Under the pieces are notes generated by a model. The model had not been told where the DNA came from. It saw nothing but the letters and a program-made list of their open reading frames with translations, and did not search any database. Made by a program: the position numbers and the translations under genes. A stretch of DNA of 63,691 nt, filler included, from Globobulimina sp. (taxonomy: Eukaryota): assembly GCA_003354225.1 (NCBI GenBank). It is 12 parts of 12 records of this genome, joined end to end, with 100 filler letters (N's around TTAATTAATTAA, not from the genome) between each part and the next. Parts side by side here need not be neighbours in the genome. Positions count along the whole stretch, not along the records: positions 31,936 to 37,151 come from PIVH01000668.1; 11 more parts are not named here. One strand, given 5' to 3'. The number at the start of each line of letters is the position of its first letter. Positions within the stretch are counted from its first letter, which is position 1. Positions 1-63,691 of this stretch are shown here, one piece after another.

Positions 1-1369
1 ATCAAAGATTTGCCGTCGCCGGCACCGTTTTGTTCGTATTTGAGGAAGTGTGGATTGCGCACTTTGGGCGGGTACTTGGTGCCGAATGAATGGAGGTATT
101 CCTTTTGCAAATTGATGGCGTCGGCGATGATTTGGTTTAAATCGGGTCTATGGACGAGACCGAAAGCGACGTCGTCCTCGTTACGGACTGCTCTGCGCAC
201 CGCCTCGTAATCGATAATTAGCCTTTTATGTGGTTATGATTATACGTACTGATAACACTGAAAAACGTGTTTTTGTTTACATATTTATCAGATATATCCC
301 ATGGCAACATTTGCAAACACGGGATATATAAATATATGCATCTATGCAAAGCAAACCTTTTATGATCATATAAGATATATTCTTCGTTGCCAATCACTTT
401 CAACACAAACTGCTGCGGATAATAGTTTTCGTGCTTGTGGTTGGCATTGATTTTCTTGACAAACTTCTCAATGATGTCGCCGGCCGTGGTTTTATTGACA
501 TTGATGGCCATTTTCCACGAAGTAGACGTAATGTTGAAGTCGATGGGCGGGAGGATCGTAGCCACAAAGGAGGACTTTTTCGGTATGGTGTGATTGCTGA
601 AAAACTCTGGAAACACCAAGTCGTTGGGATGCGGCAACAACTTCGTATGGTCGATGGCCGCCGCCTGCGCACGGTACACATCGACGTAATCGTTTCTGAA
701 ATTCCATTCTTGCGCATCAAACTTCAACAAGTACTTCGCAATCAGACTGTCGTCGATGTCTTCCCTGGCTATGGACTGCGACAATATCTGCGCAGTGCTG
801 CCGCTGCCTGCTGTATCCGTATGCGTTTGCGGCGAGGGATAGGTATTGAGCGTTGCTGCGAGGATCGGATTCTCAAAAGTGACGATCAGAGTGTCCCGAT
901 TGTACCATATTATTCTGCCCGTATCGCATTCTTGGCATTGGATCCATTCTTTGAAGATGTCGTTGGAGGAGGAGGAGGACGAAGAGGTGCAGGCCTTTTC
1001 CTCGTCGATGTAGCCATCGCTATCATAGTCGCCCGAGATCCTGAGGTCGTGGATGCTGTCGTTGTTGATGTTGTTATTGTTATTGTGCCAGTTGGATGAA
1101 TGGGAGGATGAGAAATTAAAATGCGATGAATTGGTGGATAGTTTTGGTGGTATTTTTTTGTTGGCGATGGGACTGTGGGCAGGCGATCTATTTCGACGCT
1201 GGTTGTTGTTCATTTTTTTATCGTTGACTGAACGATGGAAGTTGCTATGTCTGGATGAGGTGCTGGGACTGGTGACGAATTGTGCTATGGAGCCTGAACC
1301 GGTGGGTGTAGAGCCTCTGAATGATGAGCGATGTCTTAGTCTATATGGATTTGGACTGTCAGCGTTCAT
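1..1369 (-). CDS. N-terminal part of a probable class I-like PI3-kinase: low-complexity N-terminus, WW-like domain, PI3K Ras-binding domain; truncated by the contig edge
   Basis: WW-like EWIQCQECDTGRIIWYNRDTLIVTFENP. RBD-like FVLKVIGNEEYILYDHKR, which after a GT-AG intron (356..223) continues as LIIDYEAVRRAVRN. The kinase domain is not in the window. Confidence 0.55.
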
Positions 1370-1430
1370 GTGGTTGGCATGACCACTGAAGTGTGTGCAC
1401 AGTAACGAATAAAAAAGATTTTTATTTCAA

Positions 1431-4400
1431 ATGAATGCCATGGTCTGTATATTTTTTTGTATTTTGTTGTATTGGATTTGAAATGCCATATTTCAACGTG
1501 TATATAGACAGAGAATGCTATTGCAGAAATCACAGAGGCTATATGTGAGATTGCAGAGGGAAATGATTTTATAGATTTTGAGGAATTTCTGGATATTTTG
1601 CAAGAAATTGAGATAGATACAGAGGAACATAATGAGAGCAATTGCAACAAAACCAATCTAAAAAAGTTTTTCTGTGATTTACTGGTGATTTTGCGATGTG
1701 ATTTGGATGAGTTAAATATCGCCAAATTCAATAATTACGTACTGTCGAATTACAATTCATTTATAAATTACGCTAAACTGCAACAAAAAAAGACACAGAA
1801 ACAAATGAAATTGTCTGCAGTGAATTATATGAAATATTTAATTGATTTACATCTGAATCCAAACAAAACGAAAACTAAAAACAAATCGAAAATTAAAAAT
1901 AAAACGAAGAACAAAGGCAAACATAAAAAAAATGGGCCAATCCCCACCGAAATATTGCTGTTGATTGGCTCAGAAATGACTGAATATTTAGAAGGCTCCG
2001 AGTCTATGGATTATCAGGATTTTATTGGTTGTTGTAGAGAATTTTTAGGAGATAAGTATCCTGAGCAAAATCTAAAAATTGTGTATCAATTTATAGCAAA
2101 GCAACAATTGTCACAGGATACGGATTGCAATGACATTGACATTGACATTGACACAGAGATTACAGTGTCTTTTTTCATCCGTTTTATTGCTAAATATGGG
2201 GATAAATACGATAATATTAATGATGTTATAAAGTGTGTATTTGATAAAATTAGTTTCAATCAGTTACAAAGCAGAGTTAAGTGCTTATTTATCATTGCGA
2301 AATTGCGTATTTTTTATATATGTGTTTGTGTGAATGTGTTAGCAATCAGAAATAATAAAGAATTTACGCTCATATTTGGAGAATAAAGACGCAAAACGAT
2401 GTGGCATGATCACGTTAGAAGAGTTTATATCTGGTTTAAAATCGGCAAATGTAACCTCGATCTCCTCGCGTGATATGAAGAAAATATTCAATTTAAGCAC
2501 CACCAATGGCCGAATGAAGATAAATCTGTTTATGGATCGATTTATAAATACAAACACTTTAACTTTTGCCTATGATATTGACCAATTAATATTGATTGCA
2601 TTTGACGGCATTATTAAGAAGAAAACGCGTAAAAAAAAGAAAAAAAAGAAAAAAAAACTGCAACAACAACAGATCACTATCAATGATGACATGTTAGACT
2701 CTGATATGTTGGATATAAATTTAGATATTTTGGATATAAACGATGAAAAGGATGGCTTTGAAAAGTTACAAATTGCGTTCAAAACAATGGACGAGAACCA
2801 TGACAATAAGATAGATTTTAAGGAGTTTATGGCGGTCATTATTGGCGATTTAAAAATGAATTTAAAAGAAAATGAATGTAAACAAATATATTATCATCAA
2901 GCATTGCAACGAGATTTCTGTCTAGATTTAAATGAGTTTTTTGATCAAATACATGAGGAATTTCTCTCCTTTTCCGATGCGACCAGTATTGAATTATTGC
3001 ATCGATATTTTGCCAAAATATTGCACGAAGCGGCTCCATTTGAAAAATTGAATGAATTTATTTTGGACCATATAATGCCACCGACGCCGGCGCAAAACCA
3101 TAATATATCCAATTTGCAGTGTGAGATCATGGCATTATATGGCTCTATGTCCACCAATCCATTATTACGCAGAATACACAAACAGCAAACCTTTGACTAT
3201 ACCAATAAATACTTGCATTTCTTACAAAAAAATGTAACGCCGCGCATATTAGGTATGCTCTATAAAATATTTCTAATTCTAACCACTAAAAAAATAAAAA
3301 TATTATTTTGAAGGTGTTGTCATACGATCCATTCGTAAGGATTCGCCCTTAAAAGACGCAGAAATAAGCAAAATGTACAACGAATGGCTGATATGTTTAA
3401 ATCGGACCGACACGCACAAATTTAATGATTTATTCGAATTAGATTTTTTATTATTCCATTTAGGTCTAATTGTGTCGCGAAAGTTAGTCAAGCGTTTTAG
3501 TAATACTTTTTTAAACACAGTGTTCGAATCCGACCCGGTGTCGCCTCGCAATTCCAAACCGCCCAATGAATTGCTGCCAGATCCCGAGAATAGCATCGAT
3601 TTAATCCCATCTTTCATGAAAAGTACGCGGGAGACCTTAAATTTACAATTATTGAAATTTGACTTAAATAAAATCAAAAAAAGCAATATCAACCACAACG
3701 AAGACGATTCCTATCATTCTACAAAGAAACAGTACGCGAATCAAATCATCGCCTCTCAATCATCCAATGTTAAATTTAAATTAATTGATTTAATCGGTGA
3801 GTTTATCGACGATAAAGATAACACAATCTCGATCCGGGAGCAATTGCCGCACCACACACCGCCAAATGCCTCGCCGTCGTCATCATCCATGTCGGCGCAC
3901 GAAAACATCAAAATATTTCACCGACGGGCTCGCTCTGAATTGTTGCTCTCCAAAATTGGCAACAAAACCATCTTACAACGACGGAAAGAGCGCATTGCAA
4001 AACAGAAGAAGCAAAAAGAAAAAGCAAAACAGCAAATGCTGGTTCTCCGATCCGTTTCGATGTCATTCATAGATCGAGACTCCATTGAAAAGGAAGAGAA
4101 AAAGTGCGAGGATAATATGGAGGGCAATAAGTACAACCAAAGTGACAGTGATAACGAGATTGACCGCCAACGGAGTCGCTCCTTCAACTCCATTGATATT
4201 GATTTAGTATCAAACCATCAGTTGTCTGAAAATAGATTTTGGGCTCGCACCTTATCACTAAATGACGCGTACGGCGATGGCGGCGACGATGAAGAGGAAG
4301 AGGAAGAGGAGGAGTTATTGACCGAATCTGTGACACTGGGCACCTCCATTACGGATGACGAGGATTTTGAATTTGAGGGGGATATATTCTCATTGCTGGA

Positions 4401-4815
4401 GGATGAGGAGGTGGATGATGAGGAGTTGAAGTTAGATGAGGAGAAATATCATATTATTGGTCAGGAGAAAGTTAGTTTTGATCCATTGACAAGCACAGCG
4501 ATCTACGATCCGATGCGGAATATATTGGTATGGTCGAATGGCACGAAATGGATTAAGAAGGATTTTAAAATATTTTGTGGGAAATGGAGGGATCAGCGTG
4601 GTTATATTATAATGATTGATGAGAATGGCTTAATTCATTATATTGCGCCCAAATTGGGCACTTTTCAATGTCGCATTGTTGGCTTTTATAAAATAGCAAT
4701 ACAGTTTCAATCAAATATATATAATGCACAGTTGATAGATACAAATAATTTGAAATGGGAGAATGGCACCATTTGGAAACGTGTTGGTGATCAAATTATG
4801 TATTTCGTTATGTAG
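1431..4815 (+). CDS. Multi-exon EF-hand (Ca-binding) protein
   Basis: ORFs 1598..2386, 2376..3311 and 3373..4815 join in frame through GT-AG introns (1443..1507, ~2276..2342, ~3253..3314). EF-hand FKTMDENHDNKIDFKEF plus degenerate copies. Confidence 0.65.
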
Positions 4816-5014
4816 TTTTTATTGTATTATTTTGAGTTTTCATAGTTATGATGCATATGAATGATGAATCTGTCTTAATAGCATATATTTCATTTGAGCT
4901 TGGTGCTTTTCTACAAAAAACTTAATTCTCACAGACTCTACAGACTACAGTTCACTTCCTTACGTTCATACACACCAACTCCGTTGTCAATTTGTCCATT
5001 ATTATAAATGCCAT

Positions 5015-5227
5015 ATGGATCCCAATAAAAATTATCCATGGCCATTTTGCCAACAAATGCAAACTAATCCATATTACCAACCAATGTTTCTCAGCGATCC
5101 AATTAGACAATTGCAACAATCACCAGCTGCATATACTGTTCCATCGGCAGCAGTGATGTCATTTGTGAGATACGTGCCGGCAGTCAAGATACTGCCGTCT
5201 GCAAGTGATGAACCTGCTTCAAGCTGC
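5015..5227 (+). CDS. 5' fragment of an unknown protein, cut by the contig end
   Basis: ATG-initiated Pro/Gln-rich ORF running into the spacer. Confidence 0.3.
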
Positions 5228-5327
5228 NNNNNNNNNNNNNNNNNNNNNNNNNNNNNNNNNNNNNNNNNNNNTTAATTAATTAANNNNNNNNNNNNNNNNN
5301 NNNNNNNNNNNNNNNNNNNNNNNNNNN
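5228..5327. other. Artificial contig-join spacer
   Basis: N44-TTAATTAATTAA-N44, with stops in all six frames. Confidence 0.98.
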
Positions 5328-8300
5328 GCAAAGAACTAGAATTTCTGAATTAGAAAACTTACAAAAACTGACAAATAAATCCGTATTTGAGCAGTCCGTA
5401 CAATTAAATGAATCAAATAAGAAATTAACAAACAATTCATCGGAAAATCAGCGATTACTCAGTATCTATAAACGGCAGATTGAGATTTTGAATAAAAAAC
5501 TATCGAATTCGATCCACAACGAAGAACAAATCAATATAAAATGGCAAAATCTCAAGAGGCAATTAAGTGTTTCTGGGACAGACTATGTGGATAAAATTGA
5601 AGAGTTAGAAGAAGCCCTCATTGCTGTCAATAACATCAACGCAAAAACCAAAAAACAGCCATCAAAATCAGCGAAAAATCGTCAAATTGTGCAATTAGAA
5701 AATAAATTAATTAAAACAGAAAATGAGTTGCAATCAATTGCAAAAACATTAAAGTCTGAAATGCGACAAAGACAATGCGATCTAAAAACACATCATATAA
5801 AACTACAAAATGGCAAACAATTATATGAGAAACAAATAAATCGATTACAATCAATTATTCATGAAATACAAAGTAATAATAAAAATAAGCTGAATCTGAA
5901 TCGAGTCATTGCGTTAAATAACGAATTGGCACAAAGTGAAGAATTAAAAAATGAATATTTGAACGAGATACAAATCCTAAAAAATAGCCTAAAAGAAACG
6001 CATCAAAATGGTAGTTGCCACCATGGAAATAATCAGAATAACGCAGAACGGGATAAATTATTATTAGCACTGAACGAGAAATGTAGTAAACAGAAAGAAG
6101 AAATATGCGATTTGGAAGACATAATGAACGCAGCAGTCACAGTTAAGTATACAATGAAATAGCACAATGCTACAAAATTTAATTGCGTACAAGCAATTGG
6201 TCAGCGATGAGTTGCTTTAATTGGATGTTTTTCTTCCTTAACATAGTCTGTTCTTTTTTCGTTTTTTGTTCCACTTTTTGTATCCAATAATTGCGGACAA
6301 TAATTAAATTTTGAAGTGGTATCACCGCCACATTTGCCAATTGGAACCATGACTCATATAAAGGGATAATAATATGGTCAATAAATGCCAACTGAGATAA
6401 CTCGATATTGGCCCTGGTCCGATCCATAGTGGGTGTAACCGGTAAATTTAACGATCTTTCTTTGTCGCCTTGGTTCATAAACTCTGAAATTATGCGTTCT
6501 GTCCATAATAATGCGATGTTTAATGGTCGCGTTGGATTGGATAAATCCGACACTTTTATAGATATATTTCGTAATAAGGCGCGTATTTCGGATCTGGTCA
6601 TAAATGATTGTGTATTGACCTCATTTTCTTCGTTGACCGCTATGCGATAATTTTTGTATTTATTACTTGCATTAGTTTTTAGTCGGAGATTATTTGTTAT
6701 ATTTGCTTGATTCTGCTGTTTATTTTGGTTAATGGCAGATAATATTTGTTGTTGCAATAAGTAATCTTTAATCAGAGCGACATGCTCCAAATGTTTGGAG
6801 ACGTCGGTAGTTAAAACCATTTCTATCAATGCTTTGCGAGTATTTGTACGAATTTGAGTGGAAAAACGTTGAAATATGTTATATTTTTGTTTTTTGAGTG
6901 TGTTAAATGTGACGGATAAGTGATAATTTTCCAACACTGAAGTGTCATTATATTGTATTGCTATATCAGAGCTTGTTCGGATTTCAAAATCTGAGGTGGT
7001 GCCGGGATGCCCCACGTCGTGTATGGCTGCACCGATAATACAGGTTAAAAAATCGATGGCTTCGAATTTGGAGACCACGTCCTCGGAATTTGTCAACCAA
7101 AATAACTCTGCGGCCAACACATCTGCTGCATGACACGCGTTATGATACGGATTATCACAGTACATATCTTCTATTTTTTCGATAAATGCTAAAAATACGG
7201 GTTGCCGAATATGAAATTTATTGAATAAATCAAATAAATTCATCGCATACAGTGATAAAATAGTTAGCGGCTTTTTGGTAAACTGTAATAATTCAAACGC
7301 ATTAAATTGCCAACAATGTATCTTCGCAAAACATTCATTTAATTCCTTATTGCCATTGATGAGTCGGAACATTTTTGTTAATCGAATGCCTTTTGATATA
7401 TTACATATTCCTTTCACTACATTGTTGACGCCGGCATCCACCGATTGTATCAAAAAGGAAACCGATCGTTTAATGTTTTTAAATTTATCCTTTTCAGTCT
7501 GTTTATTGACTTTATTTTCCGTACCGGTTGGTTTTGAATTACTTTTTTGTTCTTCAACATGCACATTCATGACACCCTGAATCCAACTCGAAACTGCAGA
7601 ATCTTGATTTTGTAATCCGTCCAATTTGTGCTGCGTCTCGACTTTCAACATTTGTTCCCGCGACATGCCGCCAATTAATTTGCGTGGTTTCTGTAAGAAT
7701 ATGATTAACGATAACAATTCTTTTTGATTTATCTTATTTCCATTTGCTTGGTTGTTGGTTATCTGATGAACCATACTTAAGACTGTGCTTAATACATCTT
7801 CGGCAGTTTCGTGTTTACCATCCATTAGTTTTACTGCATTGGAATTACGTCGCATCATTGAACCAACACTGCCGACGGAGCCTCGTTTGGTTGCCGACGG
7901 TTTGTCGCTGACACTGCCATATGATCGTTTTGGCGATGTTGGCGTGATACTGCCAGACGTATTTGCATTAATATTTAAAATCGCACTCAGATCATGTTGT
8001 GAATATTTACATGATGAACTTCGTGGCGTTAAACTTGTACATTTGTCCAATATTTCATCACTGAAAACACTGTCATTGCTATTGCTGTTATTATTGTGTC
8101 CCGATTTGAGTCGAACCTTTTTGTTATTGTCCGAATCAAATTTAAATTGTGGCCAAGCTGAATTTGCTTCGGAAGGTTGAATTGGTTCAGATATCGCACA
8201 GCATTTACACTGTCCCATAACGGCTTTTTTTGGTTTTAATTATAAATATGTGACGACATTACTTATTCCGATTATTAACTATATAGGAATTAAAGAAGTA

Positions 8301-10553
8301 TAATCCAGACATAATCCATAAACTAAAGGCCAGAGCCCCCAACACATTGACATGCGAAGATGACCAAATTACTAAAATCAAACAAATCTGTGATGTGGAA
8401 ATTAATCGATATCGAATTTTATATGAAAATATGGATAAAGAATATCAGTCCTATAAAAAGAAAATAAACCTCGATATTCAGCAAAAAGATGAGTGTTATT
8501 TGAATGAATTGGCGCAGCAAAAACAACAAATTACGAAATTCCAATCTGAGATTGCTCAATTCAGGAAATTAAATTTAAATCAACAGCAACAATGTCAAAC
8601 CTTACAAATTGAGAATCAATCACTTGCCACCAAATTAGAGCAGTACACTGAGCTCGAAATGCAAACTACATCGCACGTACCGCACGCTTCTAATTCTGGC
8701 GACACATTATCCGAACATGAGGCCATACCCATATTGAAACTGAAAAGCAATGATATCGTCGAGATGGAGGAGATTATAACGCATCAAGACGCACAGATAA
8801 AAGTGCTGATGAATACAATTGAAACTCTCCAACATCACAAACCTAAGAAATCACAAATTGTACAATTAACGGGGCGTTTAGCGGTGCATGAAACGTTGCA
8901 ATGCAAAAGAAAAAAAGAATTGCAATCTATTCGATCAAATTGGATCCAGGACCAAGAGCGCAGAGTCATATTAGACAAAAAATGCGCCAGTCTGGAAGCA
9001 AAAGTAAAATCGCTAAAATTTGAATTGAAAAACAGCAAACTGCACAATGAGAGCGTTTGTAATCAATTTGAAAATCATCAGAGACAAATCATTGACAAAG
9101 AGAATAAAATTCATGAATTAGAATTGAGTCAATCTCGTCTACAGTCCATACGCAAGCAATTAGAGTCGAGGGCCAATATCATGCAAAATGAAATGGACAC
9201 TTTATCAAAACAACATTTCCAACATTTACAAACATTGTCGAATGAGCATCAAAATCAGCTCAAAAAAATAAGCAACTCACAGTGTAATAACCTGAGTCAG
9301 GTTGACAATGATAAGAATAATGAATGTGCAGTGAATCATAGTTTGCAATCAAATGTTTCCAACGATTTTCACGATTCTTTAAAATGTTTGTCACATTTAT
9401 TGGAAAAATATTTGATTCAACAGCAACAAACAACTAATCAACAAAAGAAGAAAATTGGATCTTTAATGAAAGGTTTTAACAGCAATATATTAGGCGGCGT
9501 TAATATTACTTCTATTGAGGATAAACATCAATTTATGCGGCAATTAATGAATATCGTCAGTCAGCAATATGGAAATATAATATCTCTGCAAAAACAGACC
9601 AATTTCTATGAGTGGTTATCGCGTCATCATTATAATAAACGCAAAGAATCTGAAACCAATGAGCTTTCATTGCAATGTCAACTGCAAATTAATAAAAAAC
9701 ATTTAAAGCGCGTAAAGGGTGATATTGAGCACAATCAACTTATCATTCAGCAGCAATTACAGAAAAGAAAGGATTTAATCAAACAGCAAATGAACAAAGC
9801 CATTCACAGATATTTAGCGCTGGAGACTGAATGTAATAAATTAACCGCACAGTTCAAGGGATGTAAGAAACAATGTGCTCATTTTGAATCGAAATATTTC
9901 TTTGTTTTAAACCAACTGAACCTGAAAAAGATTGATATCTCCGAGAAAGAGATGAAATTAAAGCAGGATATTTGTGAGGAACTGAGTATGAATGCAAATG
10001 AAAGAGATGCGAAACTGAAAGAATATTTGCATGATAATTTGAAGAATGTCATCCAAGAAACCATTCGGAAGTTTGAGAAGAATGATTTGTATGAAAATCA
10101 AATATTTGAGCTATCGAATGAGATGTTGTCACTTAAATATGTTCAAAACGAATTAACCAAACAATTAGAAAAAGCATTATTTGATAATCAAATGGACAAA
10201 AATGAAAATAAAAGATTGTGTCAAATGATTCGAAATTCCAATGAATTTTATGAGAAAATGAGAAAGCATCAGCAAATAATTGAAAATGAGCATAAATGCA
10301 AACCGGAATTGTCGGAGAATAGCAGCACCACTCAATCGCCCATAAAATATAACAAAAATCACTCTTTGCATGATATAAAAAGCATGGAATTGGAGCATGA
10401 AATATGTGATAAACAGTTGGAGAATGAATCGCTGCAAAGCTCAATAAATGGATTACAAAAAGAAATTGAAGAGCTATTGGAACAAATAAATATCAATGAA
10501 ATTAAACATGAAAATGAATTGAAGAATATGCGGCAACAAATAGGCAAAGAGCG
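5328..10553 (+). CDS. Long coiled-coil protein (possibly centrosomal/ciliary), partial at both ends; exons <5328..6141 and 8287..>10553
   Basis: Both ORFs are heptad-rich. Phase-0 donor ACA|gttaag at 6142 and acceptor atatag|GAA at 8286 join as EDIMNAAVT-ELKKYNPD. The second ORF opens directly at this acceptor. Confidence 0.6.
6179..8218 (-). CDS. Class I 3',5'-cyclic nucleotide phosphodiesterase (PDEase_I, HD domain), intronless
   Basis: YHNACHAAD, IHDVGHPG, SVLENYH, SDLSNP, EFMNQGDKE and the invariant Gln in SQLAFI. N-terminus is MGQCKCC. Confidence 0.95.
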   Translation of the reverse strand: MGQCKCCAISEPIQPSEANSAWPQFKFDSDNNKKVRLKSGHNNNSNSNDSVFSDEILDKCTSLTPRSSSCKYSQHDLSAILNINANTSGSITPTSPKRSYGSVSDKPSATKRGSVGSVGSMMRRNSNAVKLMDGKHETAEDVLSTVLSMVHQITNNQANGNKINQKELLSLIIFLQKPRKLIGGMSREQMLKVETQHKLDGLQNQDSAVSSWIQGVMNVHVEEQKSNSKPTGTENKVNKQTEKDKFKNIKRSVSFLIQSVDAGVNNVVKGICNISKGIRLTKMFRLINGNKELNECFAKIHCWQFNAFELLQFTKKPLTILSLYAMNLFDLFNKFHIRQPVFLAFIEKIEDMYCDNPYHNACHAADVLAAELFWLTNSEDVVSKFEAIDFLTCIIGAAIHDVGHPGTTSDFEIRTSSDIAIQYNDTSVLENYHLSVTFNTLKKQKYNIFQRFSTQIRTNTRKALIEMVLTTDVSKHLEHVALIKDYLLQQQILSAINQNKQQNQANITNNLRLKTNASNKYKNYRIAVNEENEVNTQSFMTRSEIRALLRNISIKVSDLSNPTRPLNIALLWTERIISEFMNQGDKERSLNLPVTPTMDRTRANIELSQLAFIDHIIIPLYESWFQLANVAVIPLQNLIIVRNYWIQKVEQKTKKEQTMLRKKNIQLKQLIADQLLVRN

Positions 10554-10653
10554 NNNNNNNNNNNNNNNNNNNNNNNNNNNNNNNNNNNNNNNNNNNNTTA
10601 ATTAATTAANNNNNNNNNNNNNNNNNNNNNNNNNNNNNNNNNNNNNNNNNNNN
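10554..10653. other. Artificial contig-join spacer
   Basis: N44-TTAATTAATTAA-N44. Confidence 0.98.
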
Positions 10654-12099
10654 CATTCATTGAAAGAATTTCAGAAAAGAATGACAGAAGAATTTGATTT
10701 TATGGTTACTCCTTTAATATTTAATTTAAAATTAGAAATAAAATCTGAAGGAAATAATTATAGAATAGATAAAATATACCGAAAGGAGAATGATAATGAT
10801 AATGACAGTGAAAGTGGAATTTTATTAAATGTAAAAACATTATTTCCGTCCCAATCAAATGCGGAGAATGAGGTAAAGGGTGGACTTATTTTAGTAAAAA
10901 TCCGCGCAATACATATGAATGAAAATGATTTAAATTTAGAATTTAAAGTGAATTATGAAGATAGATTTGGGCAAAGGTTTGGAAATCAACAATTTGTTAG
11001 TTTTGATAGACATAGCGATGATGAATATTATTATGATAATAATGGCATACAAAAAGCAATATTATTGATACAATACATTGATTTATTGAAAGAATGGATA
11101 AATACAAATAAAAATGGTTTATTTTTTGTGTCTAAAATGTATCGACATCGATTTGAAAAGTTTTTAAAACATTTTGTCGTTGAAATGCAGGCAATTAAAG
11201 ATAAAACATTAGAGAAAGAAATTAAAATTTTAACACAATTAATTGAATGCAAGTCAAATGTTTCAAATGTTTCCAGTAATTTGAACCAACGCAATCAAGT
11301 TTCATTGCAAGTAACGGAGAAAATAAATGTATTAATTAATAATAAATATTGTGAAGAAAATAAGATATTGCTGTCGAAATGTAATGGTTCAATATCAATG
11401 AATTCGTCATTAATTGGAATGCCAACGTGTAAATTGGGTTTATTTGTTGGTAAAAATATCATAAATGAATGTGAATGGAAATATCATCAATGTATACGAT
11501 TAAACTTATTAAAGAGAGATAGATTGCACGGGATGAGATGTTTAACATTTGTCCCACCAAATGGACTATTTCATATTATAAAATATGCTGTTAATGATTA
11601 CAAATGCATTGATATTCCATTTAATATTATTCATAATATAAAACATAGCGCTTTTGCGGTTAATTTTGATATTATTTTAAAACATCGGCTTGAAGCAAAT
11701 GAAATGGCCAATGATGTTATTATAAAAGTGCCTCTTTCCACTGATTATAATTATATAATAACTGATAATGTAATAATAAAAACAAAATATGGGAAATGCG
11801 AATTGAAGGAAATCAATAAGAATGCGTGTTTGGTTTGGTATATAAATAAGTTATATTCATCACAATATCCAAGATTGAGTGGCAGAGTGAATTTAAATAA
11901 ATTTGCAATTGGAACAAGAACCAGTTATGATAGGAGACGATCAATTTCATTGCAATTTAAAATGAGTAAAAGACTAAGTACATGTTTTAAGGTCATGTAT
12001 TTGAATGTGGTGGAACCAAAATATAACTATAAAACACAGAGTAAAATTGAATATATGCTAACAACGGACGAAACGGATAATATTAAATATAAAATATGA
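10654..12099 (+). CDS. 5'-partial protein: C-terminal region of a VWA-domain protein family fused to an adaptin mu-homology domain (MHD)
   Basis: EEFDFMVTPLIFNL / VKTLFPS / VKGGLILVK resemble the post-VWA region of that family. NQVSLQVTEKINVLI, SLIGMPTCKLGL, YHQCIRL, FVPPNG, LVWYINKL and FKVMYLNVVEPKYNY match the AP mu C-terminus. Confidence 0.75.
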   Translation, partial: HSLKEFQKRMTEEFDFMVTPLIFNLKLEIKSEGNNYRIDKIYRKENDNDNDSESGILLNVKTLFPSQSNAENEVKGGLILVKIRAIHMNENDLNLEFKVNYEDRFGQRFGNQQFVSFDRHSDDEYYYDNNGIQKAILLIQYIDLLKEWINTNKNGLFFVSKMYRHRFEKFLKHFVVEMQAIKDKTLEKEIKILTQLIECKSNVSNVSSNLNQRNQVSLQVTEKINVLINNKYCEENKILLSKCNGSISMNSSLIGMPTCKLGLFVGKNIINECEWKYHQCIRLNLLKRDRLHGMRCLTFVPPNGLFHIIKYAVNDYKCIDIPFNIIHNIKHSAFAVNFDIILKHRLEANEMANDVIIKVPLSTDYNYIITDNVIIKTKYGKCELKEINKNACLVWYINKLYSSQYPRLSGRVNLNKFAIGTRTSYDRRRSISLQFKMSKRLSTCFKVMYLNVVEPKYNYKTQSKIEYMLTTDETDNIKYKI

Positions 12100-12271
12100 G
12101 GAGATTTGTGTTTTTGTTTGTGTTTGTGTTAAATGTATATCTCATCTTCGTTATTGAATACATAATTGTTTCATAATAAAGATGATGATTTTATACGGTC
12201 GATTTTTAATTTCATACTGCTTTGATTCTGATAATATTGTATTAAAAACGTTTAAAAAAAAGATTATAACT

Positions 12272-13489
12272 ATGGTAGAAACATGGCAACTTACAATGTT
12301 ATCTGGATTATGCATTGTTGCTGTAATCTGTTGGTACATATGTTTATACACAATATATTGTTTATGCTGCAAAAGGAAGCAAATACTTGAAGACAAAAAA
12401 GCAGTCATTCTCACAGTAATATGTTTACTGTTACATGGCGTCAATGCTTTATTAGACCCCTTTGGTTTTTATTATTACCAAATGTCACCCAACGATTCGG
12501 TAAAAACAGTGATATATAATGTATGGAGTGGTGTATGGACATTAAGTAAATTAACTTTATATTTGGTATACATCTATAGATTGCATATAACATTCAATAA
12601 TACACATTCGTCCTACAGCTATTCCTATAAACTCTATTTCCCCATATCATGTATTATAATGTTATTATGCATTGTCATGGTGTTTTATATCGCGGTACGA
12701 AAAGAGTTTGATGAGGACAGTGACTTGGCGTTAATTTCAAGCACAGTGTTTATAGTATTTGATTTTGTGTTGATTATTGTCATTATGATATTGTTTATTA
12801 TACCAATTGCGAAATTAATTAAAAATTTAAAATCAAATTCGCAGAATATTATGATACCAAATCTCTTTAATATGGATATCGATGTTGATGTGGCCATGGA
12901 TATCAATCAAAATGCATATGGCTTAAAACAGGAAGAGACCGATATCTCTCTATTTGTTGAGAACAGCATGGATTTCGCCATTATGTCGAAAACGTATAAA
13001 GAAAAAGAAGAGTCACTGACAAATAAAGAAAAGGAAATTATATCATTGTCATCATCATTCAATTATAATTTAGATAAAACATTTAATTCGATACCAAATG
13101 AGTTTAATACATTTAATTCATACGCAAATAATGCAAATAGTAATAGGACGCATATGTATGGATCGTTGGAAGTATTTACTAAAAAAATACCGAAATGGAA
13201 CTATAGGCAGCAATTATTATTAGCGTTTACTACACGTTTAGGATTATTAGCAATTATATGTTTAGTATCGTCGTTTTTTTATCAAATTACATGGATTATT
13301 GCAATTTTAACGCATCACAAATTGGTTAACATCTATTGGTTTACATATACGTGGAATATTGATATGTTAATAAATATAATTGCATTGTTTCTGTCATTTA
13401 GATTCACAAATACCTTGTATGAAAAAGTATGCATTGATACATGTCGATGGCATCAAGCTTGCATGAAATGTGTCAGTTTTATGATTTGA
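12272..13489 (+). CDS. Seven-TM-like (GPCR-like) membrane protein with a long third intracellular loop
   Basis: Five hydrophobic helices, a polar loop of roughly 130 aa, then two more helices. The likely start is ATG GTA GAA at 12272; the ORF track starts at 12182. Confidence 0.6.
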   Translation: MVETWQLTMLSGLCIVAVICWYICLYTIYCLCCKRKQILEDKKAVILTVICLLLHGVNALLDPFGFYYYQMSPNDSVKTVIYNVWSGVWTLSKLTLYLVYIYRLHITFNNTHSSYSYSYKLYFPISCIIMLLCIVMVFYIAVRKEFDEDSDLALISSTVFIVFDFVLIIVIMILFIIPIAKLIKNLKSNSQNIMIPNLFNMDIDVDVAMDINQNAYGLKQEETDISLFVENSMDFAIMSKTYKEKEESLTNKEKEIISLSSSFNYNLDKTFNSIPNEFNTFNSYANNANSNRTHMYGSLEVFTKKIPKWNYRQQLLLAFTTRLGLLAIICLVSSFFYQITWIIAILTHHKLVNIYWFTYTWNIDMLINIIALFLSFRFTNTLYEKVCIDTCRWHQACMKCVSFMI

Positions 13490-13613
13490 TTTTGACCGCT
13501 ATTATAAATGTTGAATGTATTGTACTTTTTTCAAAACAAAACTCAAAACAAAAACCTTGTGTGTAAGTGTAATCATCAATGAACCCCTTCCAAAAATAAA
13601 ATCATAATTCAGG

Positions 13614-14911
13614 ATGAACATCAATTACATCATCAACCGAGCAATCCACCACACCCATCACTTGAACCAACGCATTCCCACTGTACCTCCCTCCCAATCA
13701 ATAATCCATCCACTATGCAAACGCAGCACCTCCACAGACATGAAAAAACCACGCAAATGGATCCCAGCCGAAATGGATGTGCGTGGCATCACTCATCAAT
13801 GGACCAAACACGCAAAAGAAACAATCAACAGAGGTATGCTTCAGATTATAAAATATGAAATTTCTGGAACACACAGCCACACACAAACAAAAAACAAGAG
13901 CCAATCACCCAATTCATTTATCACGAACCAGAACCAGACTGGAAACTAATCCGAACCACTCCGACCAATCCGCGCCAAATGGGGCAACAAAAAGCGTGGC
14001 AGCCCGTGCCAGGCCTACGTAAATTGCGTGGACATACACCCGGTTCGCGTCGGGCTATATTGCCCGACATGGCCTGTCTATGGAACCATGAGTCTGCAGA
14101 AGCGTTAACTGCACGCATCCCGAAGTCCGGCGGGCGATATTTTACCGGCAAAATAACCACACGGCATCGCGGCGGCAAATGCTCTGTCAAGAAATGGTAC
14201 AAAGTCATCGATTTCAAGCGCTCCATTATCGACGAAGAGGGCGTGATTGAACGCATCGAATATGACCATCCCAATCGGACTTCGTACATTGCATTGGTGC
14301 GCTATCCAAAAACAAACCGGATCCAATATATATTGCCCGTGGAAGGGCAGCAATGTGGCGATGTGGTGTTGAGCACGAAAAGCGAACCAAAATACTTCCG
14401 CAGAGGCTTTGCTATGCCATTGAAATATGTGCCGGACAAAGCATCCATTTGTCAAATCGAGTGCGACCCGGGAAAGGGAGCACAGTTAGTTCGCTCTGCG
14501 GGCACTGCGGCAAAGTTATTGAATAAGAATGGCACGAAGCGAGGCTTTGGTTTGGTGGAGTTGCAAAGCAAAGAGTTGCGCCTATTTGATTTGGAATGTA
14601 TGTGCGTGTTGGGTCGGTGCAGCAATATTTACCACAATAAGATCAATTGGGGGAAAGCTGGGAATCGGAGGAAGTTAGGCTGGAGGCCCTATGTGCACGG
14701 CACTTGCATGAATGCAGTGGACCATCCGCATGGCGGTGGCAGCAAACATAAGAGGACGAGGCCTTTTCGGGGCGGGGGCCGGAAAACTAAGTGGGGGCAA
14801 GGAATGATGGGCGAGAAAACGAGAGCGTTGCGGAAAGAGAGAGTGCCCATTGATATGCAAAGAGTGTTGAAACGGAGACCCAGACATTTCAAACCTGGAC
14901 AGTTGTTTTAG
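13614..14911 (+). CDS. MRPL2: Nuclear-encoded mitochondrial ribosomal protein uL2m with an N-terminal extension
   Basis: GKITTRHRGG, IEYDHPNRTSYIALV, GAQLVRSAGT, GKAGNRRKLGWRP and MNAVDHPHGGG. Intron 13834..13898 links ORF 13614 to ORF 13979. Confidence 0.9.
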
Positions 14912-15039
14912 AAATAATGAATACAATTTGTAAACAAATCAGAAACGAGAATCAATTGCTAAATGTGATTTGCATGATTCCAATTTTGTTTTGTCAATAA
15001 AAAGTATATCCAAACCCACGATAAGTAGCAACTTTTTGT

Positions 15040-15878
15040 TCAATGTTCACCCCTTTTCAGATAGAAAAACTGAAAATGATCAGTAATGTCACCGGCCTTT
15101 ACAGCTCTAAAAAATACGTATACAGAATCACCATAGTTAAAAAGGGATGCATCTACAACACGAAGCGGAGTCTGTACTTCACCACATATTTGTGAGAAGA
15201 CCGAGCCACTCCCAATAAAACCACCACTTTGACAGCTTATATATCTCTGCTCCACTGAAATCCGTCTAATTTGCAAAGCAAACGCAGCGGCCGGCTCACA
15301 TGGCCAATGTACATAATCGCGTCCAAAATGCAATTTAAGTCATATTCATTGTATACATTGCTTCTGTGGCTGCCCAATCGCAATCCAATACACTTTATTC
15401 GATTCTGTATGATATATCTAAATCGATGCATATATTTACTTTATTCATAGAACCATTTGGTGTGTTTGAGCCAGCACTGCCACAATATAATGAGGTGCAT
15501 ATTTTATCAATGATCGATACGAATATGTTGCACACAGTCCACCATTAACGAGATTTTTATTCCTTTTTCTGTCAACTTATATGCTGTTGAAATATCGCCA
15601 TGTTGCACCGTTGGGAATGCAATTAGATCATTGTCATCCTGTTTTTTTGCTTCATACATTGCATATTCTACCAATACATTTGCTTCGTGCACACTGGAAC
15701 ACAAAAGTCCTAAATCATAGAGCATGCGTATTCATATATTCGTATATGTCACTATATTGTATACTTTAGAATAGGACGTGTTTAGAACACTTTTCTTTTG
15801 AAATTGTATACTTTATCCTAGCACTGTATGTAAATCTCCATAGGATTTTAAATTGTTTAAACACGCGGTATTCTAAAC
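15040..15878 (-). pseudogene. Fragmented fold-type III PLP enzyme (alanine racemase N-domain; D-amino acid aldolase/deaminase family)
   Basis: GLLCSSVHEA, DLIAFPT, ISLMVD, PAAAFALQIRR, GGFIGSG, GEVQTPL and FFRAVKAGDITDHF. The pieces lie in different frames and are shorter than expected. Confidence 0.55.
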
Positions 15879-15978
15879 NNNNNNNNNNNNNNNNNNNNNN
15901 NNNNNNNNNNNNNNNNNNNNNNTTAATTAATTAANNNNNNNNNNNNNNNNNNNNNNNNNNNNNNNNNNNNNNNNNNNN
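15879..15978. other. Artificial contig-join spacer
   Basis: N44-TTAATTAATTAA-N44. Confidence 0.98.
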
Positions 15979-16321
15979 TATTCTTATTATCATTGCAGTG
16001 CATAATCCAGTGATCACCACACAATTTGCAAATATGACAATGGTAATTTGGTGGAGGACGGGATGCAGATTCTTTGGCAGTGATTCCCATAATGAAATTA
16101 ATTAAGTGCTTGTTGCTGACAAAGTTGATTGAGAAAGGTTTTGTTTTGTTTTGTTTTGTGTTTAAAATGTATGAGTGTTGATCCTCACTTACTCTCTTTC
16201 TTTTTTGTATTATTTGCTAAACAATCATCAACATGTTTCAACGTTACGCTCATTTATAATTAATTTTATATTTAATTTTCATAAAACCATATTGCGGTTT
16301 ATGAGTTTTTAGAAGTAGCAT

Positions 16322-16600
16322 TTAACACAAATTTGTATGTATAACAAGACTGACAGCACATGGAGTTTCTGTATAAGACACCAAATAACTCGGCACTGCA
16401 CCTCCACAATTCCATTGCACCGTAAATAAACTATCGATACTACATAGCCTGCCACCAATATATTGAAATATCCACACATTTATTTCTGAATCATAATAAT
16501 ATTTTGTATAACGTTCATCAACAGACATCCAGCTTGCAATTCTTGCATCAGTAAAGCTATTATTATTCCCATCACATCTCATCGATGGACAATATTGGGA
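16322..16600 (-). CDS. 3' fragment of an MRH (mannose-6-phosphate receptor homology)-like protein
   Basis: FQYIGGRLC...FTVQWNC...TETPCAVSLVIHTNLC has the MRH Cys pattern. No convincing 5' end. Confidence 0.35.
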   Translation of the reverse strand, partial: SQYCPSMRCDGNNNSFTDARIASWMSVDERYTKYYYDSEINVWIFQYIGGRLCSIDSLFTVQWNCGGAVPSYLVSYTETPCAVSLVIHTNLC

Positions 16601-18013
16601 GCATCAATTAAATGATGAAGTTGCCAATGTGGTCAATATGTTAACTACCAATTTTCAAACAACTTCAACGATTAAAAAAGTCTCATTCAACGCTCCATAC
16701 AATGAAATTATTGACAGTGGTTCCGGTAAAAGACATCCTTTGCTCCGATTACCAACCACAGCCTCCACATATTTATATGACGCAGACTGTGTGACTGGCA
16801 ATGCAACGGATTATGCCGCCACATTGGATCTGTTGATTCAGAATGTTACATCTCAAGGTATCGCTGTTGCATATGACTTACATTGGAATTGCCCTCAACC
16901 ATCAAAGTTGCAATGTGCATGTATGTAATGTACAAATTTATAAATCAATTATACAGCAAACACAGTATATTAATATTCTCAGTTGAAGGTCCCGCACCAT
17001 TCGCATTGAGAGAATTTGGTTCAGGCAATCCGGGAGCATTGGAATATTGGGATGTGATTTCTACAAAATATGCCTCAAATCCTTACGTATTTTATGAATT
17101 ATACAATGAGCCATTTTTCAAAGCAGGAATGGATAATTTCAATGTATATTACAATGGCAGTTCTGAGTATGTTGGGGTTGCGGAGATGTATAATATGATA
17201 AGAAACAATGACCCGACCGGATTGATCATAATTTCTGGAATGCAACAGTATGCATTTGATGCAGCGACACAAATCGCATTTTATTTGAAATATTATCAGG
17301 ATTATGGTGCTTATCCAACGAATGTGGTTTGGAATTATCATCCATATCAAGCACAGGGCCAAGGTCTGGAGAAAGCAATCCAGGGAACATTGCGGATGCT
17401 GTTGGCTGGAAAGCAAATTGGTCCGGTCATGTTTACGGAGTTTGGCCAAGCGTGCTGTGGTGCGAATGTACAGAAATGCCCAAATGGTGCATCTGGACCG
17501 TGTGTTAATCATAATACGGGAGACTCGTTTGTTTATAATGTGGTGAATATGGCATATCAATACGATGTGTCATGGACAGCGTGGGCATGGTTAGGACCGT
17601 TGGTTTATGATTGTAATAATTTGCGAACATGTTATACTCTGAGGAATGAGGATGGAGCATATGTCGCCAATGGTACTTGGGGTGGAGCTCCGTGGGCATT
17701 GGTCTGGGATAATTATGTAAATAATGCAAATCCGACAGTTGGTGATAGACAAAAAGATGCAACGTCAGTGAATGTTGAACCTACTGTTCATGAAAATGAC
17801 GGATATTTGCCAAGACCGTGTATTATGGGGGATTACAATTTGCAATCTTTCTGTGGATTGGACACAGCCATAAGTATTACAGCCATGAATTACAGTGTAT
17901 TTGCAGCGGATTCTATATATCAATCTGTTTTGCCTGGAATGCCACCCAAAGGAAAATGTGCGAGTCAAGGATGCCCATCACATCCATGCAGGACTTCTCC
18001 TCTTTGTGCGTAA
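16600..18013 (+). CDS. Glycoside hydrolase family 5 (cellulase-like) with a Cys-rich tail; 5' end unresolved
   Basis: YDLHW, acid/base motif VFYELYNEP, YHPY, nucleophile motif VMFTEFG and SWTAWAW. Intron 16921..16982. Confidence 0.85.
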
Positions 18014-18983
18014 TACATTTTGATAATAATTTGAAACACGGAAACCTTTGAATTCTCCTCGCACACTGAAGATGGCGACCACTTTCTCTTTACGCAAAAT
18101 TCTTGACATAAATACATACTTTACCTCACTGCAGTCACAAAGAAAATTAGCTCAATAGTTGTGACTGCAGCACTGCGGTGTGGTGAGTAAATGGGATTAT
18201 ATGATCATAAGTACCGTTTGCAATTGATATCCAATAGAAAACAAAACAAATAGCAGAGATTAAAAATAACTCTGAAAGCTAACTAAATATGTAAAGTAAC
18301 ACCACGATCAGCGGGTATGCAACATCGCGAAATCTAAAATCGTTTTGCCGCGAAAATCACAACGAAAATCGCGAAAGTAATGTTTACTGAAACCCTGGCT
18401 GAAAGAAGAAGCAAAGCGAGTAACCGGTGGTTGGTATATTGATTGTTGACTATTGTGTGTGTGTGTGTTATCATTTAATGATTAATAATGATTAAAAAGT
18501 CACAATAAATAACAAAACACATAAAAAACAACAAGCACATGGAACTTGTTTGAGATTTTGTCAGTATAGATGACTAATCGCCAAAATCAAAATGCTTGTA
18601 ACTTCCGCAATACTGATGCTATCCAAATTCTTTGGGGTGCAAAATGTATATAATTGAATTCTGCATCTTTTCTGCTAAAAATTTTTTGTCGCGGAGGTTT
18701 CAAAAAAATCAACATTTGACATTTCTACCTCCACTATACCTCCAGTTTTTTTCGAAAATTTAAATGCAAGCATATATAGTTAAATGCTCCATAAAAAAAA
18801 ATATTTTGGATTCTTATCAGTAGGCTTGAAAAGTAGTTCTTCCTCGCAAAAGAAAAGTAGTTCTTTATTTAGGGTGTCAAATTGGCTCAAGAAACAAAAG
18901 CTGAGCGTCAAAATCTGTATATGTAAGTCCAACAGTTTTCTGGTTTAAAATTAAAATAAAGCCACTTTTCTTTTTACTGAAGC

Positions 18984-20693
18984 ATGATGCTTTCTTTCTT
19001 GTTCATTTCAATAGTTTATTGCGTGATGTTGGATGCTATATGTATCGATAAACCTGATCAGTTTGATCCATCATGGATCAGAATTAAGAGAACAAATCCT
19101 AACACATCAATTGAACTTTTATTTGCATTGAAACAGCAAAACACTAACGTTTTGACAGAGACCTTATTAAACGTATCCACTCCTTCTCATCCAAACTATG
19201 GAAAACATTTATCAACAAAACAGATCCATGAAATGGTAGCACCCTCAAACTCAACTATCCAAACAATAAAACAATGGTTATTATCTTTTAATATTCAAAA
19301 ATATAACATCAACTACAAAACAATAAATGGAGATTTCTTAACTGCATTGACCACAATAAAAACTGCACAAACTTTACTTCATTGCAACTATTACGACTAT
19401 TATAGCAGCAAAATAGGACAACAATATATCGTATCCAGACTTGAAACAAATTGCAATTATGACATTCCACCAAATATTGCAAAACATTTAGATTTCATAT
19501 CGCCAACAAAACGTTTCCCATCAACCAAACATATAAAAACCTCCTCTGAGTCTACTCCTTCTCATTCACAGTTATTCAATGATGTGACACCTGCATTTAT
19601 CCAACAATTATATCAAATAAATAACACCAAAGGCAAATCACCACTCAATAAACAGGGAATCGCTTCGTTTCTGGGACAATATTTCAATAACTCCGACATT
19701 GTAGCTTTTTGGAACGAATATAACATCTCAAACAATATTAACTCAGTAACCAGGATATCAAACAACGGCACTCAACCAACAGGCCATGGCATCGAAGCGT
19801 CCATGAATACGGAATACATGACATCCATTGCTCAATCCATCCGCACCGAGATCTGGTACACTGCAGACATTGCAATTGGAAATAACAAAGTCATCACAGC
19901 AGAGCCGTTCTTGTTGTTTTTACTGAACCTATTAAACAGCACCAACCCTCCATGGCTATTTGCACTGAGTTATGGCGATTATGAATTTAATTTAGGCTAC
20001 GAATATTGCGCCAGATGCAACACAGAATTTGCTAAATTGGGCGCAATGGGCATTTCCATGCTAGTATCGAGTGGTGATTATGGCGTCGGAGATGATGAGC
20101 AATGTTGCGCTCGACAGCCGGCACAATTTTGTCCCATGTTTCCAGCGTCGAGTCCCTTTGTAACGGCTGTGGGCGGAGTGACTGGCGGCTATGTCGGGCA
20201 ATCACCAACGGGAGAATTTGCATGGCATCCCAGCGGTGGCGGATTTAGTAATTTCTTCGCAATGCCACAGTATCAAATGGACGCAGTGCGGTATTTTATT
20301 CAACTGTCAACGGACATGAATCGATTGCCGGACGAGGCGCTATGGAATCAAACGGGGAGAGGCTATCCGGATCTATCTGGACAGTCATATTTGTGCGATA
20401 TTGTTGTGAATGGTACATTGTCGGGTTTTAGCGGTACTGGATGTGGCGTGTCTATTGTTGGCGGAGTGTTTTCATTGTTGAATGATTGGAGGTTTCAATA
20501 TAATATGAGCTCATTGGGATGGCTGAATCCCTTCATATATGATGTTGTTATGTATGATAGTTTGGTGTTTCCATCATTTCATATTTATTTCAGTCATATC
20601 ATTGACGAATATTGTAATATAGTGATGTCTGTATGTTTTGTGCTGGTTGGTTTGCATTTATTTTTTTTATCTCGCATTTATTATTTTTTTTAA
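18984..20693 (+). CDS. Secreted S53 (sedolisin / tripeptidyl-peptidase I) homologue with substituted catalytic residues
   Basis: Signal peptide, prodomain (VSTPSHPNYGKHLS), SYG, SSGDYG, FPASSPFVTAVGG, SGGGFSN and GRGYPD. The triad positions read EASMN and SGTGCG. Confidence 0.9.
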   Translation: MMLSFLFISIVYCVMLDAICIDKPDQFDPSWIRIKRTNPNTSIELLFALKQQNTNVLTETLLNVSTPSHPNYGKHLSTKQIHEMVAPSNSTIQTIKQWLLSFNIQKYNINYKTINGDFLTALTTIKTAQTLLHCNYYDYYSSKIGQQYIVSRLETNCNYDIPPNIAKHLDFISPTKRFPSTKHIKTSSESTPSHSQLFNDVTPAFIQQLYQINNTKGKSPLNKQGIASFLGQYFNNSDIVAFWNEYNISNNINSVTRISNNGTQPTGHGIEASMNTEYMTSIAQSIRTEIWYTADIAIGNNKVITAEPFLLFLLNLLNSTNPPWLFALSYGDYEFNLGYEYCARCNTEFAKLGAMGISMLVSSGDYGVGDDEQCCARQPAQFCPMFPASSPFVTAVGGVTGGYVGQSPTGEFAWHPSGGGFSNFFAMPQYQMDAVRYFIQLSTDMNRLPDEALWNQTGRGYPDLSGQSYLCDIVVNGTLSGFSGTGCGVSIVGGVFSLLNDWRFQYNMSSLGWLNPFIYDVVMYDSLVFPSFHIYFSHIIDEYCNIVMSVCFVLVGLHLFFLSRIYYFF

Positions 20694-21199
20694 ATCAACA
20701 CCATATCAAATATCAACTGAAAAGTTTCATTATTGTAATGTTTTATGTGTTATCTCATCGATATTGTCATGTATTGGAATGTTTAGCTTTTCCTAACCAA
20801 CCATTTATTTTGCGTCAAATAATGAGAAATATAAAATGTGTCATCTCTCTTCACCAACAAATATGCGTATGAATAGTTATATTTTTTTTATTTTTTTTTT
20901 CGTCAAAACTTTAAGAAATCAATTTAAGATTTCACCCATTTTTACAGACAAAAATGAGGGCCTTATGCAGGAATTTGCATCCTGTTATCAAAGCTCAAAA
21001 AAGATACTAAAAGTCTGCCTCTGCCTTGATTTATAAAATCACTGCGAAGGTAGATAAAAAAAACAAATTTTCTCATTCAATACACACAAAATAAAACTAA
21101 AAATAACGAGATCGAGAAAAAACAGAAGACAACAACAAAAGAAAAGGCTGGTGATAAGCTAAGGCTGCCACGACCGTTTGATGAGTCTCTGCTTAATAT

Positions 21200-21299
21200 N
21201 NNNNNNNNNNNNNNNNNNNNNNNNNNNNNNNNNNNNNNNNNNNTTAATTAATTAANNNNNNNNNNNNNNNNNNNNNNNNNNNNNNNNNNNNNNNNNNNN
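21200..21299. other. Artificial contig-join spacer
   Basis: N44-TTAATTAATTAA-N44. Confidence 0.98.
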
Positions 21300-22467
21300 C
21301 ATATTTACCGCAGGTCTGCGATCTTCTAAATAGCCTTTTTGATCAACCTCACATTGCCGAGGAATGCGAATCGACGCACCGCGATCAGCCACACCATATT
21401 TAAATGTATTAATATCCGCAGTCTCATGATGTCCCGTTAACCGCTCATCGTTATCTTTACCGTATACGTCCATATGCAAATCATGGACTTTTTCTAATTT
21501 CTCAATTGCGTCGATAATAGCATCAAACCCACCCTTTTCTCGCATCGCTTTCGTAGAATAATTAGTATGGCAGCCAGCGCCGTTCCAGTCTCCTTTAATC
21601 GGTTTTGGATCGTAAGAAATGACTACCTCAAAATCTTCAGCAACTCTGTTTAAAATATACCTCGCTAACCACATTTGGTCGCCACTGTCAATGCCGACAC
21701 ATGGACCGCATTGAAACTCCCATTGACCGGGCATTACTTCCGCATTTATGCCGGAAATGGTCAAACCGGCATACAAACACGCTCTATAATGTGCTTCTGC
21801 GATATGGCGACCATACGCTACATTCGTACCAACTGAACAATAATATGGACCCTGTATACAACACAAATATATTAAAATGTATGAATGTCCGTGAATAAGT
21901 ATAATATATAACTTGTGCTTTGGGATAGCCATATTTTGGCCATCCTAATGGAGTGGTGCCAGTACTATCAAATATTGTGTATTCCTGTTCGATGCCGTAC
22001 CATGGTTCTTGTTCGACCACTTCTTTTTCTTCAAAAACTTTTGCCGCAGCGGACCGGTGGTTGGTTTCTATTGGTTTTAATGTTTTTGCGTCTAAAGTCT
22101 CACATAAACATAAAATGTTATCGCCGCCACGGAATGGATCACGTACATATTTTACGGGCTGTAGCCATATTTCAGAATAATGTCCTTCGGCTTGATTTGT
22201 CGACGAACCCTTAATTATTTGTATCGTTATTGTTGTTTTTTATGCATGAATTTAATTAGTTAATTTCAGATATTTGCATACATCGTAATTCCAGCAAGGT
22301 ATTTGGTTGATATTGGTTACTTTTTTAGGTAATGTTCTTGTTTTCGCTCGAATATCTAAGCCGTTACCACCAATCCAAATGTATTTACATTGAACTTTGC
22401 CAAATTGCTCTAGATTTAAATATTTATATAATGTTTCATAATTTTTACCAACTAATGATAGTTCCAT
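21300..22467 (-). CDS. GLN1: Glutamine synthetase type II, copy A (3 exons, 3'-truncated)
   Basis: [57 protein letters not shown] and YLEDRRP. Introns 22281..22210 and ~21912..21853. Confidence 0.95.
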
Positions 22468-22633
22468 TTGGAGAGAGAGAGGCTCGAGAAGTAACGGAAA
22501 GGATTGAAAGAAGGAAAGGAATGAAGATGTTTTTTAAAAATAACTTAAATAAATAACCAAAAAAACACAAACCTAGCCTTACGTTTTTCTCTTCGTCCAT
22601 TCCTCAACCTACACCACCTCGCCGTATTTAATT

Positions 22634-24040
22634 ATGTCCATAACAGATCTAAGCAAAGGTAAAAATTATACTGCAATGTCTCACTATTTAAATTTGGAGC
22701 AACACGGCAATATTCAATGTGAATATATTTGGATCGGGGGCAGCGGTTTGGATATTCGCGCTAAAACCAGAACATTACCTAAAATCACAGATATTAAGCA
22801 AATCCCTTGTTGGAACTATGATGTATGTAAATGTCCGAAATAATATAAATTTATTAACAAATTTCATGCATAAATAACAATATAAATAAGGGTTCATCGA
22901 CAGATCAAGCCGAAGGGCATTATTCTGAAATATGGCTACAGCCCGTAAAATATGTACGTGATCCATTCCGTGGCGGCGATAACATTTTATGTTTATGCGA
23001 GACTTTAGATGCAAAAACATTAAAACCAATAGAAACCAACCACCGAGGTAATGCATCCCAGATATTTGAAGAAAAAGCAGTGATGGATGAAGAACCATGG
23101 TATGGCATCGAACAGGAATACACAATATTTGATAGCACTGGCACCACTCCATTAGGATGGCCCAAATATGGCTATCCCAAAGCACAAGTTATATATTTAC
23201 GCATATTTATACATATTTACGCACTCCATACATTCGTGTGTAAATGGCTAACATTTGTGTTGTATACAGGGTCCATATTATTGTTCAGTTGGTACCAATG
23301 TAGCGTATGGTCGCCATATCGCAGAAGCACATTATAGAGCGTGTTTGTATGCAGGTTTGACCATTTCTGGCATAAATGCGGAAGTAATGCCCGGTCAATG
23401 GGAGTTTCAATGCGGTCCATGTGTTGGCATTGACAGTGGCGACCAAATGTGGTTAGCGAGGTATATTTTAAACCGAGTTGCTGAAGATTTTGAGGTAGTC
23501 ATTTCTTACGCTCCGAAACCGATTAAAGGCGACTGGAACGGCGCTGGCTGTCACACTAATTATTCTACGAAATCAATGCGAGAAAAAGGCGGGTTTGATG
23601 TTATTATTTCTGCCATCAAGAAATTAGAGAAAGTGCATAAAAAACATATGGCCGCCTATGGTAAAGACAACGATGAGCGGCTAACGGGACATCATGAGAC
23701 TGCGGATATTAATACATTTAAATATGGTGTGGCTGATCGTGGTGCGTCGATTCGCATTCCTCGGCAATGCGAGGTTGATCAAAAAGGCTATTTAGAAGAT
23801 CGCAGACCTGCGGCCAATATGGATCCATATATTGTGACATCGATGATTGCAGAAACGACCATTTTAACTCCCGATGTAAATGAGGTGATATCGAAGAAGG
23901 AGTATGATGTGGTACCCATTGAAGACAGTGAGAGTGGTTTATGTTTGATGGACGATAATAAAATCACAAAGGATATTACACAAAAAATTGAGGCCATAGC
24001 ACAGATTTCTCAGCAATTATTACACCAATTAAATCAATAA
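22634..24040 (+). CDS. GLN1: Glutamine synthetase type II, copy B (3 exons, complete, with a C-terminal extension)
   Basis: Same GSII motifs. Exons 22634..22822, 22891..23187 and 23270..24040. Confidence 0.96.
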
Positions 24041-24850
24041 ATTATTTTGTAGCGTTTTCATATGCATTTTTTTATTTTCCTTTCTGTTGTGTTTGCATTC
24101 AAACAAAAAAACAATACTAGTATTGATTTTTGTTCGTTTTGTATTTGTATCGTTATTTATAATTTTCAAAAAATTCGTTTGTTTATATATTATTTTATGT
24201 TTGCAATTTTCCTCCGCATTAACAATAACAATACGCATTTACGTCTGGGTTACGTCTGTTTACTCGTTCAGATGAAGCACGTTGGCTTACGTGCTGTACT
24301 TATTTTTGTTGTGTTCGGATTTAGTGCATTTTTGGCCGAACAGAAAGATTTATTTCAGCTGGTTTTAAGCTAAGCTTCCTTCTCCGGTTAGGTTAATAAT
24401 GGTTAGATGCACCATTCTCGCTATTGCTTAGTTGCCTAGTTTGCTTATAAAATAGATATTGTTAAATATGCTTTAATAGTTGCTTTGTTGCTTAGTTGCT
24501 TAGTGTTAAGCAATTCCTTACTAACCAATTACTGCTTAGTTGCTCAGTCGATAATGCAGCTATACCATATTCCATACTGATATATGCCTAGGTACTGCAC
24601 AAACTAAGCATACAGTGATGTATCGGATAAGATGAAGACGCTATGATCAACAATTGCTTGTTTACATAAAAATATGGACAGTATTCGTAAGGCATTCATT
24701 TTAATCCTTGCTAATGAAACTTGAATATTTGTCAATGGAATATATATATCATAGAATCGTCCGCCGTATAATTATTATCAAATCCAAACAATAATACAAA
24801 TGCTTTCCAAGTTAAACCATGATCACATGGCCAAGGAAAAGATGATGTTT

Positions 24851-25525
24851 TAACAAATATGTAAATTAGCACATTAGCACATTAGCAAATTAGCAAATTA
24901 GCAAATATGTAAATTAGCACATTAACAAATATGTAAATTCAAGAAAATTTTATTATGAAATTTGCACATTAACAAATATGTAAATTAGCACATTAGCACA
25001 TTTTATTATGAAATTAGAATTAATACAATCAGGAATTTTCAAGAAATTTTTATTATGAAATTTGCATATTAGCAAATATGTATAAATGTTTAGTTAAAAA
25101 AAAAACAACAAACAATCCAATCCATATCAATGGATCCAACAATCAATCAAAATATTTTTTATTATGAAAATTGCACACTAGCAAATATGATTAGTTATCA
25201 AACTAACATTATCGCAAATAATTAAAAACAAACAGTTATTTAGAAGATGGTACAGCGAATATGCTGCCATTATTATTGGTCATCGTAACACAACACATCC
25301 AATGAAACTCATTTTAGAATTGAATGCAATCAGAATTTTCAAGAAATTTTTATTATGAAATTTGCACATTAGCAAATATGTAATATTTAGTTATCAACAA
25401 AATACAAACATTCCAACAAATGATCCAACAAAATCCATATGAAACATTAAATGATCCAACAATAAATCTGACAATAATCAAAATTGCACACTAACATTAA
25501 TCGCAAATATTTTAAAACAAACAGT
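24851..25525. repeat. Degenerate AT-rich tandem/higher-order repeat
   Basis: 8-bp units ATTAGCA(C/A), about five copies of TTTTATTATGAAA(TTTGCACATTAGCAAATATG), and a ~290-300 bp imperfect duplication (25016..25236 vs 25316..25525). Confidence 0.8.
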
Positions 25526-26517
25526 GAATAATTTAAAGCAAATAATTTAAATTGCCAATCTATCAAACTTATATTTCATCAGGAATCTATGCAGTTTGTT
25601 AAAAATAGTTCAAAACGAATTTGTTATGCGAAATTGCGCAAATTCAATCACAATTATAAGCAATTGGATTGATGTTAATTCAAATCGTAAACAATTGGTA
25701 CACAAACACAAAATAACTTTTATATCATTTCAAGTTTTTGAAAATAACCAAATAAAATTTAATAATCAAAACTTTTTGATTTATCTTGTGTTGTGTTGCT
25801 TTGATTTGTTTTTTCTTTTATTTCTAATGTGAATACAGAACCAAATTAATATCAATTAATTTCTCTGTATTCTAACAACAATTGTACTCTGTGTATTGTT
25901 GTTCAATTTATACTCAATACTTAAATATTACTGGACGAACTTTTTTTTATTATGATCAATATAATATGATCATTATATGATCAATATGATCAAAATTTTG
26001 CTCATATCTGACATATTTTGCCCATATCATAGTCTAACTCACAGTGTAAAAAGTACACTTTCCTTTAGGCTAACTTGCACGACTCACTCGACAAAACCAC
26101 ATTACGCTAACTCGGACATAACTCGGGCGAGTCGCTCGCATATGCTGTATGCTTTTTGTTGTGATTATAGTTATATGTACAGATATATGTAGTCATGTTA
26201 TCATATATAGATATGATCAAATTTCTATGTACCATGATGTAATCAAAAAATTAAGTAAAAATTTACTTCAGAATTTTTTGTTGAATCATTTTTTGTCGTA
26301 TCGAATAATATTCCTCCGTACACTTGAATGCATAAATATCTTAATAGTTTATAGATAGACTAGATGTACCCAGATTGTTTAATCTTATCGATAAAGATAT
26401 TTATTCTTTTATAAAAAAGTGAAAAAGTTTTATAAATTCCTCGCTATAATTTTAACACTCTGAAAATATCCAAATTATATAGTTCAGCACCGTCGAATTT
26501 TTTCTAATTCTTCTATT

Positions 26518-26617
26518 NNNNNNNNNNNNNNNNNNNNNNNNNNNNNNNNNNNNNNNNNNNNTTAATTAATTAANNNNNNNNNNNNNNNNNNNNNNNNNNN
26601 NNNNNNNNNNNNNNNNN
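26518..26617. other. Artificial contig-join spacer
   Basis: N44-TTAATTAATTAA-N44. Confidence 0.98.
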
Positions 26618-29600
26618 ACTTTATCGCTTCAACCATATTTTTAACCTGATCCACCTCCGAAATGCCTAACGATGTCGTCTGATAAATTGTAATCTCTTCC
26701 TTATAATGCGACGGATTTACAACATTTCTTTTCTTTTTTTTGATGGTCTCATCCGCCGATATCGATATCGCAATGTCGTCATTCGAGTCACTCGCACTCA
26801 TATCATCAATGCGCGTCCCATGCTTCATCAACGGCGTAGTTTGGGAGTTTTTAATCTTTGCCAATTTCGGCAATGTCTGCGATGGATTTTTATTAGTTTT
26901 GGTGCTGGGATTGGTCGTGGAGTTCCTCCGTTGCCTCACCTCTTTAACGCTGGGTAGCTGACTGGCGTAGGCCATAAACATTTGTTGTGCCGAATCTACG
27001 TCGTGTTGATAGGCGGTCAAGTTACGAATTTCTAAAATATCGTTGAACTTTTCATGACAAATTAAATTCGGCAATTTCACGGTCACATAGACTCGCATGG
27101 AAGTGCCGAAATACTGCGGGTTGGAGCTGATATATCCCAATTCATCGTCGTATACGAAGCCTATTTCACTGTATAACGTGGAAAAATTCATTTTCTTGAT
27201 GCGATATTCTTGTTTGGTTAGTCGCAACCCCTTTTTTTCTTTTTTTCCCTGTTTCTTGACTTTCGTCACTACCTCACTGAAGGTGAAGGAATTCGAGGTT
27301 GGGCTATCGGGCGTTTCCGACACTAACATTTGTTCATTGTTCATATTGGTGGGAGACTCAATGGATATGTTGCTGTTTATAGCTACATTTGCATTCGCAT
27401 TCGAGTTGAATTGCAATTCGCGAGATAATATATCCTGTTGTTTGGCGAATAAATTGTCTAAAAATATCTGCTGCCTTTGTTTGATTGAACTTTCTAACTT
27501 CTCCTCACAGTCAAATAAGCGCTTGAAGGCTTGCAAGATATTCCCGTCATTTTGCACAGAAATCAAATGCAAATGTTCCAAATAATTGCACCATATATAG
27601 AGGTTTTTATTGCTGTTTATGAATATGCCGCGGGATTGAGGCCAATCTCTGGCGTAACCGGCCATGATTAAGCCGGGTGCGTCTGGTTTGGGAAATAATT
27701 TATCGGTCTCGATCAATAGCGGCAGTTTGGATGCGTTTATTTTATGGTACGGCCGGTAGCGACCTTTCAAGGCGCCTTCATTGCATTGACTTAATGGTAG
27801 TGGCAGTGCATAAACACAACGTTTCTATCATTTGTACGTTATCTGCACATAAATTATATACAAATCATAGAAACGTTTCGCACATTAACTATTACCTTAA
27901 CACAGAAGACAGCATCTTCTCTAAATTGATGCGCTCGCTCCGCGAGATGACATTACTGAACCTAAAGCCATGCAAATTGCGCGACAATGTGATGCGGCAC
28001 GAACTGACATAGTCGTTGTCCCATAATTGCAACCTCGCCATCATGAATGAGGAATTCATCGACGACTCTTTCAACCTCTGTCTTTTATGCGATTTCCGCC
28101 GCTTATCCTCTCGTTTCCGTCGTTTCCGTTCATGTTTCTCTTTCTCGCGTAACATATCCTTTTCTTCCCCGTCAGTCCCTCCCTCTTCCTCTTGTTTGCG
28201 CTCATCCGCCGACACACTCTCTGCGATCATATTTATTTCCGTTTCTTCAGAGATGCCGATAATATCCACACTAACGCCGATATTGTGTGTGCCGGACGTG
28301 TTTTTCCTGCGTTTGCTCTTCTTTCGCTTCTCTCGCAATGAGGCACCGGCGGAGTTGGTGGCTAATGACAATCCGCGACTTCTGCGTTTAGATTTGGTTC
28401 GGTATCCATAGGGATTGGGCGATTTGCTTCTTTTACTCATCACATTCATACTCATACTCATATTCACGCCGGTATTCATAGTGAGTAATAGCCGCCAATC
28501 TGTATTTTTTTTATGCGGCCGGTCTTTTGGGTTCCATTCGTCGTGCAATACACTCAATAATTCGTCGCAGATATCTTGGAATACTTCGTAAGTCTGAAGG
28601 TGTACAGGAATTAGTTTCAACATTATATATTATAGAAACAACACATAATTAACCTTAAAATCAGCCAATCTGAAACCAATAGGATCAGGTAAATAAAAAC
28701 AACCACATTCAATGGCTCGATCAATGCTATAATCATTGACTATATTTGCTTCATCTCGGTAGATATTATACAACTCAAACGATAAAAATTCAGACACCAA
28801 CGTCTCATTCCGTAAGTCGTCCAATTTTGGGTAATCTGCCTTTGTCGCATACTTTTCATACACATTCCTTATCGAACCATTACGTTTCTTCCGCTTGGTA
28901 GTCACTACTTTTTTCAGTCTCGCCTTGAAATTCCCTTTGATGAACTCCATACTTATCTGCTTTATATGCACCGGCGCACTCAACTGAGCTTTGGGCGATG
29001 TGTCCCCACCAAACGGACGGTATTTTTTAATGCTGTTTTTCTGCGATGGTGACGCCGCGGGCGAGTCTGGCATAAATGGCGAATATAACGGCGACAACGA
29101 CGGTGAATTGGAAGTTAAATTTTTAGCGAATTTGAACTTGTTTTCAGTTGCATTCACATTCAATGTCTCTTGTTTTGTGTCGGGGAAATTATTCGTTTCT
29201 GACGGGATCGATTGGTTTATGTTTAAATTTGAAACTGGAGTTAGATAATTATACAAATCCGAAATGAAAACGTTTTTGAAATACATGTAAATATAGGAAA
29301 CCTGCAGGCGATTCGTCGATTTTTTTATCATTTTCTTCTTTGATATCGGTTAAAATGGCTGGTTTGTTTTGGACGCGTTTTTGTGTGTTTTTAACTTTAA
29401 ATTTTTTACTTTTCCTTCGTTTGGTGCCTAGTTTGCTATTTTTGTGTCTTTGGTCATTTTGTTGATGCACAATGGATGAGTTTGGATCGATTAATAATAT
29501 GTCTTCGTATTTACTTCTTCGTCGATCCAAACCTGTAAACACTTGGTCTGCGCCAAAATATTTTCTTGACTTTGGATTGGAAAACGATTCCTTGGATGAA

Positions 29601-30157
29601 AAGTCTTTTGTTTCTTCTTCTTTTTCTTGTTTTGTTTCTTCCTTTTCTTCCTTTGCTATTTTATCTATTTTTATATTCATTTGTTTTGCTGCTTTTTCCT
29701 TTTCTTCATCTTGTTTTTCATCCTCTTTTTCATCGATATTTGGTTGTTTTGGTTTGATTGAGTTTTTTTGAGTTTTTTTGAGTTTATTGTTGCTTTTATT
29801 TACTTTTTTTTGTTTTTTGTTTGCTTTTTTTTTGCTTTGTTGTGGTTGATTTTTATATTTTCGATGAATTTTTCTATGCTTACCGCCATATTTAAAGACT
29901 CGCGTCTTTTGTTCTGCAGTTTTTTTATCCATGATGGCGTTAATAATTTGTCTCCGTATAAATAAGCCTTTGTTGCGTGGACAGCGAAAGTACCTCTTAC
30001 CATGGATCAAGCCATCATGCCGTGTTTTATGTGGTGTTCTTATTTCAATGCCATACCATTCCCCCAAACCAAATCCTGTTTTACCTTTGAATCGTACTAT
30101 TCCCTCACGATCAGATGTCAAGTATAACATATCTCCAATTGCTACGCGTTTGTTCAT
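26618..30157 (-). CDS. CAP-Gly domain fused to a divergent ATP:guanido phosphotransferase (phosphagen kinase) fold; 4 exons, 3'-truncated
   Basis: CAP-Gly GIVRFKGKTGFGLGEWYGIE...HDGLIHGKRYFRCPRNKGLFIR. Kinase blocks DYPKL, VSSCRITLSRNLHGF, ARDWPQSRGIF, LGYI..P..FGT.MRV and SLGISEVDQV. Three short GT-AG introns are consistent with joining the four ORFs. Confidence 0.85.
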
Positions 30158-30251
30158 CGCGTTTATTATTTATTTATTTATTTGTAAGAACGATGTATTG
30201 CAACACAATATCAGCTAAACTTCAACGTTTTCAGTAGTTTTCATCAAACTG

Positions 30252-31331
30252 TCAGAGTTTATGTTGATTTTGTAAATTAATGTTTAACAATGATTCACAA
30301 AATTTGTCTATTATTTCATAGTTTATTGGTTTTGGACATGCTCCTTTACGTTGAATGCATAACAATGCAGTTGCTGTTGCATATAATAAACAAAATTTCC
30401 ATTCTTGTGTGTTTAATTGCTTGCGACTCATAACATATTGTGCCAAAAAGCCAGCTGCAAATGCATCGCCAGCGCCAGTTGTGTCAATTATATTGACATT
30501 TTTAATATTGCTGTTATACATATACAGTATATTGCCATTATTCTCTCTTAACAAACACCCTTTGGATCCCATTTTCATTACAATCACCAGCTGCTTATTA
30601 CAACTTATTTGAATCAACTTATTCATTGCATCCAGTTTGCTCATTTTCACTCCAATCAATTCCAATAATTCCGTATAATTTATAAATAAAACAGAAACAA
30701 TACAACATAACTTCATGAAAATCAGACGTTTGGCTTTATTTAATTTAAATTGACTCATTTGTAAATCTAATGATATTTTATATTTATATCCATTGTCAAT
30801 TAAACAATTAATAAATTCCATCGAATGTAAACCAAAACAATTATAATATCCACCAATATGAATATGATGATATTTGTTCACTTTCTTCATTAATAATATC
30901 GATGAAACTAAGTTATTATTTAAATATTTTAAGTTAATTCTATTGGTAATAAAGGTTCTTCCGTGTTTGCCCGATAATATAATACACGAATTTGCTGATT
31001 TTGATTGTTTATCATTGACAATAAAATTACATTTCTCGTTTTTAATAAGATTCAGCAACACTTTTGATAGCGTATCTTTTCCAATAACACTCAATAAATC
31101 AACCGTAATATTCTGTAAAAACTCACATATACAATTTGTCGTTAATTATAAAAATAAATATACCTTAGATTCACTCAATTGTCTGGCTGTATTTGCTGCA
31201 CAACCACCTGGCAATAATTCAATATTATTAACGATGCAGTCTTCGTCCCACGATGGTAAATTACCGACACCATTCGCTTGGATATCGATAAACAGATCTC
31301 CAATGACAAGCACTCGCCTTGAACATGCCAT
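30252..31331 (-). CDS. PfkB/ribokinase-family carbohydrate kinase (2 exons)
   Basis: VLVIGDLFID, PGGCAANTA, KMGSKG and DTTGAGDAFAAG. Intron near 31163..31113. Confidence 0.9.
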
Positions 31332-31425
31332 GGGACAAAATTAAAGCCAAAAAAACTCCAAAACTTTTTTCCACATTTTTTTTCCTTTTCTTCATCCTTC
31401 CACACAAAACAAAACAACCAAAACA

Positions 31426-31835
31426 ATGGGACAAACCATGCCAATCGCAAATGTTTTTGGCGAGAAAAGGACTGTAAAACAAATAATTCGCGAACAAAAA
31501 CGCATAAATAATCGCTCAATACGTGAATTAGAACGCGAGTTAAATAAAATTAAAAGGGACGAAAAAAAGAGTAAAATTGAAATGAAGCGGTTAGCCAAAC
31601 AGGGACAATATGCAGCAGTCAAACAAATGGCAAAAGATATTGTTCGAATGCGAGGCACACAGTCAAATTTTATTAAATTAAAATGCGAATTATCATCGAT
31701 GTCTCGTCAAATGGATACCATGCAGGCAAATAAACAGTTGATGGATGCCATGAAAAACACATCAAACATAATGCCCGCACTAAATAAGCAAATGAATTTG
31801 CCCGAATTGCAGAAAATTATGCAAAAATATGGCCA
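31426..31835 (+). CDS. VPS2: ESCRT-III subunit VPS2/CHMP2, 3'-truncated
   Basis: IRELERE, AKQGQ.AAVKQMAKDIVRMR and LNKQMNLPELQKIMQ. Confidence 0.9.
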
Positions 31836-31935
31836 NNNNNNNNNNNNNNNNNNNNNNNNNNNNNNNNNNNNNNNNNNNNTTAATTAATTAANNNNNNNNN
31901 NNNNNNNNNNNNNNNNNNNNNNNNNNNNNNNNNNN
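31836..31935. other. Artificial contig-join spacer
   Basis: N44-TTAATTAATTAA-N44. Confidence 0.98.
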
Positions 31936-32143
31936 ACACCCTGGTTGATAAGTTGTATACATTCGATTCAATTATCTGAGAAACGCGTTGCAAATCCAGA
32001 AACGGTTTGCTATATGTTTGTCTTGGGTTTGTTCTGCGTTTATTATAACTCTGTCTTGGGTTTGCAAATCGAGAACAAAGTCAGAACAAATTTATAATTG
32101 AATTTTCAGTATACAAAGGAAATTATAGTGAGGTTAATGAAAA

Positions 32144-33097
32144 TTAACCACCAAAACAGCCTCCATATCCAAAAACGAGATGAACAGTTGATTCAATCCC
32201 AATATTATAATCCTTAACAGTTCTATCTACATCCATAACTTTGCCTACATAAACTAAACGTTTCTGTGACATCCATGGAATTCCTTCTTTGTCAAACAAT
32301 TTCAATTTCACACTTCCTATTTTCTCTGTTTCACAAACTCTGAGAACCACAGTTTTCCCAACTCTGAGAACCACAAATATTTTGAAATTGTTATCTTCTG
32401 ACAAACTGCGGGATTTCCTATACATTTCATTCTTTTTTTGCTGCATATATTGAATGTAATCGTTACACCAAACCATTGACTCATTGAATTCTCCAAAATA
32501 TGCAATCACAATATCTTTCAATATACGTCCGAGTGTAGCACCAAATAAACAAATTAACGATGCATCCACACTCTCATAACATTGTTTTAATTTGTTTACA
32601 CTGAATGTGCGAAGCAAAACTAAATCACCTTTGTGTATTCCAGTACCTCCCGCATACCGCCCATTGCATTGTATTGCGTTTTTGAGAAACACTTTATGCG
32701 CAGTTTTGTGTTGAACAGCAGCACTTACATTCACTACATTTTTTTCTGAAACAGGATGCTGTAATAACTCAATTATTCCACTGCAACATTTTGAGAGAGT
32801 GATTGCCGGCGACCATTGATTTCGGAATATATCCAATTTGATAACACCACATTCGCTCACGTTTGGATGATATATTTTTGTTATCATGCGAATTTTTGGA
32901 GGTCTAAATGGATAATCTGCAGGAATTTCTATTTTTAGTTCATATCTTCCATTGGCATATGGTGTTTCTGCAGGTCCCATGACATGGCCTTTCCATTGAA
33001 ATAAGTTGTCACAATTGATAGGCTCTAGGGAATACGAGGCTGACTGTTGTTTGTTGATTTTTTTTAACTCGTCTGTCAATCGTTTGAGAGCAGACAT
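32144..33097 (-). CDS. Ubc4/5-like E2 fold (catalytic Cys replaced by Lys) + linker + C-terminal ubiquitin-like domain
   Basis: MSALKRL, GPAETPY, PADYPFRPPK and TKIYHPNVSECGVIKLDIFRNQWSPA. Ubl: FKIFV..GKT..IGSVKLKLFDKEGIP..RLVYVGK..DRTVKDYNIGIESTVHLV..GG. Confidence 0.9.
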   Translation of the reverse strand: MSALKRLTDELKKINKQQSASYSLEPINCDNLFQWKGHVMGPAETPYANGRYELKIEIPADYPFRPPKIRMITKIYHPNVSECGVIKLDIFRNQWSPAITLSKCCSGIIELLQHPVSEKNVVNVSAAVQHKTAHKVFLKNAIQCNGRYAGGTGIHKGDLVLLRTFSVNKLKQCYESVDASLICLFGATLGRILKDIVIAYFGEFNESMVWCNDYIQYMQQKKNEMYRKSRSLSEDNNFKIFVVLRVGKTVVLRVCETEKIGSVKLKLFDKEGIPWMSQKRLVYVGKVMDVDRTVKDYNIGIESTVHLVFGYGGCFGG

Positions 33098-33147
33098 GGT
33101 AAATGTTTAGAAAACAGTTTTCCACTAAACATTGAATAATCATAATC

Positions 33148-33966
33148 ATGGCTTTACTTTCAATTTTATTAGCAACGGTATTGACATACACAACAAATGC
33201 ATTTCTTGGCATTGATGCAGCAGGCTCGACAATTTCCACAGCCAGTTATCAATGTTTAAGGAGCGGAGGTTATGACTTTGTAATTACGAGAGCATGGCAT
33301 TCAACCGGTTCATTTGACACTTTATCTGTGGCTAATTTAGCCAATGCGCAAGCCGCTGGCTATTCGGTGAGAAACACATCAGTTTATATGTTTCCTTGTT
33401 CATCAACTGCAAATTCTGCAACTTCACAAATGAATACAATGATTTCCGACTTAGATACTCGCGGCGCAAAATACAATATGATATGGCTGGACGTCGAGTA
33501 TAATCCAGGTATATAGCATAGATATTATACTGTGATATGCGCATATTACATATTAATAATATACACAGATTCTGGATGTGCGTGGTCCAAAAATACCATT
33601 GAAGTCAACTGTGATATAATATTAGCTCTAGGCAGCGCAGCGGAGGCCAAAGGTAAAAAAGTTGGCATATATTCAAATCATAATGAATGGGGTGGTAAGT
33701 TTTACGTTTACATTTGATATGAAATATGCAACAATATATACGAAAATAAAGGATATGTGTTTCACGGTGATTATACTGCGTGCAGTCAACCTGCAAAAGA
33801 AAAAAATTGGCCAGTTTGGTACGCTGATTATGACGGTGCTAAAAATTTTAATGATTTTGTTGCTTTTGGTGGTTGGACTAAACCGGTTATAAAACAATAT
33901 GCGGGCGATGCCAAAGTATGTGGCTTAGACGTTGATACTAATTGGGAGCCAGTTGCTGCTTCTTAA
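33148..33966 (+). CDS. Secreted GH25-like (protist-type) lysozyme, 3 exons
   Basis: Signal peptide, LGID, MIWLDVE, VGIYS, WYADYDG and FGGWTKPVIKQY. Introns 33509..33568 and 33695..33751. Confidence 0.9.
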
Positions 33967-34310
33967 AGTCTAGAAAATATTAAAGTGGATTGATTGACAT
34001 TTATTAAAGTGGATTTAATGTGTATAGTTATTGATCTTTACATGATACGGCCGGTGATACGTTGTTCATTTGTTATTTCACAGAAAAAGACGTTTTTCCG
34101 ATCGATTTTTAGGGTTGTATTTGCTTGCCGTTTTCTCAAAGTGCGAAGAAAGAGTTTTGTCAAAATTATTGTTAGAAATCAACATAAAGTGTTTGCTCTT
34201 TTTGTAATACAAATTGTTGTGCTGGAAATTAATTGATGAGACACTTGTAACGAAATGTCAATATCACTTTGTAGGGAATTAAGAAGAGAGAACTCATTAA
34301 TTTAACAATT

Positions 34311-37125
34311 CTAACGCCGTTGGTGGCTGTGTCTGGATTTATTTCTTGTGAGTCTTTGCATTCTGTTTTCATGGAAAGTATATTGTTGATTGTAAGTGTG
34401 ACTGTTATCGCTCGCAGCGATATACGATGGAGCCAATAATGAGCGCGAAGAATGTGCCATTTGTGTGGTAGTCGTAACAGAATGATCTCTCGTATGTTCA
34501 TTAAATAACAATTTGCTCGAATGAGGATCATCGCGATACCGATGTTCATACAAAATAGTCCTTTTCCTGCGGTCTAAAATGAAGATAAAATATTTATGGA
34601 TCGGGTCCCGAATCCATTTCACAATGCTCACCAAACACATTGTAATCAGTATGAAATAGCCATTGCGGATCACAATGGCGATGGGCCATGATATTGCTTT
34701 AATGGACACGCTCTCAAACGACAAGTACCAAATACTGAACGCGGAGATACTTAGCATTTGAACGGGAATCGTGCCCCGAATGATAAAGTATGAGCTCACA
34801 GACGAGATCAACAAATCCGTCGCAAATATCAATATCATGCCCATGCTCAGCATGGTGCTGTCAATGAAGAACGAAGCGATTTCCTTCCATAGCTCTTCTT
34901 TGTTGTTGCGGTCCACATAAATGGAGGAATAAATAGTGACGAACCACAGTTCCAACATCGCAGACAGCAAAAACCAAAAATGTGTCTGCTGTTTGATCAA
35001 ACCAACTAAATGAAAGTCGCATTCTCGATGCAGCAAAATGATAAATGACAAAATTGCCACTGCCGCCGGAATGCTCTTATACGCCGAATGTGCGTCCCAC
35101 AAAAAAAAGGTCAAATACGTAATGAGGCCGAGGTTTATGATCCAAATCAATAACAAACTGTCCTCATTACTGCCAAACATATAAAAGTAGCGATTGCCCG
35201 ACACATTGTGCACCAAATGAGAACTGCCAATGCTGCCCATTCCCATCGTGCTGCCATGCAATTGCACCATCCGTTCGTTCACAATTCTTTCCTGTCACAC
35301 AGTACAGCAAAACATGCCATATTTGATATTTCAACATATATGCACTCACTGACTATGCTGAAATGTGCAATATACTCATTTTGCTGTACAGCCAAAGCAA
35401 ACCTGTCTGGGAGATATCTGCAACAGCCGATGCCTGTACACATGGCTCAGCCCGAAACAATACCACTCCCTCTTGCGGTCCCTCACCAATGTGATGATCG
35501 TAGACAACTCCGCCATGAGCATCAACAGCAAGCCGTCGATTTTAAACTCAAACAGAGTGTATTTCACATCATTGTGTTCGTACAGCGTCCTCGCCACATT
35601 GTGTGGATCCCAAATCTGATAGCAAACCTTGGCGAGTTCCAGCACAGTGCCGATGAATATAAACATGTGGTACGCCGCACTCACAAAATACGACATATAC
35701 GCTGCAAAGTCAATGGTACACCACAGCATTCCCGCGATTATCCACACGAAAGTATGCGAGAACCACAAATATCCCTTCTCCTCGTGCTCATAAGCCGGCG
35801 CTGCGTAATTACGCATTTGGTCCGACACGATCACCACACAAATGCCTATGGTGAACAATAGGAACCGGAAGTCGTTCAACGTGGAGCCCAGCTCATGCAG
35901 TCGCAGAGAGGACTGCGCTCTGCGCATATTCATCACCAACAGCCCAAAGAAGCCGGCACAGCCCGCCAATGACAGCAATACGACGATGTCGTCGCGGTCC
36001 ACCCACCAGACGGCAATGAAAGCGATGAACACGAATAAAATTAATATCTCGATCACTTCAAACGCATTTTCCATGTCACATAACAGCACGCATAATTTGA
36101 GACAATTTGCGCCGTCTTTGTCTGGCGAGCTTTCCCTCATTTTGCTGGATTTTTGACTGGCAAATGAGGAGTGATACGTGTCATATATATCCATATCCGG
36201 ATCCAGATCCAGCTCTACTTCGGCGGTTTTGTGCCGATGTGGCGTGGCGTCATTTTCATAGCCATCGTTGCCTAAGTCGCTGAATAGTTTGTTGCCAGAA
36301 CTCACGTCATCCTCTGCAGGCTCTGCGTTTTCCACTTTGGTGTCGTCGTCATAGTCCTGTAGCAGTTGCTCATCGTTTTCGAACCTTTTTTTGTCGCGTT
36401 TGCCTCGCTTGGCACGTTCGGGGATGCCATACGGTGGGGGGCCTACATACGGACCGTACGGATGCATATTGTAGGGATATGGCACATTGCTAGCTTGGTT
36501 TTGGGGCGGTGGGTAATATGGAGACGGGTAATAGTAATATGGTGGTATTTGATGTGAGGGAACATCGACGTTATGACTGTGTGAAATGAAGACATTGACA
36601 TTTAAATTACAGTGAAAAACTTTAAGACTTTTAGAGAAATGTTGCGCAAGGATACAATTGATGTAAATATGGATTTACATGCCGGGATTGTTTACTTTTG
36701 AGTCGATTATGGTGGCGCACAGGCGGCGGAGTGAATGATTGTGTGATGGCAACGTCGCCATGCGCAGGCACAGTGGGGTATGGGTATGGATATGGTGGTG
36801 GGTACGGTGGTGGATAGGGGTATGGGTACGGGAAATATTGGGGATAGGGCATATTTGGCGGTGGCTGAGTGTCGTCATTTTGGCTGTTTTTGAATGATTT
36901 GGAGTGTTTTTTACGACGATAATAACGGTTTTGTCGGTCATTGTATTGGTTGAAGTTACTTGAGATTAAATGAGGATTATTATTAAATCTGGATGTGGCA
37001 ATTTCGCAATATCTTGTGTTAAGAGCTTGGGCTAATTCTCCTTCTGGAATTATTGGAGGATTAATTACTCTAGCATCTTCTGGAATTACTACGAACTCTT
37101 CTAACTTTGGTGTTTGTTCTGTCAT
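34311..37125 (-). CDS. Multi-exon polytopic membrane protein with a Pro/Tyr-rich N-terminus and two ~6-TM halves
   Basis: ORFs 36631..37125, 35376..36485 and 34311..35282. The second junction is in frame (PRQ|gtttgc ... gacag|ERIVNERM); the first junction is not precisely resolved. Confidence 0.6.
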
Positions 37126-37151
37126 GCTTTTTTTGGGAAGTTTAGGTATTT

Positions 37152-37251
37152 NNNNNNNNNNNNNNNNNNNNNNNNNNNNNNNNNNNNNNNNNNNNTTAAT
37201 TAATTAANNNNNNNNNNNNNNNNNNNNNNNNNNNNNNNNNNNNNNNNNNNN
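37152..37251. other. Artificial contig-join spacer
   Basis: N44-TTAATTAATTAA-N44. Confidence 0.98.
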
Positions 37252-39126
37252 ATCCATTGTTTACTACTCCATTCAGTAGATGCAGGATATAAAATAAATA
37301 CAAATCAATTGATGCAATTTAGAACGATGATAAATGCAAATACATATAAAAATAAATGTAATTCATTTTATATTGACAAACAGTTAAAGCATTTGCAATT
37401 ATATTTGCTTGCAAAACGGAGACAATTATGGTTAATGAAAGGAAACGATTTTATGAAAATGAATAAGTTCAATAACAGTTTGCAAACCAATCGCAAACAA
37501 AACAGATTCGGACAGAAATTTTATTTTTGGGAGTATTTTAAAGATAATAATCAAAGAGATACTGTTCATAATCCATTGTATAAATATTCAGATTGGTATA
37601 TTCATAAAAAATATTCGAGTTTAAAACACGAGATATTAAATAATAAAAATGGATATAAATTGAATCATAAACAATATAAGAAATCTCATTTAAAAGCAGT
37701 GAATTATATGAATACCATTTATGTTAAAAAAATAATTCAAACGGAAAATAATTTTGAAAATTATTTAATGAAAAAAAAATTGTTTCAACAACAAAATATT
37801 TGGGATCTCAGTAGATATTATTCGATAAATGATGACGACATTATATCCGTTCAGCATATTTTAGCATTAATTTTGTATGTTGATTATGTAAAATTGGCGT
37901 ATTTTTATCGAAATAGTTTTTATTTGTTGGAGAAAGAAACAGAGAATGACTTTAAACAAAGAAAACGTGAATATTGGCATTTAACAAAATTAATTACGGA
38001 ATGCATAGAGATTTATGGGGAATGGATATCACATTCGAAATATGATACATTTTACACAGGGATTTGTAATAAGGTTTTATGGCATCAATTATATCCAAAT
38101 TTTGTAGCACAAATATCTGTTACAACGCAATTATGCGTAGCCTCAATGTATTGTGATAATAATAATGGATATATCTTAGAATTAACAACTAATTCATGTT
38201 CATCTCCGCTTTCATTATTTGTTAAACATTTTAATTGTAATTTTTTGAGGTATGATGATTGGTTGATAATTTTAATCAAAATGTTTATAAATTTTGAACA
38301 AAATATATATTGAGAATTTGATAATTATCAACCATGAATATGTGATATGTGATATTAAAGCTCGTTTGCATATGAATCAGAAATAATTATTGGTGAATGT
38401 ATTGATATGAGGTCTTTGAGAATATCGTGTATTCGGTCCATACAACATTATGAAAATTATTATTGTTTTATTCGAGCAATGAATATGTTCGATAAGGTAT
38501 TAAATGGACAACGAAAATATTTATTTAATGATAAAACACCGCAAATGGATTATAAAATAATCAATAAACTAATTGCTCGGAAAATTGGTAAAAATAAAAA
38601 TGAATATCCAAAATATGTAAATGATATATTCTGTGCAATAATAAACAATAAAAAATGTATTACATTAAATATTTATGATATAAATACAATATATTATAAA
38701 TTAAGAGAATATTTTATCTCATATTCAACCTCAACTATGCGTGATAATGGAATATGTGATATTGTATTATTTGAAAATCTGTGCAATTTATGTCCATTTG
38801 TTGATATTATTACTGTTAAAATGAGCAATGAAAGAAATATAATGTCTCAATATGTATTAAATATTTTACATACAACTATTTCGTCAATGGGTCATTCGAG
38901 ATTACAATTAATTAAATTAACAAATGTTGCAAATAAATGTAATGAAAAAGTTATTAAAATATTTAAAAAGAATATAAATGCAATAAATTGGGACATAACA
39001 ATTTTAGCTATGAATCAAAAAAAATATAAGAATCAATATCAATTTATAATATTTAAACAACAAAAAACAGCAAATCTAGCCACAAAATTTAAAAATGTCT
39101 TTAGTCCAAAATTGCAATTACCTTAA
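37252..39126 (+). CDS. 5'-partial protein with a divergent ADP-ribosyltransferase (ART, R-S-E clade)-like domain; 2 exons
   Basis: LALILY, FYTG, SVTTQLCVASMY and GYILEL. Removing intron 38250..38360 gives FNCNFLSSFAYESEIII. Confidence 0.55.
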
Positions 39127-39301
39127 ACTGGACTGAATTGGTTATATGGTGTTTATTTTTTCTTTCAATGTCTTTTTATTTCCATCTTTCGTTTTTGTTT
39201 ATATATTATTATTGCGGGCGTTCAACTGAATTAACTCAAAACTTGTCCTTTAAATCAAAAAAGGTCCGAAAACGAAAATCACTTAATTAGACCACATAAT
39301 T

Positions 39302-40435
39302 ATGTCTGGATTGCAGGTAGAATTACAGTCCGAATTTCATGGAAGTTTGGCACAATTATTATATGACGCAAACACAGAATTATTAGAGAAACAAAAGGAT
39401 GAAATAATCAATGTATTGGGTGGAATAAATAATATCCTTCAAATATATGTTGCAAACAAACACGAGCTATTAACGACAACTCAGCAAAAGGAGTTAATTG
39501 ATATAATATCGTCATGCAATGGAGGAGCAATATCAACATTTGCTGTTGAATCAATGCATCATCATCAACAATCAACAATTATTTCAGCATCGAATCCATC
39601 GATAATCATTGATGCGGCGAATGGTGTAACAAGTCAAGAACAGCACTTACAGCAATTTGATATATATTTACATACTCGGAATGATTTATATCATAAAATA
39701 TTCAAAAATATGATTGCAGATAGAATCACAGAGTTTGTATTATCAAAATGGATGCTTTTCATCTTTTTAATAATATTTGTATTAATAACATGTATCACCA
39801 TTCCGTTTCAATTACCAATGTGGAGATTTATTTTATTGATCCTAATGTCTCTATTTTTAGTGTCGCAGTTATTTGCATTTAATTTAGCAATGACGCGATC
39901 TATGTTACTTAGATTTGATTTATTATACAAACTGTTTAATTGTATTGTAATATATGTTTGTTCTGTAAGTTTATTAAGAGAGCAGTTTCATAAAAGTACC
40001 AAGACAACGCAGTATGATTCGGTTGATTTACATTTTATAAACACACTGAACATTGCCACTGTGTTTTTAATCTCAAATCATGACGCTTGGAGAATGCCAA
40101 ATATTTTAAAAGTATTCATCGTATTTCTTATTATTGGGTTATATATTTATTTTTGGTGCATTGCTTTTTATTCATATAATTTTATTGTGCAGGTCAAATA
40201 TGAAGATATGTTATGGAATGTCCCAGTGCTCGGAAAGAATTTATCATTGAGAGGATTATTTATTTCATCGTTATCAAATTTGATAATATTCTTTGCCAAA
40301 CAAGAATGGAATATGATAAGAGATAAAAATAAATCATCAGTGTATGCTATAAAACCAAAAATACAATGGATTGTAGATTGGAAACAATATGGAAATGAAT
40401 ATTATAGTATCAAGCAAGAAATACTCATTAAGTAA
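39302..40435 (+). CDS. Uncharacterised ~6-TM membrane protein
   Basis: 377-aa intronless ORF with a soluble N-terminus followed by hydrophobic helices. Confidence 0.65.
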   Translation: MSGLQVELQSEFHGSLAQLLYDANTELLEKQKDEIINVLGGINNILQIYVANKHELLTTTQQKELIDIISSCNGGAISTFAVESMHHHQQSTIISASNPSIIIDAANGVTSQEQHLQQFDIYLHTRNDLYHKIFKNMIADRITEFVLSKWMLFIFLIIFVLITCITIPFQLPMWRFILLILMSLFLVSQLFAFNLAMTRSMLLRFDLLYKLFNCIVIYVCSVSLLREQFHKSTKTTQYDSVDLHFINTLNIATVFLISNHDAWRMPNILKVFIVFLIIGLYIYFWCIAFYSYNFIVQVKYEDMLWNVPVLGKNLSLRGLFISSLSNLIIFFAKQEWNMIRDKNKSSVYAIKPKIQWIVDWKQYGNEYYSIKQEILIK

Positions 40436-40542
40436 TGTTGCTCTCTCAGCCAACGCTAGATATTGTTAAATTATTTGTTAGTATGTAGTAACATTTTCAG
40501 TCGTTTGAAGAATGAAAAAATCCTTTTTAATATTCTGTTAGC

Positions 40543-42465
40543 ATGGCAACTGTGTTTAATGTTTTTGTTGTGATAATATTATGCAAAATATTGCCATCTC
40601 TCGGAATTACACTATATTCATCGTGCAATTCGCTGGCTGATGGATTATATTATATCAAACCTTTAGAAAATAAGAAGGTAATTCCAGTAGTTTGCAGTAA
40701 GGGATACACAATGATTGATCCATCATTAAATTTTGAATCAATTACATCATATTTATCCTCATATGATTATTCACGACGATCATCAAATATATTTTCATCG
40801 AAATTAAATGATTTTGTAAATTGGAGAGAATGGTGGCTAGCATCAAATGATAATACATTATTTACGGTATCACCTGAATGCAATGAATGTTTATTACCAT
40901 CCACAAACAATGCATACTATGAATCAAATTATTATTTCTGTTTCAAAACATTAGCAAATAATAAATGTGATTTACATGATACACAACTGCGTATTTATTG
41001 CAATCAATGCGATGATGCACAACATGATAATACAAATTGGTCCAACTGTTATCGCATTGCCATGTCTGCAGATCATTTGATTGAAACAGATCATCGCAAA
41101 TGCGTATCACACACAATTATGGCGAGACCAGCCATGGTAAAAGATAGGACATTCTGTACTTGCTATAAACCATCAAACCCAATGCAGTACGAATATGAAT
41201 ATCAAGTAACAACTGATGATTTACCACTTGTTTACTTATCAATGGATATACGGAATACATTGCCATTTATTGATGAAAACATTATATTTCATAATACGGA
41301 TAATAATAACAACCACAACCATGATAATAATATTTATTATTTAACAAACAATGATTTTTTATACGGAACGTATCGGATAACGACGCCTGGCGAATATATA
41401 TTATCCGAAGATATTTATATTAATTTTAATGCACCGACGCGGACAGAAATGAATGACATAAACTGGTCACCGAATAATTATGATGTTGACAATTTGTATT
41501 GGTGGCCATCCATGCAACAACAAGACGAAATAAATGGAGAATATCAAGGAATGTATTCCTATCATGGCTTATATACATTAGGTTTCTTTGCTGCGATTAC
41601 CATCCAATGCAATGATGTTGTGATTAATTTAAATGGTTATTCCATGTCAATGACACAAGAGTTTTATGTGCAACAACGCTTTTTTTCATTGATTGAATTA
41701 TCGGATCGCAATTTTATTGCTGCTCAGGGACCAGCTAATTTAGATCAACTCGACAATGAATTTTATGCCGCAAATGTTGTGATAAAGAATGGTATCTTAG
41801 GACGCAGCTCACATCATGGCATACATGGCAATAATAACAAGAATGTGGTCATTAAAGATATGACGATTTCACACTTTGATGTGGCGGGCATTGGATTAAA
41901 TGGAGCGAATGAGGTAGAAATTATTGACTGTATTGTTGGTCCATCCAATGATAACATCCCAGTACTTGGCAGATATACACATGGCAGGGCAATATTGCCT
42001 CGCTTGAAACAATTTGTTAACGATTTTGGCGATGAAAGGATACAATTTTCTGGTCGAGAGATGATACGCATATCAGAATTAGCTGACAGATTAATTAAAC
42101 AAATGGATATGGCGTATAATTATGTCATAGATGGTGTGGAAGCATCAGAGGATGATATTGATTATGCGGATTGGGTGGCGGCTAAGAAATTATTTGTGAA
42201 TGAGAACGGATATATGGATGCTGGCAGCAGTTATGGCATTGTATTGAATGGAGAGGGAGCAGCTACATTGGCTATTGGTGCACGAACAGAGAATACACAA
42301 AATATTCAATTGTCAAATGTAGAGATTATGGGCATATATAATGGAGCCATTGAGAAAGTTAAAGGTGTTTCCAATTCCGATGGGGATGCGATAAGAGGCA
42401 TTTTATCGGATGTTATTGATTGGTTTAATGTGTTAGATGGGGATAATAAGTATATTGGTGATGCT
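40543..42465 (+). CDS. Secreted protein: Cys-rich N-terminal domain plus a right-handed beta-helix (pectin-lyase-like) region; 3'-truncated
   Basis: Signal peptide. SCNSLADGLYYIKP..PVVC resembles a fibrinogen-like start. GTYRITTPGEYILSEDI, VVINLNGY, NVVIKNG, HHGIHGNNNKNVVIKDMTI and GIGLNGANEVEI. Confidence 0.65.
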
Positions 42466-42565
42466 NNNNNNNNNNNNNNNNNNNNNNNNNNNNNNNNNNN
42501 NNNNNNNNNTTAATTAATTAANNNNNNNNNNNNNNNNNNNNNNNNNNNNNNNNNNNNNNNNNNNN
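42466..42565. other. Artificial contig-join spacer
   Basis: N44-TTAATTAATTAA-N44. Confidence 0.98.
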
Positions 42566-42567
42566 AA

Positions 42568-45500
42568 ATGCAGAAAAGCAAAGAAAATGATATCGGTACT
42601 TTGTTATCCAAAATGCGTCAAAGACAGAGCAATATTAGAAAGTCTCTCGACAGTGACCTATTTAAATTGCAATATTCCGGAAAAACAACAGCAACGACGG
42701 CGGTTTTACCATCATCGACTTTTGAAAATAGACTGCAACGAATTCGTGGAATTAGAGAAAAATTTGAAAATCAATATTCAACAAATAATACATATCACAA
42801 ATTAACCAAAAACAAAAAAGAAAATATGTCGTTATCTTTACCATTAAATAAATTAAAACGTCCGCAAAGTGCGAAAAACTACAATACCAATAATCTCGTT
42901 TCGAAACATACTGTTTCTATCACAAATATTTCCCACCAAACAAAAAGAAAATATCCATTAACATCACGCGATGACATTGACATTAACGAAGAACCTGAAA
43001 ATGAAGTATTTTCAGCAAAAGATGTCGTATTAAATTCAGCGCGAAGTTTTGTTGGAGATCAAGAATCCAAACAAGACATTGAAGAAATATTCAAAAATAT
43101 GCAAAATGAAGTGTCCAAACAATTTACGCAAAAGAAGAGAAAACAATTAATCGACAGCGGAAAATATATCGGAAATTTGTCGGAGAACCTATTTTTTGAC
43201 ATTTTTCTTTTTTTAGATGCAGTCACATTATCCAAAATGTGCTCAGTTTCTGAATCTTGGTATCATACAATATTACAATCGATCCGTCAGATGTTTTGCA
43301 CTGTATTCAAATCGTACCCGTCCGGCAAAAATAAGCTACCCTCAAAAACTATATTTTTAACATTGAAAAAACTACATTTTATAGATAGTAAGTCTTGCGC
43401 AGAATTATTGTTTTGGAGCTGCGCTCGCGGATATTATGCATTTCTCAATCATTTTATTTCAAATCTCGATCACAACCAACCTAAAAATATAATACTTCCA
43501 CCAATCAGATACAGTTTAAATGCAACCTCAAAAATAGATAACATGACATCATTGCATATTGCATGCAAACATAATCAATTGGAAATTATAAAAATATTAT
43601 TAGCGCATAACAGCATTAATGTAAATAAATTAACAAAGTCGGGAAAACACGCAATTACCATTGCAGCACAAAGGCATAATTATGACATTGTGAATGCATT
43701 AATAAATCATTCGAAGCTGAATGTGAACCAAATAGACAGTGATGGCAAATCGTTATTGCACATTGCATGTTCAATGGGTAACTATTACACTGTGAATAAA
43801 TTAGTCAGCAAACAGGCAAAAGTTAATGCTGTGGATAAAGAAAACCGATCCGCATTATACATTGCTGCGGAAAACGGTTTTGAAGATATTTGTAAGTGTC
43901 TGTTGAATGAGGAGAATGGAAAGAATACGGCGGATATTCATTTATCGTCAAAATCAGGTAAATCGCCGTTGTATGCAGCGTCAGAAAATGGACATGTTAA
44001 TGTCGTGTCCTTTTTGTTGAGTAAAGCCGCCAATGTTCGTCAGGAAACCTGTCGAGGTAAAATTGCGTTGTATGCTGCGGCAGAAAAACAGTTTGTAAAT
44101 ATTGTCAAAGAGATACTGCCATATACGCAAGAAAAGGATTTATTTAAATTGACCCATTATGGAACTACGGCTATGTTTATTGCCTCAAAACAACCGAATA
44201 AAACTGTTAAAAAAATGTTGGTGGCATTTTGTACGAAGCAGAAAATGAAAAAAAATAAAAATATTGCTAAGAATAATTATAATGATGAATCGCCGCCAAA
44301 TATTAAGGAGAATAATGACAATGAATGGTTGAATATATTGGATGACGGACAAAGCCAAGGACATAGATTACGGACTCCAAAGTTTGCGGAACAGTTTGAA
44401 TCATTTCAGGAATTAAAACAAAAACGAAAAAGAAACCAAACCGTTTCAACAAAGACAAACGCATTTTTAGAGCGAATGACAAATATCTTAAAAATTGAAA
44501 AAGAGGAAATTGAGGAGAAAGATATATCAGTTCCAAGAGTAATGGATAATAATTACCATCATCGGAAACGAAAACGACAAAAAAGTGTGAGTTTAGAGCT
44601 TAAAGAAGATGAGAGTCAGAGTCACAGTCACAGCCACACTCAAAAACTGCAACACAAACAACAGAAAACTGTGTTTGATTACGATCGCTTATTTAGAGGC
44701 AAATTAAGAAATAAATTGCAAATAACCAATGATAATGAAAATGATGCGAAGAGCGATGAGGAAAAAATCAAAAAATGGAAAGGGTTTTCAGATAGATTTA
44801 TGAATCGCAATTTAGTGAATAATAATAATATAAATCATAATAAAGAAGATCCAGATGATATATTGACACAGGAAGAAAATGACGAATTGGAAAAAGAAAA
44901 GGAACGCCTGTCAAGAGAGGCTGCCTCCAAATTTTTGCAAAGGCAAAAAGATAAAATAATGGAAGCCCAAAAAAAAGCAAAAGAAAGAATTAACAGACAT
45001 AAAAATAAAGATATATTAGAAAGGAAACGATTATCAAAAAAAAGAGAGGAGGCTCGCATTTTAGCTATGAAAGTGGCTGAAAAAATAGCACAAAGACAAC
45101 ACAACGAAGATAACATGAAATCACTCTCATTGGATTTGCCGGTCATTGCACGAAATAATGTGAATATAAATGATGAGAATCGATCTGAATTGAATTTATT
45201 TGATAAATTAAGAAAAAAAGGAATTTCAAATGAAAATTTTAAAAATGAAGAAGAATTAACATTGAATTCCCATCGCAGTTTGACGGTTTTGGACAAATAT
45301 AAAAAAGCAAAAAAGAGATCGTTGCAAGTTACAGGACGAATATTAAACGTTTTAAGTGATCGGACATCAAAAAGTTCGAATGGATATATTGAGAGTTATG
45401 AGATTAATGAGGATGAGTACAATGAGGATTATTTATTTGAAGATGAGATTTGTTTTTTACATCCATTGAGTAAAAAAAAAAAGAAAAAGTTAAGACGAAA

Positions 45501-45654
45501 CAGATTGGAGCAAGCATATGGTATTAAATCGAGTACAAATAATAAAAAAAAGAAAAAAATAATTGCTGCTTCTGTCACTAATAAGAATGGTACGGTCTTA
45601 AATGGTTTGTTACAGATTGCAACCATTAACCCGCAAAATAGAACTATATATTAA
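42568..45654 (+). CDS. F-box + ankyrin-repeat protein with a charged C-terminal tail
   Basis: F-box LSENLFFDIFLFLDAVTLSKMCSVSESW. About 7 ankyrin repeats (TSLHIAC, SLLHIAC, SALYIAAENG, SPLYAASENGH). Confidence 0.85.
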   Translation: MQKSKENDIGTLLSKMRQRQSNIRKSLDSDLFKLQYSGKTTATTAVLPSSTFENRLQRIRGIREKFENQYSTNNTYHKLTKNKKENMSLSLPLNKLKRPQSAKNYNTNNLVSKHTVSITNISHQTKRKYPLTSRDDIDINEEPENEVFSAKDVVLNSARSFVGDQESKQDIEEIFKNMQNEVSKQFTQKKRKQLIDSGKYIGNLSENLFFDIFLFLDAVTLSKMCSVSESWYHTILQSIRQMFCTVFKSYPSGKNKLPSKTIFLTLKKLHFIDSKSCAELLFWSCARGYYAFLNHFISNLDHNQPKNIILPPIRYSLNATSKIDNMTSLHIACKHNQLEIIKILLAHNSINVNKLTKSGKHAITIAAQRHNYDIVNALINHSKLNVNQIDSDGKSLLHIACSMGNYYTVNKLVSKQAKVNAVDKENRSALYIAAENGFEDICKCLLNEENGKNTADIHLSSKSGKSPLYAASENGHVNVVSFLLSKAANVRQETCRGKIALYAAAEKQFVNIVKEILPYTQEKDLFKLTHYGTTAMFIASKQPNKTVKKMLVAFCTKQKMKKNKNIAKNNYNDESPPNIKENNDNEWLNILDDGQSQGHRLRTPKFAEQFESFQELKQKRKRNQTVSTKTNAFLERMTNILKIEKEEIEEKDISVPRVMDNNYHHRKRKRQKSVSLELKEDESQSHSHSHTQKLQHKQQKTVFDYDRLFRGKLRNKLQITNDNENDAKSDEEKIKKWKGFSDRFMNRNLVNNNNINHNKEDPDDILTQEENDELEKEKERLSREAASKFLQRQKDKIMEAQKKAKERINRHKNKDILERKRLSKKREEARILAMKVAEKIAQRQHNEDNMKSLSLDLPVIARNNVNINDENRSELNLFDKLRKKGISNENFKNEEELTLNSHRSLTVLDKYKKAKKRSLQVTGRILNVLSDRTSKSSNGYIESYEINEDEYNEDYLFEDEICFLHPLSKKKKKKLRRNRLEQAYGIKSSTNNKKKKKIIAASVTNKNGTVLNGLLQIATINPQNRTIY

Positions 45655-45733
45655 TCAATGTTGTTGATAGATATTTAATTGTATTGTTGACATATTTAAA
45701 AATAGCTGAAATAAAAGCAAATGGCAAACATAA

Positions 45734-47542
45734 TCATTTCACTTGAAATACTTCAATATCTGTTACTGTCGCAACGCCTTTTCCTCCTAAAAGATGACGA
45801 TGATTTGGAAATGCATCGTAAGCGGCAGCATTGTAGTGAATCACATTATTGTTTGTGAGAATATACAATGCAAGGCCTGAACCAAACGTGCAATAAGTAG
45901 CATTGTGATAATATAATGCTTTATCCGTACATTGATTTTTCACATTCCGTAAAGAAGGCGCATAATTTTTGGAGGATCGTATACCAAATAAAAAAGCATC
46001 ATTATCTTTAGAATTTGCACCGTGTTCCCCACTCTTATTCCATCCAGTTTTTGTATATCCACCACATACATTGCCATCATCTGTTTGCATGAAACAAATA
46101 ACATTTGCTTTGCCATACACTTTATTAATACATATATTCCGATCCAATCCGTCTCTGCTCGCTCGATACAATAAATTCCATTCTTTCCCCAAATGTTTGT
46201 TGTTTGCGAGTAGCAATGCTAAAAATGACTCACTTTCTTTTCTTGTCAATATCGAGGATGATATCTGGATCGTTACCTTTTCTGTGTTTAAATTACAAAA
46301 CAAACATTGCACAAAATAGGAAAACAAATGAAGGCAAATCTCAGTTTAACTTGTTTTTACTGGAACAGCCTCGCTATAATTACCAAAACCTGCTTTATTT
46401 TTATATTTTGCTTTTACAAAATATAAACTGTCGCCTTTCAGGTCTTTAATAAGAAATTTATTTTTATTTTTAAGCCAACATATTTCTTTCCAAACTTCAT
46501 CCACTTTTTTTTCATCCTCATCATCGCCAAAATGCTTTCTTAGTTCGACAGCGCATTCATAGTCTGGCTCAATGTTAGCAAAATGGAGCTATATTGTTTG
46601 CCAAACAACAGTTAATTCTCAAAACACATCATATTATCCATAGAACTTAACAGTGGCTGACAAAGCCTCGACATTTGAAATATTAATAATTGCCTTTTCC
46701 GGATAGAAATAATTATTTATTGCACCGATAGCATCGATAAATTGCATCACAGCATCCCTATCAATCTCTACTTTTACCTTTGTATTAATATTAATATCTT
46801 TTATCTCTTTCTTTAACACATTCGCACAAATTCCCATAATCTTTTTTTTTCGTTGATATTTATTCAATTTGTTATTTTTTAATAAGTCATCATTCTGCGA
46901 ATCGGCGATATTTAGTGATTTATTGTATACTTTTAATTCTTGTATATGTTTTGAGATAATTTCTTCTTTTTTCTTAATCCCAATATGTGATTTTTGAATA
47001 ATTTCATCAATTCTTTTGTTTAATCGATCCATTGCTTGCTTTCGAAATTGATTTAGATTATTTTCATTTGTTTGGCCTAATTTTTTCAAACTATTTACAT
47101 CTTTGATGGACGCATTAATTTTCTGATTGATAATATCTTGTTTTTCATGTATTGCATTAATGGCTTCTTCCTCCTCTCGGCTCAAAACAATAATTACTTT
47201 TTCTATTATCTGTTGTTTTGGTTGTTGCGTTGCAGTCGATTTTAAGGCAAACACCGCTTTTGCAAAACGGCCTGAATGTACAAGATCGAGTTTCAATGTG
47301 TTAAGAGCATACTTTCTGTATTCAATGCATAAATCAATTAAATGAATGAACATATAAAAAGTACAAATAATAAACTTTAGCTCCTTAATTGATGATTGCT
47401 GTGATAAATCCCTCAATTCTTCCAATGTTACACCAGTATCTATCAATATATCCATTGCTTTTGTCAACTTATTTCCTTTTAGCCACGCTTTGAGTTCTTC
47501 AGTTTCTCCAAGAGCTTCGTTGGTCTGCAACTGAGCTGCCAT
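45734..47542 (-). CDS. Multi-exon TLDc-domain protein with a SAM-like N-terminus and coiled coil
   Basis: WNLLYRASRDG, GNVCGGYT, DAFLF, FGSG and DIEVFQ. The upstream ORF (from MAAQLQ at 47542) is inferred to be linked by short introns. Confidence 0.7.
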
Positions 47543-47773
47543 TTGTTTTAGTTTTAAAGTTTTTTCAAAAAAGTAAAGAAGATTAAAAGTAAAAAGTTTG
47601 TGGGTTTTGGATCTGTTTTGAATTTGTCTATATATAAACAAACGTATACAATAAGCAAACAATTCTAAACAAAAAAAGAACAAACTCTCAGTACAAACAC
47701 ATGAACACGTACAACACACAAATTAATTTGAACAACAAGTATCGATCTGACATATTTATAGACAAAAAAAGAA

Positions 47774-47873
47774 NNNNNNNNNNNNNNNNNNNNNNNNNNN
47801 NNNNNNNNNNNNNNNNNTTAATTAATTAANNNNNNNNNNNNNNNNNNNNNNNNNNNNNNNNNNNNNNNNNNNN
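47774..47873. other. Artificial contig-join spacer
   Basis: N44-TTAATTAATTAA-N44. Confidence 0.98.
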
Positions 47874-47971
47874 ACTAAAAAACTGTGTGTTTTGACTACA
47901 AATCTTTTAGTTTGACACGAACAATCATGTCCTGTCCGCACAGCGTTCTGTTTTAAATCTACACTTTTACG

Positions 47972-48640
47972 ATGCCAGCACCAAAGAAAAAACCAAAAAA
48001 ACGTCACAAAGGCGCAGGAAAACATAAAAAGCCAAAACCAAAACCAAAAAATAAAGACCACACAGACGAAAAAAAAGAAATGAAAATGGATGAATCGTTG
48101 CAAATTCGCGGCGTTACTATGGTCCCATTGCATGTATACAAAGAAAGTAAACAAACATTCCCTCCCTATACTATCCTATACTTTTTATATATAAACACAT
48201 CATATTCCATGTCAATAATAATGATAACACAGTATTTGCCATTTACATTGGTCTCATTTGTAGCCATATTGCATGTCATTGGTTTAATGGGCATCACGCA
48301 AACTTGCTTAATAATATGTGGTACGTGGATCGGATGGGGAATTTTGAGATATTTTGCTCCGAATTTGCAAAATCGCCATTTGAAAGGGAACTGCTCCGAA
48401 GACTTTGAGTTACAATATTTATTTCCTCCGATATTGAGGTTCCCAGTACGGCAAATAGCAAATATTACGTATGCGATATTTAAAAATATTGGCTGTTGTG
48501 AGACGCAGTCGACGTCGCGTTCAAAATTGCAAATAAACAGTCAAACAAATCAACGGGACATAACTGGAGCCAGTCTATATAAAATAATAATATTTTTTTT
48601 TCTTCAAAACACTAAGAAATCAATTAAAGATTTCACCTAA
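47972..48640 (+). CDS. TMEM115: ORF containing the C-terminal half of a TMEM115/DUF1751 (rhomboid-like) protein
   Basis: YLPF, GTWIGWGILRYF and KGNCSEDFELQYLFPPILRFPV. The Lys/Pro-rich N-terminus does not fit the family. Confidence 0.55.
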   Translation: MPAPKKKPKKRHKGAGKHKKPKPKPKNKDHTDEKKEMKMDESLQIRGVTMVPLHVYKESKQTFPPYTILYFLYINTSYSMSIIMITQYLPFTLVSFVAILHVIGLMGITQTCLIICGTWIGWGILRYFAPNLQNRHLKGNCSEDFELQYLFPPILRFPVRQIANITYAIFKNIGCCETQSTSRSKLQINSQTNQRDITGASLYKIIIFFFLQNTKKSIKDFT

Positions 48641-48767
48641 TACACAAGCAAGAAACACTAATAAATAGTATAAACAAACAAGGATACAGCCCTTTTATTT
48701 GGGGGCGAAACCAATGAACAAAGGTAAATAAAAATATTTGAAGCAATATACAGAGTATAAAGCTCCC

Positions 48768-51700
48768 TTAATCCGAAATGATCGGATATAAATTCATTAG
48801 ATCTACTTGGTATAGGTATTGAAATCTTTTTGTTTCTTTTGTGTATCGTAGAATGTTTTTCCAGATATTTACTTGAGTCTCTGTGTCTAGCTCCTCGTCA
48901 ATGTCTGGAGGCCGGCGGATTGTATATGGGTAGAGTATCTCGTTGAGTGTAAATCTAATCACATTACGAAATCCAATCCAAAGAGGAAGGCAGAGGAAGG
49001 CATTTAATTCGATATGGCCTGATATGAAGCGATTTAGCATCGCCGCTTCGTCTTTATTGAGGAAACTGATTATTTTATTAAGTTTATTATGTAATTTGGG
49101 ATTCGCTTTATTCATTTTGTAGCTGTCACGGATTGGAGTTGTATTTCGATTAAGCCATGATTTATTCCATTGGAATCTTATTTGTTTATGTAATTGGGTA
49201 ATGGTGGTATTGTATGAGATTTGATTGAAGAGCGATTGGTCATATTTTGTATGTTTTGCTGCAAAGTTGGCCAATCGATCAACTTCGTCATTAAATATAT
49301 TATTATTATGCGATTTTATTTTTATAAAAGATATAAATATATTCGGTTTGTTCTGTTTTATTTGCATTAATTTTATATATATATTTTCTATTAATATTTT
49401 AGTTTCATTATATTTTGGATAATTTTGGCCATTGATGAATTGGAGGAGTGGAAGGTTATCAATATAGATTTTATAATGGATATGTGAGTTATTTGAGGCA
49501 TTCAGGATGTAATTTAGTATCATATGGACAGCTTCAATCTCAGCTGTGGTGATTGTTACTGGGATTTTGAAATAGAAGGCTTGTTTAAATGCCTTTGGAT
49601 GGGATGGTTGTGATGGGATATAAATAGCAGCTCCTCCTTTTCCTGGATTTGGGTCACATGATCCATCTGTAAACGCTAAGGTGATATCAGCATTATTGAT
49701 CATTGATGGGTTTGCCGGATATATATTGACATCAAAGTTTGCAGGCATTAATTTTAAGTTATATGCTGGCGACGAGGTTACCTGCAATTTATTCATTGTA
49801 TTAAAGTCTTGCGAGAGGGCTTTGATGGTATTATTTTCCAGACAATATTTTGTGGCAATTATTAATGGATTTTTATTTAGATTTGAGAATTTATTTGAAA
49901 TTGTTTTGCTTGATTTTCTGTATTGGTGGGATTGGATGGTTTGCTTATATTTATTTAGGGCAATATACGTTTTATTTAGGGGATGGTAGTTATCGTTATA
50001 ATAAACTCTGGCAAGTTGCCGCATTGTCAAATAATGGGCTCTATATTTAATGGGTTCAATTTTTAGGAGGAATTGGAGGTTATCCATTGGCGAATCCAAT
50101 CTGCAGGGAATCGCTAAGCGGAGGAACTTATTTTGGAGGATTTTTAATAGATTTTTGGAGTCATACGGGAAGTAATGGGATAATCCATACTCTATTCTGG
50201 AGCGAGCGAGTGATTTATAGAGAATTGCTATGGAGAGCGGTGACAGTTTTATACCGGATTTCATTGTGAAGAAAAGTCGCCAATAACTGCTCATAGTTTT
50301 GGTCTTTATTTTGGCAAAATGTGCATGGAAATTTAAGCGTTCGTCAAACCATAAACCAAGATATCGGGCAGATTTTTGGTATTGCACTGGATTTTGAAGT
50401 ATTGTATATTTACTTATTTGGGATATTTTATTGGTATTTGGATCAGTTTTATTTGTATATTTAGGATGGAATTTGAGAGGATTGCTGTGGGAGAAGTTCA
50501 TGGAGAGGCACTTGGATGGATTTATCATTAATTGCCATTTAATACACCAATCTCCGAAATTATTCAATTCTTTTTGGAGGAATTTATAGCGGATTGGATC
50601 TTTGCTTCCAGGGCTTGTCCAAAAAGCAGTATCATCTGCAAAACAAGCGAAATGAACAAAATTTGGGAAATTCAATTTAAAATCATTGGTAAAAATTATA
50701 TATAGGATGGGAGATAACGCAGATCCTTGCGGGACACCAATTGGTTGGGCTACCCAATTGGACTCTGCTTTTTTAGCAATAACTTTGGTGTATCTTGATT
50801 GTATAAATGAAGCAAGTACATTTAAAATATTTCCTTTTATGTTATTTTTAATTTATATATCAATCCATTATGCCACACACTATCATAGTCTTTGGAGAAA
50901 TCTGTAAATACAGCGTCAGTGTCACTGACCATATCAAAAGATGTTTGTATATCAGTTATAAAAGTTGTTAACACATCGCAGCAGCGGTTAATCTGAAAGC
51001 CACATTGGTAGTTATTAAATATCTTGTTTGCAACGCAAAAGTGTTGGAGTCTGTTTGCTAAGATTTTTTCAAAAACTCTACCAAGGCAAGAAGATATCGC
51101 AAGGGGTCTGTAGTTTATAGGGTTACTGTGGTCTTTGTTTGGCTTTGGAATTGGTAGTAAATGAGAGAAGTTCCAGTAGCTGGGGAATATTCCTTTGGTC
51201 ATACATTTATTAAACAGAGGAAGTAAGCAGTCAATAAGCGGCTCACCGCCATACTTTATCATTTGGTTATGGATTCTATCTGGTCCATACGCTTTATGTG
51301 TGTCAAGGTTTCTTATCACTGAACGAATTTCGTATTCTAAAATTGGATCATTCAATATTTTGTATTCATTATTCGGTATAGGAATTTCTGTATTGATTTG
51401 TGAAGGAGTCTGTATTTTTGTACAATTTTATCTTCAGATATTCATATAATATGATTATCATTTTTATCATTTATTGGTGAGTTTTTATGTTTGTTTAGGA
51501 ATTTGGAGACAAAATCATTTATATATTTATGCCAATTATTATATTTATCACTTATTTTAGGTTTAGGGGGTCTGGTCATTGCCTCTTGCAATGCTTTTGC
51601 TTGTTGGTATGGATCAATTATATTTGAATTATTTTTATAGTTTAATGGAGGGATATTATTTGTATTGATTCCATTTGATTTGTTATTTGATATAGTTCGC

Positions 51701-52530
51701 CAGAAACGGCGGCCATAATCTTTGCATGTTTGGATATATTTATTTATTCTATTATTATACTCAAATTTAGCCACTTTAATTGCACTTAATTTCTTTGATT
51801 GTAATGCATTTAATATAGGTTTTAATCGTTTATATTTGGGGAATATATGGAAGTCAGTGGCATTTCGGATGGCTTTTTTCTTCATTCTTTGGATTCGGCG
51901 CCTAAGGCGTTTGCAGCGTCTTTTTAGTTTTTTTATTTTGTTGTTCCACCATGGTTTATGGCCTCGATCGTAATATTTGTATCCTATGGATTGCTCAGCT
52001 GTGAATAGGATAAGATACGTTAGCTGCTCTGTGTATATATTTGGATTCAGATCAAAAAGAGGTGGCAATGGGAACGTGGTCGGAGCAGTTTTTGTCATAC
52101 AAAGAATGGAGAATAGACCAATTTGTATTAAGGTTAGATCAATTGCAGATTTGGTTTGGAAGGATTTATGTTATATTTAATATTTGCATTCCAAGGTGGT
52201 TTAGACCATTGATGAAGTTATCTGATTCATTGGTGGATCGATTACTGCCCCATATTAGATTTGGGATGTTGAAATCGCCGGCAATTATGTTTTTATCGGT
52301 AGGCAATGGATAGTCAAATATTTGATCAATATTTGGGTTTCTAGGACAATTATAAAGGGAATGGATACCAATATCTTGGTCTCCACTGTGTAGGATAATA
52401 CTAGTTATATGACAATTTTTTGTACGATGGTTATGGTTATAATTTGGTGGGGAGTTTAATGGAGTGATTATCAAAGTGTTTCTATATAATATGGCAGTTT
52501 CTGTGCCTGTATAATGGTCGTGGTCATCGT
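48768..52530 (-). mobile_element. Decayed non-LTR retrotransposon (LINE): APE endonuclease, RT and RNase H, with several frameshifts
   Basis: APE: IIAGDFN, SAIDL. KPWWN. RT: AYGPDRI, PIPKPNKD, NYRPLAI, QCGF, DFSKDYDSVWH, GVPQGSALSP, FADD, RYLG. RNase H: FTDGSCDPNPGKGG, AEIEA, YID, KSH..NDEVDRLA. Confidence 0.93.
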
Positions 52531-53080
52531 CGAGGTCGAGGTCGAGGTTCTATTTCTATTTCTATATAAAAAAAAAACAAATTAAACAATATAAATTACA
52601 AATATCACATAAATATAAATTACAAAACTCATTATTTAATTTGCTGAATAATTTAATTTAATTTGTAATTAATTGTTGGATGATCGATTGAATTGGATTT
52701 GAGCTGTAATTGTTGGGTGATTGGACGGACGATCTCGTGGTCGATTAATTGTTGGATGGTGTCGTGGTGAATTGGTGATTGATTGAATTAAATTGGTTGT
52801 TGATTGTTGCGGTGATTGATTGTTGTAATTGTGTGAATTTGATTGTTGGAATTGTGCGAATTTAATTGTTGATTGCCGTGGTGTTCTTGATTCAATCCCG
52901 TTGGATTGATTGCACGAATCCCGTTGGATTGCTTAGACTCATTTGTGTATTTGTACGGTTCGATTAACCGCCAAAAGGAATTCAAACATAAACACGTACC
53001 GTTTTGGTTGGTTCATGTTGATGTTCGCCGAAGACTGAAGAAGGAAGAGAGGATGGAGAGAGGATGAAAGTGGTTTTTCG

Positions 53081-53180
53081 NNNNNNNNNNNNNNNNNNNN
53101 NNNNNNNNNNNNNNNNNNNNNNNNTTAATTAATTAANNNNNNNNNNNNNNNNNNNNNNNNNNNNNNNNNNNNNNNNNNNN
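53081..53180. other. Artificial contig-join spacer
   Basis: N44-TTAATTAATTAA-N44. Confidence 0.98.
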
Positions 53181-53184
53181 TTTT

Positions 53185-56100
53185 TTAATTGTGCAAAAAC
53201 ACGCTTTTTTTGACATCACCTCCATAATGAAATTGACCATTATAATTTTTACACGATGCCATTAATTTTAATGTTAAATCTTCTTTTATTTTAATTTCAA
53301 TTTCGTCTCCGAAAACCCATTCAGTTTTAAATTTACTTCCTTTAAATAATTTTTTTAAATGATCACCATCAATCTCTATAATTTTATGCATTGATATTTT
53401 ATCACATTCCCCCATTCTTTCTAACAATTTATCGCGTTTATTATAAAATCTTTCAATATGCTTCTTTCTCAAACAAATAATGTCTGTATTTGACAATAAT
53501 ACTTTTGATGCCACATCTAATGTAAACAAGAATGCTTGTTTTAATTTGTATAACTCAGTATTCTCAATGTCAAATGACGAAATTGCCATTGATTGTTTCT
53601 TAAATACACTGTTTAATTGTTTATGAAATAACACTTTTTTAATAAAAATATTTGAATCAATTGACATTTGCTTAATATAAATTGGTTTATTTTTTCCATT
53701 CAAAATAAATTTTATAGATTGTTTATCAGTGAATTGTTGTATCGAGAAGCAAATATTTATTGATTCCGCTTTAAATATATTTGGTAAATACTGGATGCAC
53801 AATAATTTAATTTCAAATGGAATATAATTCACTGAAATATCGTTATTTTTTTCAATTTCATTTCGAAAATAGCCACAACTCAAATACTGCAACATATCAA
53901 ATGGAAATAAATTAAACGTATCACTTTCTATTAAGTTATCATTATCAAAATTTACCTTTTTATCATTGGATATCGTTAATGTATTATTATATTTTGCCAT
54001 ATTCGACAAACATAATTTATTATATTTTTCTATATTTATTTGTTTGGCAATATTTAAATCTTTTAATGTACATATTTCGACATCGTTGACGTTAAAATAT
54101 TTTATTCCAATTGACATATAAACATGAAATATGGTCAGATTTTTTATTTGCTCCAAATCAAAGCGATATCTCCATAATAAACCCGAATTTGTTTCAAATG
54201 ATATTTGAGCATAGTGATATAATTCCGGTATAAAACAATTAATTGAAAGCAGAATATTTTTCAAATATACCGGAATGTTTTTGCATTCTAAATCAATATA
54301 AAACATATTAAATGTGTGTTTGTAAAATTTAACCTCAACTTGCATTTCTTCAATATCATCAACAAAAGGATCGAATATTGGTATTATTTTACATTTTACT
54401 GTTTCCCCATTAACAGGTTGTCCATCAAGTAATTGTTTTAACTTATTCTCGCCTTTCGATGTAAACTCAGTTTCATGCGAATATCTTGTTTGTCCGTCAA
54501 TTTCTCTCTTTCTATAAAATTTATTCATCAATTCGTTATAATATATTTTATAATTATTTGATATTTGTTTAATATCATAATTATTATTTGGATTTAAATT
54601 AATTATTGCACCATTTTTATCTCTGCTTTTAATATTTTTTAATTGCACAAATATTTCTATTTCCACTTGTTTTAATCCGTTTAATTTGGCAGAATCAAAG
54701 AAATAATCAGTTACGTTCGCATTGCCTTTGATACGTTCAATACAATTATGATACTGTTCAATTTGCGGGAAAAATAAAAATATTTCCAAATCGAAATCGA
54801 GATTAATATAAAACGGAATGTTTTTAACAAAAATACACAATCGAACTTTATCATTATCTTCGCCGTTCTGAATGCCAAAATAAATAATAATTTCATCGCA
54901 TTCATCTTTGATATCACCTTTAATTTTTGTATTTAAATGCAATGAGTGATTATCAAATAATGCAATATTTCCTTTCCAAAATGATTCCAATAAACTGTCT
55001 TTTAATATTAATTCATGTTTGTGCCTGGTTTCGTCATTTTGCGCCATATTTTTTATTTTTTCCCGTTGAGATTCCAATTGCTTTTTTTGTAAAATTACAT
55101 CGTTGATAGTTTTTAATTCGAGACCATTTTTTCCAAAAACCTTTGTTACCTTAAACATGAATTCTCCATTAATTGCTGCTCGAAATGAAGCATTTTTATT
55201 CATCAAAGAACAATCAAATATATTTGATAATATATATCCAATCGCAATTCGTGTGTCATTCGTAACTTTCTCATAAATCAATGTTTGTGAGTTGAAAATA
55301 TGTAATTCAAATTCTATGTTTTTAACGTAATCCGGCAGTGATTTTATCATAATTCTAATTTCAAATAATTTATTTTTTTGCAATTCGTAGGTTGGATAAA
55401 ATATTAATTTATAATTTGTAATGTCAGATAATTCAGATTCATTTGCAATTTTCGATTCAAACTCTTGACCATAAATCATTTTATTTTGCCAAAATGACAT
55501 TGCTTTTTCGTTTTCAATTCGAAACGTTCTCCAATTTGTGCGAATATCATTTGGATAATCATTTTTTAATTGTTTCAGTTGTTTATAATATCGTTCTTCA
55601 TGTATTATTTCTGCAGCTTTATAATCTTCATTTGTTTCTATAGCATTACCATTATAATCCTTCATCTTTTTTATTTTTATCCCATATTCAAATGTAAGCT
55701 CAATATCTTGTAAATTCGCATTGCTGTCCAATTTGAAAATATTGTCGAAATCCCATTTTTGCCCATATCGAACTTGTATGGTTGCTGATGAACATTTAAA
55801 AAAACCTATTCGCGGAATAAATAATATTAAATCAAAATTAATTTCTTTTATACACGACGGTTTGGGGAACGTATGCAGTGTAAATGTAGTTTTTTTACTT
55901 TTTTTATCAAATGCAACGCGCGAATACCATGCAGTTACAATATCATCTAATTTGCCATTATTGTTCCAAACACACTCAAAATCATCACTTAACACAGATT
56001 CTGCATCTCTGAGTATTTTTATTTCATTCTTTTTGATTTCCTGTTGACAGATAAATATATTTTGTTTGATTGTTTCCCGCAACGCATCATATAATTTCTT

Positions 56101-57832
56101 ATAAAAATACTTTCCATTTTCCAGACAATTATTTGATTTCCATTCTAATATTTTCTTCTGATATTTATTGACGTTATTTGCAAAAATATACAATTTATTT
56201 AAAAATAAATCATTTGTTTCTTTTTCTTCATTGGCGTTTGTTTTCGTTGACAATAAAAGTTGAAATTTATCATACAAATGCTGCGCAATTCGCTCTTCAA
56301 CATTGATATTTTTATAATCATGTTTCAATTTTACTGCACATTCGTCACAAAAATAATGGCCATTGGACCAGAATTCACATAGTTTCCGATTGACGCACAC
56401 ATGTAATATCTGATAGGTTGCTATTTGTTTAAAACAATGATCGCAATGCAATAATTTTTTGGTGGTCAACGTGCATGGCGTCAATACATGGCCACAATAA
56501 CAAACACATAAATGCGGCTCCATCCGTTTATAAATAGCACGTTTTCGTTTGTTAATAAATGTTTTATCGACCTCAGTTAAAAGATGATTCCATAGTGATA
56601 TTAATGAGTTGTTACCGCAGTATCTGTTCGTTAACGAAAATAAATTTGCTGAATCAAAATCGTTATTTGATTCCATTTTCGACAGCGTATTATCCATTGT
56701 ATTAAATTGATGGGTGACAAAAATCATTATATTTGGATTGTACTCAACAGATATTCGATCAATCATTGTTTGAATCATGTGTATCATCGGAATTGTATCA
56801 TTTTCTTCAGGCGCTGGAATGTGCGAACAAGCTGTCATTAATGACATTAATTCTTTGCAGTTGTAACATACAATAAAAGTGCTGTCTTGCTTATGATATT
56901 TTGAATAATAATTCATTTCACATTCATACATTATTGGTGCTGTAATGACGGTATAATCTTTGCCACAGCCACAACAATTAAATGATGTATCGCCATAACT
57001 GTCACACAGCAACATTTCAATCATTTGATTACCGCAAATGCAATATATTTCATCGCTAACTTTGTCAGTCATTTTCTCGGAGATTACTTGTCGAAGTTGT
57101 TTGAATTTGGCAGCATATGCCCAATATTTATCAAATTGTTTCGAATTCATTGATTTTACTATTTATATATGCAATGTATGTGAAATAAATTAGAGAAATA
57201 TACAGAACAAAACAACAAAAAACTAAACATCGGTGAATAAAATATATTTGAAATGTAACGATTTTTTTAAGTTTAGTTAATTGTTCGGTGTTGTCAGGAT
57301 TTGTTTGATGTATTCTATTTGATAACATATTATATCGTTGTTTGAAAAATAATATACTTTCAACCAAGCCATTTATTCGTTTTTTCAATTCATTCGTGTG
57401 ATCATCAGAAAGTAACAATTTTTTGTCAGCTTGAGATGTAAGTTGCGATATTATTCGTACGTTTTGTAATAAAAATGCGTTGTTTGTATCGATGTCGTTG
57501 GCTGAATGACGAGTTATTTTGTTGTATGTTATTGTATTTGAAATTCTTTGGTATAATAATTCGCCATGTTTAGGTTTATTGCTTTGTTTTGATTCTTGAT
57601 TAAATATTATTATTGCACATTTACCGCAAAACCCATAACCGGATGGATGATGCTTGACATTCTGTAATGAATCGCATGCATACATCACCTCATTCTTATT
57701 GTAACTGTTGGTGCAAACAGTACAAGTCACTGATATTGATGATTGATATCGAATGCAAAGTTCTGAAGCTGGTATGCAAATTAATAATTTGCCACATACA
57801 CAATCAAACTCCATAACTTGTTTGGTTTGCAT
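53185..57832 (-). CDS. Large protein with three Cys/His-rich (zinc-finger-like) repeats and about six ~170-aa beta-rich repeats; probably 2 exons
   Basis: ORFs 57131..57832 and 53185..57150. Repeats follow C.CG..L/M...C..C...Y/H.C...Y.FC..C. Confidence 0.65.
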
Positions 57833-57963
57833 TGTGTTGAATAAATGCTATCAGTAAAGATTGAAAAAAAACCTCAACCTCCTTGGAGTTTTGCGCAAAT
57901 AAATGCTATCAGAAAACTTTACGTTACCATCGACCATTTCAGGAAGCAAAAAGTCACTTTGAA

Positions 57964-58387
57964 ATGAGTGTATGCTACGGTTCTATATGCTGTTGGTGCT
58001 GCTGCTGTTATATTAAAGCACCAACCAAACGGCCATCGACAGCTCCAACAGCAGCACCAACCAGCGCGCCATCAACAGCTCCAACCATATCCCCTACCAA
58101 CTCACCATCAAAATCAGCTTCTGATCATTATTTTGATTATGCATTTTATGGAATTGGATGTGTTGTTGCTGTTTTGCTCATATTTGCAATTTTAGCATTC
58201 TTATTTAATAAAAAATTGTTTCCAAAATTCACAGGATTTAATGTAGTCGATAACGCAAAATGGATGGCTTGATAATTTTTGCGCTCCAACTTTGGGATTT
58301 TTTTTCCGATATTAATTTAGCATTTGAGATTTGGGCAATACCTGATTTATTTAACAAACCATTAATATTTTATGCTGCCATTGGAAG
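57964..58387 (+). CDS. Fragment of a mucin-like (PT-repeat) membrane protein, possibly frameshifted
   Basis: APTKRPSTAPTAAPTSAPSTAPT followed by a TM helix. The reading continues in another frame (FALQLWDFFSDINL). Confidence 0.4.
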
Positions 58388-58487
58388 NNNNNNNNNNNNN
58401 NNNNNNNNNNNNNNNNNNNNNNNNNNNNNNNTTAATTAATTAANNNNNNNNNNNNNNNNNNNNNNNNNNNNNNNNNNNNNNNNNNNN
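58388..58487. other. Artificial contig-join spacer
   Basis: N44-TTAATTAATTAA-N44. Confidence 0.98.
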
Positions 58488-59952
58488 GCAATGCCTCTTC
58501 TTTCTCGTCTAAGATGGTACGTTCTTTTTCGTGCAACTCTTTGATTTCTTGCTTATATCTTTTGGCCATAGCCGTATATTCTTGGCGCGACACTGACTCT
58601 TTTGCATTCTTTTTGATTTCTAATAGTTTATCTTCAAAATCGTCTCTGTCTTCTTGTAACTTACCGTATTTGTCTTGTAATTCGGTATTAGCTTTTCGTT
58701 GCTCCTCTAGTTTGTTAACTAAATTTGGATATTCTTGATAATGAGGTCTCATTTTTGCCGCTTCTAACTCCAATTCATCCAAAATCTTGGCAGTTTCAGC
58801 CATTTTTATTTCATATTCATCCTTAATAATAGTCATTTCATCCAATTCGGCCTCAACCTCTTTATAATCCTGTTCCAATTGTTCGTATTCAGGGTTTGCT
58901 AACTCAGTCACCTCAGTCGCTAAATGGTCGGCGACATATTTGGCGCGCTCTAATTTTGTTTTTAAATCACAATTTTCATGACTTAACTCCGACACATGTT
59001 TCTCTAAAATGTTAATTCTTTTTTGTTGTTTTTTGGTTTGTTGATAATATTTCTCGGCGGGATCTTCCTGTTTCTTAAACTCGTCGGCAAATATGCTCGC
59101 TATATCGTCCCCGATCTGGTTCTTACCCAATTCCTGCTCGTATTGCGTCACTTTGTCCTCTAACTCTTGCCTCGCCTCTTGCGACGCTGCATTGGTCTCC
59201 TTCAATGTGCCATTATTCAGTTTTAAATTATGATTCTCTTGTTTTAAGCCGGAGATCTCTGACAAATGCTTCCTTTTTAGATTATCAATCTCTTGCTTAA
59301 TATCTATTATTTGCTGTTTATAATTACTAGTATTAGTATTACTGTTAATAATCTCTATATTCTCTTTATTTTCTATATCTTGCAATTGCATATCATCGCC
59401 ATCACCGCCACCTAAATAAGATATAAATGTGTTACTGCCAACAGATGGCGTGCTTGCAACTGCTGTTTTGTTCTCCCCTGATTTGGAGGATTTGGATGAT
59501 TTCTTATTCTCTGAGGATTTGGATGCGGTTTTTGTTGTTTTGGGTAACATTTGTTGCGTTTTAATATCGTTTAAATGATCTCGTTTGGCTCCAATAAATG
59601 CAATTATTTTGCTGTCAGAGAGGAATAATTTTTTATTTTTACTCCCTATGTTGTTAATTACATCTTTCATCATTTTAAACGCATTTTCACTTTTCTCTTT
59701 TTTAAATGCTTCATCTCTATATTTGGTTGCATTTACCATAAGTTTACCAAGTTGTTTTTTGTGTGCTTTGCCGGTCGATTCAACAAATTTCCATACATCG
59801 TCGAATATTTTCTTTTGACTCCATGAACCTGATGCTGTTTCATATGTAATTACCAATGTTTGGTTTTTAAAATCTTTTTTCGATTTTTTGTCACCAAATG
59901 CTATATTGGTGCATCGTAAAATTGGTCCTTTCCTTTTCTTTTTGGAGGCCAT
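58488..59952 (-). CDS. Coiled-coil protein, 3'-truncated
   Basis: Long open frame from MASKKKRK with a heptad-rich C-terminal half. Confidence 0.65.
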
Positions 59953-60096
59953 TGTTTTCAAACTTCGTCGTCACTTCACTCACTTTATTAGCTTATTATT
60001 GCGACAAATGAACCAAAAAAAAAGTCTAAGACTCTAAGCATCTCAAAAAAATTATTATTATACAAACATTATGATACAGAAAGTATGACAACACTT

Positions 60097-61291
60097 CTAT
60101 CTTAATCCAACATCTTCGGGATCCTCCTCATATGTAATACTCTCAACATTTGTTAATTGAACACCAGAATTTAGATTGTGATTACCATCATCCTGTCGAT
60201 CATTATTTGACATCATAAATGTAGTTTGTTTATAAACATGAAAATCATTTTCATCCAATACACCGTCCCCATTGATGTCCAATTTATCAAATTCCTTTAA
60301 TAAACGGTTAATTTCTTTTCGTTTACATTTTTTGCCCGCCACTAACATTTCACAAACGAAGTCAAAGCGGTCTAATTTGGCTTGACCAGATTTTGGAAGT
60401 TGCAACAATGTGGCCAATGAGTGTTGATATTCATCCTCTGGGGTCATGCCATGATGTTTCCTTTTATACATTGAAGCAGCTAAAGACATAAATGCTTGCG
60501 ACACTGAACCAGCTAAAATGGCCAAGGATAGAGTACCAAACATCATCACAATGAGCGCAAACCATTTACCCCCACCACTTAATGGCTTATACTGTCCATA
60601 TCCAATTGTGGTGGATGTAATTATTCCAAAATAGAGAGCATTAAAAAAGGAGAAATCTTCTTCTTCATAAACCGTATAAAAAATTGTCCATATTAACAAC
60701 CAAAATATGTACAATATGAAATGTACCAATGGTCTCAAATTACGGCCATGCTGATATTCTGTATCTGTTTCATCTTTAATATCTTTTGCTGCCTCATCTG
60801 CTAATTTATCTAAATTCGATTCTTTTTGTTTAAATGGAAAAAAACGGTGACTTCTCTGTTCATTGTTTTTTTTTATTTTTATTCTTCGAACAATTGCTGC
60901 AATTTGATGGTCGCTATATTTTATATATATAATATGTATTGTACTACAGTAGATTTATATATATGTCATGTAACAAAGTAACAAACACTAAATATCCAAC
61001 AACAACACGAAATATTAAAAATATACCACAAAACGAAGCCAACGTAAATATAATATTGACAACTTTGCCCAATGTTTGTTGGGGAACAACATCACCGTAT
61101 CCAACAGTGGAGATTGTCACTATGGCAAAATACAATGAATCAACATAGGACCATGATTCTATAAGTTTGTAAATTAATGCTGAAACAATCACAAATACGA
61201 TAAATATTAAAAAAAATATTATAACGGCTTTTGCTGGTAACGACCCGAATTTTGAATTATTGATAAAATCCTGTTCTTTTTTTGTTTTCAT
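60097..61291 (-). CDS. Two-pore-domain K+ channel (TPK/K2P type) with a C-terminal EF-hand; 2 exons
   Basis: Pore 1 YFAIVTISTVGYGD, pore 2 YFGIITSTTIGYGQ, EF-hand DKLDINGDGVLDENDF. Intron ~60986..60914. Confidence 0.9.
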
Positions 61292-61370
61292 TGGAGCCGA
61301 GTGGGTATGCTTTTTATTATATCCTTGCGCTACAAGTGAAGTGAAGTGAAGTGAACTAGTTAATGTTGTA

Positions 61371-62303
61371 ATGGCGGTGCGAGGTTCCGCGTCTATAGAC
61401 ACCGGGCGATTTGCAAACAAAGACAAAGAATTTGAAAAGAAACTTTTGTTTCCACCAATATTAAAACAAAAGGTGAATATGAAAAAAGTTGTGTTCAATG
61501 CAGTGAAACCATGGATAAAACATGAAATTGATTCATTGTTAGGATTTGAAGATGATGTTGTGATTGGATTAATTTATAATTTATTAGAAAAAGAACAATA
61601 TCCAAATGGTCAATCGATTACTGTTAAATTGATGGGATTTTTAGAAAATGACACAATGGAATTTATGACTAAATTATGGGGACATTTAGTTGATGCAAAC
61701 AACAATAAGTTGGGAGGATTTATACCCACCAAATTATTGGCTGATGCTCATAAAAAACAAAAAATAAAAAAAGAAGGAAAATTAAAAAATGTTGAAAGGT
61801 TTCAATTAAAGAAAGAAATTGAACAAAAAATAAATCCTCCACTCTATTATGCGAATAATGGTAATCAGGACAGGAAAAGAAACAGATTGAATAATCGCAA
61901 TAAGTATAAAAATAATAATAATAATAATAATAATCGGAGACATTACTCATTTGATAGAAACGAGAAAGAGGAGCGAGACTCAATGAATTCAATATGGCCG
62001 CCATCACCATCACCACCTGCAATATTATCAAAACTAAGAGTATCATCACCTTCACCACCAATACAACTACAAAAAAATAAAAAATCGCATTCTCGCTCAA
62101 GTTCTCGGTCACGTTCTAGATCGAGACACAGGGCGAGATCGCGGAAAGGAAAAAGGAAAAACAACAGAAGAAAAACAAGACGTTCATACTCTCGCTCACA
62201 CTCTCGCTCATACTCTCGTTCATACTCTCGTTCATATTCGAGATCTCGGTCTCGGTCTCGGTCAAGATCGATTTCACGAGATAGAGGCAGATGGATGATG
62301 TGA
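61371..62303 (+). CDS. SRRM1: PWI-domain Ser/Arg repetitive matrix protein (SRm160)
   Basis: RGSASIDTGRFANK, KVNMKKV, KPWI, LLGFEDDVVI, LMGFLE, LWGHL and an RS tail. Confidence 0.9.
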   Translation: MAVRGSASIDTGRFANKDKEFEKKLLFPPILKQKVNMKKVVFNAVKPWIKHEIDSLLGFEDDVVIGLIYNLLEKEQYPNGQSITVKLMGFLENDTMEFMTKLWGHLVDANNNKLGGFIPTKLLADAHKKQKIKKEGKLKNVERFQLKKEIEQKINPPLYYANNGNQDRKRNRLNNRNKYKNNNNNNNNRRHYSFDRNEKEERDSMNSIWPPSPSPPAILSKLRVSSPSPPIQLQKNKKSHSRSSSRSRSRSRHRARSRKGKRKNNRRKTRRSYSRSHSRSYSRSYSRSYSRSRSRSRSRSISRDRGRWMM

Positions 62304-62348
62304 TATTGTAAAAGAATTATTTATGATCATACACGTTTTTGTGCCATA

Positions 62349-63691
62349 TCAAGCACGTTTATTTGGTGTTAGATCAGTCACATTTTCAATTGACTTTATT
62401 CCAACTTTATTGTCTTTAAAATAATATAATTTGGGAGGTTGTTGCATGTAATACTTTTTATTTGCGGCACGTTTTATTTCTTGAAATTGTTTCATGTTTT
62501 GAACAATTGGATCACTTTCTATTTTCATATATTTATATTTATAGTCACTATGATGCAATAAATGATGCAATTCGTCCAATGTCCTTATAACATCACATTC
62601 TTTTCTTGTTCTTTCAGATTTCCTTTTCCAATGAAATGGGAATGGATATGGCGGATGCGACTTTACCTAAAGGTTTGCAAATATTTTTGAGAAAAATTAT
62701 TTTGCTCTGCATGCATGTATTGGTGAATCTGGTTATTCCATTAACCTCTATAATTTGGACATAATGTGTTTGAACTTGTGATACATTGCAATCCATGAAT
62801 TAGTATCATATATAATCCAAATGATCGAAAAAGCCAGATTCACCAATACAGTACAGGCAGAAAAATAATTTTATTGATTTACAGTACCGGAAAACATTTA
62901 CGATTTGTTGTGTGGCAATCTTGTATTTGACATTGAATATCAGACAAATATTTATCGAAAAAATGAAATATTTTTAATGTATCAGATCTAGAAAATAATA
63001 AATCATCTCTGGTATGATTAATATCATCATCCTCGGAAACTAAATCCCGCAAAACACCGCAATCAGTCATCGCATCCATAATTATATTTTGCAAATGTTC
63101 ATAATCAGCGCGTAATCGTTAGTAATTATAATGTGGTAATACAGATAAAAATGCTTTTTGCGTTATCCAATATGGTGATGGCTCATTTATTTGTCCCTGG
63201 ACGCTGATATAACAAGTATCTTTATTCCAAATATGTATATATTGCGCCATTGGTGTTAATCTTTCAATATAAGAACAGTAATCATATTTATGGTCATTGC
63301 AGCGTGCGTAAGAAAAATGCTTTTCTAAATAATCTTTACATAAAATATCACTCCATATTTTAAATACGGGCAATAATTTAATTGCTTGATATAAAATAAA
63401 ACCTAATTTAATCCATTTCTCTTTACGAATGCCTGCCGTATCATTATCATTGGTATCTTCATAATATCCATCTTCTTTTTTATTTTCATCATTCTCTTCC
63501 TCTGTTGATATATAATCATATTCATAACGAAAATGATCGATTATCATTGACCCATCGCCATCTGCGGAGAGTACAAATTCCTCCAAATCATCCAAAATAG
63601 ATTCGATATCTTCAAATTCTTGCGACTGACAATAATCGTGTAATTCATCAAAGTATTGATCAATTCGCATGGCGCGCATTAATAACTTAAT
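62349..63691 (-). CDS. 5'-partial fragmented or multi-exon gene of unknown function
   Basis: Collinear minus-strand ORFs 63119..63679, 62879..63094 and 62349..62579. Splicing was not resolved; it may be a pseudogene. Confidence 0.4.

Follow-up and report, generated by a model that had tools for sequence, protein, structure and literature searches.

In Globobulimina sp., a four-exon gene on the minus strand of contig C667 (PIVH01000667.1, assembly GCA_003354225.1) encodes a CAP-Gly domain and a complete phosphagen-kinase fold, the latter split by three disordered inserts. It is a real, conserved and expressed foraminiferal pseudoenzyme gene: the fold is kept, the catalytic residues are lost, the sequence is under purifying selection and spliced joints are present. 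As to its function, we give about an even chance to a role as a microtubule-associated scaffold; its contribution to the microtubule network is most likely structural or regulatory and not catalytic. No description of a CAP-Gly/pseudo-phosphagen-kinase fusion was found in the literature searched, which was thin on subscription journals, and the architecture appears to be new among characterised proteins, as the first-pass annotation had supposed. The single fused protein proposed there stands, whereas the roles suggested for it, a nucleotide or phosphagen sensor or a recruiter of active kinase, are weakened by the present data.

Gene structure and transcript evidence

The window is the whole stretch of 63,691 nucleotides, filler included, in which separate contigs are strung together with N spacers between them. 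Exon 1 (29302..30157; all gene features are on the minus strand) carries the ATG, the CAP-Gly domain, a Lys/Glu-rich linker and the conserved block A, and its start agrees with the ortholog fragment P0157. Exon 2 (28654..29234) contains a Ser/Pro-rich linker, block B and the beginning of the kinase N-terminal domain, and exon 3 (27896..28593) the end of that domain, insert 1 and the start of the large domain. Exon 4 (26618..27789), cut by the contig end, encodes the remaining large domain, including inserts 2 and 3. The GT-AG introns between them measure 67 nt (29235..29301), 60 nt (28594..28653) and 106 nt (27790..27895). Enumeration of GT-AG pairs alone gave hundreds of open splice models, and one was fixed by spliced joints in public run contigs. 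The contigs of X5 and X1 show introns 1 and 2 removed, and those of X5, X1 and X3 show the same for intron 3, in agreement with the three introns first proposed; these runs are RNA-like by their spliced joints only, none being recorded as RNA. No one contig covers the transcript from end to end, and the spliced frame is open over 1,102 codons. The CAP-Gly and kinase parts thus lie in one transcript and not in separate ones, as indicated by the joints and by a Nonionella stella transcript protein that has both in a single frame.

Position 26618, previously taken as the gene boundary, is the end of C667, and the gene continues on contig C331. The last 108 bases of the C667 copy (26618..26725), encoding the last strand and the start of the C-terminal helix, are identical at 108/108 positions to C331:5888-5995, which runs on to a stop codon. 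The 3' end is therefore incomplete in C667 because the contig stops; C331 supplies the remainder, and also contains a 246-nt in-frame segment that is absent from the C667 copy between 26726 and 26725. With this end the complete protein would have about 1,217 aa. A continuation across the N spacer (26518..26617), which separates unrelated contigs and lies outside the gene, was considered since the frame of the next contig resembles a kinase C-terminus, but that contig is a separate one and the gene ends on C331. Likewise, the idea that the C667 copy had lost its DEDLG block by evolution was dropped once the C331 sequence was examined.

The Nonionella ortholog (EP01083_P038789; 1,262 aa) carries this architecture within a single reading frame (CAP_GLY E 1e-16, PF00217 E 9e-29) and the same active-site replacements. 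The Reticulomyxa filosa ortholog RFI_16490 (ETO20730.1) also shares the replacements, and is a 181-aa kinase-fold fragment with a short insert 2; both database entries are hypothetical or unnamed. The complete fusion is thus seen in one ortholog only. Searches with exons 4 and 2 among longer proteins did not recover the full-length Nonionella protein, because its cluster is represented by a 327-aa fragment, and other orthologs with the fusion may be hidden in the same way. Our own CAP-Gly profile gave no match in 153 phosphagen-kinase proteins, a set made before P0157-P0161 were added, and to this extent the fusion is not widespread. An ESM Atlas search gave no usable match, and of the 230 and 253 pattern matches from two metagenome contig scans none was confirmed.

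A phosphagen-kinase fold with a replaced active site

The kinase fold, noted in the first reading, is well supported, with PF00217 matching exon 4 at E 2.6e-28 (99.2 bits against a cut-off of 22.4). The N-terminal domain (aa 417-517; 28480..28842, spanning intron 2) was placed by structural alignment and is identical to P0161 at 85 of 101 residues. Its Pfam model, PF02807, stays under the cut-off (18 against 25.7 bits, E 0.0042 in P0161), and the domain is nevertheless present, as the model of the ortholog aligns to residues 6-381 of the creatine kinase chain. In this model 324 residues reach a pLDDT of at least 90, and the fold matches creatine kinases and the dimeric arginine kinase over 354-370 residues (Z 42-43, rmsd about 2 A) against Z 37-38 for other arginine kinases. 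The guanidino-specificity loop is short, with a four-residue gap relative to creatine kinase and the length found in the arginine-kinase-like enzymes of this genome.

Long inserts interrupt the fold at three places, as first noted. Insert 1 (aa 518-657; 28060..28479), between the two kinase domains, is basic, Ser-rich and predicted to be disordered, and only 36 of its 140 residues are identical to P0161. Insert 2 (aa 816-898; 27231..27479) extends a long helix and then becomes disordered; it is short in the Reticulomyxa sequence P0035. Insert 3 (aa 1001-1068; 26721..26924) lies at the flexible lid loop, where the orthologs differ in carrying 70-340 residues. All inserts have pLDDT below 50 in the ortholog model.

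Both degenerate motifs reported earlier were found within 1-3 nt of their first placement. NYLEH replaces NEEDH (27573..27587) in 7/7 covering family sequences, so that the catalytic Glu of NEED (E232 in creatine kinase, E225 in arginine kinase) is absent from all of them. NPQYFGT replaces CPSNLGT (27102..27122), with the reactive Cys (C283 and C271, respectively) changed to Asn in four of five family sequences and to Ser in that of Reticulomyxa. The loss of NEED and Cys stands, and its extent had been understated. In creatine-kinase numbering, used here for the pocket and the dimer face, the replacements are E231Y, E232L, R236H (two residues after NYLEH, 27569), C283N, R132T, R320Y, H191D, H296T and D335T; the alignment at H191 may be shifted by one residue, with no His in either case. 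Only R130 and R292 are kept of the five phosphate-binding arginines (R130, R132, R236, R292, R320), and both adenine-pocket histidines, H191 and H296, are gone. R320 is one of the nucleotide and guanidine contacts. The other replaced positions are such contacts in arginine kinase according to the accessible parts of PMC12467219 and PMC12387690. The pocket retains R130, W228, N230, R292 and the lid-loop Val-Asp, and S128 in 3/6 sequences.

The altered pocket is itself conserved. Across the family, from Nonionella to Reticulomyxa, its replacements hardly vary, and among the three most distant relatives 17 of 18 replaced residues are identical against a fold background of 61% (p 0.002), which fits a new ligand site equally well as a packed scaffold. 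The family forms a clade of four (100/100) outside the creatine-kinase (97/93) and arginine-kinase (97/96) groups, and its stem is very long, at 2.3 compared with 0.06-0.10 for the end branches; the AU test did not reject a common origin with the intact kinases C1032 and C17381 (p-AU 0.068). Comparison with the C8376 copy, whose 5' part was not found in the assembly, gave a dN/dS of 0.025 over 126 codons, indicating strong purifying selection, and run X1 showed 25 synonymous against 6 replacement changes among the rows listed. An ancestral dimeric-type, creatine-kinase-like enzyme would thus have gone through a burst of change that cost it catalysis and most nucleotide contacts, and then been frozen by purifying selection, a course traced for loss and freezing by sequence, tree and dN/dS, while the fold persists in the model.

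Judged from the sequence, normal guanidino kinase activity is very unlikely. Arginine kinases with single NEED or Cys mutations retain traces of activity. This, with the intact fold, would be compatible with a slow enzyme, but eleven pocket positions have changed together here; decay into a pseudogene is excluded by the open frame, the in-frame indels and the dN/dS value, and we find either alternative barely credible. An enzyme with different chemistry, using the new conserved polar residues T132, D191, E233, H236, N283 and Q285, would agree with the long stem followed by strong constraint and with the invariance of these residues; however, they make up no recognisable catalytic set and the lid loop carries a large insert of ortholog-dependent length, and so this seems quite unlikely.

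The rebuilt pocket could also bind a small ligand, such as nucleotide, phosphate or pyrophosphate, and thereby switch microtubule binding. The retained residues and the invariance of the others would suit such a metabolite sensor, insert 3 could relay movement from the lid loop, and foraminifera hold large phosphate and ATP stores, as far as the accessible part of PMC11864969 describes them. However, the sensor idea is weakened because R132, R236, R320, H191, H296 and D335 are all replaced, leaving neither adenine histidine and only two of the five arginines, and bulky Tyr and Leu fill the NEED positions. We consider a sensor unlikely, and ATP sensing less likely than a scaffold role.

The CAP-Gly domain, the dimer face and a possible scaffold

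The N-terminal CAP-Gly domain first recognised by eye (aa 7-69; 29951..30139) matches PF01302 with E 7e-17 (61.5 bits against a cut-off of 26.5), and residues 1-80 are confidently modelled (pLDDT 90-98). Its motif is TRHDG in place of the consensus GKNDG. The best PDB match, CLIPR-59 (1whh, E 2e-14), has GKHDG, with His at the same position, and F29, W34 and F66 fall on aromatic positions of CLIP-170 and CLIPR-59. A family-specific extension (aa 70-95; 29873..29950), with a helix at 78-85, is conserved in P0157, P0158/P0161 and P0159. The Lys/Glu-rich linker described at first is present, but it is not of low complexity throughout, as it holds two conserved blocks. Block A (aa 185-225; 29483..29605), with an RRRS motif, is present in P0157 and identical to Nonionella at 36/41 residues; alone it has no confident structure (pLDDT about 53). 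The basic block B (aa 355-416; 28843..29028), directly before the kinase fold, is identical at 47/62 residues to the Nonionella sequence P0161 and at 42/62 to both P0001 and P0004, and mostly has pLDDT below 50 in the P0001 model. The protein has a pI of 9.8.

Microtubule anchoring is plausible: the CAP-Gly domain would bind tubulin tails that are acidic and end in an aromatic residue, and further affinity for the lattice would come from the basic disordered arms. Of the 18 complete tubulin tails in this genome, 6 finish with acidic residues and F or Y. The domain might instead serve another partner, such as a zinc knuckle, a different aromatic-ended tail or actin, and scaffold elsewhere in the cell. 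At least 150 CAP-Gly matches occur in the genome and their motifs vary, 6 of 42 domains reading GKNDG. Zinc knuckles and F-actin are also ligands of CAP-Gly grooves according to the accessible part of PMC9062740. The aromatic positions shared with tubulin-tail binders, the His of CLIPR-59, the basic arms and the suitable tubulin tails argue against such a partner, which we regard as improbable.

The dimer face was compared with the creatine-kinase interface residues listed in PMC4754747. R148 is kept in 6/6 and R209, D210 and W211 in 8/8 covering family sequences, and K156 in 5/7; E19 is Asp, D55 varies, D62 is Phe in 4/4 and R152 is Ile in the C667 copy. The core is thus probably a dimer through the retained creatine-kinase interface, judging from these residues. 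An adaptor that heterodimerises with an active phosphagen kinase and so brings it to microtubule tracks would use the same face, and intact kinases are encoded in the genome. This recruiter idea is nevertheless weakened because the four intact kinase domains compared lack R148, R152, R209 and D210, and they group with arginine kinases. C16500, the only other copy seen with the creatine-kinase dimer face, is also degenerate. An intact partner of creatine-kinase type could be missing from the fragmentary assembly, yet we hold the adaptor to be decidedly improbable.

For the scaffold, the kept dimer residues together with the basic arms point to a microtubule binder with two arms. Two CAP-Gly arms on one dimeric core could cross-link or bundle reticulopodial microtubules, the rebuilt pocket and blocks A-D would most likely bind protein partners, and phosphorylation of the conserved RRxS and SP sites might act as a switch. 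In its fullest form, a creatine-kinase dimer rebuilt into a cross-linker or regulator of reticulopodial microtubule bundles, possibly reading the aromatic-ended tails of divergent foraminiferal beta-tubulins and with the former active site as a new conserved ligand pocket, the proposal is possible but doubtful. Reticulopodia rest on bundled microtubules (PMC2111848, accessible part), and the generation and upkeep of such networks are called unresolved in the available text of PMC13371060. The protein is a concrete, expressed and conserved candidate component of this network, and it brings the phosphagen-kinase family under the pseudoenzyme concept. If it is a two-armed cross-linker, it would be the first pseudo-phosphagen kinase to be characterised and would give molecular access to the way reticulopodial microtubules are organised.

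Comparison with known systems

Our literature search found no paper on CAP-Gly proteins in foraminifera or Reticulomyxa, nor on a catalytically inactive phosphagen kinase linked to flagella, and no pseudoenzyme of the phosphagen-kinase family among the matches listed. Those listed for CAP-Gly with creatine kinase appear unrelated by title and the start of the abstract. Creatine-phosphate metabolism in foraminifera was inferred by orthology assignment (PMC11864969, accessible part), and the "creatine kinase" homologues there and in the available text of PMC13561418 are intact foraminiferal phosphagen kinases of the same family. In this genome the copies found with creatine-kinase-like features are degenerate and the intact ones resemble arginine kinases, so that such labels need an active-site check.

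The whole two-domain fold is like that of creatine kinases and dimeric phosphagen kinases (PDB 3b6r, 1i0e, 8ci4, 3ju5/3ju6, 3jpz, 3l2d; Z 40-43), with 30-33% identity to flagellar-type creatine-kinase domains over the core. The ARDWP and R148 dimer residues and Val325 are shared with creatine kinases. Unlike them, the protein has no NEED or Cys283, only two of five arginines, no adenine histidines, a specificity loop four residues shorter, three inserts, a CAP-Gly domain and a place outside their tree group. The genome's own intact kinases (C1032, C555, C17381, C18079) belong to the same family and share the short specificity loop, but keep the catalytic residues, fall in the arginine-kinase group and are only 24-26% identical to it. 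Degenerate phosphagen-kinase domains were common in our survey of protists, with pseudo-active sites on the same fold and sometimes a targeting domain, as in the uncharacterised multi-domain proteins of Mallomonas (EP01041_P005882, with a PH domain) and Polykrikos (EP00927_P081839). However, these have tandem domains, lack the three inserts and show variable rather than fixed replacements. In CLIP-170, CLIP-115, CLIPR-59, p150Glued, KIF13B and TBCB/TBCE, CAP-Gly is likewise followed by basic, Ser-rich disordered sequence. Unlike these proteins, the foraminiferal one has a single CAP-Gly with TRHDG, and a dead enzyme fold takes the place of a coiled coil as its presumed unit of dimerisation.

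Gene structure and genomic setting

The gene is located on contig C667 (window 26618-31835) of a 70-Mb assembly comprising 48,370 contigs, the window being made of individual ~5.2-kb contigs with 100-base spacers (N runs) between them. Its pieces sit in four minus-strand frames, the first matching CAP_GLY (Pfam, E 7e-17) and the last ATP-gua_Ptrans (Pfam, E 2.6e-28). Four of the seven listed sequencing runs (X1, X3, X4 and X5) were compared with C667 for splice joints; X4 and X5 derive from one sample, from which the assembly itself may have been made, and X1 and X3 come from other studies. Three GT-AG introns of 67, 60 and 106 nt are fixed by joints in run contigs, introns 1 and 2 being spliced in X5 and X1 and intron 3 in X5, X1 and X3; X4 is unspliced at the gene and behaves as DNA. 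All three introns for which the first-pass annotation had proposed a junction-read check are borne out by spliced run contigs. An X1 contig spans 29302-30212 and the intron 1 joint occurs in X1 at equal depth, so that the CAP-Gly exon is tied to exon 2, and no single contig from the four runs spans the whole gene. Splicing leaves an open frame of 1,102 codons, and its translation places the altered motifs NYLEH (~27575-27590) and NPQYFGT (~27103-27123) where they had originally been read.

The gene runs off the end of C667. Contig C331 matches its last 108 bases exactly and then reaches a stop codon; directly upstream of the shared bases it holds 246 extra in-frame coding bases (G000:C331:5996-6241, L064), which are missing from C667 at window 26726|26725; C667 retains the three ordinary introns. 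The segment encodes blocks found likewise in a second copy on contig C8376 and in the orthologs P0001 and P0161, and X1 has a C331-type loose end at this site. With it the protein would reach ~1,217 aa, a join based on a 2-base overlap and homology. Since the segment begins with GTAAG and ends with AG, the window's version resembles a splice product; an exitron-type splice product, a misassembly and a deletion allele are equally open explanations.

A gene for a PfkB-family kinase (30252-31340, minus strand), interrupted by a 51-nt intron and hardly covered, if at all, by the spliced runs, stops 94 bases ahead of the ATG of the fusion gene, and a Snf7-family gene begins divergently at ~31430. 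The window also contains two head-to-head glutamine synthetase copies on one contig (21300-24040), an E2 ubiquitin-conjugating domain fused to a C-terminal ubiquitin-like domain (32147-33106, minus strand), a retrotransposon-like element whose reverse transcriptase and RNase H lie in a pair of overlapping frames (48771-51427, minus strand), and two frames, 1,325 and 238 aa long, that contain Cys-rich repeats and match nothing in Pfam at E 1e-4 (53188-57847, minus strand).

The fusion and its relatives

A search with the CAP-Gly region found four proteins among 16 candidates, and the cluster of one of them contains P0161, a 1,262-aa protein of Nonionella stella. With CAP_GLY, a weak PF02807 match and PF00217 on a single chain, P0161 is independent proof of the CAP-Gly/phosphagen-kinase fusion. 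It is identical to the window protein at 76/95 positions in the CAP-Gly region, 36/41 and 47/62 in the two linker blocks, 85/101 in the N-terminal kinase domain, and 137/158, 58/61 and 24/34 in the kinase core, the inserts showing 26-34% identity. The nearest named relatives, N. stella and Reticulomyxa filosa, are both Foraminifera, which suggests a foraminiferan as the source of the window. Other family members are fragments (P0001, P0004, P0005, P0006, P0034, P0037, P0157 and P0159), as are Reticulomyxa RFI_16490 (P0035) and the C8376 copy. P0157 and P0159 carry the same CAP-Gly and stop short of the kinase part; P0004 starts without CAP-Gly, which may be a wrong gene call. A foraminiferal 'creatine kinase' has been reported by orthology assignment (PMC11864969, main text and supplement file 1; PMC13561418), and the searched parts of both papers do not mention CAP-Gly. 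The literature covered, which included few subscription journals, gave no account of this protein or of any pseudo-phosphagen kinase. Surveys of protist phosphagen kinases reportedly exist in subscription journals.

Between the window and C8376 copies dS is 1.2 and dN 0.03 (126 codons). Among the 40 differences listed of 148, 25 were synonymous and 6 replacement in X1, and 19 and 4 in X5, against a replacement share of 80% expected by chance; the indels in X1 sum to multiples of three and fall in linkers or inserts. Nine family rows form one group in a FastTree phylogeny of 107 rows (support 100, stem 1.26). In a mixture-model tree of 34 rows, a chosen subset (intact domains, with near-duplicates and one long row removed), four family rows group at 100/100 (stem 2.3, end branches 0.06-0.10). 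They belong neither to the creatine-kinase group (97/93) nor to the arginine-kinase group (97/96), into which the genome's intact phosphagen kinases fall. A tree forcing the family together with two of these was not rejected (p-AU 0.068), which leaves more than one candidate parent for the family.

In the AlphaFold2 model of P0001 (54 sequences), 324 residues have pLDDT >= 90 and the inserts fall below 50. Its best Foldseek matches are creatine, lombricine and glycocyamine kinases (VIA-align Z 42-43, rmsd ~2 Å, 354-370 residues); such a model shows that the sequence fits the fold and does not reveal the condition of the pocket. Insert 1 separates the two kinase domains, insert 2 prolongs a long helix and insert 3 is at the lid loop. 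A model of exon 1 is confident for CAP-Gly and disordered for the remainder, block A included.

The altered kinase pocket

In creatine-kinase numbering, anchored on the human and rabbit enzymes (with R320 and V325 at what we take to be their positions), the window protein has the replacements R132T, H191D, E231Y, E232L, D233E, R236H, C283N, S285Q, H296T, R320Y and D335T, and retains R130, W228, N230 and R292. According to the reviews PMC12467219 and PMC12387690, the nucleotide is contacted by the corresponding arginines and histidines, and the guanidine group by the Glu and Cys; the specificity region is treated in part of PMC11492440. Because these contact residues are replaced, catalysis is very unlikely and ATP binding doubtful, judging from sequence. 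All 11 replacements are common to the window protein, P0161 and P0001, and in the three most distant relatives 17/18 covered pocket sites are the same, versus 61% elsewhere, these sites not being independent. The replacements are thus fixed. A residual or decaying kinase, for which the intact fold might speak, is hardly credible beside the eleven replacements and the excess of synonymous differences. A metabolite sensor, raised in the first-pass annotation, would suit a fixed pocket and is unlikely given the replaced contacts; new chemistry in the same pocket is more improbable still.

Dead domains of this family are common: at most three of six core residues are kept in 124/211 fully aligned phosphagen-kinase domains (115/153 proteins), a query-biased set with automatic alignments. 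CAP-Gly has at least 150 matches in the genome (150/240 candidates scored), including long arrays, as on contig C996; of 29 CAP-Gly frames scanned, a second Pfam domain occurs in two and a phosphagen-kinase domain in none. The number of CAP-Gly matches and the frequency of dead kinase domains make the protein less surprising; it is still set apart by its fixed new pocket and by a fusion that has been conserved.

Other degenerate forms were observed. Contig C16500 (L012:27-1342) encodes a separate degenerate phosphagen kinase (NHENH, SPKHFGT; 23% identical to the family), which has dimer residues resembling those of creatine kinase and a basic insert of ~110 aa peculiar to it. NEGDH replaces NEEDH in otherwise intact domains on C555 (L003), a two-domain kinase with a short spacer, and C18079 (L004); phosphagen-kinase-like frames on C1926 (L016) and C47110 (L015) are highly eroded. 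P0007 and P0009 (Mallomonas and unnamed) combine a PH domain with four degenerate kinase domains; beside kinase domains, P0024 has a RIIa-like domain and P0019 ankyrin and Dpy-30.

A possible microtubule scaffold

Behind the CAP-Gly domain stands an expressed, conserved and catalytically stripped kinase fold. That the gene is real and encodes a pseudoenzyme is well supported; its function we infer. We give about an even chance to a scaffold in which CAP-Gly would bind microtubules and the kinase core would dimerise, presenting two CAP-Gly arms. Seven human creatine kinase interface residues are named in a section of PMC4754747. In the family, R148, R209 and D210 are invariant and K156 occurs in 5/7; E19 is replaced by Asp, and D55 and D62 have not been conserved. 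The genome's four intact kinase domains lack all of R148, R152, R209 and D210. Recruitment of active kinase, suggested in the first-pass annotation, could draw on the kept interface and seems very improbable, the intact domains having none of those four residues.

Tubulin was read at 30 loci of 64 matches, and 6/18 complete tails combine acidic residues with a terminal F or Y; the single EB1 match has a terminal Tyr and no acidic run. At these loci (L065-L094), with alpha and beta classes presumed from motifs, the tail closes with F or Y in three alpha-tubulins of conventional appearance, with DF in three divergent beta-like tubulins and with Asp in six divergent alpha-like ones. In the divergent pair it looks as though the aromatic terminus has shifted to the beta chain, and some loci may belong to other organisms. 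The window protein is basic (pI 9.8).

According to part of PMC9062740, the GKNDG motif borders the EEY/F groove of CAP-Gly. A scaffold acting away from microtubules, with which the altered motif would agree and the tubulin tails less so, has a small chance. Returning to the microtubule scaffold, the window CAP-Gly resembles CLIP-family domains; its GKNDG motif reads TRHDG, and CLIPR-59 likewise has His there.

Follow-up and report, generated by a model that had tools for sequence, protein, structure and literature searches.

What can an E2-like protein do when the cysteine that should carry ubiquitin is a lysine? The question is raised by an open reading frame from Globobulimina sp. (assembly GCA_003354225.1), located in the window, by which we mean the whole stretch of DNA analysed (63,691 nucleotides, filler included). 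A first-pass annotation had described a natural Cys-to-Lys substitution in an otherwise intact Ubc4/5 fold, joined to a ubiquitin-like (Ubl) domain in a single intronless frame, and this description is upheld. The encoded protein, P0001, probably regulates ubiquitin rather than transferring it.

Architecture of P0001 and its active site

The open reading frame occupies 32144..33097 on the (-) strand, with 317 codons followed by a TAA stop. It is intronless and open throughout, with no interruptions, and encodes a protein of three parts: a Ubc4/5-type UBC domain, a helical linker of ~88 residues and a ubiquitin-like domain. The N-terminal MSALKR aligns with residues 1–2 of solved E2s (phmmer), and the gene is therefore complete at the 5′ end. 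There is no second copy in the window, where a tblastn search with the protein matches only itself.

The sequence was compared with contigs of four public runs from three studies (X1, X2, X3 and X6); X2 and X3 represent one sample, and X1 is possibly the source of the assembly itself. None of the runs listed for this stretch is recorded as RNA, although X6 may be. Contigs of all four runs span positions 32837–32839, the codon at the catalytic position, with no differences listed there; the AAA codon is thus unchanged, and no Cys codon is seen. Positions 32100–32160, which take in the stop and the four codons before it (32144–32160), are bare of contigs in all four runs, and in X1 the bare region extends over 32100–32262; such gaps in cover are not evidence in either direction. 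A short X1 contig joins 32263 to sequence past the stop, and would delete the last 39 codons.

The UBC (UQ_con) domain is formed by residues 6–142 (32672..33082, (-) strand), and is of the Ubc4/5-UBE2D type (Pfam E 1e-38; 132.6 bits compared with a cut-off of 27). Its best PDB relatives are Ubc4 and UBE2D (phmmer, E 1.5e-33, ~40% identity). The AF2 model has pLDDT >90 across residues 1–150, and is matched by Foldseek to UbcH5 chains with an rmsd of ~1.0 Å and TM (target) of 0.93–0.97. The fold of the domain is therefore intact.

The active-site motif is HPNVSECGVIKLDIF. The HPN motif (H77-P78-N79; 32861..32869, (-) strand) is retained, and is invariant in all four proteins of the family that have Lys at the active site (termed Lys-types, and discussed below). 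In the phmmer alignments Lys87 (codon AAA; 32837..32839, (-) strand) shares a column with the catalytic Cys of Ubc4 and UBE2D chains, and in PDB chain 5d0k_A its counterpart is likewise a Lys (GSIKLDIL). AAA differs from TGT and TGC at all three positions and hence could not have arisen from a Cys codon by a single base change, as had been noted from the sequence at the outset. With Lys87 in this column P0001 lacks the thioester-forming Cys by which E2s are recognized, and by established E2 chemistry it is therefore unable to form the thioester.

The loop residues N114 and D117 (UbcH5 numbering) are the aminolysis residues of canonical Ubc4/5 enzymes. Their equivalents in P0001 are Val116 and Lys119. 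Query columns 116, 117 and 119 are N, P and D in 100% of 38 canonical E2s, and read V/S/V/R, S/I/L/T and K/N/D/Q across the Lys-types. Since there is no thioester and the aminolysis loop residues are replaced, transfer of ubiquitin in the manner of a normal E2 is impossible for P0001.

The roles of the E2 gate residues, and of those contacting E1 and E3 (helix 1, F62 and S94-P95-A96), are known from the E2 literature, helix 1 being the surface by which E1 recruits E2s. In P0001 helix 1 (R6, E10 and K12), F64, the S96-P97-A98 loop and the backside Ser are all canonical. R6, E10, L11 and K12 of helix 1 are invariant among the four Lys-types. At the position of the SPA loop the three Bolivina Lys-types have NPM, KPW and MFN, and their backside Ser is replaced by G, N and K. 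Some relatives have HCN for HPN, and this Cys was considered as a moved nucleophile in the family members with Ser at the active site (Ser-types). It was rejected because HCN coexists with a normal catalytic Cys (in P0315 and P0328); HCN is present in 53% of the 38 closest canonical E2s.

The linker (residues 150–237; 32387..32650, (-) strand) is family-specific, as seen in the alignments, and corresponds to no Pfam family. It is modelled by AF2 with pLDDT 59–84, with predicted helices at residues 156–162, 167–201 and 211–230. The pattern YAGG...LFG..LG.I...IV..Y.G...C.DY is common to the Lys-types, and partly to the Ser-types.

The Ubl domain (residues 238–313; 32159..32386, (-) strand) is ~48% identical to ubiquitin in an alignment with polyubiquitin chains. 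The Pfam ubiquitin match covers residues 246–308 (E 5.8e-13; 48.9 bits compared with a cut-off of 25.4), and pLDDT is ~90. Where ubiquitin has LRLRGG the tail reads FGYGG, one residue shorter; the equivalents of R72 and R74 are both Gly, confirming that the two arginines are missing. The frame then continues with the extension CFGG (residues 314–317; 32147..32158, (-) strand, a segment without contig cover in the four runs), so that it ends HLVFGYGGCFGG*. A Cys followed by an aromatic residue comes after the Ubl tail in three of the four Lys-type proteins, and P0094 has a perfect LRLRGG followed by CFIHGTKILLAN. It follows from the P0094 tail that G312-G313 of P0001 is the homologue of the ubiquitin GG, and that CFGG is an extension. 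The latter looks like a polyubiquitin-style cap. The Ser-type relatives have the arrangement Ubl-GG-S-MQIF-ubiquitin and, taken with the capped LRLRGG of P0094, this indicates at the level of sequence that the Ubl tail is of polyubiquitin origin. P0001 thus lacks an exposed tail of the LRLRGG type that is recognized by E1, and has a free terminal GG in form only.

The AF2 model of the whole protein has pTM 0.60, with pLDDT <50 in the tail. The equivalent of ubiquitin L8 is Arg and that of UbcH5 L104 is Ser, and the pattern of conserved residues does not favour the canonical closed E2~Ub arrangement.

A family of UBC–Ubl fusions

UQ_con and ubiquitin domains occur together above Pfam thresholds in seven proteins (P0001, P0048, P0094, P0273, P0120, P0143 and P0145). 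These share linker motifs, and all seven have a residue other than Cys at the active site: Lys in four (P0001 and three Bolivina argentea paralogues) and Ser in the remaining three. Source information is available for six of the seven: the three Lys-types other than P0001 come from Bolivina argentea, two Ser-types come from Bolivina and Nonionella stella, respectively, and the sixth is an ENA metagenome contig. The homologues presumably come from transcriptome-based sets. A rhizarian or foraminiferan setting had been anticipated, and full-length relatives with a named source come only from Bolivina argentea and Nonionella stella. The members are foraminiferal or environmental, and the family is to date recorded from foraminifera only.

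A word-indexed homologue search with P0001 alone gave two matches from 737 candidates, both generic E2s, and a metagenome scan gave two loci, again generic E2s only. The word-indexed search with the N-terminal alignment A2 gave 148 matches from 5745 candidates, essentially canonical E2s with scattered non-Cys variants, and did not recover family members. One further member, P0273, was found using residues 1–225 of P0048. A scan of viral contigs with alignment A1 yielded 443 relatives, of which 80 were kept as background, all UBC-only with Cys. The best clusters in the ESM Atlas scored 0.80–0.81, under the 0.9 level, and contained UQ_con only.

The four Lys-type UBC domains lie on one side of a branch with SH-aLRT 98, and the grouping persists when the catalytic column is removed. 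Their end branches are long (1.0–1.8 changes per column, compared with a median of 0.21), which leaves the grouping open to long-branch attraction. Lys is kept in all four, drawn from two organisms only (that of the window and Bolivina), and they agree at 35 of 152 UBC columns, including Lys87 and the structural core. The site had been proposed for scoring in homologues, and within the subfamily it proves not to be random. In a background set of Ubc4/5-like E2 loci, whose selection relied on flanking motifs and ignored the active-site residue, the catalytic Cys is present in 82/82, and it is likewise found in 38/38 of the closest canonical E2s; the Lys of all four subfamily members thus exceeds what chance would give. 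Bolivina also has Ubc4/5-like paralogues that lack a Ubl, with Gln, Asp or Ala as the active-site residue.

Variation between the runs allows selection to be assessed. A variant of ~95% identity in X6 has 6.5 nonsynonymous and 7.5 synonymous listed differences over 32594–33042, giving pN/pS ~0.24 for the UBC part, and for X2 the ratio is ~0.35 over 32200–33038. The UBC part of P0001 is under purifying selection. In the Ubl half (32161–32261 in X6) there are four nonsynonymous and no synonymous listed differences, which are very small numbers; together with the degenerate Ubl of P0273 they suggest that constraint on this half may be weaker.

Possible roles of the protein

The interpretation that we prefer, and to which we give about an even chance, is that P0001 is a selectively maintained E2 look-alike carrying a polyubiquitin-derived Ubl, and that it acts as a regulator, decoy or adaptor and not as an enzyme. 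Such a pseudo-E2 would occupy partners that recognize Ubc4/5-type E2s, while its own Ubl would be displayed simultaneously as a recognition module. The invariant Lys87 would then be a sign of function retained in the old active-site cleft. UBC folds without a nucleophile that act by binding are represented by the UEV proteins, as described in a passage of PMC2171356. P0001 shares with these (Mms2/Uev1 and TSG101) a UBC fold lacking the catalytic Cys, and by analogy may function by the same non-transferring logic. It differs from them in clade, in keeping HPN, in having Lys at the site and in the Ubl fusion, and no UEV chain is present among its 60 best PDB matches, all of which are Ubc4/UBE2D-type or close. 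Ubc4, Ubc5 and UBE2D are its closest sequence relatives, with the same fold and with HPN, F64 and the SPA loop in common; P0001 differs from these by the substitution of Lys for the catalytic Cys, by replacement of the N114 and D117 equivalents, and by the addition of the 88-residue linker and C-terminal Ubl.

Several observations run counter to the preferred interpretation, among them the possibly weaker constraint on the Ubl half, the exposure of the Lys-type grouping to long-branch attraction and its origin in two organisms only. The E3-binding loop and backside Ser are noncanonical in the Bolivina Lys-types, and docking to E3 or E2 partners is therefore not a conserved property of the family. 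In addition, the paralogues with Gln, Asp or Ala would be expected if the wider expansion merely tolerates the loss of catalysis.

A second interpretation, with a modest chance of being correct, gives the lysine a chemical role. Ubiquitin would be transferred from E1~Ub to Lys87 by slow aminolysis, forming a permanent isopeptide-linked E2-Ub, in effect a cellular ‘charged E2’ that would be non-dischargeable and might act as an E3 trap, an allosteric activator or a signalling unit. Lys87 coincides with the engineered Lys of the UbcH5b~Ub conjugate chains (5d0k_A, and also 5ulh and 5ulk), and PDB 5tut, which is among the fold matches, is titled ‘UbcH5a-Ub isopeptide conjugate’. A potential acyl acceptor is present at the site in all seven fusions, and Lys is unchanged despite more than one change per site on each Lys-type branch. 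The HPN Asn is kept, and the E1-recruiting helix 1 retains its four invariant residues while the E3 loop drifts. However, the helix-1 residues are structural as well, and the Gln, Asp or Ala seen in the Ubl-less Bolivina paralogues also counts against this interpretation. The engineered UbcH5 C85K–ubiquitin conjugates have the identical substitution in the identical column, but they are laboratory constructs loaded in vitro, reportedly requiring long incubation and high pH. In P0001 the Lys is natural and conserved and its loading only hypothetical, and the ubiquitin-like part is attached via the backbone, not via the Lys.

It is unlikely that P0001 is a decaying or functionless paralogue within a lineage-specific E2 expansion, with Lys an accident shared by descent. 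The very long branches of the Lys-types, the replacement of canonical residues in the active-site loop and, among the relatives, of residues that bind E3, the degenerate Ubl of P0273, and the X1 contig that would drop the last 39 codons are each consistent with decay. Against this, the 317-codon frame is open in P0001 and related sequences, and the architecture is retained in seven proteins. The conservation of Lys in 4/4 proteins and of the 35 invariant columns, including the structural core, is a further argument against decay. The first-pass annotation had taken a ratio near 1 as the mark of a decaying paralogue, and the pN/pS values of ~0.24–0.35 lie well away from this.

The first-pass annotation also raised the possibility that the protein conjugates itself through its terminal GG, which would then be the mature conjugation end. 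In this scheme the C-terminal GG of P0001 would be activated and then linked to Lys87, either within the same chain or between chains, or the whole protein would be attached to targets as a large Ubl modifier. We consider this very unlikely. GG are indeed the last residues of the frame, P0094 retains a perfect LRLRGG, and some Ubls with non-Arg tails are served by dedicated E1s. But the homologue of ubiquitin G75-G76 is at 312–313, and is followed by an extension beginning CF that is also found in P0094 and P0273. Moreover Gly takes the place of both arginines, the tail lacks one residue, and its codons lie outside independent contig cover. Two of the four Lys-types (P0048 and P0273) end without any GG, although the transcript model of P0048 is possibly truncated.

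A reading in which CFGG acts as a CaaX-like box and makes P0001 a lipid-anchored E2–Ubl unit we regard as highly improbable. The Cys is located exactly four residues from the C-terminus of P0001, but it is off position −4 in P0094 and P0273, FGG is a poor aaX, and there is no match to the MUB family in Pfam at E ≤ 1. The analogy is with the prenylated MUB Ubls, which associate with a UBC8-type E2 and act as inhibitors of E2~Ub formation according to a passage of PMC4996978; PDB 4x57 is among the fold matches. MUB/UBL3 resembles P0001 in that a Ubl and a Ubc4/5-type E2 form a non-transferring regulatory unit (same passage of PMC4996978; PDB 4x57). It differs in that MUBs work in trans, are members of another Ubl family and have a true CaaX box, whereas P0001 is a single chain whose Ubl is derived from ubiquitin and whose Cys at −4 is peculiar to it.

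Finally, the suggestion that Cys83 (SECG; 32849..32851, (-) strand), four residues upstream of Lys87, has become the nucleophile, forming a thioester so that P0001 is still an E2, is barely credible and largely refuted: this Cys sits in the active-site loop, and in P0273 a Cys precedes the Lys by two residues, but P0048, P0094 and P0273 all have Asn in the Cys83 column, and in P0001 the residue is polymorphic, with 32850 C>A changing Cys to Phe in runs X2 and X6.

Relation to other systems and significance

The combination of inactive E2-like and ubiquitin-like domains in one polypeptide has a parallel in the bacterial polyUbl proteins, as outlined in a passage of PMC11354881, and P0001 is of the same composition. 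The bacterial proteins differ in being prokaryotic and operon-encoded with a JAB-E1 partner (same passage of PMC11354881). No direct kinship with P0001 is seen, the UBC domain of the latter being a derivative of eukaryotic Ubc4/5.

E2 look-alikes without the Cys (the UEVs) are already known as regulators. A conserved Lys at the catalytic position, by comparison, has until now been a laboratory device to freeze the E2~Ub state, and we found neither a natural case of a conserved active-site Lys nor an E2–Ubl fusion family described in open-access papers and bioRxiv. A bolder proposal, which we think rather doubtful, is that Lys87 is a physiological acyl acceptor to which ubiquitin, or a processed Ubl tail, is attached by E1, giving a permanent isopeptide E2-Ub in the cell. 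If true, the laboratory C85K substitution would have a natural counterpart, and slow oxyester conjugates would be formed by the Ser-type sisters. The family would then supply the first ‘non-dischargeable charged E2’ known from nature, with which E3s could be trapped, scaffolded or allosterically switched.

To our knowledge the foraminiferal ubiquitin system is almost unstudied. The fusion family provides a marker specific to the lineage and, for Foraminifera, a case of pseudo-enzyme evolution, and may expose a new mode of RING or E1 regulation.

Domain organization, sequencing support and gene neighbourhood

The query protein is encoded by an uninterrupted ORF of 317 codons plus stop on the minus strand (32144..33097). 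Its 5′ end is complete, since alignment with solved E2s begins at residue 1–3 in both proteins. Residues 6–142 form a UQ_con domain (Pfam E 1e-38, 132.6 bits) and residues 246–308 a ubiquitin-family domain (E 5.8e-13), both above the gathering threshold. Among solved structures, the N-terminal half is closest to Ubc4 and UBE2D1-3 (phmmer against the PDB; ~40% identity, E as low as 1.5e-33). The active-site stretch reads HPNVSECGVIKLDIF, and Lys87 (codon AAA, 32839..32837, minus strand) lies opposite the catalytic cysteine of Ubc4/UBE2D. The lysine of PDB chain 5d0k_A (GSIKLDIL) falls in the same column; this sequence is shared with entry 5ulk, titled as a UbcH5b~Ub conjugate. AAA differs from TGT and TGC at all three codon positions. 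The C-terminal half resembles ubiquitin repeats from residue 238 to 311–313 (~48% identity, one residue inserted) and ends in HLVFGYGGCFGG, with the equivalents of R72 and R74 both glycine. The first-pass annotation had described this ORF, its lysine codon, the UBC and Ubl domains and the GG end, and the ORF reading, Pfam and alignments bear it out throughout.

In an AlphaFold2 model run with a 72-row alignment (mean pLDDT 85, pTM 0.60) the UBC domain (pLDDT >90) and the Ubl (~90) are confident, and the UBC part superposes on UbcH5 chains at ~1.0 Å (Foldseek). The linker is predicted as three helices (156–162, 167–201 and 211–230; pLDDT 59–84), and the final five residues fall below 50.

The first-pass annotation had also asked that the AAA codon be checked on reads. 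The stretch 32100–33150 was compared with Logan contigs from four public runs, which belong to three studies; runs X2 and X3 are one sample, and X1 may be the source of the assembly itself. Contigs from all four span codon 87 without a difference there. Run X6 carries a ~95%-identical variant (20 differences in 449 bases) in which the lysine codon is still present. None of the runs listed is recorded as RNA. No contig covers the last four codons and the stop (32144–32160), which leaves the terminal GG without independent confirmation. X1 contigs are absent over 32100–32262. An 88-base X1 contig (depth 6) links 32263 to about 32099..32072, its letters past 32263 being identical to the minus-strand text directly beyond the query stop. 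This joint omits ~163 bases and lacks GT-AG ends. With it the protein would stop after residue 278, and its origin may lie in a deletion allele, in unusual splicing or in misassembly.

At 34% G+C, the window is dense with long ORFs whose products are typical of eukaryotic cells, among them a cyclic-nucleotide phosphodiesterase, an AP-complex mu subunit, Snf7, CAP-Gly and ankyrin repeats. The query's two neighbours are Snf7, in convergent orientation, and a GH25-like gene, in divergent orientation; neither suggests a functional link with it. The latter is a weak GH25 lysozyme-family match (33148..33966, plus strand; E 4e-4, below the gathering score) beginning 51 bases from the query start codon. 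It seems to run on into two short ORFs (33532..33717 and 33757..33966), which suggests short introns within an otherwise intron-poor stretch. The window also holds 22 runs of exactly 44 N, paired at a regular ~5.3 kb spacing (e.g. 31836–31879 and 31892–31935), which look like deliberate masks and not assembly gaps. One pair interrupts the 3′ end of the Snf7 ORF.

A family of UBC–Ubl fusions and conservation of Lys87

When 1.84 billion representatives were searched exhaustively with phmmer, most matches were polyubiquitins; five proteins aligned over the entire query (P0048, P0094, P0120, P0143 and P0145). A later homologue search added P0273. All seven, counting the query, carry UQ_con and ubiquitin above Pfam thresholds, and the fusion proteins have the linker motifs YAGG, LFG..LG.I and IV..Y.G in common. 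The named sources are two foraminifera, Bolivina argentea for P0048, P0094, P0273 and P0120 and Nonionella stella for P0143; an ENA metagenome contig supplied P0145. The catalytic column holds lysine in four of the seven (the Lys-types: query, P0048, P0094, P0273) and serine in three (the Ser-types: P0120, P0143, P0145). The other classic substitution engineered at this site for a 'stable conjugate' is serine.

In the Ser-types the Ubl is followed by GG-S-MQIF and a near-perfect ubiquitin, an order carried by P0120 and P0143, and the tail of P0094 reads LRLRGG and then CFIHGTKILLAN. These tails suggest that the C-terminal module derives from the last part of a polyubiquitin gene that became joined to a Ubc4/5 gene. 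The one-residue insertion at the repeat junction is consistent with a rhizarian polyubiquitin signature. P0143 has an extra C-terminal region of ~250 residues with no Pfam match at E <= 0.001.

The four Lys-types together make up one side of a branch (SH-aLRT 98) in a tree built from 53 UBC domains, and this branch persists with the catalytic column left out. Their end branches are so long (1.0–1.8 changes per column versus a median of 0.21) that long-branch attraction could help the grouping; the common linker argues independently for kinship. Across the Lys-types 35 of 152 UBC columns are invariant, mostly core Gly, Pro, Trp, Tyr and His. Lys87 is among them, and is one of nine invariant columns unlike the canonical consensus, others including Tyr22, Gly37, Tyr52, Cys105, Ile109 and Asn145. 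Cysteine occupies the site in all 38 closest canonical E2s and in 82 of 82 background loci (80 giant-virus-type contigs and two metagenome contigs) picked by flanking motifs independently of the active site. Within a deliberately biased family-profile set serine occurs in several more sequences, and lysine in P0220, P0247 and P0270. These three, one a Sinapis alba hypothetical protein, are E2D-like sequences of 124–127 aa outside the fusion family, reading IKLDIL or VKLDIL, and are probably truncated or decaying copies; the substitution does arise sporadically elsewhere. Three further Ubc4/5-like paralogues without a Ubl (P0309, P0341, P0281), from the same Bolivina argentea transcriptome, have Gln, Asp or Ala in this column, a sign that non-catalytic E2-like proteins have expanded strongly in this lineage.

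Active site, interaction surfaces and tail

A bolder reading of fairly low probability, in which E1 would load the site to give a stable conjugate, draws on the invariant lysine of the Lys-types and on the acyl-acceptor residue (Lys or Ser) present there in all seven fusion proteins. UbcH5 N114, P115 and D117 (our numbering) have an established role in aminolysis. Their N-P-x-D loop is present in 100% of the canonical set; the query reads V-S-E-K, and the loop varies among the Lys-types. The contacts stabilising canonical closed E2~Ub are not preserved, because the Ubl has Arg for L8 and Val for I44, and the E2 crossover helix has Ser106 for L104. Helix 1 residues R6, E10, L11 and K12 are invariant in all four Lys-types. 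The query has a canonical F64 and a canonical S96-P97-A98 loop; at that loop the Bolivina Lys-types have NPM, KPW and MFN. Backside Ser23 is found only in the query among Lys-types.

A decaying gene is unlikely. Between X6 and the window (32594–33042) there are 6.5 nonsynonymous and 7.5 synonymous differences over 352 and 98 sites, a rough pN/pS of ~0.24, with 14 of that contig's 20 differences listed; X2 gives ~0.35 (32200–33038), likewise a rough figure. The small Ubl piece under X6 has four nonsynonymous and no synonymous differences.

The terminal GG is a weak candidate for the proposed conjugation handle: homology with P0094 equates GG 312–313 with ubiquitin's GG and makes CFGG an extension beyond it. 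In three Lys-types out of four the Ubl tail is followed by a Cys and an aromatic residue. Neither P0048 nor P0273 ends in GG, and P0048 could be a truncated transcript model. Relatives give no support to CFGG as a CaaX-like box by analogy with MUB Ubls (PDB 4x57), which PMC4996978 describes as binding Ubc4/5-type E2s.

Cys83, suggested as a replacement nucleophile, is rejected for thioester formation: the column is Asn in P0048, P0094 and P0273, and 32850 C>A makes it Phe in X2 and X6. Among the 38 closest canonical E2D-like sequences, all with the catalytic Cys (P0155–P0192), 53% have HCN in place of HPN, as do P0315, P0328 and the Ser-types. These E2s are mostly environmental or foraminiferal, and HCN seems to be a trait of their lineage; its cysteine is rejected as a relocated nucleophile, since HCN coexists with the catalytic Cys in canonical E2s.

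A probable foraminiferal pseudo-E2

Full-text searches of open-access papers and bioRxiv yielded no account of an E2 with a natural, conserved Cys-to-Lys change, nor of a UBC-linker-Ubl fusion family. The query gene is real and maintained, and belongs to a foraminiferal family of Ubc4/5-derived pseudo-E2s with a polyubiquitin-derived Ubl. Lacking the catalytic cysteine, the protein is unable to form a thioester, and its residues for passing ubiquitin on are lost. It is most likely a non-transferring E2 look-alike, acting as a regulator, decoy or adaptor, which would engage the partners of E2s and show its own Ubl at the same time.
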